Source: Squalus acanthias (Eukaryota). Taken from it: DNA of 64,000 nucleotides. The notes beneath the pieces are model-generated. The model saw only the letters and a program-made list of their open reading frames with translations, searched no databases and was not told the DNA's origin. Location: NCBI GenBank assembly GCA_030390025.1, contig CM059432.1, positions 9,238,001-9,302,000 on the forward strand, in the 5' to 3' direction. The translations under genes and the position numbers were made by a program. Below are positions 1 through 64,000 of the stretch, piece after piece; positions within the stretch are counted from its first letter, which is position 1, and every line of letters starts with the position of its first letter.

Positions 1-355
1 GAGTCAAAGGTGTTGAAATTCGACTTTCATAACTGGTCAATCGAATGAAAATCGGGCGGGGTGTAAAACAGAGTCCCAATTCGCTATCGCCCGTTTTGCG
101 CAACAGCCAGAGTCGAATTTCACCCTCAATGTTTCAGGGAATACAAGATAAAGCGGAATGGGTCGGTCACCAAACCTTTGGGACAGGAGCTCCAACGTGT
201 GATTAAAACTTCGAAAATGGACATGCTCCTTCATTGGGGTGAAATCATTCTTACACCAGTTAAAAACAAATCTTTAATTGTTAAGAGAAATGTTTAATTA
301 CGACCACTGATCACACCCGGAGGATATTCTAGCATGATAGAGCACCTTGAGACAT

Positions 356-2531
356 ATTCAGCTGAAGGACGTTAAGACTTTGGAGAGGCTACAGAAGCGA
401 TTTACTGGAATGGTTCCAGGGATGAGGGAATACAGTTACGTGGCTAGACTAGAGAAGCTGGGGTTGTTCTCCTTGGAGCAGAGACGGCCAAGAGGAGATT
501 TGATCGAGGTGTTTAAAATCATGAAGGGTTTAGATAGAGTAAATAGAAACATAGAAAAATAGGAGCAGGAGTAGGCCATTCGGCCCTTCGATATGATCAT
601 GGCTGATCCTCTATCTCAATACCATATTCCTGCTCTCTCCCCATACCCCTTGATGCCTTTTGTTCTAGAAATCTATCTGTCTCCTTCTTAAATATATTCA
701 GTGACTTGGCCTCCACAGCCTGCTGGGGTAGAGAATTCCACAGGTTCACCACCCTCTGAGTGAAAAAATTTCTCCTCATCTCAGTCCTAAATGTCCTACC
801 CCGTATCCTGAGACTGTGACCCCTCGTTCTAGACACTCCAACCAGGGGAAACATCCTTCCTGCATCCAGTCTGTCTAGCCCTGTCAGAATTTTATACGTT
901 TCAATGAGATCCCCTCTCATTCTTCTAAACTCTAGTGAATACAGGCCTAGTCAACCCAGTCTCTCCTCATACGACAGTCCTGCCATCCCAGGAATCAGTC
1001 TGGTGAACCTTCGCTGCACTCCCTCTATGGCAAGTATATCCTTTCTTAGGTAAGGAGGCCAAAACTGCACACAGTACTCCAGGTGTGGTCTCACCAAGGC
1101 CCTGTATAAATGTAGTAAGATATTTTTGCTCCTGTACTCAAATCCTCTTGCAATGAAGGCCAACATACCATTTGCCTTCCTAACTGCTTGCTGCACCTGC
1201 ATGTTTGCTTTCAGTGACTGGTGTACAAGGACACCCAGGTCCCTCTGTACATCAACATTTCCCAATCTATCACCATTTAAATAATACTCTGCCTTTCTGT
1301 TTTTCCTACCGAAGTGGATAACTTCACATTTATTCACGTTATACTGCATCTGCCATATAATTGCCCACTCACTCAACTTGTCTAAATCGCCTTGAAGCCT
1401 CTTTGCATCCTCCTCACAACTCACAATCCCATGTAGTTTTGTGTCATCAGCAAACTTAGAAATATTACATTTGGTTCCCTCATCCAAATCATTGATATAT
1501 ATTGTGAATAGCTGGGGTTCAAGCACTGATCCCTGCGGTACCCCACTAGTCACCGCCTGCCACCCCGAAAAAGACCCATTTATTCCTACTCTCTGTTTCC
1601 GGTCTGCTAACCAATTTTCAATCCATGCCAGTATATTACCCCCAATCCCATGTGCTTTAATTTTGCACACTAACCTCTTATGTGGGACTTTATCAAAGGC
1701 CGTCTGAAAATCCAAATACACCACATCCACTGGTTCTCCTTATCTAGTCTACCAGTTACATCCTCAAAAAACTCCAGTAGGTTTGTCAAACATGATTTCC
1801 CTTTCATAAATCCATGTTGACTTTGTCTAATCCCGTTGATATTTTCTAAGTGTCCTGTTATCACATCCTTTATAATAGACTCTAGCATTTTCCCTACTAC
1901 TGATGTTAGGCTAACCAGTCTGTAGTTCCCTGTTTTCTCTCTCCCTCCTTTTTTAAATAGTGGGGTTACATTTGCCACCCTCCAATCTGCCGGAACTGTT
2001 CAATAATCTATAGAATTTTGGAAGATGACAACCAATGCATCCACTATTTCCATGGCTACCTCTTTTAGTACTCTGGGATGCAAATTATCAGGCCCTGGGG
2101 ATTTATCAGCTTTCAGTCCCATTAATTTCTCCAGCACTATTTTTTTACTAATACTAATTTTCTTTAATTCCTCCTTCTCACTAGACCCTTGGTTCCCTAG
2201 CATAAAGAGAAACTGTTTCCTGTGGCTGAAGGGCCGTTAACGAGGGCACAGATTTAAGGTGATTGGCAAAAGAACCAGAGTCGACATGAGGGATAACTTT
2301 TTTACGCAGCGAGTGGTTAGGATTTGGAATGCGCTGCCTGATGGGGTCATAGATACAGAGTCAATAATAGCCTTCAACAGGGAATTGGATAAATACTTGA
2401 AGGTGAAAAAATTGCAGGGATATGGGGAAAGAGCCGGGGAGTGGGACTAACTGGATTGGGCTTCGAAAGAGCCGGCACAGACTCGATGGGCCGAATAGCC
2501 TCCTTCTGTGCTGTACTATTCTATGATTCTA
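356..2531 (+). mobile_element. Older CR1 LINE 3' fragment, split by the antisense CR1 insertion (pieces at about 356-543 and 2203-2531)
   Basis: LERLQKRFTGMVPG..GDLIEVFKIMKGLDRVN resumes after the insert as KLFP..FFTQRVVRIWNALP, followed by a CR1 3'UTR and a (ctatgatt)-type tail. Confidence 0.85.
544..2202 (-). mobile_element. 5'-truncated CR1 LINE (RT region, frameshifted)
   Basis: ORFs contain [29 protein letters not shown] and WNSLP; the tail reads (atagaaac)n on the + strand. Confidence 0.95.
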
Positions 2532-3182
2532 CCCAGAGACTAAGTCAGTAAGGATTATAAATGGTTAATTTTTCTCAAGATTGCAGAATTTGTAGAACCC
2601 AATATAAAGTGGTGCTTGTGTGTGTGAGTTTGCTGCAGATTAATTTTGTAGAATCTGAATATATGAATAATGGGAATGAAAGCAAAAGACTACTCATACT
2701 GCCACAATAAAATACTTCCTTCACAGTTCTCAAGCAGTTTAGCGGTCACAGATTGGATGAAGGGCTCCCTGCAATGCTCGGGCTAACATCGCGCAGGCAG
2801 CAATGCCGTTGGGAGGGCTCGTGGCCATCATGAAAATACTGCGGCCACAGACACGGCAGGAGGAGCCTCACTCATGATTGGTTCCACTGCTGTGACAGAT
2901 GCTTTGGGGTCCCAGGTCCAAGAAAACAGTCAAGTCCAACTCGCATTGGGCAATGTTTACAGAAAACTGCCCCAGGGAGGGATTCCGAGACTCGTGGAAG
3001 CCTCGCTTTGCTGTGCTTCAATGGACACCTTGAGGAGATGGGCTCCAGCAATGGCACGTGTGTGAAAAACCACAGCTAATTATGGTGCACAATAAAATGC
3101 TTCTTTCACAGTTCCCAAGCAGTTTAGTTGTTACTTTGGATTTATGCTTAGAACCAGGGTGGGGGCGATGAGGAGATTCAGC

Positions 3183-4318
3183 GAGCTGTTGTGATCTGGA
3201 ATGCGCTGCCTGAAAGGGCGGTGGAAGCAGATTCAATAGTAACTTTCAAAAGGGAATTGGATCAAGACTTGAGGGGGAAACATTTGCAGGGCTATGGGGA
3301 AAGAACAGGGGGAGTGGGATTAATTGGAGAGCTCTTTCAAAGAGCCGGCACAGGCACGATGCGCCGAATGGCCTCCTTCTGTGCTGTAGGATTCAATGAT
3401 TCTGTCTGATTCTAATCATGTCAGTGGCAGTTTGGGGTTGTAAGTAATTGTAAGCACTGCCTCAGAAAGCACTGGGCCCACAGTGACTGCAGTACAACCC
3501 TACTGGTCCTAATGGGGATACAATAGGATTAGTTCATGAATCGCAGCCGGATGGTCAGTTGCAAATAGCTTAGATGCTTTCAAAAGGAAACTGGACGAGT
3601 ACATGAGAGAAAAGAGAATAGAAAGGTATGCTGAAAGGCTGAGATGAGGGAGATGGAATGGGTGGAGAGACTCGTGCAGAGTATAAACACCAGCACAGAG
3701 TAGTTGGGCCAAATGGCCATTTTCTGTGCTGGACATTCTCTGTAATTCACTGTCACTGACAATGCTGGCAGATGGTTGGCTGCCTCTGTAGGTCTTTGTT
3801 GGCCAGGTGACAGACCTCAGTCACAGACTGCCTGGTGAACTCGAGCCTCCTCGGTCTATTGCCCCACAGTGCCCAGGGTGATGACTCTTCACCGACTGTG
3901 AGTCCTATGATCTGAGGCCACTCTCTCCATCAGCTCCTGGTGTTCGATGAGAGAGTCTCCATGGATCCTGTGAGTGTTAAAAGTCCACCACACTATTCAT
4001 TTCTGTCAGTGTTGGGGTGGAATTTTGAAATCTGACCCTATTTTAAGGTCATTGGCAAAAGAACCAGAGGTGAGAGGAGGAGATTTTTTTTTTGCACAGC
4101 GAGTTATGATCTGGAATGCACTGCCTGAAAGGACGGTGGAAGCAGATTCAACAGTAATTTTTAAAAAGGGAATTGGAGAAATACTTGAAGTGGAGAAAAT
4201 TACAGGGCTATGGGGGAAAGAGCAGAGGGAGTGGGACTAATTGGAAAGCTCTTTCAAAGAGCCGGCACAGACACGATGGGCCAAATTGTCTCCTTCTGTG
4301 CTGCAAGATTCTATGATT
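3183..4318 (+). mobile_element. Three short CR1 3'-end fragments (about 3183-3415, 3556-3750 and 4040-4318)
   Basis: WNALP..FKRELD..GYGE motif followed by the CR1 3'UTR (gggccgaatggcctccttctgtgctg-like). Confidence 0.8.
3745..3875 (-). pseudogene. Decayed Harbinger transposase fragment
   Basis: The minus strand translates as RRLEFTRQSVTEVCHLANKDLQ, resembling RRLRFSKEVVTELCHL..DLQP in the transposase near 62100. Confidence 0.4.
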
Positions 4319-4647
4319 TTCACATAACCAACTGCATGTGAGTTACAAACTCAAAACATGCTTCTATTCCCGTGCACAGGGTTCCACGTCTTTATCATGA
4401 CTGGCCTTTAACAAGATCTTAACAAATAGTTTCTCGGGGAATTTCTTTAAAGACATTTTAGCACGAAGCAAGACTTGGGGCAGCTGAACAAATTGAAAAA
4501 ACAGCCCATTACTCCTTAATCATGCTATTAGTCCACTGTTTATTCACATCTATCAGAATAAGATATGGCCTTAATAAAATGGGGACCAGCTTCCTCTGCA
4601 AGCCAGAATGATCATCATTCCCCTAAACATAGTGATCAGCCTGGTGG

Positions 4648-5670
4648 ACTTGTATTTGTACAGCACCTTTCATGACCTCAGGACATCCAAAAGCGCTTTA
4701 CAGCCAATGAAGTACTTTTGAATTGTAATCACTGTTGTAAATGTAGGAAACCCCGCAGCCAATTTGTGCAAAGCCAGGCCCCACAAACAGCAATGTGATA
4801 ATGACCAGTTTTTGCAGTTGGTTGAGGGATAAGTATTGGCCCAGGACACTTGTTCTTCAAAACAGTGTCATGGCTCTTTTTAACGTCCACCTGAGGGGGC
4901 AGACGGGGCCTCCATTTTAACGTCTCATCCGAAAGACGGCATCTCCGACAGTGCAGTGCTCCCCCGGTACTGCACTAGACTGTCATTGGGTGGTGCCCAT
5001 TTTGGGGCGCTAACGTCGCCGGGGCGCTAAAATTAGCGCCCTGAAAATGTTAGCGCCCCTCCGCCGTAAATTCAGTAGTAGCGCCCCAAGCAGGAGGTGG
5101 GGCGCTACTGCTGAAATTCACAGCGCTACGAGCCGCCACGCCACGCCACGCGCGTCGGCACGTAACGCCGCGTCATTGCAGACCTCCCTCCCCTGATTAA
5201 AGGGGAGGGGTCTAGCGCTGCATGTACCGGGGCCCTGCCGGACCACTGGGGAGCGGGGTGCCGTGGAAACAGCCCAGCACTCAAGAGGAGCGCCGGGCCG
5301 AGCGATCGCGGCCGGCACCCCAAATAAAAAGGTGAAAGGGGGGCAGGTGCTGGCAGTCGGCCAAAATAGAAATGGCCGCCAGACACCGGCCCTTTAAGTA
5401 GCGCCGCCGCCGCTGCTGCAAAAACGCCCCCCCTGACCCTGTCGGACATATCGTCCGGCGATAGGTCAGGGGTGGCAAGGGAAGTTTGCGGCCGGGGCGC
5501 TGCACATGGCAATGACGCTGAATTTTGCGGGAGGCCTTTGCGGCGTCGCACCCGGGCGCTAGGGGATTTGCGCAAACCCACCCAATTTTTCATCCTAGAT
5601 TTTGTGCTCAAGTCTCTGGAGTAGGACTTGAACCCATGACCTTCTGACTCAGAAGCCAACAGCTGACACT
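4648..5670 (-). mobile_element. tRNA-headed DeuSINE (SacSINE1/AmnSINE1-like), interrupted by a MITE
   Basis: Deu-domain sequence (gcactgtcggagatgccgtctttcggatgagacg on the minus strand), tRNA-like head with B box gggttcaagtcc, and an L2-like tail. Confidence 0.85.
4985..5595. mobile_element. Harbinger-family MITE inserted in the SINE (left end eroded)
   Basis: GC-rich with repeated ggcgcta/tagcgcc subterminal motifs; the right end cccaatttttcatcc|tag matches the termini of the other MITEs; the SINE resumes at tagattttgtgctc. Confidence 0.65.
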
Positions 5671-5844
5671 GATGAGGATGCAGCTCCTCATCCTTTTGAT
5701 GTGTCTTTCTGCCGTCACACAGCCGGATATATCCAGTATTGCCAACCCCACCACCTCGTAAACCAGGAGACAAACGCTTAAAAATCATGCCATTTGGTTT
5801 AGGAATCACAAGGTGCTATTTCTTTCCCGACCCCTCGCACTAAC

Positions 5845-5966
5845 CGAAACATCCTCAAGAATGACACGGCCCCCGCTGGTTCCGGAATTCATCAGTCTCT
5901 CTGCATGTTCCCGCTCCTCATGGGGCTGAACCTGGAACAACTTGGCAAAGTTCTTCAGCGCAACAT
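5845..5966 (-). pseudogene. Ferritin (H/M-type) exon-2 remnant
   Basis: Translates as [35 protein letters not shown] followed by a GTTAGT donor. This matches ferritin [42 protein letters not shown] and its phase-0 exon end. Compensating deletions scramble the KFQNQR segment, and the 5' part is replaced by a LINE fragment. Confidence 0.85.
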
Positions 5967-6650
5967 TACAGTCGCTGAATCCCCCACCCTCAACATCTTG
6001 GGAGGGTCACTGGACCAGCCACATAAATACTGTGGCTACAAGAGCAGGTCAGAGGCTGGGTATTCTGTGGTGAGTGTCTCACCTCCTGACTCCCCAAAGC
6101 CTTTCCACCATCTACAAGGCACAAGTCAGGAGTGTGATTATTTTTGATTAGTCGTTTCTGGGATGTGGGCGTCACTGGCAAGGCCAGCATTTATTCCCTA
6201 TCCCTAATTGCCCTTGAGAAGGTGGTGGTGAGCCGCCTTCTTGAACCGCAGCAGTCCGTGTGGTGAAGGTACTCCCACAGTGCTGTTAGGGAGGGAGTTC
6301 CAGGATTTTGACCCAGCGACGATGAAGGAACGGCGATATATTTCCAAGTCAGGATGGTGTGTAACTTGATGGGGAACTTGCAGGTGGTGGTGTTCCCATG
6401 CGCCTGCTGCCCTTGTCCTTCTAGGTGGTAGAGGTCGCGGGTTTGGGAGGTGCTGCCGAAGAAGCCTTGGCGAGTTGCTGCAGTGCATCTTGTAGATGGT
6501 GCACACCGCAGCAACGGTACGCCAGTGGTGGAGGGAGTGAATGTTTAAGGTGGTGGATGGGGTGCCAGTCAAGTGGGCTGCTTTGTCCTGGATTGTGTTG
6601 TGCTTTTTGAGTGTTGTTGGAGCTGCACTCATCCAGGCAAGTCAGGGGGC
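5964..6650. mobile_element. Two fragments of a CR1/L2-group LINE (+ at about 5964-6136, - at about 6145-6650)
   Basis: The minus-strand ORF ..RRSFIVAGSKSWNSLP..FKKAAHHHLLKGN* recurs at about 22545, 24327, 26470 and 34345. Confidence 0.8.
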
Positions 6651-7020
6651 TCTGGAACCAGCCTCTAAGCATCCTATGGAAGGCAACAGTCTCCCTTACT
6701 CAGTCCTGAGGCTCTGGCATGAAAGGATAAAATTGAGAGGTCGCACAACACCAGGTTATAGTCCAACAGTTTTATTTGAAATCACAAGCTTTCGGAGCTA
6801 TCGATCGCCCCTTCCTCAGGTGAAGTAGTAAAGAAATACAGACTCGACAAAGCATATATAGATAGAGAACAATGCATGTGTACCTTACAATTGCAGACAA
6901 CTAAATTAAATCATCCTGACTATCTGCCGAGGTGTGATAAAGTTAATCAGGTCAGCCAGGAAGGTACCACATCAAAGACATAGCAAGATACAACTGAGAC
7001 AACCCAGCTTTCAGGATAAC

Positions 7021-7515
7021 CTCAGAAGTACCATCGTTCGCAGCAAATTACCCAGCTTTCAGGATAACAGCGACCACGACACCACACAACCCTGCCACGG
7101 CAAACTCTGCAAGACATGCCAGATCATCAACACAGATACCACCATCACACGTGAGGACACTACCCACCAGGTACATGGTACATACTCATGTGACTCGGCC
7201 AACGTTGTCTACCTCATACGTTGCAGGAAAGAATGCACCGTGGCATGGTACATCGGCGAGACCATGCAGACACTGAGACAACGTATGAACGAGCACCGTG
7301 CAACAATCACCAGGCAGGATTGTTACCTCCCAGTCGGGGAACACTTCAGCAGTCAAGGACATTCAGCCTTGGATCTGCGGGTAAGCGTTCTCCAAGGCAA
7401 CCTGAGGAACACACGACAGCGCAAAATCATCGAGCAGAAACTGATAGCCAAGTTCCGCACTTCTGAAGACGGTCTCAACCGGGATCTTGGGTTTATGTCA
7501 CGATACATGACGTGA
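7021..7515 (+). CDS. GIY-YIG endonuclease domain (C-terminal part of the Penelope ORF)
   Basis: CHGKLCKTC..SCDSANVVYLIRC..WYIGETMQTLRQRMNEH..EHF..GLN. The N-terminus of track ORF 6934-7515 comes from the inverted pseudo-LTR. Confidence 0.9.
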   Translation, partial: LRSTIVRSKLPSFQDNSDHDTTQPCHGKLCKTCQIINTDTTITREDTTHQVHGTYSCDSANVVYLIRCRKECTVAWYIGETMQTLRQRMNEHRATITRQDCYLPVGEHFSSQGHSALDLRVSVLQGNLRNTRQRKIIEQKLIAKFRTSEDGLNRDLGFMSRYMT

Positions 7516-7849
7516 TCCGGACTCGAGTCGTCGTTGGCTTGTTCACAGATGTGATTCCCAGTAAAAAAGTAAAAATTTTCCCAGTAAAAAAGTAAATTTT
7601 TTTTACAGCTTATCGTTTTACATACAGACGGCAGCTTTTGACACGTTAGACCCCCTGCGACTCCACCTCATTGTCTCAGTTGTATCTTGCTATGTCTTTG
7701 ATGTGGTACCTTCCTGGCTGACCTGATTAACTTTATCACACCTCGGCAGATAGTCAGGATGATTTAATTTAGTTGTCTGCAATTGTAAGGTACACATGCA
7801 TTGTTCTCTATCTATATATGCTTTGTCGAGTCTGTATTTCTTTACTACT

Positions 7850-7891
7850 TCACCTGAGGAAGGGGCGATCGATAGCTCCGAAAGCTTGTGA
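7850..7891 (+). ncRNA. Minimal type I hammerhead ribozyme motif in the pseudo-LTR (inverted copy at 6782-6823)
   Basis: tcac-CTGAGGA-(a ggggc gatcgata gctcc)-GAAA-gctt-gtga shows stem I, the CUGANGA box, stem II, the GAAA box and a palindromic AAGCTT. Confidence 0.8.
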
Positions 7892-8049
7892 TTTCAAATA
7901 AAACTGTTGGACTATAACCTGGTGTTGTGCGACCTCTCAATTTTGTCCACCCCAGTCCAACACCGGCATCTCCGCATCATGAAAGGATAGGCAGTTGGAA
8001 TCAATAATTAAAGTTACCTCCCAGAGTCAGTGCTGCCTTTCGATGATGG

Positions 8050-8200
8050 TAGCGAATTTCTCGCGCATGCGCAAATCACCGAAATTACGTCATCAGGTAT
8101 TCATCGCGGATCCAAATAAATAATCCCGAGATTTAGGACTTCCGTCACGTGATCACGAGTGACGCTTTATTTCGCATCTCTCGCGATGGTTTCGCCAGAG
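8050..8200. promoter_or_regulatory. CpG-rich housekeeping-promoter-like motif cluster
   Basis: GCGCATGCGC at 8063-8072 (NRF1-like), TTACGTCA at 8085-8092 (CRE-like), ACTTCCG at 8138-8144 (ETS), GTCACGTGA at 8144-8152 (E-box) and TCTCGCGA at 8179-8186 (BANP/ZBTB33-type). Confidence 0.6.
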
Positions 8201-8371
8201 TTGGCAGCATTGTACATCAGTCTCCTTCGTATGCAATGTTGGTCTAATTGTGCATGTTTTTAAAAGAGGTAGTTTTTTTTTTAATATGTGTGAGATATGA
8301 ATAGGAAATGCACTTTATGTAAAAAGTACATAATCTGCAAGACCTTTTGCCTTCAAAGATATCGCGGGCAT

Positions 8372-8587
8372 TTCACAGAGAGTGGTGAGAATGTGGAACT
8401 CGCTACCACAAGGAGTAGTTGAGGCGAACAGCAGAGATACATTTAAGGGGAAGCTAGATAAACACACGAGCGAGAAAGGAGTCGAAGGTTATGTTAATAG
8501 GGTTAGTTGACGAGGGGTGGGAGGAGGCTCGTGTGGAGCTGTCGGGCCGAATGGCCAGTTTCTGTGCCATAAATGCTGTGTAATTAA
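8372..8587 (+). mobile_element. Old CR1 3'-end fragment whose tail region is the provirus target
   Basis: cagagagtggtgagaatgtggaactcgctacc (encoding RVVRMWNSLP) plus a CR1 3'UTR. Confidence 0.8.
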
Positions 8588-10224
8588 TGTAAGGGATTTG
8601 ACCGTGCGTGTCTCGCAGCCTGTGAGATTCACGCGGCTCTGTGCAGCCTGTATGTCAGTGCGGGTTTAGGCCTTGTTGCCTGTTCTGGTCTCCAGCCAGT
8701 CTGGGAGCACTAGACACACCTGTGAGTGGTTCGAATCACTCGCCCTTACGGTTCTAGACACTGGACTTAGATGCGAGAGCAGTAATGGAGATGAAACTCA
8801 TGTAGACTCGGTTGAATGGTACGAAATGGAAAATCTTTATTGCATGATATTTAAGATTACGAAATACATGTCATAAGCACAGATTAATGACAGTACAATC
8901 TTACAAGCAGTTATATAGCTGATCCTAGGGAAACGAGGAACGAACGACACACCGTAAATAGGGGCACACATTACAAGTATCCTTAATACTTAAACCCTCC
9001 CCTATCAATATCTGTCCTAGCTAGATTCGTAGGATTTCGAGACTCATGCTCACCACTCGTGATAACTCGGAGAAATTCCTAATAGCTGATCGGATGTTTT
9101 CCACCGCAGCACCCACGTGTCGGTCAGGAGGTCTCCTGGTCCCACTTGTTTACTTGCTTCTGCTCCGGCTAGCAGGCTGGACCGTCTGCTGTGATGAAGA
9201 TCTGTGTTGGTTGGTTTAACAGGTACTTTCCGAATACAGACCAGTCAATATCATCTTTGACGATCCGTTCTTGCAAGTTCAAAGAAGTCTTCCTGGCAAG
9301 GAAAACTTGGCTGTTCGACCTACAGGCACGGTCGGGATTTACTGACCGTGGCGATGAGTATGGTCTTCCTCTCTTCTCATCTCATCTCATCTCATCTCAT
9401 CTCGGGCCTTTGGTTCCGATGCCAGTTACCAACATAGGTCTTCGTTACGCGACACAAGGTAGATCCGAACGGATCAGAAAGTTCAACAGTCTTTTTCAAA
9501 GAGGCACCAGGCAAGCAGGAACAAGACTACGAGTCAAAAACACAGGAGCAGCCACGAGGTTACGAGTCGATCGGATAAGAGAATAAGAGAAAGATGGACG
9601 GTTGGAGCTTGTAATTATAGTACAAAATCTTCCGTTTCCCGCCCAACCTTAATGTCCTTTCTTTTGTTTGGGTCTGGCGCTCAAATGTCTTGTATGGGTG
9701 ATCTCCGTTCTTAACGGGTTTCGGGGCTACTCGTAAATGTCTGAGTACCTGTTAATATTTCTCCCATTGTTAAATCGGTCGGTGTTCTCCCTGGAGGGGT
9801 TTTGGGGCTTCCAAGTGTTTTGTATAACTACCCGCTAAACGGCTCTCTCATCGTAGAGTCGTTGGGATTTTACATATTAATGTCTTTTGGATGGGCCCTT
9901 GATTACTTGGTACAATAGCTTTCATTCGTACCTGGGAGACCGATTTCAGTATTTATGTGTATACTGCAAACCCATAATGTCTCGTATATTATCTTCAATG
10001 TGCTGGATCTTAATCGATCTTGCACAAATGTTTATTGGAACGCCATCTTGTCTGCCTGTCGAAAAGTCTAGAATGTTCTGTCACGAGGTGCGGCGGCCAT
10101 TTTACAGGCTGCTTGTGTCCACTTTGAGAAACCTGACAGCATTCTGCTGAAATAAAAGCTGTTTGAACGAAACTATGTGTTTTCTCCTTATTAATAAAAA
10201 TCGCGATATATTGCGAATTCTACA
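8588..10224 (-). repeat. 3' LTR (1637 bp)
   Basis: Direct repeat of 19648-21289. Minus-strand AATAAA at 8836-8841, TATA-like TATAATT near 9612-9618, and an internal (ctcat)n microsatellite. Confidence 0.97.
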
Positions 10225-10236
10225 GTCCCTCCTGTT
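10225..10236 (-). other. Polypurine tract
   Basis: Minus-strand AACAGGAGGGAC lies immediately before the TGTAG start of the 3' LTR. Confidence 0.8.
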
Positions 10237-10675
10237 GATGCGAATAACTCCGCTTATCGTATCAAAAATCATAGTGGTGAGCAATATTATCTCGATTTTC
10301 TCCGAATCCAGCCAATTAATCCCATAACTTTAACCTAGCTAGGGTTCCGGTGTCGTCCTTATTTCCCAAGAAAATTACATTTTATATCATCGTAGGCATT
10401 ATTTGCCTTTAAACTTACACCACTTGTTTTCCTTCCCGGTGTAACCAGGCCGATGCCTCTCGTATCACCTGTATATTCATCTTTTTATTCAGGGAAAGGA
10501 AAAACAAAACCCAAAACCAAACAATCATTTTTAACTATAACACCATCACCAAAATAATCAACACCACACTCTTAAAACATGTCGAGTTCCCAACGTATTT
10601 ACAGTCTTTGTAAATCATGATCGAGTACAAACTTCCGCGGTGCACGTGGCGAGCGGGAGTGACGCCATTTTCCGA

Positions 10676-13186
10676 TCACACGGTGCTTTCATCGTGCACG
10701 CGCACGTAACGTTCTCGCCACTCTCCCGTGTTTTCATGCTTGGTGAGGCGTTTGTCTCTTTTACAATGTACGACCAATAGGTACACTACAATAAAAACTT
10801 GGCATACTACTAAAATGTGGGAGGCTACCCTGATCCATGAAGGTACTTCAATATTGGTGAACAGATTCCACCACGGTGGAATTACTATATCCAGAATGTC
10901 TGTTCCTATTTCGACAGTTTTCTGCTCTAATGTATAAAAATGTTTCTGTGACACCGCGACGGCTTTTAAAAGCTTGGTGAGGTGTTCAGGGAGAGGGGGA
11001 ATGAGGTATCCGAAATGCGCGACGAATCGCTGCAAGTCGGTGAAATTCTCTTTTACTGTGAGATGAACAGTGGATGGTTCAGGGATTGGGACAATTCGCT
11101 GTTGTGCTACTTGAACTTCCGCCCTGGGTTTAAAACAGAAACTGCTGTCACTCACCGGACACCGGCTACGGTTTCCATGCTGGTAGTGTTGCGCTGCAGT
11201 GGTAACACAATATGTTCCACCCCCGATGTATGCTACCTGCGGAGGCACATGATCTTGTGCCATTGCCTCCATGGTGCAATTCATGGACTTGGCGCCAGCC
11301 GTTCTGAACCCGCACTGTGGTGTTAAAAAGGCATTCAAGTGCTGGGGGCACAGTATTATGTGTGCTCCCCTGCCACGACAACCAGAGAGATCTGTACCTG
11401 TCATCGTTTGCTCCCAGCGGATGACGTAAGGTGGAACCGCTGCATAGCGAATGTGGGCTCCCCCCTGAATGACACCAATGTTCTCTACCCGATACACCGG
11501 GGCGGGCTTTGTTGTGTCGCCCAAAACCGGCATACGTAATACTATTCCCATAATAGTATGGTTTGATCGTCCGCAGTCCACGGGGACTGGGTAAGCTTCT
11601 GAAGCTAGCCTGAGCTGGCACGGGCTTAATGCGTTCTGAAAAGGGTGGAGCGCCCGCAGGTGTTTGTTACTTATCCAGGACGGGACCAAACCTTGTTTTA
11701 AATCCTCCAAATTACTGCGGCCCTCGCCCAGTAACCACGCCCCGTAAAGCACGCACACCTCGTTCTGCGCAGCTTGATCGGATGCATTCCGATCTTCCCT
11801 AATCAGGGCATTTACCGTCTTTGCATGTTTCTCTAACTCTGCTATAATTTCCTTTAAATGGAGAGTCATGGCTTGGTCCTCGTGTAAACCCGACCCTACC
11901 ACTTTGTTCTCATCTGTTAGAATGTCTTTTAATTGTGTCTTTAAACCATTAATCTGGGTCTGCAGCTCCACACTGTCTAGAGCGTTGACCACAGATGTAC
12001 CCGTGTTAAAAGCAGTGAACGCGTCGTTCACCAAACCCCTTCTTTGCCTCCCTACTTGATCCAAAACTTCCTGCGGTGCGGTGTACAAACTTGTTTTATC
12101 AATTTCCGCGAAATCGAATTCGTAAAATTGTCTGAACATCTTGGTCAACAGGACCTGATACAACTGTTCCATCTTTTTGGGGCACCACTCTGGTAACCGC
12201 ACCTCGGTGAGATTTAAAATCACCGAGGCCACCGCGTAATGTACCCCCTGAAATAGTATCTGGTCTGTGGGGACCAGTACCAAACCATTCCCGGGTCCCT
12301 TACTAGTTTTAGGGCACCCTTCCTCTTCAGCTAGAACCACCGGAATCGTGGGCGGGGCTTTGCGTGGGCGCGTAATGAGCTCAGTGGCATTTACCGGGAT
12401 CGAAGAGTATGGGGCTCCGCACCCCTTGGTGTTCGCATCCCACCTCATCCCCTGTCCGTTATCCTGCCATTGATTAATGAAAAATATGGATATGCCTTTG
12501 GGGCAAGGGTATTTTGACCCCCACATGCATACATAAATTCCCTCATCCGGTTCCCACCATTTGTCCCAACAGACTCTCACTTGTCCGTTTGTCCCCGTAA
12601 TTGTCCGATGGGTATTATTACCCAGTCGTTCCCACTCGACCGAAGAGTTCCTCATAGTTTTGCTCAGCTTTCGCAGCCACCACCATCGGCTCAATGGGAC
12701 ATTCCCACTACAAGTCAAACAAATCCGTTTGCCGACGGTGACGCTGATCCTGGGTGCGATGATCCTTACTTTGGGGCACATTAAAGAAGTCTCTTGGTAG
12801 GCAAACCCCGATGTGCTAGAATACTCCGTTGAGTTCGTTCCCAGCCATCCTGGCCACCTTCCCTTGTGGAAATAGGTGCTGGTCTCCTCTGCCTCCCGTC
12901 TTCCGGTCCCATCCACCGCGATGGGGGCCGTGTCCCCGGAGCATCCAAACACCACGACATCCTTGGTGCGGCCTCGATAGGCCAATCCACATCCGATTGC
13001 CGCGAGCAATACTAGAATTCGTTCCATCCTTCCTTGGTTCCTGTGATCAGATAGAATGAGGTAGCCAGCCTCGCAAGAGTCTCTGGCTTTTGTGAAGGGT
13101 GAGCGGGTCCCCTGACCTCGCCTCACGTAAACTTCAATGTTCGCTGGATAAACTTTAACTAAACCTATCTTTAAAGCTCCCATCAT
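10676..13186 (-). CDS. env: Envelope glycoprotein: signal peptide, Ig-like domain, F-type class I fusogen, TM anchor (probable start Met54 at 13027)
   Basis: 836-codon ORF with an MERILVLLAAIGCGLA signal, RQRR|GLVNDAF furin site at 12038-12049, heptad repeat, Cys-rich ectodomain, N-glycosylation sequons, a hydrophobic ILVVCQVFIVVYLLVV segment and a short tail. Confidence 0.92.
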   Translation of the reverse strand: MMGALKIGLVKVYPANIEVYVRRGQGTRSPFTKARDSCEAGYLILSDHRNQGRMERILVLLAAIGCGLAYRGRTKDVVVFGCSGDTAPIAVDGTGRREAEETSTYFHKGRWPGWLGTNSTEYSSTSGFAYQETSLMCPKVRIIAPRISVTVGKRICLTCSGNVPLSRWWWLRKLSKTMRNSSVEWERLGNNTHRTITGTNGQVRVCWDKWWEPDEGIYVCMWGSKYPCPKGISIFFINQWQDNGQGMRWDANTKGCGAPYSSIPVNATELITRPRKAPPTIPVVLAEEEGCPKTSKGPGNGLVLVPTDQILFQGVHYAVASVILNLTEVRLPEWCPKKMEQLYQVLLTKMFRQFYEFDFAEIDKTSLYTAPQEVLDQVGRQRRGLVNDAFTAFNTGTSVVNALDSVELQTQINGLKTQLKDILTDENKVVGSGLHEDQAMTLHLKEIIAELEKHAKTVNALIREDRNASDQAAQNEVCVLYGAWLLGEGRSNLEDLKQGLVPSWISNKHLRALHPFQNALSPCQLRLASEAYPVPVDCGRSNHTIMGIVLRMPVLGDTTKPAPVYRVENIGVIQGGAHIRYAAVPPYVIRWEQTMTGTDLSGCRGRGAHIILCPQHLNAFLTPQCGFRTAGAKSMNCTMEAMAQDHVPPQVAYIGGGTYCVTTAAQHYQHGNRSRCPVSDSSFCFKPRAEVQVAQQRIVPIPEPSTVHLTVKENFTDLQRFVAHFGYLIPPLPEHLTKLLKAVAVSQKHFYTLEQKTVEIGTDILDIVIPPWWNLFTNIEVPSWIRVASHILVVCQVFIVVYLLVVHCKRDKRLTKHENTGEWRERYVRVHDESTV

Positions 13187-13316
13187 TTTATCGTTTTCTG
13201 TTAAAATTAAAACTACAAACTTAACCTTATTAAAACTATAAACTTAAACTTGAACTATGAACTTAAAACTTAAAACTTATTACTGTACAGCGCCGCCCGT
13301 TCTCAGGGCGGCCCCT

Positions 13317-14030
13317 TTAAATTCTGAGAAGGCTGCTGCGAGCTCTTACCGACCTTGGGAGGGCTCTGACCTTTTCCTCTGATCTGCCGCAGCCTGTTTC
13401 TGTACTGACCCCTTCCTCTGATCTGCCGCAGCCTGTTTCTGCACTGACCCCTTCCTCTGATCTGCCGCAGCCTGTTACTGCTACGATGGGGCCGGGCTGT
13501 ATCTGGGCTGCCTTAACCTTGAGTCTGCGCCTTGGAACAGACTGGGGCCATACCCATATCTTCTTGGGCTGGGGTTCTCTACTTGACCTACGGGGAGTTG
13601 TCAGGGGCGGGGGTTCCGTGACTGACGGACCGGGTTCCGAGACTTCCATCGGGACGACCTGTGGTTCCACCACAGTCGCTGGCTCCGCCTCCGCTGACTC
13701 CGCCTCCCTAACCTCGGGGCTCGCAGTTTGTGGCTCCGCCCTGCTCGGCCCAGCAGGCGGCCCTTCACTCGCGATCTCTGCCTCCCCCGAGGGCGGGACG
13801 TTCAAAGCGGGCGGCTCTGTCTCTGGGGTCCTCACCGTCACTCCCTGTGCTCCCACAGCGGCTGGCTCCGCCTCCCCTAGCTCCTCCCTCCTGTCTTCGG
13901 GACCTGCAGCTTGTGTGTCCACCCTGTGTGGATCTCTATCTGCAGCCCGTGTCCTCCCTATACCTAAAATGGGAACGTTCCTTAGGTTCCCCAAAAACCA
14001 CTCGCCTTCATCACCATCCTCATCTGACTC
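13317..14030 (-). CDS. Pro/Ala/Glu-rich ORF in frame with pol (accessory ORF or Pol C-terminal extension)
   Basis: The frame is open from the codon after the pol TGA (ESDEDGDEGEWFLGNL..) to TAA at 13317. There is no ATG near the start; the track start is TTG. Confidence 0.6.
   Translation of the reverse strand, partial: ESDEDGDEGEWFLGNLRNVPILGIGRTRAADRDPHRVDTQAAGPEDRREELGEAEPAAVGAQGVTVRTPETEPPALNVPPSGEAEIASEGPPAGPSRAEPQTASPEVREAESAEAEPATVVEPQVVPMEVSEPGPSVTEPPPLTTPRRSSREPQPKKIWVWPQSVPRRRLKVKAAQIQPGPIVAVTGCGRSEEGVSAETGCGRSEEGVSTETGCGRSEEKVRALPRSVRARSSLLRI
13366..13476. repeat. 39-bp tandem repeat, about 3 copies
   Basis: The unit ctgaccccttcctctgatctgccgcagcctgtttctgca encodes TGCGRSEEGVSAE on the minus strand. 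Confidence 0.95.
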
Positions 14031-17000
14031 TCATCCCCACAAAAATGCTTCATGATCTTCCAGGATGTCTCCTCCCCTGATGCAAGCTGCTTTACCTGCC
14101 TGTGCGCCTTGTGGTCCTACCTGGGGCTGTGCTTCCCCACTGGCGGGGTTTACCCCTGTGGTTTTCCCTTGCGCACCTGGCTTGTACAGTTTGCATTGGT
14201 TTACGTGGAACCACTTAGTGCGTCGAGGTACTTTTACGGCGTATACCATGGGACTCGCCTTGTCTACAATGTTGTAGGGTCCCATATACAGTGTTTCCAG
14301 ACTCCCTACTCTGACGTAGTTTCTGACATTGACCTGGTCTCCTACTTCCCACTCCCGCGTTTTGCGGGGTTCCAGCAACAGGCGATTGCCCTGATGCTGC
14401 CTTCCCATGTTCCCAGCCGCCTGCTCATAAACCTGCTTCAGGCGCTCCAAGAGGGTCTGGGCGAACTTGTCCCTGCTTATCTCTTGGAGCTGACCCTCAG
14501 TGAGCACCGGCGCTAGCACATGGGTGGGGGTTCGCATGAGCCTCCCAGTCATCACCTCGTGCGGGGAGTACCCCGTACTTTTTGACTGGCTGGCCCGGAC
14601 CCCCATGAGGACTAAAGGCAGAACTTCCGCCCATTTTTGGGGCGAGTTCCTAGTCTCCTTCCTCAATTTCTCCTTCAGGGTCCGGTTCATGCGTTCAACA
14701 ATCCCGGATGACTGGGGATTGTGTGCTACGTGCCACTTCCCTTCAATGCCCAAAAGCATGAGGGTGTTCTGCATCACCTGGCCGGTGAAATGACTCCCTT
14801 GGTCTGATTCCACAAAACGGGGAAGTCCCCACCGCGAGAACACTTCCCGGACCAAGATTTTTGCTGTACCCAGTGCCGTAGCTGTTCGACAGGGGAAGGC
14901 TTCCACCCACTTGGAAAACACATCCACCAAGACGAGGCAGTATTTATAACCTCCCTGGGTGGTGGGCAGGGGTCCTATATAGTCGATCTGTATCGACTGC
15001 CATGGTCCCTCTACCCTTCTTACGTGTCCCATGGGCACCTTCCTTTTCTGGGGGTCTGGGTTGTTTGCAGCGCACACCAGACAGTTTGCACAGAACTCGC
15101 GGACTTGTTCCCTGAGCCCTGGCCACCATCCCGCTTGCTCTACCCGTTGCCAGGTAACCTCGGGCCCGGGGTGCCCTGCCCCTGGTCCCTCGTGAGCCAA
15201 CTGGAGGAATTCCCTCCTGTGCTGCTGTGGCACAACCCACTGCTCCTCGCGGAACAGCATGCCTTCCTTAACTGAGAGGGTTGCCGTACTGTACGGACCT
15301 TCTACCTGCCTCCCCTCAGCAATGGTTTTTAGGACTGCTTTTAGGGCGGGATCCTGGTCTTGGACGGTCTTAAGGTCTAGGGGCAATGCTACCCTGGTGT
15401 TCCCGGGATTCCCGTCCCTGCCTTGGATCGCTGCTATGGGTCTGGTCCCATAGGGGTCCCAGAAAATGCCGTTGCGGGCACCTTCCCTGGCTAGCGCATC
15501 CGCCTGTTGGTTGCCCTCCCCACGGGGCTCTGTGGAGGAGTGAGCTTTCACCTTATGGATGAAAATCTCTCCTTCCTCCCCTACTGCTGCTGCTAAGATC
15601 TTTTCCAGCAAGGGCTTCACCGTTAAAGGTCGCCCGTCCGCGGAGGTGTATCCACGGCGGGACCAAATGGCCAGGTATTCCGTACACGAATTGCAGGTGA
15701 ACATACTGTCCGAGCAAATCGTGTATGGGGTTGGGAAAATGTCTGGGTGGGTATCAACGTACACCACGGCAGACAGCTCAGCCTGCTGCGCGCTCATGGT
15801 GCTAGGGAGCTTGATCGCCAGGGCAAGGTCTGCCGCAGGGTCATAAACTCCACACCCTGTGAGTCGCTCGCCAGCAGATACTGTGCTAGACCCATCAACA
15901 TAAATCTCGCGCCCAGTGGGATGTATCCCGGCCCGTAAACCTATGTTGACGTCCCACACCCCTTCCACCGAACATCGGTGGGCTGTACCGGGGTATACCA
16001 AATTGGCCGCAAGCCTGGGCTCGCAAAGACCTTTTACTCTAAGATCCAACTGGGAGAGAAGAAGGGTCCAACGCGCAATGCGCGCGCTGCTTACGGTCCC
16101 ATCTTTAATCCTCCCATCCAGAAGCATCTTAGTTGGTGTGTGATGTGTGAGGAGAGTGATGGGAGAGAGCCCTGTGAAGATCGCTGATCTTTTCACAGCC
16201 CAATGCGTGGCTAAAAGGTGCCTTTCGCAATTGGAGAAACTTCTCTCCACATCCGTTAAAACTCTGGATGAATAGACAACCGGCCTCAGCTTGCCGTGAC
16301 GCTCTTGGAGCAGCACAGCGCTCAAGCTGTCTTCGCCGGCAGCTACCTCCAGAAAAAACTCCTTCCCCCCATCTATGGCCCCTAAGGCTGGCGCAGTCTG
16401 CAGATCCCTTTTTAACTTCTCGAAGGCTGCTTGGCAGCCCTCGTCCCAAGACCACTCCACTCCCTTATGGAGGAGTCGGAGGAGCGGCGCTGCTGTGGCC
16501 GCATAGTCTTCGATAAAATCCCTGCAGTAACCGGTCAGTCCCAAGAAGGACCTCACACCCCTTATGTTGTTGGGAATCGGTAACTCTTGCACCGACTCCC
16601 TCCTCGCTTTGTCTATGGCTCTTTCCCCAGCGCGTATGGTCAGTCCCAGGAATTTTACTTCCCGCTGACCGATACGTGCTTTCTTAGGATTTATTTTAAA
16701 ACCCTTTCTCGCTAGCAGCTCCAATAACTCGTCCAGCAGTGGTCCATGCTCCTCCCTTGAGTCCGTAAATAGGAGCAAATCATCCACGTACTGCACTATC
16801 TGATTGGGCTGACTAAACTCCCTTAAACTTCCTGCCATACACTGATGGAAAATACTGGGGCTATTGTGGAAACCCTGTGGCAGACAGTTCCATGTGTACT
16901 GTTGCCCTTTGAAAGTAAAGGCAAACTTGTACTGGTCCTCTCGCCTCAGCGGGATGGACCAAAAACCGTTCGAGATATCCAGCACCGTGAACATGGTCGC

Positions 17001-17855
17001 GGACGCTGGGATGCTCCCTATTAGGTCAGCAACTGCTGCTACCGTGGGCGCGCAGGCGGGAATGTTACTGTTAAGGACTCTGTAGTCCACCGTGGCTCTC
17101 CACGAATTATCCGGCTTCCTAACCGGCCATAATGGGGAGTTCACGTGTGTGGCTATCGGCCTCAACACGCCCTGCTGCACCAAGGAGGACATTGCTGTCT
17201 CCATATCGGGTTCTGCTTCTTTGGGGAAGTTATACTGCTTTTGGGGTCGGGTCATGGGGTCCCCATCTACGCTGACCTCAAACCCGATAACCCTCCCACA
17301 ATCGTGCTTGTGGGTTGCAAACGCGTGCATATTATCTGACACGTACGTTTGCATGTCCGTTGGGACATCTGCGACCATAAGCCTGAGGTCGTAGCCTCCG
17401 GATGGCTGTACGGTACACAGGACCCCTGTTTCTTCCTCCCCCGGAATCACTACTACCTCGCCTTTTTCACCCTTAGCCCCCCAGAGACAGTGATTTCTGA
17501 GGTCCACGAGGATCCCGTGTCCCGATAGAAGATCGGACCCGAGAATACCTCTTCCACCCCCCTCCTGCCATTCCATCAGTATACACTTCCACTTAAGGTG
17601 AAGTGCTCCCAAACGAATGGATAGCGGAAGGGAGAACGCGCCAACCTGTTCTTTTCCTGTGAACCCCGTTAACGTGAATGGGACCCTGGTAGATAGCGGC
17701 GAGTCAAAAGGGCTATCTGTATGGATTATGGTGCAAGAAGCTCCCGTGTCCAACAAATAACTACCCCTCTGTTTCTCTACCTCCATCTCCACCAAAGGTC
17801 GCTTCCACGCATCATAGCTAAGCGGACACAGGTAGACGGGCTGCGCGGGTTCTAG
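14031..17855 (-). CDS. pol: Pol polyprotein: protease, RT, degenerate RNase H (tether), RNase H, integrase
   Basis: LLDTGAS; LPQGFHNSP..YVDD; IYVDGSS..AQQAEL..SDS..KVKAH..GNQQAD; HHCC (HEGPGAGH..CLVC); DDE (DYIGP, SDQG, VERMN). The frame is open back to the gag stop. Confidence 0.97.
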   Translation of the reverse strand, partial: LEPAQPVYLCPLSYDAWKRPLVEMEVEKQRGSYLLDTGASCTIIHTDSPFDSPLSTRVPFTLTGFTGKEQVGAFSLPLSIRLGALHLKWKCILMEWQEGGGRGILGSDLLSGHGILVDLRNHCLWGAKGEKGEVVVIPGEEETGVLCTVQPSGGYDLRLMVADVPTDMQTYVSDNMHAFATHKHDCGRVIGFEVSVDGDPMTRPQKQYNFPKEAEPDMETAMSSLVQQGVLRPIATHVNSPLWPVRKPDNSWRATVDYRVLNSNIPACAPTVAAVADLIGSIPASATMFTVLDISNGFWSIPLRREDQYKFAFTFKGQQYTWNCLPQGFHNSPSIFHQCMAGSLREFSQPNQIVQYVDDLLLFTDSREEHGPLLDELLELLARKGFKINPKKARIGQREVKFLGLTIRAGERAIDKARRESVQELPIPNNIRGVRSFLGLTGYCRDFIEDYAATAAPLLRLLHKGVEWSWDEGCQAAFEKLKRDLQTAPALGAIDGGKEFFLEVAAGEDSLSAVLLQERHGKLRPVVYSSRVLTDVERSFSNCERHLLATHWAVKRSAIFTGLSPITLLTHHTPTKMLLDGRIKDGTVSSARIARWTLLLSQLDLRVKGLCEPRLAANLVYPGTAHRCSVEGVWDVNIGLRAGIHPTGREIYVDGSSTVSAGERLTGCGVYDPAADLALAIKLPSTMSAQQAELSAVVYVDTHPDIFPTPYTICSDSMFTCNSCTEYLAIWSRRGYTSADGRPLTVKPLLEKILAAAVGEEGEIFIHKVKAHSSTEPRGEGNQQADALAREGARNGIFWDPYGTRPIAAIQGRDGNPGNTRVALPLDLKTVQDQDPALKAVLKTIAEGRQVEGPYSTATLSVKEGMLFREEQWVVPQQHRREFLQLAHEGPGAGHPGPEVTWQRVEQAGWWPGLREQVREFCANCLVCAANNPDPQKRKVPMGHVRRVEGPWQSIQIDYIGPLPTTQGGYKYCLVLVDVFSKWVEAFPCRTATALGTAKILVREVFSRWGLPRFVESDQGSHFTGQVMQNTLMLLGIEGKWHVAHNPQSSGIVERMNRTLKEKLRKETRNSPQKWAEVLPLVLMGVRASQSKSTGYSPHEVMTGRLMRTPTHVLAPVLTEGQLQEISRDKFAQTLLERLKQVYEQAAGNMGRQHQGNRLLLEPRKTREWEVGDQVNVRNYVRVGSLETLYMGPYNIVDKASPMVYAVKVPRRTKWFHVNQCKLYKPGAQGKTTGVNPASGEAQPQVGPQGAQAGKAACIRGGDILEDHEAFLWG

Positions 17856-19643
17856 TCATGGGGTACTATTAGACGGTCCTGCGACCGCCACCTTTCCATG
17901 TGCACTCAATAAACTGCGCATGGCTCCTAACACTACTTCGAGGTCGTCGGGAGGGGTGGGTGCACCAGCTTCCCTAGCCGGGACAGGCGCCTGGGCTCGG
18001 ACTGCGGGATTTTTATCCTTGGAATCCTTCCAAGGGTTCCTGCAATGCTTGCGCCAGTGCCCTGTCTTCCCACACCCGTAACAAGCATTACTTGCCTGTG
18101 GGGCGCGATTACCCTCCTGATGCCACTCTCTTTGATACGGGGCTGCGGGTCGTACCTCATGTACTTTTCCCTTAAGGGGACGTGTTGCCATACCCCTTAT
18201 ATTGCGATATCCTAACGTGAGCCGATTCAAGACCGACTCTTCCGTAATGTTGGGGTCATTGGGATCAAACCATGTTTTTGCCTGCTCTCTGACGGCTGGT
18301 AAACTGTTGGCTATTATGCACCTAAGCCAATGAGCTAAACCGGTGCCTTCCACATCTTCGCGCTCTGGCGCACCTAGACAGCTGCGCTGATATACTGGCC
18401 ACAGCCTGTCGGCAAAAACCTTCGGGGGTTCTCCCTCCATCTGCACTGTCTGTCCCACTCTAGCAAACGGACCTTCATTGTCCGCCCCCAACACTTCCAG
18501 GACCTCATTCTTTAATGCCTCATAAGTCTTGGTTCCCCTCTTGCTCTCGCCTGAGAGACACTGAAGGATTGTACTGCCTAACGAAAACAACAGCATTTTT
18601 GCTGTTTCCCCATCATCGCAGCCGTTAATAGCTGCGGTTTGCTCAACTTCTCTGAAATGTACGGAAGGGTCGTCTGACTCGGTCAGCTTCCATACGTGAT
18701 TTATCATAACTCTCAGCTGGTGTGAGCTGTGAGGCAACACAAGCTGTCCGAGGAGATCCCCTGGTTCTTCCCCACCGTTTCTGTTTAGGCCCCTTTTTAT
18801 ACCCGTTACTGGATACAACGGTCCCTTTTCCACTTCTTTCTCAATGGGCTCTTTCGTTTCTTCCATTGCTTCCTCCCTAACCCAGGTTTCCGAATAGCTG
18901 GGTGGCGCGGAGGGCGCAGTGGCTACTACTTCCTCTGCTTTACTTGGTGGGGATTTCTTAAACTCCTCACTTACTAGCGGCTGGTGTGCTGACGGACTGA
19001 TAAGGCACACCATGCCGTGCGCTTTGTTCACGGCCTTTTTGAGGTGCTCTATCTCCCTTTTGCAAGCGCTATGATCAGCTCCCTGAAACTTATCCTCAAG
19101 GGCCAACTTATATGCCGCCCTAACCCCCGTTAAGCTCTCTTCCTGAGTTCTTATCTGGGCAGCTTGGCGGGCACATCGTTCCTTTAACCTGCTCTCATTT
19201 AACTTTGCCTCAGTGACCTGGCACTCGAGGTAATCTATCCTTGTTTTATGGTGACTGGAGATTTCCTGGCGTTCTTGGTGCAACGCACTTAAATTCCTAA
19301 TGAGCAATTCCCCTCCAGAGACCTTCTCATCCATTTCTCCCTCTAAATGACTGATTCGAGCTGTTAGCGCTGTAATGGTCTGGTTTGAAATCTGAACCTG
19401 CCTTTTGTAACACATAAGCCAGACTGCTTTCTCGAGTGTCTTTTTATGTTCTTTACTATCTGTCCACCTTTCGGCTGCCTCTAGCGGGCTTTTATCCGCT
19501 AACAATTCACTTATCCATTTCTTAGTTAGATTAACCTTTCCGAACACATAATCTGCTATCTTTTCCTGCATAACATTTCGTACAGTCATTCCAAAGTCTA
19601 ACACACTACCCTCTCGCTGCCAGTGTCCTGCCGCGGTCGCCAT
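17856..19643 (-). CDS. gag: Gag polyprotein
   Basis: 595 aa with an N-terminal coiled-coil-like region, PSAPPSY late motif, MHR-like QMEGEPPKVFADRL and a single CCHC knuckle CYGCGKTGHWRKHC. Confidence 0.93.
   Translation of the reverse strand: MATAAGHWQREGSVLDFGMTVRNVMQEKIADYVFGKVNLTKKWISELLADKSPLEAAERWTDSKEHKKTLEKAVWLMCYKRQVQISNQTITALTARISHLEGEMDEKVSGGELLIRNLSALHQERQEISSHHKTRIDYLECQVTEAKLNESRLKERCARQAAQIRTQEESLTGVRAAYKLALEDKFQGADHSACKREIEHLKKAVNKAHGMVCLISPSAHQPLVSEEFKKSPPSKAEEVVATAPSAPPSYSETWVREEAMEETKEPIEKEVEKGPLYPVTGIKRGLNRNGGEEPGDLLGQLVLPHSSHQLRVMINHVWKLTESDDPSVHFREVEQTAAINGCDDGETAKMLLFSLGSTILQCLSGESKRGTKTYEALKNEVLEVLGADNEGPFARVGQTVQMEGEPPKVFADRLWPVYQRSCLGAPEREDVEGTGLAHWLRCIIANSLPAVREQAKTWFDPNDPNITEESVLNRLTLGYRNIRGMATRPLKGKVHEVRPAAPYQREWHQEGNRAPQASNACYGCGKTGHWRKHCRNPWKDSKDKNPAVRAQAPVPAREAGAPTPPDDLEVVLGAMRSLLSAHGKVAVAGPSNSTP
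19625..19642 (-). other. Primer-binding site, tRNA-Arg(UCG)
   Basis: Minus-strand TGGCGACCGCGGCAGGAC is complementary to the 3' 18 nt (GTCCTGCCGCGGTCGCCA) of vertebrate tRNA-Arg-TCG as I recall it. It lies 5 nt from the LTR end. Confidence 0.88.
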
Positions 19644-19647
19644 TTTC

Positions 19648-21289
19648 TGTAAGGGATTTGACCGTGCGTGTCTCGCAGCCTGTGAGATTCACGCGGCTCT
19701 GTGCAGCCTGTATGTCAGTGCGGGTTTAGGCCTTGTTGCCTGTTCTGGTCTCCAGCCAGTCTGGGAGCACTAGACACACCTGTGAGTGGTTCGAATCACT
19801 CGCCCTTACGGTTCTAGACACTGGACTTAGATGCGAGAGCAGTAATGGAGATGAAACTCATGTAGACTCGGTTGAATGGTACGAAATGGAAAATCTTTAT
19901 TGCATGATATTTAAGATTACGAAATACATGTCATAAGCACAGATTAATGACAGTACAATCTTACAAGCAGTTATATAGCTGATCCTAGGGAAACGAGGAA
20001 CGAACGACACACCGTAAATAGGGGCACACATTACAAGTATCCTTAATACTTAAACCCTCCCCTATCAATATCTGTCCTAGCTAGATTCGTAGGATTTCGA
20101 GACTCATGCTCACCACTCGTGATAACTCGGAGAAATTCCTAATAGCTGATCGGATGTTTTCCACCGCAGCACCCACGTGTCGGTCAGGAGGTCTCCTGGT
20201 CCCACTTGTTTACTTGCTTCTGCTCCGGCTAGCAGGCTGGACCGTCTGCTGTGATGAAGATCTGTGTTGGTTGGTTTAACAGGTACTTTCCGAATACAGA
20301 CCAGTCAATATCATCTTTGACGATCCGTTCTTGCAAGTTCAAAGAAGTCTTCCTGGCAAGGAAAACTTGGCTGTTCGACCTACAGGCACGGTCGGGATTT
20401 ACTGACCGTGGCGATGAGTATGGTCTTCCTCTCTTCTCATCTCATCTCATCTCATCTCATCTCATCTCGGGCCTTTGGTTCCGATGCCAGTTACCAACAT
20501 AGGTCTTCGTTACGCGACACGAGGTAGATCCGAACGGATCAGAAAGTTCAACAGTCTTTTTCAAAGAGGCACCAGGCAAGCAGGAACAAGACTACGAGTC
20601 AAAAACACAGGAGCAGCCACGAGGTTACGAGTCGATCGGATAAGAGAATAAGAGAAAGATGGACGGTTGGAGCTTGTAATTATAGTACAAAATCTTCCGT
20701 TTCCCGCCCAACCTTAATGTCCTTTCTTTTGTTTGGGTCTGGCGCTCAAATGTCTTGTATGGGTGATCTCCGTTCTTAACGGGTTTCGGGGCTACTCGTA
20801 AATGTCTGAGTACCTGTTAATATTTCTCCCATTGTTAAATCGGTCGGTGTTCTCCCTGGAGGGGTTTTGGGGCTTCCAAGTGTTTTGTATAACTACCCGC
20901 TAAACGGCTCTCTCATCGTAGAGTCGTTGGGATTTTACATATTAATGTCTTTTGGATGGGCCCTTGATTACTTGGTACAATAGCTTTCATTCGTACCTGG
21001 GAGACCGATTTCAGTATTTATGTGTATACTGCAAACCCATAATGTCTCGTGTATTATCTTCAATGTGCTGGATCTTAATCGATCTTGCACAAATGTTTAT
21101 TGGAACGCCATCTTGTCTGCCTGTCGAAAAGTCTAGAATGTTCTGTCACGAGGTGCGGCGGCCATTTTACAGGCTGCTTGTGTCCACTTTGAGAAACCTG
21201 ACAGCATTCTGCTGAAATAAAAGCTGTTTGAACGAAACTATGTGTTTTCTCCTTATTAATAAAAATCGCGATATATTGCGAATTCTACA
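19648..21289 (-). repeat. 5' LTR (1642 bp)
   Basis: By eye it differs from the 3' LTR only by one extra ctcat unit and two A/G substitutions (about 9456 vs 20521 and 9986 vs 21051). Confidence 0.97.
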
Positions 21290-21332
21290 TTAACCTTTAC
21301 TGAAAAATAAAGGAAGTGGCCTTCTAGTTCTT

Positions 21333-21765
21333 CCTGAGTCAGAAGGTTGTGGGTTCACAGTCCCCAGTCCAGGGACTTGAGCACATAAAGCTAGGCTGAC
21401 ACTCCCAGTGCAGTGCTGAGGGAGTGCTGCACTGTCGGAGGTGCCGTCTTTCAGATAAGACGTTAAACCGAGGCCCCGTATGCTCTCTCAGGTGGACGTA
21501 ATAGATCCCACGGCACTATTTCGAAGAAGAGCAGGGGAGTTATCCCCGGTGTCCTGGGGCCAATATTTATCCCTCAATCAACATCACTAAAACAGATTAT
21601 CTGGTCATTTTCACATTGCTGTTTGTGGGAGCTTGCTGTGCGTAAATTGGCTGCCGCGTTTCCTGCATTACAACAGTGACCACACTCCAAAAGTACTTCA
21701 CTGGCTGTAAAGCGCTTTGAGACGTCCGGTGGTCGTGAACGGTGCTATATAAACACAAGTCTTTC
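21333..21765 (+). mobile_element. DeuSINE (SacSINE1-like)
   Basis: tRNA-like head, Deu domain gcactgtcggaggtgccgtctttc.., and an L2-type tail gctatataaa. Confidence 0.88.
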
Positions 21766-22544
21766 TTTCTTCACACTCTCCGCAACGAATGCTTCAAATA
21801 GGCTAGTGCGGCAATAAATTAGCTGTCTGTGCCATGTTATGTCGATAAGCCAGGGTCTCTGGAGAACAGCTGCTGCCGCTTTATACCGACACTTCCGCAA
21901 ATTTTATAAATCCTCATCAGCTCAAGATTAGGATCGGCAGATTGCTACGGCAGCTAACACATAATCCAGCAGCGGCAGAAAGGATGCGGGGAAGAGTGAG
22001 AACGATTGATGAGCAGAGCAACTTAATGGATACCGTTAAGTTGCGCTCGGACAGCAATCATACAAAGATGGGCTGCTATGTTTTAACGTTTCTGGACGCA
22101 TTTGATCAGCAGCAGAGAGATAAGCAGCAAAGTGTAATTACACACAAATACACACAAGGGAATGCAAGTGGCAATTTAGCACATAAACAGCATGTGCAGA
22201 AACAAATGCGATGCGCTGGAAGAATGGGCCTGCTTACCTCCCCCCACCCCCACTTTCTGTGCCTGAATAATACAGCAGCTGAATTTCCTGTGTGGCTTTT
22301 CAGGTAATTGCACCTGATTGCACTGAAGGAAGGCGCAGCAAGATAAATGGCATGCAAGTAAATGTTGGTCAGCCCTGCACTCAGGTGTCTTGCTCTAGCG
22401 GCAAGTTCAGGAGCAAGCATTTCCCAAGGGAACAGGCCCCACAGGTTCCAAAGCTTCCAATCCGGTGCCGACTGCCTCAAGCTGATTGGCTCCGCAGGAG
22501 TGCTCCTCCGGGTACCGTAAAATTAATATATACATTTTTTACAA

Positions 22545-23998
22545 ATTATTCATTCACGGGATGTGAGCGTCGCTGGCAAGACCGGCATTTATTGCCCATC
22601 CCTAATTGCCCTTGAGAAGGTGGTGGTGAGCCGCCTTCTTGAACCGCTGCAGTCCGTGTGGTGAAGGTTCCTCCCACAGTGCTGATTTTGATCCAGCGTC
22701 GATGAAGGAACGGCGATACATTGCCAAGTTCGGATGGTGTGTGACTTAAAAACATAGAAACATAGAAGATAGGAGCAGGAGTAGGCCATTCGGCCCCTCG
22801 AGCCTGCTCCGCCATTCGATGAGATCATGGCTGATCATCCAAACTCAGTACCCTGTACCTGCCTTCTCCCCATATCCCTTGATACCTTTAGCTTTAAGAA
22901 ATATATCTAACTCATTTTTGAATATATTTAATGACTTGGCCTCAACTACCTTCTGTGGTAGAGAATTCCACAGGTTCACCACTCTCTGGGTGAAGAAATT
23001 CTTCCTCATTTCTGTCCTAAATGGCTTACCCCTTATCCTTAGATTATGACCCCTGGTTCTGGACTCTCCGACCATCGGGAACATTCTTCCTGCATCTAGT
23101 TTGTCCAGACCTGTCAGAATTTTATATGTTTCGATGAGATCCCCTCTCATTCTTCTATACTCCAGCGAGTATAAGCCCAATCGACCCAATCTCTCCTCAT
23201 ATGTCATTCCTGCCATCCCAGGTATCAGCCTTGTGAATCTTCGCTGAACTCCCTCCATGGCAAGAACATCCTTCCTCAGATAAGGCGACCAAAACTGCAC
23301 ACAATACTCAAGGTGTGGTCTCACCAAGGCCCTGTACAACTGCAGCAGGACATCCCTGTTCCTATACTCAAACCCTTTCGCTATGAAGACCAACATACCA
23401 TTTGCCTTCTTCACCGGCTGCTGCACCTGCATGCTTACCTTCAGCGACTGGTGCACAAGGACACCCAGGTCTCGTTGCACTTCCCCTTCTCCCAATCTAT
23501 TGCCATTCAGATAATAGTCTGCCTTTCTGTTTCATGGAGTTTGCATGTACAGCTAGTGTTACTGAGAATAAACTTTACTACGTGAACCATATTTAGAAGA
23601 ATGAGAGGTGATCTCATTGAAACATATAAAATTCTTAATAGGCTTGACAGGGTAGATGCAGGGAGGATGTTTCCCCTGGCTGGGGAGTCTCCAACCAGGG
23701 GTCACAGTCTCAGGATAAGGGGTCGGCCATTTAGGACTGAGATGAAGTGAAATTTCTTCACTCAGAGGGTGGTGAATCTTTGGAATTCTCTACCCCAGAG
23801 GGCTGTGGAGGCTCAGTCGTTGAGTATATTCAAGACAGAGATCGATAGATTTTTAGTTATTAAGGGAATCAAGGGATATGGGGATCGGGCGGGAAAGTGG
23901 AGTTGAGGTGGAAGATCAGCCATGATCTTATTGAATGTCGGAGCAGGCTCGAGGGGCCGTATGTGGCCTACTCCTGCTCCTAATTCTTATGTTATTAA
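22545..23998. mobile_element. LINE cluster: CR1/L2-group fragment (-, about 22545-22748), CR1 (-, about 22749-23532), CR1 3' end (+, about 23592-23998)
   Basis: RDLGV, LVRPHLEYCVQFWSP and WNSLP motifs, with CR1 3'UTRs and tails. Confidence 0.9.
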
Positions 23999-24538
23999 TT
24001 TCTTTTTAAATACAAGGAGAATTTAGAATTTAAAAGCATCAGGTTTATTTATGATAATTCATTATTAAAGTTGTTGTTGTGACATCTCTAAAACTATGAT
24101 GCATTGTAGAGTGGTGAGAAAACATGCAGAAAGAGTCAATCTATGAACTGTCAGCATCCTTTCAGCATTCCAATGTTCTCTTTCTGCTCTATACTAATCT
24201 TACCCTTTACAAAGGTCACTAATAAGAATTGGGAATTTAAAAAGGGATTACAGTGCTTTGCATAAAAATTCCAGCACAGTCACAAGTCATTTCAGAGCTA
24301 AACCATGTCAAGTGTTGTTACACTTCTTTGACAGCACCTCCCAAACCCGCGACCTCTACCACCTAGAAGGACAAGGGCAGCAGGCGCATGGGAACACCAC
24401 CACCTCCAAGTTCCCCTCCAAGTCACACACCATCCTGACTTAGAAAGTATATCAGCTGTTCCTTCATTGTCGCTGGGTCAAAATCCTGGAACTCCCTCCC
24501 TAACAGCAGTGTGGGAGCACCTTACATAGATTTACATA

Positions 24539-25287
24539 GGGGGAAAAATTCATTCATTTGGGGCGCTAACTTTTAAAAGTTGAAAAAATGAGTGCCAGGC
24601 GCTAATGTTTCTCAACTTTTAAAAACTTCGGTTTTGTGCTCCAGGAAGGAAGTGGATCAAGCGCTAAATCAAGCACACCACTTCCTGCCTGGCGTGCAAC
24701 AGGCAGCAGGCGGGGGGGTAGGTGTGCAGCACTGCACAATGGGCCATGCAGCACTGCCACGTTGGAAACTCCTTCCCTTCCTTAAAGGGAAGGGCCATCG
24801 CTGTAGGCTCTGCAAGGGGAAAACTTACCTGGTCCCCAACGGCAGCCACAATCCGGCCCAATCAGCCCAATTCACTGCAGCAGAGAGCCGGGCTGATCGA
24901 GCGCTGAGGAAAGTAGGAATAAAAACAGAGAACGAGCATTTGATTATTTCTTTCCCTACCTCGGCCACCTCGCCTTTAAGTATCGCCCCCGAAGCGCCCG
25001 GCCTCCCGATGAACGCCTCCTGCAGCTGCCGGTGTTGCCACCCAGCGATGTTGCAGGGGGCGGAACCGAAGTTCGGGTCCAGGGCGCTACCGGGGCGATG
25101 CGCACGGCGATGACGTCACGATCTCCGGGCGCAGGAGATCGAGGGCGCAACGCCATACTACTGCCACAAACCCGAATTTAGCGGGAGGCGATATTCTCGC
25201 CGCGCCCGGACAGTAAGTGGTTGGCGCCCCGTTATGGCCCCCCCGGAGGCGATAACGGGAGGCGCAAAGGTGCCCAATTTCTCCCCC
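24539..25287. mobile_element. Harbinger-family MITE inserted into a CR1 tail
   Basis: Termini gggggaaaaatt and aatttctccccc, flanks ata/atc, subterminal ggcgc motifs. Confidence 0.75.
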
Positions 25288-26042
25288 ATCGAGTCTACAG
25301 CACAGAGACAGGCCATTCGGCCCCACTGGTCTATGCTGGAGTTTATGCTCCTCACGAGCCCCCTCCCTCCCCTCTTGATCTAACCCTATCAGCATATCCT
25401 ATCCTTTTCTCCCACATGTCCTTATCCAGCTTTCCCTTAAGTGCCTCTACGCTATTCGCCTCCACTACTCCCTGTGGTAGCGAGTTCCGTATTCTCACCA
25501 CTCTCTGGGTAAAGAAATTTCTCCTGAATAACCTATTGGATTTATTAGTGACTGTCTTGTATTAAATTATTGATCTATTTATTTGATATTTATAGTTACC
25601 TTCACCACACAGACTGCAGCGGATCAAGCAGGCAGCTCACCACCACCTTCTCAAGGGCAACTAGGGATGGGCGATAAATGCCGGCCTTGTTGTGGACAAC
25701 CATATCCCAAGAATAGATGCAGAGGAAAAGCCTTCACTGACCTGAGGGAACAATCCACCCCAGCCATTAACTTACAAAAGTACCCCTGATTTTTTTAAAT
25801 TTCTTACAGCAAGCATGTTTCTGAGTAAGATTACCAGTCTAGTGTCAATTTGCACCAAATTTCAGGCAGTTTTGTACTGAGGGATTGTGACAAGTAGGAA
25901 CTGAGCTGAAGTGACTCAAACGTGTGTCACATTGGACAGTTACAATAGTGATAGAGGAAACTTTCATGCCATCAGCCTCTGCTGGATTTGAATTGAGTTC
26001 CAAGAGACACATTTTATTAAGGATCTCAAGGATGTACCCTGA

Positions 26043-26883
26043 AAAGAGGTGATCTAATTGAGGCGTTTAAGATGATTAAATGAGTTGATAAGGTAGATAA
26101 AGAGAAACTATTTCCTCTGGTGTGGGAGTCCAGAACAAGGGGGCATAACCTTAAAATTAGAGCCAGGCCGTTCAGGGGGTGATGTCAGGAAGCACTTCTT
26201 CACACAAAGGGTAGTGGAAATCGGGAACTCTCTCCCCCAAAAAGCTGTTGAGGCTGGGGGTTTCAATTGAAAATGTCAAAACTGAGATTGATGTGTTTTT
26301 GTTAGGCAAGGGTATTAAGGATTATGGAACCAAGGTTGGCAGATGGAGTTAAGATACAGATCAGCCATGATCTAATTGAATGACGGAATGGGCTCGAGGG
26401 GCTGAATGGCCCACTCCTGTTCCAATGTTTCTTTAACCAGTGCATGATCCTACCATTGCCGGCATCTTTTTTTAAATTCGTTTTTTATGGGATGTGGGCA
26501 TCGCTGGCAAGGCCAGCATTTATTGCCCATCCCTAGTTGCCCTTGAGAAGGTGGTGGTGAGCCACCTTCTTGAACCGCTGCAGTCCGTGCGGTGAAGGTA
26601 CTCCCACAGCGCTGTTAGGGAGGGAGTTCCAGGATTTTGACTCAGCGACGATGAAGGATCGGCGATATACTTCCAAGTCAGGATGGTGTGTGACTTGGAG
26701 GAGAACTTGGAGGTGGTGATGTTCCGATGTGCCTGCTGCCCTTGGCCATTATAGGTGGTAAAGGTCGCGGGTTGGGGAGGTGCTGCCGAAGAAGCCTTGG
26801 CGAGTTGCTGCAGTGCATCTTGTAGATGGTACACACTGCAGCCACGGTACGCCGGTGGTGGAGGGAGTGAATGTTTAAGGTGG
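26043..26883. mobile_element. CR1 3' end (+, about 26043-26430) and CR1/L2-group LINE 3' end (-, about 26470-26883)
   Basis: Same 3' sequences as other copies in the window. Confidence 0.85.
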
Positions 26884-27901
26884 TTTAGAATGCAAACGTT
26901 CCTGATGGGGGCCCTGCTTCGTGAACTTGCTGTTCGACGCTGCGTACTGGAGGGCAGCGTAATGGCCCACGGGTCCCAGGGGCGCAGTGTGTGCGGAGGC
27001 GTACCTGGGATCATGTGGGCCTGGTGCTCCAATCAGTGGAAGCACCGAGTTTCCTCTTACAGTATTGACAGATAGGCCCATAGTGTTGGTGGATATGTGG
27101 GAACCATTGCATCAGGCTTATAGGAGAAAGGAGGGTGCAGACTGGCGCCTGACACACTGAACGTTGCATTAGAAGGTTTAATGTCAGGAAATAAGATATA
27201 AATATATAGGTTTAATATTTGGTTCTTTATTTGGGATTTGGTATTGGTTGAATTCAGTCTGTCACATGCCGAACGATGCTTTGGATCTTTTGAGGTATCC
27301 CCTTACGCTGACGCAAACAGGCCCCTCACCTGTTTGCATCAGCCATAAAATTCTCATACGTAATTGCTGGGCATTCGGTGGGCAATTAGCCCAACTCTGC
27401 GCCAGCAATCGGGATGTCCCACCCCCGTCGGTGCGGATCATCTGTCGAGTCGTAACTTGACAGCTCGCAAGTTCGGGATTTAGCGCATGCGCTTGAAATC
27501 ACGAACTCGCGGTCCGTTTCAAAGGCGGTATGACGGCGTACTCTGAATGTACGCTGTCATACCCACCGCAAATTCTATCCCAACATTGCAGGTTTTATGT
27601 TCCCACAATCTGGTCCTTGACGTCAGAATTGCCATCACCAAAAGACATACTCCTTATTGCTCCATAAACCAAACTTCCTAATACCACAATCAGACAGAGT
27701 GGTCACTGTCACTTTGGCCGCAGATGGAATACTGTCAGTTGTGGATCAGCTACCCGTTATACATCCCGCCTGAATTTCCTTTCCATTGACAAGCGGCCGA
27801 TCCACCACCTCCAGTTTTCTGCCCATCGCCCCTCAGACCAGGACTTCAAAATGTGAGAAAGACGAATAAAATCACACACATCAGTTGCAACACTTTATAA
27901 T

Positions 27902-28631
27902 GGGCTGGTATTTGCTGGGGCGGGGCATGTCGCGGCGGGCTCGGTTCGTTCGTTCGTTTTTCCTGCACCCTTCAGCTCAACTTTATTTTTGACCTGTGAG
28001 TTGCTTGAAGTGCGAGCTGATAACGGCGCAGCGAGGGCAACGGAGCATCTGGGACCTCGGGGAATGAGATTTAAAGATTGAGAAAGAAACAGAGGAAGGA
28101 CTGAGAAAGAGTGTGAATTAAAGTCAAATCAGGTACAGAAAGAGAAATAAAGAGAGGGAAAGAAAGATTGGATTCAGAGAGAGAGCAAAAAGAGACAGAG
28201 AGGAAAAGTAAGATTTTTTTTTAAATTTGAATTTTTAAAAATCTCCAATAACAATTTACTACCTGAAGGAATGAGACTCCACACTTTAATTGTTCACTTT
28301 CTGGGCCAACGAGGTTGATTGGCAGTCATTAACAATTATCACATCATTAAAAGGGGACTTACGCTACTTAATTACTAGACTAAACTTTCTACAGCGAGCT
28401 TAATGGGTAATTAATGCGCAAATGCAGCAAGTTCGTGAACTCACGGGGAGGTTAAGGGCGAGATGTTGTTTTCATGAAGCTAACGGCGGAGCGACGCAAA
28501 TGGTCCAGCAACCTGTGGCGATCGGCAATTCACGGGGTAGCTCTTCCTCGCTACAAGTTGCTGGATGATTTACACTCTAATAACGGCGAGCGTCGTTCAG
28601 ACCCTGTTATTTTTTCAGCAAACTCTGGCCC
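27902..28631. mobile_element. MITE-like non-autonomous DNA transposon
   Basis: Imperfect TIRs gggctggtatttgctg and cagcaaactctggccc, with 3-bp flanks aat/aac. Confidence 0.6.
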
Positions 28632-29129
28632 AACAGATACAGTCTAATGGTACGCCTTATATTTCAAAGGGGGCTACTCCCCCCCCCAACTTCAAAAGCA
28701 ATGTTAGATCAGCCAATTTAAAAGCCTGTTACCCAAAGCAAAATATTGACAAAAGAGGTAACAAGCTATTTAATTCACAAGCAATGTTGTTGATGCCTCT
28801 AAGCAAGGAGAACATACTTGCATTACTTTCTAGTCTCGAAGAAGTTGAAGGCTACAGGCTCATTCCAGACTTCAGGGAAGAAGGACTCCCTCAAGCAGGA
28901 AGCTTTCAAGGTTGCTACTATCTCGGCAATTATTCAAGAAATCTACCTACATGACTAGTCATCCTTGAAACACATGAAGGGTGTATATTTTTACACTGCA
29001 ATCCAGAGACATTACAGAAAATCCCTTTGTTTTAACAAAGTATTGCCTATTGGCCTAACTTTGGTTGTCACGGTTTTCACAATAGTAGTACAAGTACAAG
29101 CTGAGATCTTCGTGGATAGCACGTTTAAC

Positions 29130-32100
29130 GAGGTGGTCACACCACAGGTAAAGAGTGCGCCAGACAGAGTAAAAGAACTAGGAAGGTAGTGCAGGAGTCC
29201 CCTGCGTCCACCTCCCTCTCCAACAGATTTTCCGTTTTGGATACTGATGGGGGAGATGGTTTCTCAGGGGAATGCAGCAAGAGCCAAGTCCGTGGCACTA
29301 CGAGTGCCTCAGCTGCACAGGAGGGGAGGAAAAAGAGTGGGAGAGCAATAGTGATAGGAGATTCTATTGCAGCAGATAGACGTTTCTGTGGCCGCAGACG
29401 TGACTCCAGGATGGTATGTTGCCTCCCTGGTGCCAGGGTCAAGGATGTCACTGAACGGCTGCAGGGCATTCTGAAGGGGGAGGGCGAACAGTCAGAGGTC
29501 GTGGTTCACATTGGTACCAACGACATGGGTAGAAAGAGGGATGAGGTCCTGCAACAAGAATTTAGGGAGCGAGGTAGCAGATTAAAAAGCAGGACCTCAA
29601 AGGTTGTAATCTCTGGATTACTCCCGGTGCCACGTGCTAGTGAGTATAGGAATAGGAGGATAGAGCAGATGAATGCGTGGCTAAAGAGTTGGTGCAGGAG
29701 GGAGGGCTTTAGTTTCCTGGATCACTGGGTCTGCTTCTGGGGAAGGTGGGATCTGTACAAGTCAGACGGGTTGCACCTGAACCGGAATGGGACCAACAAC
29801 CTTGCGGGGAGGTTTGCTAGTACTGTTGGTGGGGGGGGGGGGATTAAACTAACTTGGCAGGGGGATGGGATACGGAGTGGAGCTATAGTAGGGAGTGATG
29901 CACAGCCAAATATAGAGGAAAAAACAAGTCAGCCTGGAAGGCAGAGCAAATATGTAACGGCACAAGGGAGTATGGCAAGGCTGGATGGCATTTATTTTAA
30001 TGCAAGGAGTCTTGCGAGTAAGGCAGATGAATTGTAGGTGTTGATGAACACATGGGAGTATGATATTGTTGCTATCACAGAGACATGGTTGAGGGAGGGG
30101 CAGGACTGGCAGCTGAATATTCCGGGGTATAGAATCTTCAGGCGAGACAGAGGGGGGTGTAAAAGAGGAGGGGGTGTCGTAATATTAATCAAGGAGTCAA
30201 TTACTGCTGTAAGGAGGGATGATATCTTAGCAGGTTCCTCTAATGAGGCCATATGGGTAGAACTTAAAAGCAAAAAGGGGGCAAGCACTTTGCTGGGAGT
30301 GTACTATAGGCCCCCAAACAGTCAGGGGGAGATAGAGGAACACATATGTAGGCAAATCTCAGAGAAGTGTAGAAATAATAGGGTAATAATAGTGGGGGAT
30401 TTTTACTTCCCCAATATTAACTGGGATAGTCAGAGTGTGAAAGGCTTAGAGGGTGCGGAATTCTTAAAGTGCATCCAGGAGAGCTTTTTGAGCCAGCATG
30501 TAGAAAGTCCTGCAAGAGAGGGGGCGGTACTGGACCTAATTCTAGGGAATGTAGCTGGGCAAGTGGTAGAAGTGTCAGTTGGAGAGCATTTTGGTGACAG
30601 TGACCATAATTCGGTGAGATTTAAGGTAGTCATGGAAAAGGACAAAGATGGACCGGAAATAAAGGTTCTAAATTGGGGGAAGACCGATTTTAATATGATA
30701 AGGCAGGATCTGGCCAAAGTGGACTGGGATCAGCTACTTGTAGGAAAATCCACATCAGAGCAGTGGGAGTCTTTCAGAAAGGAAATAGAGAGAGTACAAT
30801 GCCAACATGTTCCCGTAAAGGTCAAGGGTGGGACCAACAAACCCAGGGAACCCTGGATATCAAGGGATATACAAGAATGGATTAGGACAAAAAGGGAGGC
30901 TTTTGGTAGATACAAAGGACTAAAAACAGTGGAAGCCCTAGAGGAGTATAGAAAATGCAGCTGGGTACTTCAAAAAGAAATTAGGAGAGCGATGAGGGAG
31001 CATGAAAAACACTGGCGGGCAAAATAAAGGAAAATCCCAAGGTGTTTTATAAGTATATTAAGGGCAAGAGAATAACCAGGGAAAGAGTAGGGACCATTAG
31101 GAACCAAAGTGGCAATCTGTGTGTAGAGCCGGAAGATGTAGGTGAGGTTTTAAATGAATATTTTGCATCTGTGTTCCCTGTGGAGAAGGACGAAGTAGGC
31201 ATAGAAATCAGGCAGGGGGATTGTGATATACTTGAACAAATTAGTATTGAGTGGGAGGAGGTACTCGCAGTTTTAGCGGGCTTAAAAGTGGATAAATCCC
31301 CAGGCATTGATGGGATGTATCCCAGGCTGCTGTGTGAGGCAAGGGAGGAGATTGAAGGGGCTCTGACACAAATTTTCAGAACCTCTCCGACCACAGGGGA
31401 GGTGCCAGAGGACTGGAGGACAACTAAAGTAGTGCCATTATTCAAGAAGGGTAGTAGGGAGAAACCAGGGAATTACAGGCCAGCGAGCCTAACATCAGTG
31501 GTAGGGAAATTATTGGAAAAAATTCTGAGGGACAGAATTAGTCTCCACTTGGAGAGGCAGGGATTAATCAGGGATAGTCAGCGTGGCTTTGTCAGGGGGA
31601 GATCATGTCTAACCAATTTGATTGAATTTTTCGAGGGGGTGACTAGGTGTGTGGATGAGGGTACTGCAGTTGATGTAGTCTACATTAACTTCAGTAAGGC
31701 TTTTGACAAAGTCCCACATGGGAGACTGGTGAAGAAGGTAAGAGCCCATGGGTTCCAGGGCAATTTGGCACATTGGATCCAAAATTGACTTAGTGGCAGG
31801 AGGCAGAGGGTGATGGTCAAAGGTTGTTTTTGTGACTGGAAGCCTGTGTCCAGTGGTGTACCGCAAGGATCCTTTGCTGTTTGTAGTGTACATTAAAGAT
31901 TTAGATATGAATGTAGGAGGTATGATCAGTAAGTTCGCAGATGACACGAAAATTGGTGGAGTGGTAAATAGTGAGGAGGGAAGCCTCAGGCTACAGGATG
32001 ATATAGACGGGATGGTTAGATGGGCAGAACAGTGGCAAATGGAATTTAACCCTGAAAAGTGTGAGGTGATGCATTTTGGGAGGACTAACAAGGCAAGGGG

Positions 32101-32854
32101 ATACACAATGAATGGTAGGACCCTAGGAAGGACAGAGGATCAGAGGGACCTTGGTGTGCATGTACATAGATCCCTGAAGGCAGCAGGACAGGTAGATAAG
32201 GTGGTTAAGAAGGCATATGGGATACTTGCCTTTATTAGCTGAGACATAAAAAATAAGAGCAGGGAGGTTATGATGGAGCTGTACAAAATGCTAGTTAGGC
32301 CACAGCTGGAATACTGTGTGCAGTTCTGGTCGCCACACTATAGGAGGGATGTGATTGCATTGGAGAGGGTGCAGAGGAGATTCACCAGGATGTTACCTGG
32401 GCTGGAGCGCTTCAGCTTTGAAGAGAGACTGGACAGGCTGGGGTTGTTTTCATTAGAGCAGAGAAGGCTGAGGGGGGACCTGATTGAGGTGTACAAAATT
32501 ATGAGGGGCATAGATAGGGTAGGTAGAAAGGAACTTTTCCCCTTAGTAGAGGGGTCAATAACCAGGGGGCATAGTTTCAAGATAAGGGGCAGGAGGTTTA
32601 GAGGGGGATTTGAGGAAAAACTTTTTCACCCAGAGGATGGTTGGAATCTGGAACTCACTGCCTGAAAGTTTGGTAGAGGCAGGAACCCTCACAACATTCA
32701 AGAAGCATTCAGATGAGCACTTGAAACGCCATAGCATACAAGGCTACGGACAAAATGCTGGAAAATGGGATTAGAATAGACAGGGCTTAATGGCCAGCGC
32801 GGACACGATGGGCCGAAGGTCCTCTTTCTGTGCTGTATAACTCTATGACTCTAT
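29130..32854 (+). mobile_element. Long CR1 LINE: ORF1 SGNH-esterase part, ORF2 APE endonuclease and RT (disabled by stops and frameshifts)
   Basis: IVIGDS..HIGTND..DGLHLN; FNARSL..ITETWL..SDH; KAFDKV..FADD; (ctatgact)n tail. Confidence 0.95.
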
Positions 32855-33747
32855 GGGGTAGAAATTAGGTCGCGCCCCATTTGGGGCGCAAATATCGTCT
32901 GGACGCAAATATTAGCGCCTGGCGCTAATTATCGGCACTGACTGGAAACTTCACTTTTACCGCCCCGGGAGGTGAGTGGAGCGCTAAAGCAGGCGCTGCA
33001 CACCTGTCTTAAGGCGCAAAGGCCAAGGAGTGAGGCGCTACCTCAGAGCGCTGGCGAAGCTCATGTAATGTCAGTCAGCAATGGAACACACACACAATGG
33101 CACGGGCCAGTTCTTAAAGGGGATGGTTAATCTTGCTTTCCATCCACATCCTGTTCATTGCAGCCTTGAATCTCGGCCTGGAGAGACTTGCACATCGAAT
33201 GTGCTGGAAAGAACAATGGAGAGTACCAGGCAAAGAGCTCAGAGTGCAGCTCCCACAGTCTCTGCTAAATCGATACAAGGAATGGCAAATCAAAATGAAC
33301 CTGCAAAGTACTGCTCAGTACCCAAAACTCCTTCACACAACGTTGAATCTCTCCAGAAGTCTCTCCCTCTCTCTCTCAGAATGCGTAGTTCAAAAATGCC
33401 ACCAACAATAAAAGTAAAGAAGAGGCCCCCTTTAAATAGCGCCCCCCCCAGCCCCACAGCGATTGATAGCGTTCCAGTCTTCCGGTTGTTGGAAGCACCA
33501 GGCGGTAAGGCAGGGGGCGCCACTCAATTTCCGCTCCGGGGCGCCACACGGGCGTTGCACCATGGAATGACGTCACAATCTGCGCGCGCAGGTGGTCGCA
33601 GCGGTAAGTTTTAGCGCCGCCGCACAATCTCAAGTTAAGTTCTCGAGCGGCGCAAACATCGCTGCGCCCGGGCGTTAGCGGCTTTGTGCCCCATTAGCGC
33701 CCTCTTAAGGCGCTAACGGGAGGCGCAACCAACTGAATTTTTACCCC
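32855..33747. mobile_element. Internally deleted derivative (MITE) of the Harbinger element at 58573-62860
   Basis: TIRs ggggtagaaatt and aatttttacccc with a TAT duplication. Both arms are clearly homologous to the ends of 58573-62860 (e.g. cacctgtcttaaggcgcaaaggccaaggag). Confidence 0.9.
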
Positions 33748-33769
33748 TATGACTCTAAGTTGATGAGGC

Positions 33770-36560
33770 CCTCAGCTCTGGAATTCCCTCCCTAAACCTT
33801 TCCACCTCGCTACCTCTCTTTCCTCCTTTAAGATGCTCCTTTAGGCCTACCTCTTTGACCAAGCTTTTGGTCATCTGCCCCAATTTCTCCTTATGTGGCT
33901 CGGTGTCAAATTTTGTTTTATGACACTGCTGTGAAGCGCCTTGGGACATTTTACTATGTTAAAGGCGCTATGAAAATGCAGGTTGTTGTTGGTGTAAATG
34001 GACAGAGGAGCCATAGTCCTGGGCAGTCTTTCATTCCACAAGGTGTTTACTTCCTATCCATAAACCTTCAAAGTGATTATTAAAAAAAGGTGGAAACAGA
34101 CTAGACAAGATTAATTATCGCAGTGTATTAATTGCTTTACCAAAGAGTCTGTTACATAACTAATTTTAGCAGAAAGGTCAAGCCAAAGGAAAATAATTAT
34201 GACTAGCAGCGAAGACTAAGAACCCAATTACAGCCAAGTCTTCCTCTGTTCAAAAAGATGGGAGGAATCCTCGTTTTTCTTTCTAATGTATAACCCACCA
34301 ACAAAATCTCAGGAATGTGTCGTTTTAAAACGGGTGTGTTTTTTATTCGTTCCTGGGATGTGGGCGTCGCTGGCAAGGCCAGCATTTATTGCCCATCCCC
34401 AATTGCCCTTGAGAAGGTGGTGGTGAGCCGCCTTCTTGAACCGCTGCAGTCCGTGTGGTGAAGGTGCTCCCACAGCGCTGTTAGGGAGGGAGTTCCAGGA
34501 TTTTGACCCAGCGACGATGAAGGATCGGCGATATATTTCCAAGTCAGGATGGTGTGTGACTTGGAGGGGAACTTGGAGGTGGTGGTGTTCCCATGCGCCT
34601 GCTGCCCTTGTCCTTCTAGGTGGAAGAGGTCACGGGTTTGGGAGGTGCTGCCGAAGAAGCCTTGGTGAGTTGCTGCAGTGCATCTTTTCGATGGTACACA
34701 CTGCAGCCACGGTGCGCCGGTGGTGGAGGGAGTGAATGTTTAAGGTGGTGGATGGGGTGCCAATCAAGCAGACTGCTTTGTCCTGGATGGTGTCGAGCTT
34801 CTTGAGTGTTGTTGGAGCTGCACTCATCCAGGCAAGTGGAGAGTATTCCATCACACTCCTGACTTGTGCCTTGTAGATGGTGGGTGATTCTTACTTAGGC
34901 AAATTTGTTGATTGTAATGAAAAAGGAGCCACTGAAAAAATGACCCTTTAATGCTTCTCATGCAACTAATGAGCCACTTAAGCCATTTAAATGTCAAAAT
35001 GTTGTTAATCCTGCTGTGGAGCATGCAATATCTGTGGAGAATAGCAATTACGAATAAAGGATTCAGTAATGAAGCTTTGGATACACCGCTACACTGAAAG
35101 TCCTGGCCGCCCACTAGAGTGGCACAACTGTGGTGGGGAATAACCCCAAACCCTCCCCTCATCCCTAACCTGAAGCTGTCGACCCCACCTCAAATTACAT
35201 AGAATTGCATCGTATTTACAGTGCAGAATCAGGCCATTCAGCCCAACAGGTCCATGTTTATGCTCCACACGAGCCTCCTCCCACCCTACTTCATCTCACC
35301 CTATCAACAAATCCTTCTATTCCTTTCTCCCACATGTAATTATCTAGCTTCCTCTTAATGCTATTCGCCTCAACTACTGCCTGTGGTAGCGAGTTCCACA
35401 TTCTCACCACGCTCTGAGTAAAGAAGTTTCTCCTGAATTCCCAGTTGGATTTATTAGTGACTGTCTTATATTGATGGCTCCTAGTTTTGGATTCCCACAA
35501 GCGGAAACATCTTCTCTACGTGTACCTTATGAAAACCCCTTCGTAGTTTTCAGGACCTCTAATCAGTCTTCTCTTTTCTAAAGAAAGGAACCCCAGCCTG
35601 TTCAGTCTTTCCTGATAGGTATAACCTCTCAGTTCTGGTATCATCCTTGTAAATTTATTTTGCACCTTCTCCAGTGCTTCTCTATCCTTTTGAAGGATTG
35701 TGGTGAAGGGATCAGGTGCGTCATGCCTGAACACACGCTTCAGTAGTGCCCATCCCAATATGCCTTTGGAATGCTGGGCAACCCATAGCCACCTGGGTTG
35801 TCACCTTTCACTTTTCCAAGTCATTAAATATATTCAAGAATGAGTTAGATATATTTCTTAAAGCTAAAGGTATCAAGGGATATGGGGAGAAGGCAGGTAC
35901 AGGGTACTGAGTTTGGATGATCAGCCATGATCTCATCGAATGGCGGAGCAGGCTCGAGGGGCCAATTGGCCTACTCCTGCTCCTATCTTCTATGTTTCTA
36001 TGTTTCTATGGCCTGAGGAGCCCCAAGGCCCTTCTGAACCGAAGACAAATCGTGAATGAAAGTTCTTCAGCTCCTTGTGAAGCCGTAATCTCACAGGGGC
36101 CAATTATCTTATTCTAGACTCGACTATTCCTGATCGGCCTCCCCCCTCGCACACTCCATAAAGTTGAGCTCATTCAAAACTTTAAAATTCTCATCCTTGT
36201 TTTCAAATCCCTCTATGGCCTCGCCCCCTCCCTATCTCTGGAACCTCCTCCAGCCCCACAACCCCCCGAGATCTCTGCGCTCCTCCAATTCCGGTCTTTT
36301 TCACCTTTCCAATTTTCATCGCTCCACCATTGGCGGCCGTGCCTTCAGCTGCCTGGGCCCTGAGCTCTGGAATTCCCTCCCTAAACCTCTCCGCCTCTCC
36401 ACCTCTCTCTCCTCCTTTAAGATGCTTCTTAAAACCTACTTCTGTCCTAATATCTCCTTATATGGCGCGGTGTCACATTTTGCTTGATAATTGCTCCTAT
36501 GAGGCGCCTTGGGATGCTTCAGTACGTTAAAGGCGCTATAGAAATACAAGTTGTTGTTGT
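33770..36560. mobile_element. Patch of LINE fragments: L2 3' ends (+, about 33770-33990 and 36110-36560), CR1/L2-group (-, about 34345-34890), CR1 ends (-, about 35190-35690; +, about 35815-36010)
   Basis: L2 GGRAFSCLGPELWNSLP with a (gtt)n tail; CR1 3'UTRs. Confidence 0.8.
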
Positions 36561-36835
36561 TGAAAGACATTCACTTGGCCGTAATGGATGGTGTCATGTA
36601 ATTTGCATAGTTCTGATATTTTGACTTATACAACCTTACTTGCCACACCCTTCCTATCTGTTCTCTGTCTGAGTGCAGTGTCTTTTCCATATACGATTAA
36701 CAAACACTACTTTTCATCATCTCCCGATTCGCCAGTGTTTCAGCTTTGCAGTAATAATCATCCCTGACGCTTGTGGTCTTGAAGTCATGCGACTTTTTCC
36801 AGCTTTCCCATAATTAGGTCGGAGACCATTGCACC

Positions 36836-38130
36836 AAAGGGTAAATCGTGCTTGACTAATCTATTGGAATTTTTTGAGGGAGTAACTGGTAAAATAGATG
36901 GGGGAGAGCCAGTAGATGTGGTGTACCTGGACTTCCAAAAGGCATTCGATAAGGTCCCACATAAAAGATTAGCAGAGAAAATTGAATCTCATGGGATAAA
37001 GGGGAAAGTATTGACGTGGATAGAGAACTGGCTGTCAGATAGAAAACAGAGAGTTGGAATAAACGGCTCATTTTCTGAATGGCAGGCAGTAACAAGTGGG
37101 GTACCACAAGGATCTGTCCTGGGTCCCCAGCTGTTCACAATTTACATTAATGACCTGGATCAGGGAGTCGGATGCAGCATTTCCAAATTTGCAGACGACA
37201 CTAAACTAGGAGGGGGGGTGGGCTCAGAGGAGGAGACCAGGAAGCTCCAGAGCGATTTGGACAGACTGGGTGATTGGGCGGATAAATGGCAGATGCACTA
37301 TAATGTGGACAAGTGCGAAGTTATCCACCTTGGGTGCAGGAACGGGAGGGCAAATTATTATTTAAATGGCAATAAATTGGGAGAGGGGGAAGTACAGAGA
37401 GTCCTGGGTGTTCTTGTACACCAGTCACTGAAGGCGAGCATGCAGGTGCAACAGGCGGTCAAGAAGGCAAACGGTATGCTGGCCTTCATAGCAAAAGGGT
37501 TGGAATACAGGAACAGGGATACCTTGCTGCAGCTGTACAGGGCACTGGTGAGACCACACCTCGAGTACTGTGTACAGTTTTGGTCGCCTCATCTGAGGAA
37601 AGATGTTCTTGCCATGGAGGGGGTGCAGCGGCGATTCACCAGGCTGATACCAGGAATGGCGGGATTGACCTATGAGGAGAGACTATGTAGTTTAGGGATG
37701 TACACACTGGAGTTTAGAAGATTGAGAGGGGACCTCATAGAAGTGTATAAAATTCTGACAGGTCTAGACAGGCTAGATGCAGAAGGAATGTTTCCCTTGG
37801 CGGGTGAGAACAGAACTAGAGGACATAATTTAAGGATAAGGGCTAAACCATTTAGGACAGAAATGAGGGGGAATTTCTTCACTCAGAGGGTGGTGAACCT
37901 GTGGAACTCATTGCCACAGAGGGCAGTGTACGCCAGCTCATTAAATATATTTAAGAGGGAATTAGATATATTTCTACAGGCAAAAGGGGTTAAGGGTTAC
38001 GGAGAGAAGGCGGGGACGGGATACTGAATTGGAGGATCAGCCATGATCTCATTAAATGGCGGAGCAGGCTCGAAGGGCCGGATGGCCTACTCCTGCTCCT
38101 ATCATCTATGTATCTATGTATCTATGTATC
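36836..38130 (+). mobile_element. Young 5'-truncated CR1 with an uninterrupted RT C-terminal ORF (36852-38027)
   Basis: 391 aa open frame with [21 protein letters not shown] and FADD; (ctatgtat)n tail. Confidence 0.95.
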
Positions 38131-38571
38131 TTTCAAGGGAAGAGTAGATAAATATTTGAAGCAGAAGAAGATACAGAAGAAGAAGAGCAGGGCAGTGGGA
38201 TTAGTTTTGGATTGATCGAGCAAAAGACACAATTGACTAAATGGTTTCCCTTCTGTGCTGAAAAATTCAATGGCTCTAAGCCGTTGACTTTTTCAGTGAC
38301 AAAGTGCCACATTTATTGAATCCTTTGTATATGTATAGACATTCTAACCCAGCTACAATCCGCTCACAATTCTCCATTCGACAGTGGCACTGACAATCCT
38401 GACGCCAGCGAGTGCGGAAAAGAAGATCTGCATCTGGGGGGGGTGGGGGCGCGGGTCATAGAAACATAGAAACTAGGAGCAGGAGTAGGCCATTCGGCCC
38501 GTCGAGCCTGCTCCACCATTCAATACGATCATGGCTGATCATCCAAATCCAGTACCCTGTCCCTGCTTTCT

Positions 38572-38790
38572 CACACAGAATCCCCACAGTACAGATAGAG
38601 GCCATCTCGGCCCATCGAGCCTGCACCGACACATATCCCACCCTATCCCCGTAACCCCACGTATTTAATTGCCCCTAACATATCCCATCCTATCCCCGTA
38701 ACCCCACATATTTAATCCCCCCCTAACACTAAGGGTCAATTTATTATAGCCAAATCAACCTACCCCGCACATTTTTGGTCGGTAGGAATT
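38572..38790 (-). mobile_element. HE1-like V-SINE 3' fragment
   Basis: Minus strand reads atgtgcggggtaggttgatttggctataataaattgacccttagtgt..gtggggttacggggatagg..tcgatgggccga, i.e. a V-domain plus a CR1-like tail. Confidence 0.65.
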
Positions 38791-39906
38791 CGCGGTGGAC
38801 TTGGTCAGACTGGGATCCTGCCCTGTTTGCACTGTCCCTTTAAATTCAAGGAGGGTTATTTGTAAGGGTTTCTCGGCTTCTGGAACTTCTGCCCTCCGTA
38901 GGCCTCAACCCAAGATCATGCCCGCTGAGAGCCTCCAAGAGTCTCACCGTTGAGGCCCTTGGAATGGTCCCCAAACCCTTACTACCGCAACAACTTGCAT
39001 TTATACAGTGCCTTTAACGCAGTAAAACTTCTCACTGCTCTTCACAGGAGCGTTAGCAAACAAAATGTGACACCGAGCCACATTAGGAGGCATTGGGACA
39101 GATGACCAGGTGACAGATGACTTTGATGAAGCCTTGTCCACTGAAATCAAGAAATTCAGTGTAGAATACTCTATTCCACCACATTTAAAATTCTAACGGA
39201 GGGCTTCCCTTTCTCTTTCAACGTCAGGAAGGCAACCAGGATATTCCTTTAAAATAGAAGCATACCCTCCCTTATTCCCCGAATCCCTCAGCTTTGGCCT
39301 GCTCCCTGACGCAATGTTAACCTGCTGGAGGAAGGATGAATGCACGCGGCACATCACCAGTGAACCACGGGCAATGCTATCGGCCCCCTCTCGCAGACAC
39401 TGGCTCATCACAAAGGCCCCTCACAGCAACATCCCGCACAAACTCCACACAAATTTCACTGTTGGACAGGCTGTGGGCTGAAAGGCAATCTCCAAAATGT
39501 ATTCCGCTCCTGTCCCCCAGCATCTCGTCAATCTGAACTGGAGTCTGTGAGACCATAAAGGGCTATGACTGGGTTAGAATGTTAAAGCATCAGGCCTGAT
39601 GCTTGCTGGATCTAACCATTGAAGACTTGGGGTCTACCGCAACACACCCCATACAAGGAGGCTTCCCGCTGTGAGGAAGTGCCGTCCACATTGCTGAAGA
39701 ACATGTGGGGCATTTCCAAAAGCAGAACCAATGATGTTCAGCCTTAATTGCCGACCTCTCATCAGCTTGCTGCAAGGCTCCAAGTCATGGACAACTTCCC
39801 CGCTACATTAATTCACTCATTGAAAATAAAAACAGCTGGATAAAGCTGGTCTAGTCGGAAATAGGACTGAAGGTTATAGCAATAAGAATAGACTGAAATT
39901 ATCAAA

Positions 39907-41935
39907 TTGGAATTCTCTGCCCCAAAGGGCTGTGGATGCTGAGTCGTCGAGTATATTCAAGGTTGAGATCGATAGATTTTTAGACTCTAGGGGAATCAAG
40001 GGCTATGAGGATCGGGCAGGAAAGTGGAGTTGAGGTCGAAGATCAGCCATGATCTTATTGAATGGCGGAGCAGGCTCAAAGGGCTGTATGGCCTACTCCT
40101 GCTCCTAAATCTTATGTTAACATAGAAACGTAGAAACATAGAAAATAGGAGCAGGAGTAGGCCATTCGGCCCCTCTAGCCTGCTCCGCCATTCAATGCGA
40201 TCATGGCTGATCATCCAAATTCAGAACCCTGTCCCTGCTTTCTCCCCATATCCCTTGATCCCTTTAGCCTTAAGAAATATATCCAACTCCTTCTTGAATA
40301 TATTTAATGAATTGGCCTCTACTGCCTTCTGTGGTAGAGAATTCCACAGGTTCACCACTCTCTGGGTGAAGAAATTCCTCCTAATTTCTGTCCTAAATGG
40401 CTTACCCCTTCTCCTTAGACTGTGACCCCTGGTTCTGGACTCCCCGACCATCGGGAACATCCTTCCTGCATCTAGTCTGTCCAGTCCTTTCAGAATTTTA
40501 TAAGTTTCAATGAGATCCCCTCTCATTCTTCTAAACTCCAGCGAGTATAAGCCCAATCGACCCAATCTCTCCTCATACGTCATTCCTGCCATCCCAGGTA
40601 TCAGCCTGGTGAATCTTCGCTGAACTCCTTCCATGGCAAGAACATAAGAACATAAGCAATAGGAGCAGGAGTCGGCCATTTGACCCTTCGAGCCTGCTCC
40701 GCCATTCAATAAGATCATGGCTGATCTTCGACCTCAACTCCACTGTCCTGCACTATCCCCATATCCCTTGATTCCCTTAATATTCAAAAATCTATCGATC
40801 TCTGTCTTGAATATACTCAAGGACTGAGCCTCCACAGCCCTCTGAGGTAGAGAATTCCAAAGATTCACCACCCTCTGAGTGAAGAAATTTCTCCTCATCT
40901 CAGTCCTAAATGGCCGACCCCTTATTCTGAGACTGTGACCCCTGGTTCTAAACTTGCTCTTATGTTCTAAATGTTCTACATAAGACGATGGTTCCTGTGT
41001 TAAGAGAAAAAGCAAGTGTTTGAGTGTCTCCTGCGGGGAGCAGCTAATGGCAGATGAATATTGAAGATCTGGAATGCTGGGGCGAGGGGCATTTCATTGA
41101 ATCATGTAAGCTTTCAGCACAGAAGGAGGCCACTCGGCCCGTTGTGCCTGTGCTGGCTCTTTGAAAGAGCTGCCGCGCTTAGTCCCACATCCACGCTTTT
41201 TGTCCGTAACCCTGTGAGTTCCTCATCCTCAAGAACCCGTCCAACTCCCTTTTACAATCATTGATGGAATCAGCTTCCACCACCTTTACTTGCCATAGAG
41301 GGAGTGCAGCGAAGGTTCACCAGACTGATTCCTGGGATGGCAGGACTGTCGTATGAGGAGCGATTGGGTCGACTAGGCCTGTATTCACTAGAGTTTAGAA
41401 GAATGAGAGGGGATCTCATTGAAATGTGTAAAATTCTGACAGGGCTAGACAGACTGGATGCAGGGAGGATGTTTCCCCTGGCTGGGGGGTCTAGAACAAG
41501 GGGTCACAGTCTCAGGATACGGGGTAGGACATTTAGGACTGAGATGAGGAGAAATTTCTTCACTCAGAGGGTGGTGAACCTGTGGAATTCTCTACCACAG
41601 AAGGCTGTGGAGGCCAAGTCACTGAATATATTTAAGAAGGAGATAGATAGATTTCTAGACACAAAAGGCATCAAGGGGTATGGGGAGAGGACGGGAATGT
41701 GGTATTGAGATAGAGGATCAGCCATGATCATATTGAATGGCGGAGCAGGCTCGAAGGGCCGAATGGCCTACTCCTGCTCCTATTTTTCTATGTTTCTATG
41801 TTTCTATGTTTCTATGTTTTCGGGTAGAGCGTTCCAGATCCCGACAACTCTGAGTGAAAACATTTCTCCTCATCTCCCCTCGAGATCTTTTACCAATAAT
41901 TTTACATCTATGACCTTTGGATACTGACCCACTCG
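39907..41935. mobile_element. Nest of at least five CR1 3' ends in both orientations
   Basis: Repeated WNSLP..GYG ORF ends and tails; tail-to-tail junction near 40118; 41289-41818 (+) splits an older minus-strand copy. Confidence 0.88.
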
Positions 41936-42384
41936 CATTTATGCAGGACCTTTCTTCAAGAGGTTTAATGGGTGGGGAGAGTTCCTGCCGGGGTGGATTG
42001 TAGACGGTCTGTAAAAGGAACGACCTTGCTGGTCTTTTCTAGTTCCACGATTTTCCATACTTGATTTCCTAAATCTATAAGAATTATAGAATGCAATATG
42101 AATATTCACCTTTTTGAATATCATAGGCGTTGGACAGGTTAGCTTGTTCTAATTGATAAGACCTTTTCCCAAAGCTTTCTCTTTAATGAGATTCCCTCTC
42201 CTACTATGATTTCAGCATTGTTCATAATCACCAACTCAAATGTTTAGACAAGGCAACTCTCATGAATCTGTCCGTGTTTAAGAATTTTAATGATCTTACA
42301 TATCACTTCCTGATAATGATTTGACTAATGAAAGGAAAATTTGACTTTAGGTGGTTTCCATTTTAACTCTTAGCTTGCCTCAGG

Positions 42385-42710
42385 GAGTGTAGTGGTTCTC
42401 TTACTGGACTAGCCATCTCAGAAGCCTGGACTAATTAATCCTGATCTGAGTTCAAATCCCATGACATGAGAATTTGAATGCAGCTTAACAAAGATCTGGA
42501 TTAAAAAGCTGGTAAAAGTGATCATGAAGCTGTTAAAAAATCCAATTAATTCATGAAACCTGCCGTCCTTACCAGGTCAGGTCTGGTCTGTATGTGACTC
42601 CAATCCCATTCCAATGTGGTTGACCCATAACTGCCCTCTGATCCGAAGTGGCCTACAATCCATTTAGTTATATCAAATTGTGGTTCAAGATTAAGGCCCA
42701 CTGCTGCTCT
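42385..42710 (+). mobile_element. Degenerate tRNA-derived SINE
   Basis: A-box-like gtagtgg, B box gagttcaaatcc, and a 3' end ggttcaaga..cccac resembling the LINE tail. Confidence 0.55.
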
Positions 42711-42789
42711 CCTTCACCTCTCCCTAAATCCTACCACTCTGCACCTCACGTCACTCCTGCATTCTGTTCTTGCACATAGCAGTGAGAGC

Positions 42790-43085
42790 GTTGAGGCACA
42801 GCCCCATGCGAGTGGTGGTAGTGCCATGGGAGAGGCACGTGCCATCTTCTCATGGATAACAGCATGCCAGCTCTTCTCCATCAGCCCCTCAACCAGTGCC
42901 CACGTTGGTGCCATGAAGCCAGCTCCACCAGCCCAAGATGCTGCAGTCTGCAGTCGGGCTCTCTATGACCAGAGTTCCTCGAAGTCGCCCGCCACTGCCA
43001 CTGCTGCCATCTCAGGTGGATGATCAACACCCTTCCACCTCCCGGGTAATAGCCACTGGAGTAGCACCTCGTAGGAAGCACCAGA
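42790..43085 (+). pseudogene. Remnant of the last exon of a Harbinger Myb-like gene
   Basis: Collinear similarity to about 60450-60740 (tgcagtctgcag..ccagag..tcaggt..ccttccacc..agccactgg). Confidence 0.55.
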
Positions 43086-43190
43086 TGAAGTACTTTTAGA
43101 AGTGCAATCACTGTTGTAATGTCGGAGCACCAGATTAGGCAAAAGAGCACTTAAGACAGGCACGAGGGATTTGCACAAGGGTGAGCTTTA

Positions 43191-44891
43191 GGCCGCGATT
43201 TTGCTCGCACTCAGTGGACCGATTGGTGGCGGGTCAGCTGTGAAATTTAAAATGATTGGCAGCAGGTCAGGAACCCGCTGTCAAAATGTGCACACTTGCC
43301 TTTCCCGATGTCAGGGTCTGCCAGCGGCGAGCAGACCCAACAGGCAGCGGCGGGGGACACAATTCAAATCATTAGTGACTTGTTTACAGCCACTTAACAA
43401 TGCTTTTTTTTCCCAGCTTTTTAACTTTCACAGGTCTCCCACAGGTTTCCCATTGAGCCTAGATCTCGTCAGTGAAGCTGAGGCAGGAGGTCAGTGGCCA
43501 TTGAATCAGCTGATGAGTTGACAGCTTTAAATGTCAAGTCAAAGCTCCCAGCTGATTCAGATATCTTCCCTTAGGCACGAGCATCTCTAAACTGCATTTC
43601 CACTACAGATTCACCACGCTGCAAGTCTTTCCACAAGTCTCCATCCAGTCTGGCCTCATTACCTCTCCCACCATTGACAGATCACCTGCCATCTATTCCA
43701 TCAGCATGGGTGCACTTTATACTCTCTCCCCTTGGTCCTCAGAATTCCACCGCGATCAGCCCCAACACCAGCATCACCAGGCACACCAGCAGCACCAACA
43801 ACCACACCAACCTTCTCCACAGTCACCTAATGCTGCACAGGACACAGGGCATCAGCACCCAACCACATTGCTGCCTGGGACGCCAGGGATGGCCTCATCA
43901 TGGCCAGATTTTTTCACTTGATGCTGTACACCCTGGCTGCCACATGATGCGCCGGGTTGGCACCATCCCACAACAGCACCATTAAGCATCCCGACAATGC
44001 CCAAGCCATTCCTTTCACATTCATCAGCATTGCGGGGGGTACCGTTATGTCTCATCATTCACTGCAACTCACTAAGCCACTTCCAAAGTTGCACACAAAT
44101 CTGTCCAAGAAAGCAAAGTGTTGAAAATAAAGATTTCAATGTTTGACAGCACATTAACAGAAACTTCACATGAACATTGTTGGTTGGTATGATTGGACTA
44201 GGATGAGGGTGAGTGTGAGGGGTGGCTAGTGAAATGGGGAAGTGATAATGTAGATAGAGAGGGATGGGTGGAGGTGCAAGGTAAGTTGGTGTGAGTAAGG
44301 ATGTGCAGGAGTAGGGTAGGGAATGCAGAGTGATGGGGATGTGATGAGTGGCACAGCAGGATGAGGTTGAGTGTGGCTTTGCAGTAACGTTTCGTGATCG
44401 ACTGAGATCATTGAAAGGTTTGCGCCACTGCAGCCTGGTCCTCCTGACAACATCCCTGCTTGTGTCCTCCTGTGCAATGTGCAACCAGGCTGCGTTGGTC
44501 TCCTGGGGAGGTCTCTTCAGCCCATTGGAAAGGAAGAGAACCTCCCTGCGTGCTGTGACTCCCTCCATAAGCATATGGAGGGAGTCATGGGAGAGCCTAG
44601 GTGCAGCCGTGCACCTTTGTGCAGTGCTTGTCAGTGTTTGCAGCACCTCAATGCTGTAGAACACTGACAGCACAACTGTCAAAATCAATTTGGGCATGGT
44701 CCCTTTAAGTAAACTGGCTGATGATGCGTCATAAATGACATCATCAGACCCGCTTCCTTCAATTGGCCGGGAAATTCGCTGGGCGGGCTTAACAAGCCCA
44801 GTCAGGGGAAATTCATATCAGAGGCTGGGATGGAGCCACCAGCGGGGTCGAGACCCGCCACCGACCCGCCGAGATCAGAATAATCGCAGCC
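43191..44891. mobile_element. Internally deleted PIF/Harbinger element with a Myb/SANT exon remnant on the minus strand
   Basis: TIRs ggccgcgatt and aatcgcagcc with a TTA duplication; AAPRLSHDSLHMLMEGVTARREVLF..AAWLHIA..RTRLQWRKPFNDL at about 44395-44610. Confidence 0.82.
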
Positions 44892-45948
44892 TTAGTCTTC
44901 TAACTTGTTTATTCCCAATTGTAAAATATTGAAGCAGTGTCTTGGTGTTGGCTGTTTCCTTGGATTGGTGTATCTTTGGCCATCCCTAGTGAAGTGATAG
45001 TGATACCCATGCTGGTGTTGAATTAGAGGGCATTCACCTGGAACATGTACGGACTGTGTCTAGTGGGAGGAGGGACTGTTGGTGCGGGCGGTGGGGCGGT
45101 GGGGCGGCGGTTGATTCATCCAAAGCATTTCATGGTTATTTGCTGCCGTCAAGATCTGGTAGCTGGCTGGATCGGTGACCCTTGCTCTTCCTCGGCATCC
45201 TGGTGTTCTTCCTGCTCCTGCGCCTCCACCTCTTCTTCCCCTGGGGGCTCGGAGGGTTCATGGCAAAGCTACAGAGCTTTCAGCACAAAATGCCTCTGGT
45301 GACTCTCTCAGGGCTTTTTTTTCAGGACGCCTCGAGATCTATCCAAACAGTGGAATCTCCTTTAAGATGCTAATTATTTGTTCAATCAGAGCTCTGGGGT
45401 GGAGGCATGACTCTGACTGTGACGCTCCTCTGCATCTATAATCAGGTTTCCTGCCAGGTGTCACGAGCTCAGGGGATGCCACTACCCCTTGTCACCAAGC
45501 AGCCAGCCTGGCACCCGATGGTCGGGGTGTATTGAGGACTGGCGAAGTTGAGTGAGTGGAAGCCCCCCCTGTTCATGTCTGTCCCGGGTTCTTGGCCTGG
45601 AGCACTCAGGGTGCAGGCGAGTGTGCCCTGCAGCTGGCGGGTGTGGAGGTGGCGGGTGGGGTGGCGGGAGATGGAAGCCTGCGATCCTGGCGCGGACCAG
45701 AACTCTGTCTTCTTGCTTTACCGCCTCTGTGGGAAAGGCGATGTTTTGCTCAGCGAGGAGAACATGGGTGACCTTCTCGGTACGGCAGGGCGCTGCAAAT
45801 TGACCGTGGTTGCTACCTGTTGCCGTCTGGAAGGGCCCCTGAGGTGTATTAATTCAGGGAAACAGTCACCTTTATAGCCACAGGCAGCAACGCTCATGCC
45901 CTAGGACTCAGCTGCAGTAGGTGCTCCAACTGGTTTTTTGTTTACGAT

Positions 45949-46693
45949 AGCAAAATACTGCGGATGCTGGAAATCCGAAATAACAACAGAAAACGCTGGA
46001 AAAACTCAGCAGGCCAGGCAGCATCCGTGGAGAGAGAAACAGAGTTAACGTTTCAGGTCGAAGACCTTTCGTCAGAACTGGAAAAAAGCAGGAAATGAAA
46101 TAGATTTAAAGCAAGTTTAGGGCTGGGAAAAGGGGGAGGGGATGAAAGAACAAAAGGCAAGGTCAGTGGTGGGATAGAAAGCAGGAGAGATTAAGAGACA
46201 TAAAGAGATGATCAAGGCAAGAGGAGGTGTTAATGTGACAGGTTGAGGCTAGATGAAGTGTGAACTGGGCTAGCAGAATGAAGGACAGCTGCCAGCTTCT
46301 GGGAGGGAAAAAAAAGGGCCAAACAAAAGGGTGGATGAAAAAATAAAATAAAAATATATATATGTGTGATAGGGGCCGGGGTTATGATCTGAAATTGTTG
46401 AACTCGATGTTGAGTCCAGAGGGCTGTAGAATGTCTAATCGAAAGATGAGGTGCTGTTCCTCGAGCTTACGCTGAGCTTCCGTGGAACAATGCAAGAGGC
46501 CGAGGACGGTGAGGTCTGAGTGGGAGTGGAGCGGAGAATTAAAGTGACAGGCCACCGGGAGCTCGGGGTCCCCCTGACAGACTGAACGGAGGTGTTCCGC
46601 AAAGCGGTCACCCAATCTTCGACCTGAAACGTTAACTCTGTTTCTCTCTCCACGGATGCTGCCTGGCCTGCTGAGTTTTTCCAGCGTTTTCTG
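45949..46693 (-). mobile_element. Second Penelope-like element (different family) with a short inverted pseudo-LTR
   Basis: RRLGDRFAEHLRSV..PVACHFN..EEQHLIFRL..PSGLN (GIY-YIG C-terminus); inverted repeat at about 45986-46064 vs 46616-46694; imperfect flank repeat tggttttttgtt(t)ac. Confidence 0.88.
46043..46079 (-). ncRNA. Minimal hammerhead ribozyme motif
   Basis: agtt-CTGACGA-a-aggtc ttc gacct-GAAA-cgtt-aact. Confidence 0.8.
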
Positions 46694-47524
46694 TGGTTTT
46701 TTGTTACTATGTTTTTCGCGGTTGTGGGTGTCGACTGTAAGGCCGGTGTTTATTGCCCATCCCTCATTGCTCCAGAAGGTGGTGATGGGCTTTCTTCGTG
46801 AACCGTGGTTTTTTTTTTGATACAACGGAGTGGCTGGCTGGGCTACTTCAGAGGGCAGCTAAGAGTCAACGGCGTTGGAGTCACATATAGGACAGACCCA
46901 GGTAATACGTGACAGTCAAGGTTTGATACCTCGAACCTTCAACATTCTATTACACCAACAGGCGTCACAGGAGATTGCAAAACAATTTTAGACTGGGGTT
47001 TTCCACTAAATGGTTTCCATTGGCGTTTTTATTGGATTGTGTGTACGACATAATAAATTGAATATATTATGGATAGAAACGTAAGATAGGTGAACTTTTT
47101 ATTCAAAGAGTGATGAAGCCGAAAGGGAAATAACAACTGTAGCATTGAGCGGCTGTTTGGTCAACTGAGGCCTTAGATCTTAAAGAACCTTTTTTTGCAT
47201 TGCAGGGTACATTTTACACCCAGCAAGTTAAGAATAAAAATTCAAATGAAATGCTTAGAATTCCGCACAGGTGTCGATTTGTACTCTGTCTACATCAGCC
47301 TCTCTCCTCAGTACAGAGGAGCTCATGTTAATCCATCTCTGAGGATGGGCCACTGGGTATTTAAAACCAAATTAGGAGACTAATTCCTTTGTCATATTGT
47401 GACTTGATTGCTATTATGGGGCTTCTTTCCTGAAGTAAGCACACCAACTGAAGTCCCTATAGGCTTTCATCAAGACATGGCAGATAGACGTGATCATCAT
47501 CAAATTCTACCCTGGGCTGCACCT

Positions 47525-50040
47525 AGAATCATAGAATCATAGAAAGTTACAGCACGGAAGGAGGCCATTTCGGCCCATCGTGTCTGCGCCGGCCAACAAA
47601 GAGCTATCCAGCCTAATCCCACTCCCCAGCTCTTGGTCCGTAGCCCTGCAGGTTAGAGCATCCCAAGTGCACATCCAAGTACTTTTTAAATGTGGTTAGA
47701 TTTCCTGCCTCAACCACCCTTTCAGACAATGAGTTCCAGACCCCCACAACCCTCTGGGTGAAGAAATTTCCCCTCAAATTCCCTCTACACCTTCCACCAA
47801 TTACTTTAAATCTGTGTCCCCTGGTTTTTGACCCCTCTGCTAAGGGAAATAGGTCCTTTCTATCCACTTTATCTGTGCCCCTCATACTTTTATACACCTC
47901 AATAAGGTCTCCCCTCAGCCTCCTCTGTTCCAAGGAAAACAGACCCAGCCTATCCAGTCTTTCCTCATAGCTAAGATTCTCTACTTCCGGCAACATCCTT
48001 GTAAATCTCCTCTGTACCCTCTCTAGTGCAATCACATCTTTCCTGTAATGTGGTGACCAGAACTGCACGCAGTACTCTAGCTGAGGTCTAACTAGTGTTT
48101 TATACAGTTGAAGCATAACCCCCCTGCTCTTGTATTCTATGCCACGGCTAATAAAGGCAAGCATTCCGTATGCCTTCTTAACCACCTTATCTACTTGCCC
48201 TGCTAACTTCAGGGATCTGTGGACATGCACTCCAAGGTCCCTTTGTTCCTCTACGCTATTCAGTGTCCTACCATTTAATGAGTATTCCCTTTCCTTGTTA
48301 GCCCTCCCCAAATGCATTACCTCACACTTCTCCGGATTGAATTCCATTTGCCACTGTTCTGCCCACCTGACCAATTTATTGATATCTTCCTGCAGTCTAC
48401 AGCTTCCTTCTTCAGTATCAACCACACAGCCGATTTTAGTATCACCTGCAAACTTCTTAATCATACCCCCTATATTCAAGTCAAGATCATTGATATATAC
48501 CACAAAAAGCAAGGGACCTAGTACTGAGCCCTGCGGAACCCCACTGGAAACAGCCTTCCAGTCACAAAAACACCCATTAACCATTACCCTCTGCTTCCTG
48601 TCTCCGAGCCAGTTTTGAATCCAACTTGACACTTTGCCCTGGATCCCATGGGCTTTTAACTTCGTGACCAGTCTGCCATGTGGAACCTTATCAAAAGCCT
48701 TGCTAAAGTCCATATACACTACATCAATCACACTACCCTCATCTACCCTCCTTGTTCCCTGCTCAAAAAACTCAATCAAGTTTGTCAGACACGACCTTCC
48801 CTTAACAAATCTGTGCTGACTATCCTTGATTAATCCGTGTCTTTCTAAATGAAGATTTAACCTGTCCTTCAGAATTCTTTCCAATAATTTTCCCACCACC
48901 GAGGTTAGGCTGACTGGCCTGTAATTACTCGGTCTATCCTTTTCTCCCTTTTTAAACAAGTGTACTACATTAGCAGTCCTCCAGTCCTCTGGCACCATAC
49001 CTGAAGCCAGAGAGGATTGGAAAATGATGGTCAGGGCCTCTGCTATTTCCTCTTTTGCTTTGCTTAACAGCCTGGGATACATTTCATCCGGGCCTGGGGA
49101 TTTATCCACTTTTAAAGCTGCTAAACCCCTTAATACTTCCACCCTCACTATGTTTATTTCATCTAATATTTCACACTCCTCCCCCCGATAGCAATGTTTG
49201 CTTCGCCCCTCTCCTTTGTGAAAACAGACGCAAAGTATTCATTAAGAACCCTACTGATGTCTCCCGCCTCCACACACAGATTACCCTCATGATCTCTAAT
49301 AGGCCCTACCCTTTCTTTAGTTATCTTCTTACTCTTAATATATTTATAAAACATCTTTGGGTTTTCCTTGATTTTACTTGCCAAAAATTTTTCATGCTCT
49401 CTCTTTGCTTTCCTAATATCATTTTTAATTGCACCCCTGCACTTTCTGTACTCCTCTGAAGATTCTGGAGTATTTAGCCCTCGGTATCTGTCATACACCT
49501 CCCTTTTTTTCTTTATCCTACCCTGCATGTCTCTAGACATCCAGGGGGCTCTAGATTTGTTAGTCCCACCTTTTTCTTTAAGGGCGCATGTTTGGTCTGA
49601 ACACTCCGGATCTCATCCTTGAATGCCTCCCACTGCTCTGACACTGATTTACCTTCAAGTAGCTGTTTCCAGTCCACTATGGCTAAATCCCCTCTGAGCT
49701 CAGCAAAATTTGCTTTTCCCCAATTTAGAATTTTTATTCCTGGTCTATCCTTGTCCTTTTCCATAACTACCTTAAATCTAACAGAATTATGGTCACTAGC
49801 TCCAAAATGCTCCCCCACTGATGCGCCTTCTACCTGTCCAGCTTCATTCCCTAAAACTAAGTCCAGAACCGCCCCCCTCCCTTGTTGGGCTTGCTACATA
49901 CTGGCTAAAAAAGTTCTCCTGGATACATTTTAGGAATTCCTGCACCTTCTATACCCTTCACACTAATTTTATCCCAGTTAATATTGGGGCAGTTGAAATC
50001 CCCTACTATTACTGCCCTATAGTTTTTGCACTTCTCTGAA
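47525..50040 (-). mobile_element. CR1 LINE, 5'-truncated within the endonuclease
   Basis: 511-aa RT ORF at 47613-49148 (catalytic FADD reads FAGD), SDH motif upstream, (atagaatc)n tail. Confidence 0.95.
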
Positions 50041-50185
50041 ATTCTCCCCAAATACAATCATTAGAACAATATAGATTGGCACTTGTCAATAAATTGTGTT
50101 GGAATTGTGGAACAAGCAAGTAATCAATAGATATTAAGCACTGTATTTGCGATAATTATTATGTACCCTAAAACTGAATGTTGTA

Positions 50186-50631
50186 AAAGAAAGTCCTGCA
50201 TTTAAAAACCACCTTTCACATCCTCAAAATGTGCCGAAGCGCTTTACAGCCAACGAAGTACTTTTTGAAGTACAGTCACTGTAATGTAGAAAACACAGCA
50301 GCCAATTTGCGCACAGCAAGCTCCCACAAACAGTTAATGTGATCATGAGCAGATAATCTGTGATGTTGATTGAGGGATAAATATTGGCCAGGACACCGGG
50401 GATAACTCCCCTGCTCTTCTTCAAAATAGTGGCCACGGGATCTTTGACATCCACCTGAGAGAGCAGACGGGGCCTCGGTTTAACGTCTCAGCTGAAAGAC
50501 GGCTCCGCCGACAGTGCAGCACTCCCTCAGCACTGCACTGGGAGTGTCAGCCTAGATTTTTGTGCTCAAGTCTCTGGAGTGGGACTTGAACCCACAACCT
50601 TCTGACTCAGAGGCGAGAGTGCTACCCACTG
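50186..50631 (-). mobile_element. DeuSINE (further copies at about 51150-51555 and 57080-57480)
   Basis: Same family as 21333-21765. Confidence 0.88.
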
Positions 50632-51672
50632 GGGCCAATCTCAATGGAGTTCCTGGTGCTTGAATCCATAGCGGAAAACAACTTATAATTTTGAACTAAT
50701 TAACAATTTAAAAGACACACAAGGTTGTGAGACATTGGAAACTTTGCACTGTTGCCGTAGGGAGTGATGGCGTATGACTGTGATTGAGGTTGGGCAGAGT
50801 AGAGGGAGCTGTACTTTGGACTAACCCAGTGCTATCCCTGATCTGGGAGTGCTTCATACCGTCATGGAAGCCTGCATCTTCTGAGCACGCACTCACAGTA
50901 GCCTTAGCTGGTAACTAGCCAGTAGCACTGGCCTTGCCCTCCGACTGCAGAGATCAGAAAATCCACAGTGGACAGAAAATCACGCAGGCGAGGTTTCTCA
51001 CCACTGGCACATACTTGGAACATGCTCCCCTGGGTGCCATATAGTTGAAAGAGTGTTTGATTCTCCCGTACGAACGTTCCTCCGCTAGATGCTGACAAAA
51101 TTGACGAAAGTGGCGAGTTAAATCATGTCAGGTAGCTTTATTTGTGTGAAAAGGAAAGAGTTTATACGGCGCATTTCACAACCTCAGGACGTCCCAAAGC
51201 GCTTTTTGTAACTGTTGTAATGTAGGAAACGCAGCAGCCAATTCGCATACAGCAAACTCCCACAACCAGCAATGTGATCTGTTCTAGTGACGTTGATTGA
51301 GGGACAAATATTGGCCCAGGACACCGGGGATAACTCCCCTGCGCTTCTTCGAAATAGTGCCATGGGGTCTTTTACGTCCACTTGAGAGGCTAAGTTTAAC
51401 ATCTCATCCAAAAGACGGCACCTCTGACAGTGCAGCGCTCCCTCAGCACTGCACTGGGAGTGTCAGCCTAGATTTTTGTGCTCAAGTCTCTGGAGTGGGA
51501 CTTGAACCCACAGCCTTCTGACTCAAAGGCGAGAGTGCTGAGCCACGGCTGACACTGTTGTAACCACTAGCAGCAGCAGAACCAGGAAAGTGTTGGTGAT
51601 TCAAACGCCTTGCTTGAATATCCTGTCTCTTCATGGGCTCATATTATTACTGAGATTATTGATAGATGGATT

Positions 51673-52208
51673 TTAGAGCAGCAGGTGTCGGTTATGTCAA
51701 TCAACTTCAATGTTATTCGGTGGAAAGTATGTCTTACACAGTGAGCTCGGTTTCATTCAACAATAGGGTGACAGAAAATCAGTGGCTAATAATTAAAAAG
51801 AAAAAAAAGCGAGTAGATTGCAATTATTCAAACAGCAGAGAATGGAGACTGAGGGGACTGATACGTGAGCACGCTATTCTTTCACCTCTGGGAGTTGGGC
51901 TCATTTACAGCCCAGATTGTCACGATGTAAGTGTCCCTTCCACCAGCAATAACAACAACTTGTATTTATATAGCGCCTTCAACACAGTAAAACATCCCAA
52001 GGCGCTTCACAGGAGCGTATCAGTCCCCTCAGTCTCCATTCTCTGCTGTTTGAATAATTGCAATCTACTCACTTTTTTTTCTTTTTAATTATTAGCCACT
52101 GATTTTCTGTCACCCTATTATTGAATAAAACCGAGCTCACTGTGTAAGACATACTTTCCACCGAATAACAGTAAAGTTGATTGACATAACCGAAACCTGC
52201 TGCTCTAA
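51673..52208. repeat. ~193-bp inverted duplication (51673-51865 vs 52016-52208)
   Basis: Read directly as reverse complements with few mismatches; absent from the paralogous unit near 57920. Confidence 0.92.
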
Positions 52209-52684
52209 TCAAAATTTGACACCGAGCCACATAAGGAGATATCAGGACAGGTGACCAAAAGCTTGGTCAAAGAGGTAAGTTTTAAGGAGCGTCTTAAAGG
52301 AGGAGAGAGAAGTAGAGAGGCGGAGAGCTTCAGGGAGGGAATTCCAGAGCTTAGGGCCTTGACAGCTGAAGGCACGGCCGCCAATGGCGGAGCGATTAAA
52401 ATCGGGGATGCTCAAGAGGCCAGAATTGGCGGAGCGCAGAGATCTCGGAGGGTTGCAGGGCTGGAGGAGGTTACAGTCTTAATTAAATGAGCTCGGGCCA
52501 GACTCAATGGAGTTCCTGGTGGCTTGAATCCATAGCGGAAAACAACGTATAATTTTGAACTAATTATCAATTTAAAGACACACAAGGATGTGAGACAATG
52601 GAAACTTTGCACTGTTGCCGCAGGGAGTGATGGCATATGACTGTGATTGAGGTTGGGCAGAGCAGAGGGAGCAGTACTTTGGAC

Positions 52685-54930
52685 AACAACAACAACAACT
52701 TGCATTTGTATAGCACCTTTAATGCAGTAAAACTTCGCAAGGCGCTTCACAGGAGCATAATCAGACATAAAGGCCCAGAAATTGATCTCGCTCTGTTCCC
52801 GCGGGGGTAAGGAGCAGGCGCGATCTCTCACTCCGCGTTGGCTTTTTCAGATCCAGCTCGCACGAACTTGATGTTCCAGACATCAGCTGGGCAGTGCTTG
52901 CGTATCCCACCGGCGTAGTGAATTCGTGCGAGCTGTGGGATCACGTGACTCAGTTAGAGCCAATGGCAGCACACCATCTTCCATTCATAAGTTTCACATA
53001 CGTGCTGTGAAAGCTATGAATCTTACACCCCCCCAAAATAACAGCTAAACCTCAATTAAATTTTTTTTAAAAACCATCACATTAATAAAATAAGTATAGT
53101 TAAATAAATTAACCATTTTAAATAAAAAATTAAATTTTTGAAAAAATTTAAAATCTTTTAAAAAGTTATAAAAATAAACTTACCTGTCTTTAAAGTCTCT
53201 AAAAAAGATATACCTGTTAAAAAAAATTCAAAATAATACTTAATTCACTACTTACCTTGTTAAAAGTGGGTCTTACTCCTCCTTTTTCCATTTCTAAAAT
53301 CTTCCGTCCTTACCTGCGCGTCCAAAGCACTAAGTGCACAGCGTGCGCGCAGCCTGTAGCGCGCACGCGGTGCACCGAGGAACCGCCCCCTTTTCCAAAG
53401 ACCAAGTGCCGGTTTTCAGCGCATGCGCAGTGCATGCAGAAAACCGGCAATTGGAGAGAGAATACGCGCGAGTACGCAGTTCGCGCAGCGGGATCAATTT
53501 TTGGCCCAAAGTTTGACACCGAGCCACATAAGGAGAAATTAGGGCAGGTGACCAAAAGCTTGGTCAAAGAGGTCGGTTTTACGGAGCGTCTTAAAGGAGG
53601 AAAGAGAGGTAGCAAGGCGGAGAGGTTTAGGGAGGGAATTCCAGAGCTTAGGGCCTAGGCAACAGAAGGCACGGCCACCAATGGTTGAGCTATTATAATC
53701 GGGGATGCTCAAGAGGGCAGAATTAGAGGAGCACAGATATCTCGGGGGGTTGTGGGGCTGAAGGAAATTACAAAGATAGGGAGGGGCGAGGCCATGGAGG
53801 GATTTGAAAACAAGGATGAGAATTTTGAAATCGAGACGTTGCTTAACCGGGAGCCAATGTAGGTCAGCGAGCACAGGGGTGATGGGTGAACGGGACTTGG
53901 TGCGAGTTAGGACATGGGCAGCCGAGTTTTGGATGACCTCAAGTTTACGTAGGGTAGAACGTGGGAGGCCAGCCAGGAGTGCGTTGGAATAGTCGAGTCT
54001 GGTAACAAAGGCATGGATGAGGGTTTCAGCAGCAGATGGGCTGAGGCAGGGGCGGAGACGGGCGATGTTACGGAGGTGGAAATAGGCGGTCTTAGTTATG
54101 CTGCGGATATGTGGTTGGAAGCTCATTTCAGGGTCAAATATGACACCAAGGTTGCGAACAGTGTGGTTCAGCCTCAGACAGAGGTTAGGGAGAGGGATGG
54201 AGTCAGTGGCTAGGGAACGGAGTTTGTGGCAGGGACCGAAAACAATGGCTTCGGTCTTCCCAATATTTAATTGGAGAAAATTTCTGCTCGTCGGACAAGC
54301 AGTCTGACAATTTAGAGACCATGGAGGGGTCGAGAGAAGAGGTAGTGAGGTAGAGCTGGGTGTGGTCAGTATACATGTGGAAATTGACACTGTGATTTTG
54401 GATAATGTCGCCAAGGGGCAACATGTAGATGAGAAATAAGAGGGGGCCAAGGATAGATCCTTGGGGGACACCAGAGGTAACGATGTGGGAGCGGGAAGAG
54501 AAACCGTTGCAGGTGATTCTCTGGCTACGATTAGATAGATAAGAATTGAACCAGGCGAGTGCAGTCCCACCCAGCTGGACGACGGTGGAGAGGCGTTGGA
54601 GGAGGATGGAGTGGTCAACCGTGTCAAAGGCTGCAGACAAGTCAAGAAGGACATGGAGGGATAGTTTACCTTTGTCACAGTTACAAAGGATATTATTTGT
54701 GAATTTGATGAGAGCCGTTTTGGTACTGTGGCAAGGGCAGAAACCTGATTGGAAGGATTCAAACATGGAATCACGGGAAAGATGGGCACGGATTTGGGAG
54801 GCGACAACTTGTTCAAGGACTTTGAAGAGGAAAGGGAGGTTGGAGATTGTTCAGTAGTTTGCAAGGATGGAGGGGTCAAGGGTTGGATTTTTGAGGAGAG
54901 GGGTGATGACGGCAGATTTGAGGGAGAGGG
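52685..54930 (-). mobile_element. L2 LINE, 5'-truncated
   Basis: LDLSAAFDTVDH, GVPQGSILGP, LHWLP and WNSLP motifs; (caa)n tail; GGAC duplication at 52681-52684 and 54931-54934. Confidence 0.93.
52772..53507. mobile_element. MITE inserted in the L2 3'UTR
   Basis: TIRs ggcccagaaattgatctcgct and agcgggatcaatttttggccc with an AAA duplication. Confidence 0.85.
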
Positions 54931-55139
54931 GGACTAACCCAGAGCTATCCCTGATCTGGGAGTGCTTCATACCATCATGGAAGCCTATATCTTCTGAGTA
55001 CGCACTTGCAGTAGCCTTAACTAGTAACTAACTAGTAGCACTAGCCTTGCATACATCATAAAATCCACAGCGGACACACGTTCCTGATACGCACTAGTGG
55101 CAAGCGAGGCTTCTCAACACTGGCACATACTTGGAACAT

Positions 55140-56945
55140 TCAATAAGGTGTCACATAAAAGGTTATTACACAAGATAAGGGCTCATGTCTTTGAGCCTGC
55201 ATATTTAAGGTTTGAGTTTGAAACATATAAGATCCTGAGGGGTCTGGACAGGGTGGATGTGGAGAGGATGTTTCCTCTTTTGGGAGAATTTAGAACTAGG
55301 GGTCACTGTTGAAAAATAAGGGGTCGCCCATTTAAGACAGAGATGAGGAGAAATTTTTTCTCACAGAGGGTCGTGAGTTTTTGGAACTCTCTTCCTCAGA
55401 GGGCGGTGGAAGCAGAGTCTTTGAATATTTTTAAGGCAGAGGTAGATAGATTCTTGATAAGCAAGAGTTGAAAAGTTATCGGGGGTAGGCGGGAATGTGG
55501 AGTAATCAGATCAGCCATGATCTTATTGAATGGCGGAGCAGGCTCGAAGGGCCGAGTGGCCTACTCCTGCTCCTAATTCGTATGTTTGTATGGATAGGGA
55601 ATTGGTTAACGGACAGAAAACAGAGAGTAGGGATAAACGGGTCTTTTTCAGGTTGGCAGGCTGTAACTAGTGGGGTGCCGCAAGGATCAGTGCTGGGGCC
55701 TCAGCTATTCACAATCTATATTAATGTCCTAGATGAAGGGACCGAGTGTAATGTATCCAAGTTTGCTGATGATACAGAGTTAGGTGGGACAGTAAGCTGT
55801 GAGGAGAACACAGTCTGCAAAGGGATATAGATAGACTAAGTGAGTGGGCAGTAAGGTGGTAGATGGAGTATAATGTAGGGAAATGTGAGGTTATTCACTT
55901 TGGTAGGAAGAATAGAAAAACAGAATTTTTTAAATGGTGAGAAACTTTTAAATGTTGGTGTTCAGAGAGATTTGGGTGTCCTCGTGCAAGAAATACAGAA
56001 AGCTAGCATGCAGGTACAGCAAGCAATAAGGAAGGCAAATGGCATGTTGGCCTTTATTGCAAGGGGTTTGCAGTATAAGAATAAGGAAGTCATGCTACAA
56101 TTGTACAGGGCTTCGGTGAGACCACACCTGGAGTACTGTGCACAGTTTTGGTCTCCTTATCGAAGGAAGGATGTACTTGCCTCGGAGGCGGTGCGATGAA
56201 GGTTCACTAGATTGATTCCTGGGATGAGAGGGCTGTCCTATGATGAGAGATTGTGTAGAATGGGCCTATACTCTCTGGAGTTTAGAAGAATGAGAGGTGA
56301 TCTCATTGAAACATATAAGATTCTGAAGGGGATTGACATGGTAGATGCTGAGAGGTTATTTCCCCTGGCTGGAGAGTCTAGAACTAGGGGTCACAGTCTC
56401 AGGATAAGGGGTAGGCCATTTAAGACCGAGATGAGGAGGAATTTCTTCACTCAGAGGGTTGTGAATCTTAGGAATTCTCTGCCCCAGAGGGCTGTGGATG
56501 CTCAGTCTTTGAGTATATTCAAGGCCGAGATAGATAGATTTTTGGACTCTAGGGGAATCAAGGGATATGGAGATCAACAACAACAATGTGTATTTATATA
56601 GCGCCTTTAACGTAGTAAAACGTCCCAAGACGCTGCACAGGAGCATTTTAAGACAAAAAATTTGACACCGATCCACATAAGGATAAATTAGGACAAGTGA
56701 CCAAAAGCTTGGTCAAAGAGGTAGGTTTTAAGGAGCGTCATAAAGGAGGAAAGAGAGGTAGAGAGGCAGAGAGGTTAGCAAGGGAATTCTAGAGCTTATG
56801 GCCTTGGCAGCTGAAGGCACGGCCACCAATGGTGGGAATGTAGAGTTGAGGTCGATGGTCAGCCATGATCTTAATGAATGGCGGAGCAGGCTCGAGGGGC
56901 CGTATGGCCTACTCCTGCTCCTAATTCTTATGTTCTTATGTCCTT
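55140..56945 (+). mobile_element. CR1 with nested CR1 and L2 3' fragments
   Basis: RT motifs; AACAT duplicated at 55135-55139 and 56946-56950. Confidence 0.9.
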
Positions 56946-58927
56946 AACATGCTCCCCTGGGTGCCATAGTTGAAAGAGTGTTTGATTCTCCCATACTGAC
57001 GTTCCTCTGCTAGATGCTGACAAAATTTGCCAAATGTGGTGAGTTAAAAAATTCATATCAGGTAGCTTTATTTGTGTGAAAAGGAAAGACTTTATACAGC
57101 GCATTTCACAACCTCAGGACGTCCCAAAGCGCTTTTGAGGTGTAGTCATTGTTGTAATGTAGGAAACGCGGCAGTCAATTTGATAATGACCTGTTTTAGT
57201 GATGTTGATTGAGGGATAAATATTGGTCAGGACACCGGGGAGAACACCCCTGCTCTTCTTCAAAATAGTGCCTTCAAATAAGTCCACCTGAGAGAGCAGA
57301 CGGGGCCTTGGTTTAACGTCTCATCCAAAAGATGGCATCTCTGACACTGCAAAACAGCCTCACTACTGCACTGGAGTGTCAGCCTAGATTTTCGTGTTCA
57401 AGTCTCTGGAGTGGGACTTGAAGCCTACAACCTTCATGGCTCAGAGGTGAGAGTGCTACCCACTGAGCCACAGCTGACACTGTTGTAACCACTAGCAGCA
57501 GCAGAACCAGGAAAGTGTTGTTGATTCAAAAACCTTGCTTGAATATTCTGTCTCTTCATGGGCTCGTATTATTACTGAGATTGTTGCAGCGATGTTTGGT
57601 TATGTCAATCAACTTCACTGTTATTCGGTGGGAAATATGCCCTACCCAGTGAGCTCGGTTTGATTCATTAATAGGGTGACAGAAAATCAGTAGCTAATTA
57701 TTAAAAAGAAAAAATAGTGAGTAGATTGCAGTTATTCAAAGAGCAGAGGATGGAGCCTGAGGGGACTGATACGTGAGCACACTGTCCTTTCACCTCTGGG
57801 AGTTGGGCTCATTTACAGCCCAGATTGTCGGGATGAAAGTGACCCTTCCGCCAGCAATAACAACAACTTGCATTTATATAGCGCCTTTAATATAGTAAAA
57901 CGTCCCAAGGTGCTTCACAGAGCGATTATCAAACAATATTTGACACTGAGCCACATAAGGAGATATTACGACAGGTGACCAAAAGCTTGGTCAAAGAGGT
58001 AGGTTTCAAGGAGAGTCATAAAGGAGGAGAGAGAGGTAGAGAGGCCGAGAGGTTTAGAGAGGGAATTCCAGAGCTTAGGGCCCAGGCAGCTGAAGATACG
58101 GCCGCCAATGGTGGAGCGATTAAAATCGGGGATGCACAAGAGGCCAGAATTGGCAGAGCGCAGAGATCTCGGAGGGTTGCAGGGCTGGAGGAGGTTACAG
58201 TCTTAATTAAATGAGCTCGGGCCAGTCTCAATGGAGTTCCTGGTGGCTTGAATCCATAGCAGAAAACAAAATTTTTGAACTTAAAAGATGTACGAGCATG
58301 TGAGAAAATGGAAAGTTTACACTGTTGCTGCAGGGAGTGATGGCATATGACTATGATTGAGGTTGGGCAGAGCAGAGGGAGCTGTACTTTGGACTAACCC
58401 AGTGCTATCCCTGATCTGGGAGTGTTTCATACCGTCATGGAAGCCTACATCTTCTGAGCACGCACTCGCAGTAGCCTTAGCTGGTAACTAGCCAGTAGCA
58501 CTGGCCTTGCCCTCCGACTACATATATCAGAAAATCTCGCAGGCGAGGTTTCTCACCACTGGCACATCCTTGGGGGGAGAAATTCGGTATCGCCCCGTTT
58601 GGGGCACAATTATCGGCCGGGCGCAAAGTTTAGCGCCTGCCGCTAATTGTCGCTTCCTACTGCAAACTTGGCTTTTATCGCCCCTGGAGGTGATTGGAGC
58701 GCTAAATCAGGCGCTACACACCTGTCTTAAGGCGCAAAGGCCAAGGAGCGAGGCGCTACCTCAGAGCGCGGGCGCAGCGCAGGTGATGTCAGTTGGAAGA
58801 CAGACACACTGGCGCTGGCCAGTTCTTAAAGGGGAGGGTCGATCTTGCTCTCCAGCCACACCCTGCTCATTGCAGCCTTGAATCTCGGCCTGGAGAGATC
58901 TGTGCCTAAATTTTCCAGCCAAGGACT

Positions 58928-60804
58928 ATGGAGAGGGTGAGAGAACGAGCTCAGCACTTCAGTGAGCGGGCCTTGGAGGCTCTGGTTGGCGCGGTGGAGC
59001 GCAGAAGATCTGTACTCTACCCTGAGAGTGGCAGGAGGCCTTTGCCGCGCGACTACAGAAGAGTGTGGAGGGAGGTGGCTCAGCACGTCTCCTCCAGTAG
59101 CATGGTGCCCAGGACCCACACTCAATGTCGCAAAAAGTTCAACGACCTCACTCGGGTCGTCAGGATGAGTGGCTGTTTTTCAATACCTCTCTATCCCTCC
59201 ATCTCAACCTCACTCTATGACCAGAGGGTCTTAAAACCCCAATGCCCAACACTCATCCAACACCTATGGCCCTCTCATAAAACACACACACACATTCCAC
59301 ACCTTGCATACAGTAAGGGCTATTGAACTATGGGAGGCACATCAGGCAAGACCATGGATGCTTACAGTAAGGGCTATTCAACTATGGGAGGCACATCGGG
59401 CAAGACCATGGCTGCATACAGTAAGGGCTATTCAATTATGGGAGGCACATCAGGCAAGACCATGGCTGTATATTTACTCAGACACCATCCTTTTTCTTGC
59501 AGGCCAAGCTATCTCATAATAGGAGACAGCAGCAACGGACGGGTGGAGGGCGGCCTCAGCTGCAACCCCTCAGCGATCTTGAGGCGCGCGTCCACAGATT
59601 GTGGCAAGCCCGGGTGATCGGTCCCGTCGCCACTGGAGAGGCCGACCCCGTTCGGGACAGCAATGGTAAGGTCATCAGCTTTCTCTCCTCTCTCATTCCA
59701 CTTGTCCCTCACAACACCAGCCTTTGACACTTTCAATCCAACTTACTAAATCGCTGCACTCCTTCCTCCCTTACTGCCCCCCCTGTCCTCACGCTAAAGC
59801 CACACTTGTACCTCCCTGCTTTCAGATGGTGATTCACCAGCTGAGGAGACGGGCCCTCAAGCTGCCAGTGGGAGTGAAGCCGCAGGCGAGGAGGAAGAGG
59901 AAGCCGGAGCATCAGCGCCACCCTCTCCCGAGGAAGCCCATGCCCACACTGGGAACACGCCTTCCCTGGAGGGGAGCAGGGGTGAAGGGTCTGATGAGGG
60001 TGAAGCTCCAGGACCCAGCGGGCTGCAGCAATGCAATGGGAGTAGGGAAGCTCGGGGGCCTTCTCCCCGGAGGGAGAGTAGGCCAGTGAGACCTGCTGCA
60101 CTGGACACAGAGGAGGAGCGGCTCATCGCTGAAATGAACACCCAGGCGGTGGACATGCATGCTCAGATGCAGTGGGAAGGGTGCCCGAAAGCATTGATGC
60201 ACTGGCAAGGAGTGTGGAGCACTATGCTGCAGCACAGGCGGATGCCACGCAAATGCTTAGCGCTGCAACTCAGTCACTGGCTGCCGTGATCCAATCTCAG
60301 ACTGCCCTCATGCAGACTCAGATTGAGGCCACGCGAGCACTGACTGCTGCCATTGTCGCTGGTTCAGACACATTTCCTCGGGGCTCTCACGGCTCCGCAG
60401 CAGGCCAGCAATCTGTGCTCCAGCAGATTGCTCCGGATGCTGAGGTGCTGCCCCGTGGGAGTGCCAGTGTGTCGGTCGAGCAGGGAGGTGCTGTCCTCTC
60501 TCAAGATGACAGCATTCCTGCTGCCACCACTGTCACTTCCCCATTGCACTTGCCACCGCCTGTAGCCCAGACTGCTGCCGCCAATGCAGAGTTGGTGCAG
60601 TCTGCAGCCTGGCCCTCCAGGCCCAGAGCTGGTCGAGGCCGTCCTTCAAGGGCATCTGCAGTCTCAGGTTCTGACATTCAGCAGCCTTCCACCAGCCTTG
60701 CTGCAGCCACTGGGGCCCCATTATGGAGGAGCAGTAGGGCGGGAAGGGGGCAAGTGGGCAAGGGTAGGAGATCACCCTTGAAGGCCAAAAAGTCAGAGTT
60801 CTGA
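58928..60804 (+). pseudogene. Harbinger Myb/SANT DNA-binding protein gene, 3 exons (about 58928-59164, 59503-59665, 59826-60804)
   Basis: RAQHFSERALEALV..WREVA..RTHTQCRKKFNDL; AG acceptors at 59502 and 59825; GTAAG donor at 59666. The first donor reads ATGAGT and there is a frameshift near 60170. Confidence 0.85.
59305..59470. repeat. 54-bp tandem repeat x3 in Myb intron 1
   Basis: Unit tgcatacagtaagggctattcaactatgggaggcacatcaggcaagaccatggc. Confidence 0.95.
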
Positions 60805-61207
60805 CAAAATGTTGGGAATGTTTTTATTAAGGGCCAAGGTTCGTGTAATAACTTTTGTTTAGTGTTTTGGACATTATCTCCAGGTTGTGAGAACCAGTTA
60901 TGTTAATTAATGATTTTTTATGTTTGTTTCTATTAGTTTGTCATGAAGAAATGACACACAGAGAGTTTGTAAAATAAAAAAGTTTTTGTATTGAAGATGC
61001 ACATGTTTGGCCTTTGGAATTATTGCTGCCTTGGCCGACTATAGGGGTTGCGGGTTGCTTTCCACCCTGTTGTTCTCCATGCTTTTGATGATCAGCCATG
61101 ATCGTATTGAATGGTGGAGCAGGCTCGACGGGCCGAATGGCCTACTCCTGCTCCTAGTTTCTATGTTTCTATGTTTCTATGCCAGAAGCCATTTCCTCAG
61201 TAGGGGC

Positions 61208-62350
61208 CTAGGAGCGGCTTGTTATCAGTCGTTGACGGACGGTCCTTGCAGTTTCAACATTGTGGGCCTCCCTCCCGCCTTGGTGCTGCTGCTGATCATC
61301 CTCCTCCTCTTCTTCCTCCTCCTCCGGTGATGCACCAAGGCCTGGTGGCATTGGCTGGGTCGTGAGGATTGCAAGGTTATGAAGAATGCAGCACACAACT
61401 ACGAAGAGGGAGACTCGCTCAGGCGAGTACTGCAGGGCTCCTCCTGAGTGGTCCAGACAGCGGAACTGTTGCTTGAGCACGCCGATCGTCTGCTCAATGA
61501 TGTTCCTGGTGGCGAGATGGCTCTCATTGTACTGCAGCTCAGCAGGGGTGTTGGGGTTACGGAGCGGTGTCATCAGCCAAGTGCAGAGTGACTAACCCTT
61601 GTCCCTGAGGAGCCAACCACTTAGCTGATGCGCTGCCTGGAAAAGCTCTGGCGCACCAGTCTGGCGCAGGATGAAAGCATCGTGGCTGCTGCCAGGATAG
61701 CAGGCATTGACAGTGAGTATCATCAGTCTGTGGTCTCACACCAACTGGACGTTTAAGGAGTGGAACCCCTTGCGGTTTCGGAAAACCTCTGCATTCTCAT
61801 GCGGTGCCCGCAATGCCACATGCGTGCAGCCAATGGCGCCCTGCACCATGGGGAATCCCGCTATCCTCGCAAAGCCCAATGCGCGTTCATGCTGTTTGGC
61901 CTGGGTCATCGAGAAAGAGATGTACTGGCGTCTCCTTTTATAGAGGGCACTTGTGACCTGACGGATACAGCAATGGACCGCGAACTGTGAGATATTGGCG
62001 ATGTCCCCAGTAGCTGCTTGAAAGGAGCCAGTGGCATAAACATTCAGAGCCACTGTGACCTTCACTGCCACCGACAGAGACGTCCTGGTCCTCAGTAGAG
62101 GCTGCAGATCTGGCAGGTGGCAGAGCTCAGTGACCACCTCCTTGCTGAAGCGCAGCCTGCGCAAACACTGCTCCTCAGACAAATTAATATAGGAGAATTG
62201 TTCCCGGAATACCCTGGGAGGGTAAGGTCTCCTGTGCAGAGGCCTGTTGACCCTCCTCCATCTGGCCACGATTACCACTCTCTCTCTGCGTCTCTGATGC
62301 CTCCGATTCTGCAGGCGTAGGATGACGCCCCGAATCAGTGCAGCCCCCAG
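61208..62350 (-). pseudogene. Harbinger (HARBI1-like) DDE transposase, disabled
   Basis: CLRRLRFS, YATGSFQ, GAIGCTHV (expected GAIDCTHV), NRKGFHSLNVQ, WLLRDKG* (stop at 61592-61594), IEQTIGVLKQQFRCL; frameshifted. Confidence 0.92.
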
Positions 62351-62867
62351 AGTCTCTTGACAATCGAAGTAATGAAGGTCAAATCCAAAAGAACCTGCAA
62401 AGTGATGCTCAATAGCCAAAACTACTTCACACAGCGTTGACTCTATGCAGAAGTCTCTCTCTCTCTCTCAGAATCTCTCTCTCTCTGTCAGAATGAGTGG
62501 TGCAAAAATGTCTCCCACAAAAAAAGGCAGGAAGAGGGCGCCTTTAAATAGCGCTCCTCCAGCCCCTCACCAACTGGAAAACGTTCCAGTCTCCCTGTCG
62601 TTGCTTGCGGTAGGCGGAAAGGAGGGGGACGCCACTCAATATCCGGTCCGGGGCGCCACCGGAGCATTGCACGCTCGACTGATGTCACGATCTGCGGGCG
62701 CAGGAGATCGGGGCGGTAGAGTTTTGCGCCGCCGCAAAAACACTGGTCAATTTTGCGAACGGCGCAAACATCGCCGCGCCCGGGCGCTAGTTGGTTTGCG
62801 CCCCATAAGCGCCCTCTTAGGGCACTAACGGGAGGCGCAAAGCAACCAAATTTTTCCCCCTTGGAAC

Positions 62868-64000
62868 ATAGAATCATAGAAATTTACGGCACAGAAGGAG
62901 GCCATTCGGCTCATCGTGTCCGTGTCGGCTGAAAAAGAGCTATCCAGCCTAAACCCACTTTCCAGCACTTGGTCCGTAGTCTTGCAGGTTACAGCACTTC
63001 AGGTGCACATCCAAGTACTTTTTAAATGCGATGAGGGTTTCTGCCTCTACCACCCTTTCAGGCAGTGAGTTTCAAACCCCTGCCACCCTCTGGGTGAAAA
63101 CAGTTCTCCTCAACTCCCCTTTAATCCTTCTACCAATTACTTTAAATCTATGCCCCCTGGTTATTGACCTCTTTGCTAAGGGAAATAGGTCCTTTCTAGC
63201 CACTCCATCTAGGCCCCTCATAATTTTATACACTTCAAGTAAGTCTCCACTCAGCCTCCTCTGTTCCAAAGAAAACAACCCCAGCCTACCCAATCTTTCC
63301 TCTTAGCTAACATCCTCGTAAATCTCCTCTGTACCCTCTCTAGTGTAATCACATCATTCCTGTAATGTGGTGACCAGAACTGCACGCAGTATTCTAGCTA
63401 TGGCCTAACTAGTGTTTTATACAGTTCAAGCATAACCTCCCTGCTCTTATATTCTATGCCTTGGCTAATAAAAGAAAGTATCCCGTATGCCTTCTTAACC
63501 ACCTTATCTACCTTTCCTGCTACCTTCAGGGATCTGTGGCCATACACTCCAAGGTCTCTCTGTTCCTCTACACTTTTCAGTATCCTACCATTTATTGTGT
63601 ATTCCTTTGCCTTGTTAGCCCTCCCCAAATGCATTACCTCTCACTTCTCCGGATTGAATTCCATTTGCCACTTTTCTGACCACCTGACCAGTCCATTGAT
63701 ATCTTCATGCAGTCTACAGCTTTCTTTCTCACTATCAACCACACGGCCAATTTTTGTATTATCTGCAAACTTCTTAATCATGCCCCCTACATTGAAGTCT
63801 AAATCATTGATATATACCACAAAAAGTAAGGGACCTAGTACTGAGCCCTGTGGAACCCCACTGGAAACAGCCTTCCAGTCACAAAAACACCTGTCGACCA
63901 TTACTCTTTGCTTCCTGCCACTGAACCAATTTTGGATCCAACTTGCCACTTTCCCTTGGATCCCATGGGCTTTTACTTTTCTGACCAGTCTGCCATGTAG
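62868..64000 (-). mobile_element. CR1 LINE 3' part running off the window
   Basis: [14 protein letters not shown] and RDLGV motifs; (atagaatc) tail. Confidence 0.93.

Follow-up and report, generated by a model that had tools for sequence, protein, structure and literature searches.

The envelope protein (Env) encoded by an endogenous retrovirus of Squalus acanthias combines a predicted fusion core of the type found in paramyxovirus and pneumovirus F proteins with an N-terminal extension of ~228 residues, in which a segment resembling an immunoglobulin superfamily (IgSF) domain is located. We consider it moderately probable that this segment is an IgSF-type domain, that it belongs to a module shared across the Env family, and that it acts as a receptor-binding head comparable to that of retroviral SU. 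The window, i.e., the whole stretch of DNA that was analysed, comprises 64,000 nucleotides (assembly GCA_030390025.1, contig CM059432.1, positions 9,238,001 to 9,302,000 of the forward strand); the coordinates of the provirus and of the parts of its env gene are given in Table 1.

Table 1. Provirus, genes and Env segments, with positions in the window
Feature	Positions	Strand	Basis
Whole provirus, LTR-gag-pol-env-LTR	8588..21289	-	LTR pair and ORFs; TTAA target-site duplication on the flanks
5' LTR, 1642 bp	19648..21289	-	blastn LTR pair
gag ORF, 595 aa	17856..19643	-	ORF list
pol ORF: protease, RT, degraded RNase H-like tether, RNase H, integrase	14031..17786	-	Pfam
env ORF, 836 aa + stop	10676..13186	-	Uninterrupted translation
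Hydrophobic signal-peptide-like stretch MERILVLLAAIGCGLAY, Env residues 54-70	12977..13027	-	Reading of the translation; aligns with hydrophobic N-termini of relatives
Pre-Ig segment, Env residues 71-137, with C82 and C137	12776..12976	-	Kept in close relatives
Ig-like (V/I-type) segment, Env residues 138-238	12473..12775	-	Motifs, profiles
Linker, Env residues 239-297, Pro/charged-rich, with C256	12296..12472	-	Ends in CP..GP..GL motif
F2-like part of the F core, Env residues 298-383	12038..12295	-	Ends at furin-type site RQRR (380-383)
F1-like ectodomain, Env residues 384-784	10835..12037	-	Fusion peptide, long HRA-like helix, beta-rich domains, HRB-like helix
Membrane anchor, Env residues 785-808	10763..10834	-	Sole hydropathy windows > 1.6
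3' LTR, 1637 bp	8588..10224	-	blastn LTR pair

The element is an endogenous retrovirus of a cartilaginous fish, present in high copy number and very young. Its LTRs are 99.57% identical across 1642 columns (blastn) and end in TG..CA, and TTAA can be read directly from the sequence at both flanks of the provirus. The gag frame contains one CCHC knuckle, and matches no Pfam model at E <= 0.01; only one in-frame stop lies between it and pro-pol. In pol, Pfam identifies RVT_1 (1.9e-36), RT_RNaseH_2 (1.7e-20), RNase_H (1.2e-18), and rve (4.1e-15). Among solved structures, pol is about equally similar to the Ty3, MLV-type, and foamy virus enzymes, the closest PDB sequences being Ty3 (2.5e-72), an MLV-type RT (1.2e-69), and foamy PR-RT (1.3e-63). 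The Ig-like segment is present at 98-100% identity in at least 150 copies in the source genome, and 82 of these 150 copies lie within open frames of at least 800 aa. Since the element is young and abundant and many of its env frames are open, Env function probably mattered for its spread until recently.

Comparison of the full-length AlphaFold model with the PDB (Foldseek) retrieved 238 chains at E <= 0.001; the best match was hPIV3 F (E 4.9e-11), and the F proteins of RSV, Langya virus, NDV, and PIV5 were also among the top matches. In a second look at the structural matches, all 50 listed rows were paramyxovirus or pneumovirus F proteins, and every alignment began at Env residues 296-298, paired with F residues 23-38; thus, ~228 residues of Env are extra relative to F. 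These results bear out the proposal, made in a preliminary description of the locus, that an F-type fusogen carries an additional N-terminal segment. The fold of the modelled core (pLDDT 83-92 across Env residues 290-350) is confirmed by these comparisons as that of paramyxovirus and pneumovirus F, encompassing ectodomain domains I-III. Like these class I proteins (PF00523), Env has a furin-type site directly before a hydrophobic fusion peptide (RQRR at 380-383, followed by the fusion-peptide-like GLVNDAFTAFNTGTSVVNAL), together with HRA-like (long) and HRB-like helices and a membrane anchor at the C-terminus. In particular, AlphaFold predicts helices at residues 384-427, 436-497, and 733-764, and in the model only about 20 residues separate an HRC-like helix (337-359) from the furin-type site. 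Env differs from F in its N-terminal extension with the Ig-like segment and, unlike the F proteins of negative-strand RNA viruses, it is encoded by a retrovirus-like element. Pfam searches with PF00523 gave no match to Env at E <= 10 and none to any of 28 family members at E <= 1, and a profile of the whole family run against PDB sequences returned no F protein, only weak Ig matches.

The extension begins after a signal-like stretch that starts at M54, as judged by eye from the translation without a signal-peptide predictor. Both M1 and M54 are candidate start codons of Env. The pre-Ig segment contains invariant G, N, S, S, S, and Y columns in one alignment (A2), with pLDDT below 50 in both models; the linker has pLDDT below 50 in the full-length model. 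The CP..GP..GL motif at the end of the linker opens the F2-like core, and its CP..GP part is common to all full-length relatives. The Ig-like segment lies between the signal peptide and the F2-like part, where the preliminary description had placed it: it follows the hydrophobic stretch that starts at M54 and precedes the core, to which F proteins align from residues 296-298 onward. Eight cysteines occur in Env residues 71-290, all of which are pairable.

The assignment of Env residues 138-238 as Ig-like is drawn from sequence profiles. The motif as first reported (C159, W170, and DxGxYxC220, with spacings of 11 residues from Cys159 to Trp170 and 61 residues from Cys159 to Cys220) was reproduced exactly when the residues were checked by script, which located C156, C159, W168-170, C206, D214-E-G-I-Y-V-C220, C228, and C256. 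C159 is assigned to the B strand, W170 to the C strand, and DEGIYVC220 to the F strand; C159 and C220 would form the core pair and C156 and C206 an extra one. A profile of the Env's own family (A5, four sequences) gave six matches in the PDB at E <= 1, all of them to IgSF proteins. The best was the IgV domain of CRTAM, whose E-value of 0.0095 is borderline for the family alone; the alignment spans the whole domain (profile positions 9-98) and brings the B-strand Cys, the Trp, and DEGxYxC into register, with DEGIYVC in Env facing DEGVYKC in CRTAM. A broader profile of 14 sequences from four lineages (A4) gave 197 matches at E <= 0.01, and 58 of the best 60 bear antibody or IgSF names, a count that is inflated by the large share of antibodies among PDB sequences. 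Single-domain matches to this profile include CD8-alpha (4.2e-4) and a VH (0.0012). Across its 14 segments only G152, C159, and W170 are conserved at 90% or more and the F-strand Cys at 70% or more, the lineages being 11-21% identical to one another.

Searches with single sequences are only suggestive. The Pfam model Ig_3 matched the Env segment with E 0.013 and 16.5 bits, below the cut-off of 30; no relative's segment reached the gathering score of any Pfam Ig model, and 9 of 13 segments of relatives had no Ig match at E <= 1. The best phmmer match in the PDB had E 0.41. In the ESM Atlas, nine of the ten rows shown for residues 130-245 carried Ig Pfam families and one carried none (scores 0.89-0.91), which is taken as a lead only. 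Cellular V- and I-set domains (CRTAM IgV, CD8-alpha, antibody V domains, neurotrimin, and DIPs) share with the Env segment the Cys, the Trp, and DxGxYxC in register; unlike them, the Env segment stays below the Pfam threshold, has C156/C206 as an additional pair, and has an E-F loop rich in W (WDKWW). As a separate matter, it was considered whether the segment could have arisen by duplication of Ig-like domain II within the F core, and this was rejected: residues 130-245 compared with 291-836 gave a best blastp E of 3.6 and a profile E of 0.076 with a negative score.

Structure prediction of the segment gave low confidence. AlphaFold2 applied to Env residues 70-300 with eight close relatives yielded a mean pLDDT of 36, and a Foldseek search with this low-confidence model returned nothing from the PDB at E <= 0.001; the rows it did give were scattered and unrelated. 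The pLDDT of the segment in the full-length model is 36-57, and the strands predicted there with low confidence (155-160, 168-174, 194-199, 202-207, 216-222, and 232-234) fall at the positions expected for strands B, C, D, E, F, and G. It could be argued that the region is simply rich in Cys and Trp, that it has some other fold or no stable one, and that its Cys, Trp, and DxGxYxC are a chance resemblance. Such a reading is compatible with the unconfident models and the noise returned for the domain model, with the sub-threshold Pfam score and the modest best E-value of the own-family profile, and with the non-significant profile comparisons between lineages described below. We nevertheless regard it as quite unlikely: every independent sequence test leads to the same superfamily in the same register, the three positions that define the domain are also the columns best conserved among lineages of such low identity, and the cysteines can all be paired. 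Moreover, the models were built on alignments of only 8 and 28 sequences, a depth that commonly explains low pLDDT. Of the V/I-set domain originally proposed, the superfamily assignment is therefore supported by both profiles, whereas the two-sheet beta-sandwich is a prediction: the low-pLDDT models did not recover it, and the Foldseek result at the threshold used is uninformative and does not speak against it.

In the Envs of sharks, skates, and frogs, a module is recognized from sequence in the corresponding place, bounded by the signal peptide and the CP..GP..GL motif. Full-length Env relatives of sharks and frogs have 140-180 residues ahead of the F core, and at least two further Env lineages in the source genome carry a module contiguous with it. 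Relatives labelled Rhinoraja and Pristiophorus carry the same segment with 53-72% identity. UniRef automatically names a relative from the shark Chiloscyllium "Ig-like domain-containing protein". The Lithobates-type segment matches the Pfam V-set model with E 0.0016, and 12 of its 14 PDB matches are IgSF proteins; ESM Atlas rows for the segment of a frog relative carry mostly Ig families (scores 0.84-0.86), again a lead only. Profiles of single other lineages were not significant on their own (best E 0.14 for A6 and 0.062 for A8), and the frog profile A7 had one Ig protein among four PDB matches (E 0.97). Profile-to-profile comparisons by hhalign were likewise not significant (P 0.066 for A5-A6, 0.11 for A5-A7, 0.25 for A5-A8, and 0.15 for A6-A7); hence, a single origin of the modules is not established by these comparisons. 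In related env genes, the module is strongly divergent between lineages, is Cys-rich in place of Ig-like in some (P0013, P0024, and P0032), and is absent in at least one (P0039), in which the signal peptide runs straight into the CP..GP motif within a complete F-type Env frame.

The domain had been described as captured. Viruses do capture host IgSF domains, and the canonical signature of the segment would suit a scenario in which this element recently picked up an exon of a host IgSF gene. However, three large protein searches (including sets of about 5.8 and 1.8 billion proteins) returned Env-derived relatives only, with no host IgSF donor and no close cellular relative of the segment. The presence of the same segment in the Rhinoraja and Pristiophorus relatives, and of modules in the same place in distant Env lineages (shark and frog ones as well as no fewer than two others in the source genome), further argues against a recent capture, which we judge highly improbable; that element of the preliminary description is not upheld. 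Because it occupies the same place in shark and frog relatives, the module appears to be an integral part for attachment and not the product of an isolated acquisition. A broader proposal can be put forward tentatively: the N-terminus of F-type Envs in chondrichthyans and amphibians may be an exchangeable cassette that is IgSF-type, Cys-rich, or missing, and in the present, recently active lineage the Ig cassette may act as the head that binds the receptor and sets off the F core.

In the reading that we favour, the Ig-like domain would belong to the stretch added at the N-terminus of the F2-like subunit, the equivalent of SU, in a class I envelope. It would act as a retroviral SU head, binding a cell-surface receptor while tethered by a flexible linker of about 55 residues; receptor binding would then release the furin-primed F-like core, which would refold and fuse the membranes. 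One chain would thus perform what HN, H, or G does for paramyxovirus F. Alternatively, the domain may be present without binding a receptor, serving instead as a shield or decoy, as a clamp on the prefusion trimer, or in folding and trafficking, with attachment provided by the F-like head or the pre-Ig segment. Pneumovirus F can bring about entry in the absence of its attachment protein, and the module-free relative P0039 indicates that the core can exist alone. Moreover, the Ig-like segment is not hypervariable: compared with the Rhinoraja relative, it is 71% identical, the F2 core 75%, and the F1 N-terminus 84%. Its variability does not markedly exceed that of the other parts of Env, so that the rapid change characteristic of receptor-binding heads is not apparent at the depth of this comparison. 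On the other hand, receptor binding in retroviral Envs resides as a rule in the N-terminal part of SU, and divergent or swapped modules over an alignable core fit a determinant of host range better than a structural clamp. A shield is disfavoured by the N-glycosylation sequons, which are confined to N180 and N190 in or near the Ig-like segment and N118 around it and resemble nothing like a glycan shield. The place of attachment also bears on the question. In F and foamy virus Env, the N-terminal-most strand is described as belonging to the membrane-proximal domain II (PMC11468914); consequently, a module joined to the F2-like N-terminus would hang from the base of the head rather than from its apex, which is in keeping with a role other than receptor binding. 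Taken together, a non-receptor role appears unlikely, though less so than the absence of an Ig fold, and the receptor-binding head remains the preferred reading.

Ig-like beta-sandwiches that bind a receptor and trigger a separate or downstream fusion machine are found in the N-terminal receptor-binding domain of gammaretroviral SU and in the IgV-like core of herpes simplex gD. The gammaretroviral domain is without the canonical Cys-Trp-Cys signature of the IgSF, and in herpes simplex gD and the fusogen gB are two distinct proteins; neither domain is known to be fused to a core of the F type. In most paramyxoviruses, attachment is the task of a protein of its own. A one-chain envelope for attachment and F-type fusion has a published precedent in foamy virus Env, which, as described in the 2024 Science Advances report, combines an F-fold fusion core (domains I-III) with its own receptor-binding domain (PMC11468914). 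According to that report, the foamy domain is a continuous stretch (residues 217-543) flanked on either side by a linker to domain III and located immediately ahead of the furin site. In contrast, the module described here is wholly N-terminal to the first strand of the F core at residue 298, and the present Env does not show the foamy layout, in which the receptor-binding domain is inserted into domain III after HRC and ahead of the furin site and a leader peptide has a membrane span of its own. No foamy Env chain appears among the structural matches listed for the Env model. The gag gene also differs from that of foamy virus in having a CCHC knuckle and in being read through into pol in one frame. 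The preliminary description had stated that no account of such an arrangement was known. In literature searches, the lokiretrovirus supplements aside, no description of an Ig-like domain on an F-type retroviral Env was found; judged by title and abstract, articles on endogenous retroviruses, paramyxoviruses, and Ig-like domains dealt only with gamete and virus fusion in general, and those on skate or shark endogenous retrovirus env included none on an Ig-like module. The statement is qualified by the UniRef name of the Chiloscyllium relative and by the one-chain precedent of foamy virus.

The element is lokiretrovirus-like, a likeness based on gene layout and Env fold. Lokiretroviruses are described as vertebrate LTR elements whose pol carries a dual RNase H and whose Env is related to the F proteins of Mononegavirales; in this Env, a signal peptide, an RXKR-type site, a fusion peptide, a coiled coil, and a TM segment are distinguished (Wang and Han 2020, PMC7947760). 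The present provirus shares with them the LTRs, gag, dual RNase H pol, and env, and its Env features agree with this description, the relation of its Env to F being one of fold only: lokiretrovirus Env is reported to match PF00523 at 2.2e-7 (PMC7947760), and the Env described here does not match it. The lokiretrovirus Env model, according to its legend, includes no N-terminal domain, and neither "immunoglobulin" nor "cartilaginous", "Chondrichthyes", or "shark" occurs in the text of that paper (PMC7947760). The present element would extend F-type, lokiretrovirus-like Envs to cartilaginous fishes. If the broader cassette proposal is correct, this Env would be the first case of an F-type fusogen that carries an IgSF attachment domain in its own chain. 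The triggering of F is usually studied with a separate attachment protein; a small Ig-type domain placed before F2 and swapped or dropped among lineages would offer a simpler natural system, and Envs with the module, with another, and without any would form a natural series for asking how F-type machines are triggered.

The proviral sequence is also represented in sequencing data. Contigs from four sequencing runs span all 30 bins of positions 10225-20200 of the window at a likeness of at least 90%, with no joints reported and hence no spliced message for env observed; none of the 14 runs is listed as RNA.

An Ig-like segment is fused in front of an F-type fusogen in the envelope protein (Env) of the provirus (see table), as the preliminary description had proposed. 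A full-length AlphaFold2 model of Env, built with 28 relatives, reaches pLDDT 70-95 across residues 290-360 and 470-700, and a Foldseek search with this model matched 238 PDB chains at E <= 0.001; hPIV3 F came first (4.9e-11), and post-fusion RSV F, Langya, NDV and PIV5 F were among the other leading matches. In the 50 rows listed, all F alignments start at Env 296-298, and 48 of them start opposite F-chain residues 6-38, the beginning of mature F2; therefore, Env 71-297 is without a counterpart in F. The Pfam family PF00523 gave no match to Env at E <= 10 or, at E <= 1, to the 28 family members searched, and a family profile found no F protein among PDB sequences. The relationship to F is thus shown by the predicted fold, and not by sequence alone.

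Features of the provirus and its envelope gene
Feature	Window position	Strand	Remarks
Provirus	8588-21289	minus	12.7 kb; env is the last gene
env frame	10676-13186	minus	836 codons, uninterrupted
Pre-Ig segment, Env 71-137	12776-12976	minus	conserved in close relatives
Ig-like segment, Env 138-238	12473-12775	minus	by translation
Linker, Env 239-297			about 59 residues, Pro- and charge-rich; low model confidence

All residues originally named for the segment were recovered by script (C156, C159, W168-W170, C206 and D214-E-G-I-Y-V-C220), and further cysteines lie at 228 and 256. A hydrophobic, signal-like stretch from M54 precedes the segment; a furin-type site (RQRR, 380-383) and a hydrophobic, fusion-peptide-like stretch follow it, and the sole strongly hydrophobic window of Env is at approx. 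785-808. The plus strand opposite the segment contains no ORF of at least 80 aa. Eight cysteines in Env 71-290 allow four disulfides, for which we infer the pairs C159-C220, C156-C206, C228-C256 and C82-C137. C291 belongs to the CP..GP..GL motif at the start of the F core and probably pairs inside the core, because it is kept even in a relative that has no N-terminal module (P0039). The pre-Ig segment, which has two cysteines and keeps the pattern GRWPGWLGxNSxxYSS among close relatives, matched nothing known.

It is likely that Env 138-238 adopts an Ig fold. The signature in the sequence holds, in both its motifs and its profile matches, while low-pLDDT models leave the beta-sandwich unconfirmed and the Pfam scores stay below threshold. 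In particular, positions 5-74 of the 78 in the Pfam Ig_3 profile aligned to the 101-aa segment (E 0.013), but no Pfam Ig model matched the segment at its cut-off, and 9 of 13 segments from relatives had no match to Ig models at E <= 1. In a phmmer search of PDB sequences, 10 of 11 matches were Ig chains (best E 0.41). A search of PDB sequences with a profile of four own-family segments (53-72% identical) gave six matches at E <= 1, every one from the IgSF. CRTAM IgV scored best (E 0.0095); its alignment spans the full domain and keeps the positions of the B-strand Cys, Trp and DEGxYxC in register. A broader profile (14 segments, four lineages) matched 197 PDB sequences at E <= 0.01, and of the best 60, 58 were named as antibodies or IgSF proteins, one was a bacterial protein with Ig-like repeats and one had an uninformative name, although the PDB over-represents antibodies, which weighs on all of these Ig-match counts. 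Its matches to single-domain chains, including CD8-alpha (4.2e-4) and a VH (0.0012), ran from strand A/B through strand G. Only G152, C159 and W170 are at least 90% conserved in this profile, and the F-strand Cys at least 70%. An ESM Atlas feature search gave mostly Ig families (scores 0.89-0.91) and serves as a lead only.

A domain-only AlphaFold model reached a mean pLDDT of 36 (8-row alignment), and Foldseek with it returned noise alone; in the full model (28-row alignment) the segment has pLDDT 36-57, with strands at 155-160, 168-174, 194-199, 202-207, 216-222 and 232-234, the sites expected for B, C, D, E, F and G. Because these alignments are shallow, the failed models say little for or against an Ig fold. 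The idea that the segment is a copy of the F core's own Ig-like domain II was rejected on comparison of the segment with the core.

The N-terminal module, i.e., the part preceding the F core, is not private to this provirus. The nearest named proteins carry Rhinoraja longicauda (72-75% identity) and Pristiophorus japonicus labels, and full-length relatives at 19-31% identity occur in sharks (Mustelus, Chiloscyllium, Scyliorhinus) and frogs (Pelodytes, Mantella, Lithobates, Xenopus), in which a stretch of 140-180 residues separates the signal peptide from the conserved CP..GP..GL. The dogfish genome itself holds two older F-type env lineages (L021-L030 and L031-L040), in each of which a module and the F core are contiguous. 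Compared with a Chiloscyllium protein, one lineage shows 54-79% identity and the other approx. 29-37% over aligned stretches that take in the module; stop codons interrupt most copies. A survey of related env genes thus found modules present, replaced by a different, Cys-rich one (Mustelus and Pristiophorus relatives P0013, P0024 and P0032) or missing, as in P0039 (584 aa), whose signal peptide runs directly into CP..GP.

The Chiloscyllium relative bears the automatic UniRef name 'Ig-like domain-containing protein', and the Chiloscyllium-type profile matched only VH domains in the PDB, yet all at E >= 0.14. The Lithobates-type segment is without the Cys pair and matches Pfam V-set (E 0.0016); 12 of 14 PDB matches of its profile were IgSF, CEACAM-type N domains first (best E 0.062). 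For the Pelodytes/Mantella profile an Ig reading is unsupported (one Ig chain in four matches, E 0.97; ESM Atlas scores for the segment 0.84-0.86). Profile-profile comparison of the lineage modules gave nothing significant: P was 0.066 between the own-family and Chiloscyllium-type profiles, in the right register, and 0.11, 0.25 and 0.15 for the others. One origin with fast divergence and several acquisitions are both possible. Capture of the domain by this element, as first suggested, is unsupported, given the modules in shark, frog and own-genome lineages and the lack of a host IgSF donor among the protein-search matches.

Four shark and skate gene models (P0004, P0005, P0012, P0016) join Env pieces to host genes (zinc-finger, Niban-like); they are probably chimeras created by annotating across ERV insertions. 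P0003 (Rhinoraja label, 516 aa) matches Env 63-452 and then approx. 713-836, without the middle of the F1-like part.

Env is probably laid out as a retroviral SU-TM pair, in which an SU-like part (approx. 71-383) would comprise the pre-Ig segment, the Ig-like domain, the linker, and F2-like strands and a helix, and the F1-like TM part would have its fusion peptide freed by furin-type cleavage at 383. Receptor binding by SU is the general rule in retroviruses. Because of this rule, its position in SU, and a core that is conserved while modules are divergent, swapped or missing, the most likely reading of the Ig-like domain is a receptor-binding head that, once engaged, would release the F-like core. 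The main rival reading makes it a shield, clamp or decoy. Against a receptor-binding head, the segment shows no clear excess of variability over other parts of Env (71% vs 75-84% in one close comparison). Moreover, the first core strand of F and foamy Env chains is described as belonging to membrane-proximal domain II (PMC11468914), so that, by analogy, the module here would be attached at the head's base unless lifted by the linker, and such an attachment would also count against a receptor-binding head.

Neither an F-type Env nor the idea of one-chain attachment plus F is new: F-like Env has been published for lokiretroviruses (PMC7947760, PMC9040795), and structure shows that foamy-virus Env pairs an F-like core with a receptor-binding domain (PMC11468914). 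The foamy domain, however, lies between two linkers to domain III (PMC11468914), whereas the module here precedes the core. The main texts of the two lokiretrovirus papers contain neither 'immunoglobulin' nor any cartilaginous-fish word, and a search of the accessible literature found nothing on lokiretroviruses with immunoglobulin or on an Ig domain in F-type Envs. The preliminary description knew of no account of the arrangement; the foamy precedent and the automatic UniRef name qualify this, and an N-terminal IgSF-type module with swapping among lineages appears undescribed save for that name.

The insertion looks very recent because its LTRs (1637 and 1642 bp) are 99.57% identical (2 mismatches and one gap over 1642 columns), a TTAA duplication stands on both flanks, and gag, pol and env each have an open frame; the LTR ends are TG..CA. 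At least 150 genome copies, from 5453 first-look candidates in the 3.7-Gb genome, carry the segment at 98-100% identity, 82 of the 150 in open frames of at least 800 aa. Pol comprises protease, RT, a degraded RNase H-like tether, RNase H and integrase, and it is about equally close to the solved structures of Ty3 (2.5e-72), MLV-type RT (1.2e-69) and foamy PR-RT (1.3e-63). Judged from sequence, the provirus fits a deep-branching, lokiretrovirus-like element.

Since gag and pro-pol share one frame with a single stop codon between them (17700-17900, minus strand), expression by stop-codon readthrough, not frameshifting, is suggested; the protease motif LLDTGAS lies approx. 40 codons past the stop. 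The gag ORF has its first ATG 4 bases past the 5' LTR, where it overlaps a TGG-starting, primer-binding-site-like stretch (19600-19650, minus strand), so the true start may be a later Met. The N-terminal third of Gag (residues approx. 40-200; gag 17856-19643, minus strand) resembles a long coiled coil in sequence, and a Pfam search gave no match to it. A foamy-like N-terminal part has been described for zebrafish lokiretrovirus Gag (10.1101/2024.03.25.586437), and some lokiretroviruses have an SMC-like gene (PMC7947760). The pol-env spacer contains tandem repeats at 13366-13481 (39 bp, 3.0 copies, 94% match) and 13206-13251 (23 bp, 2.0 copies).
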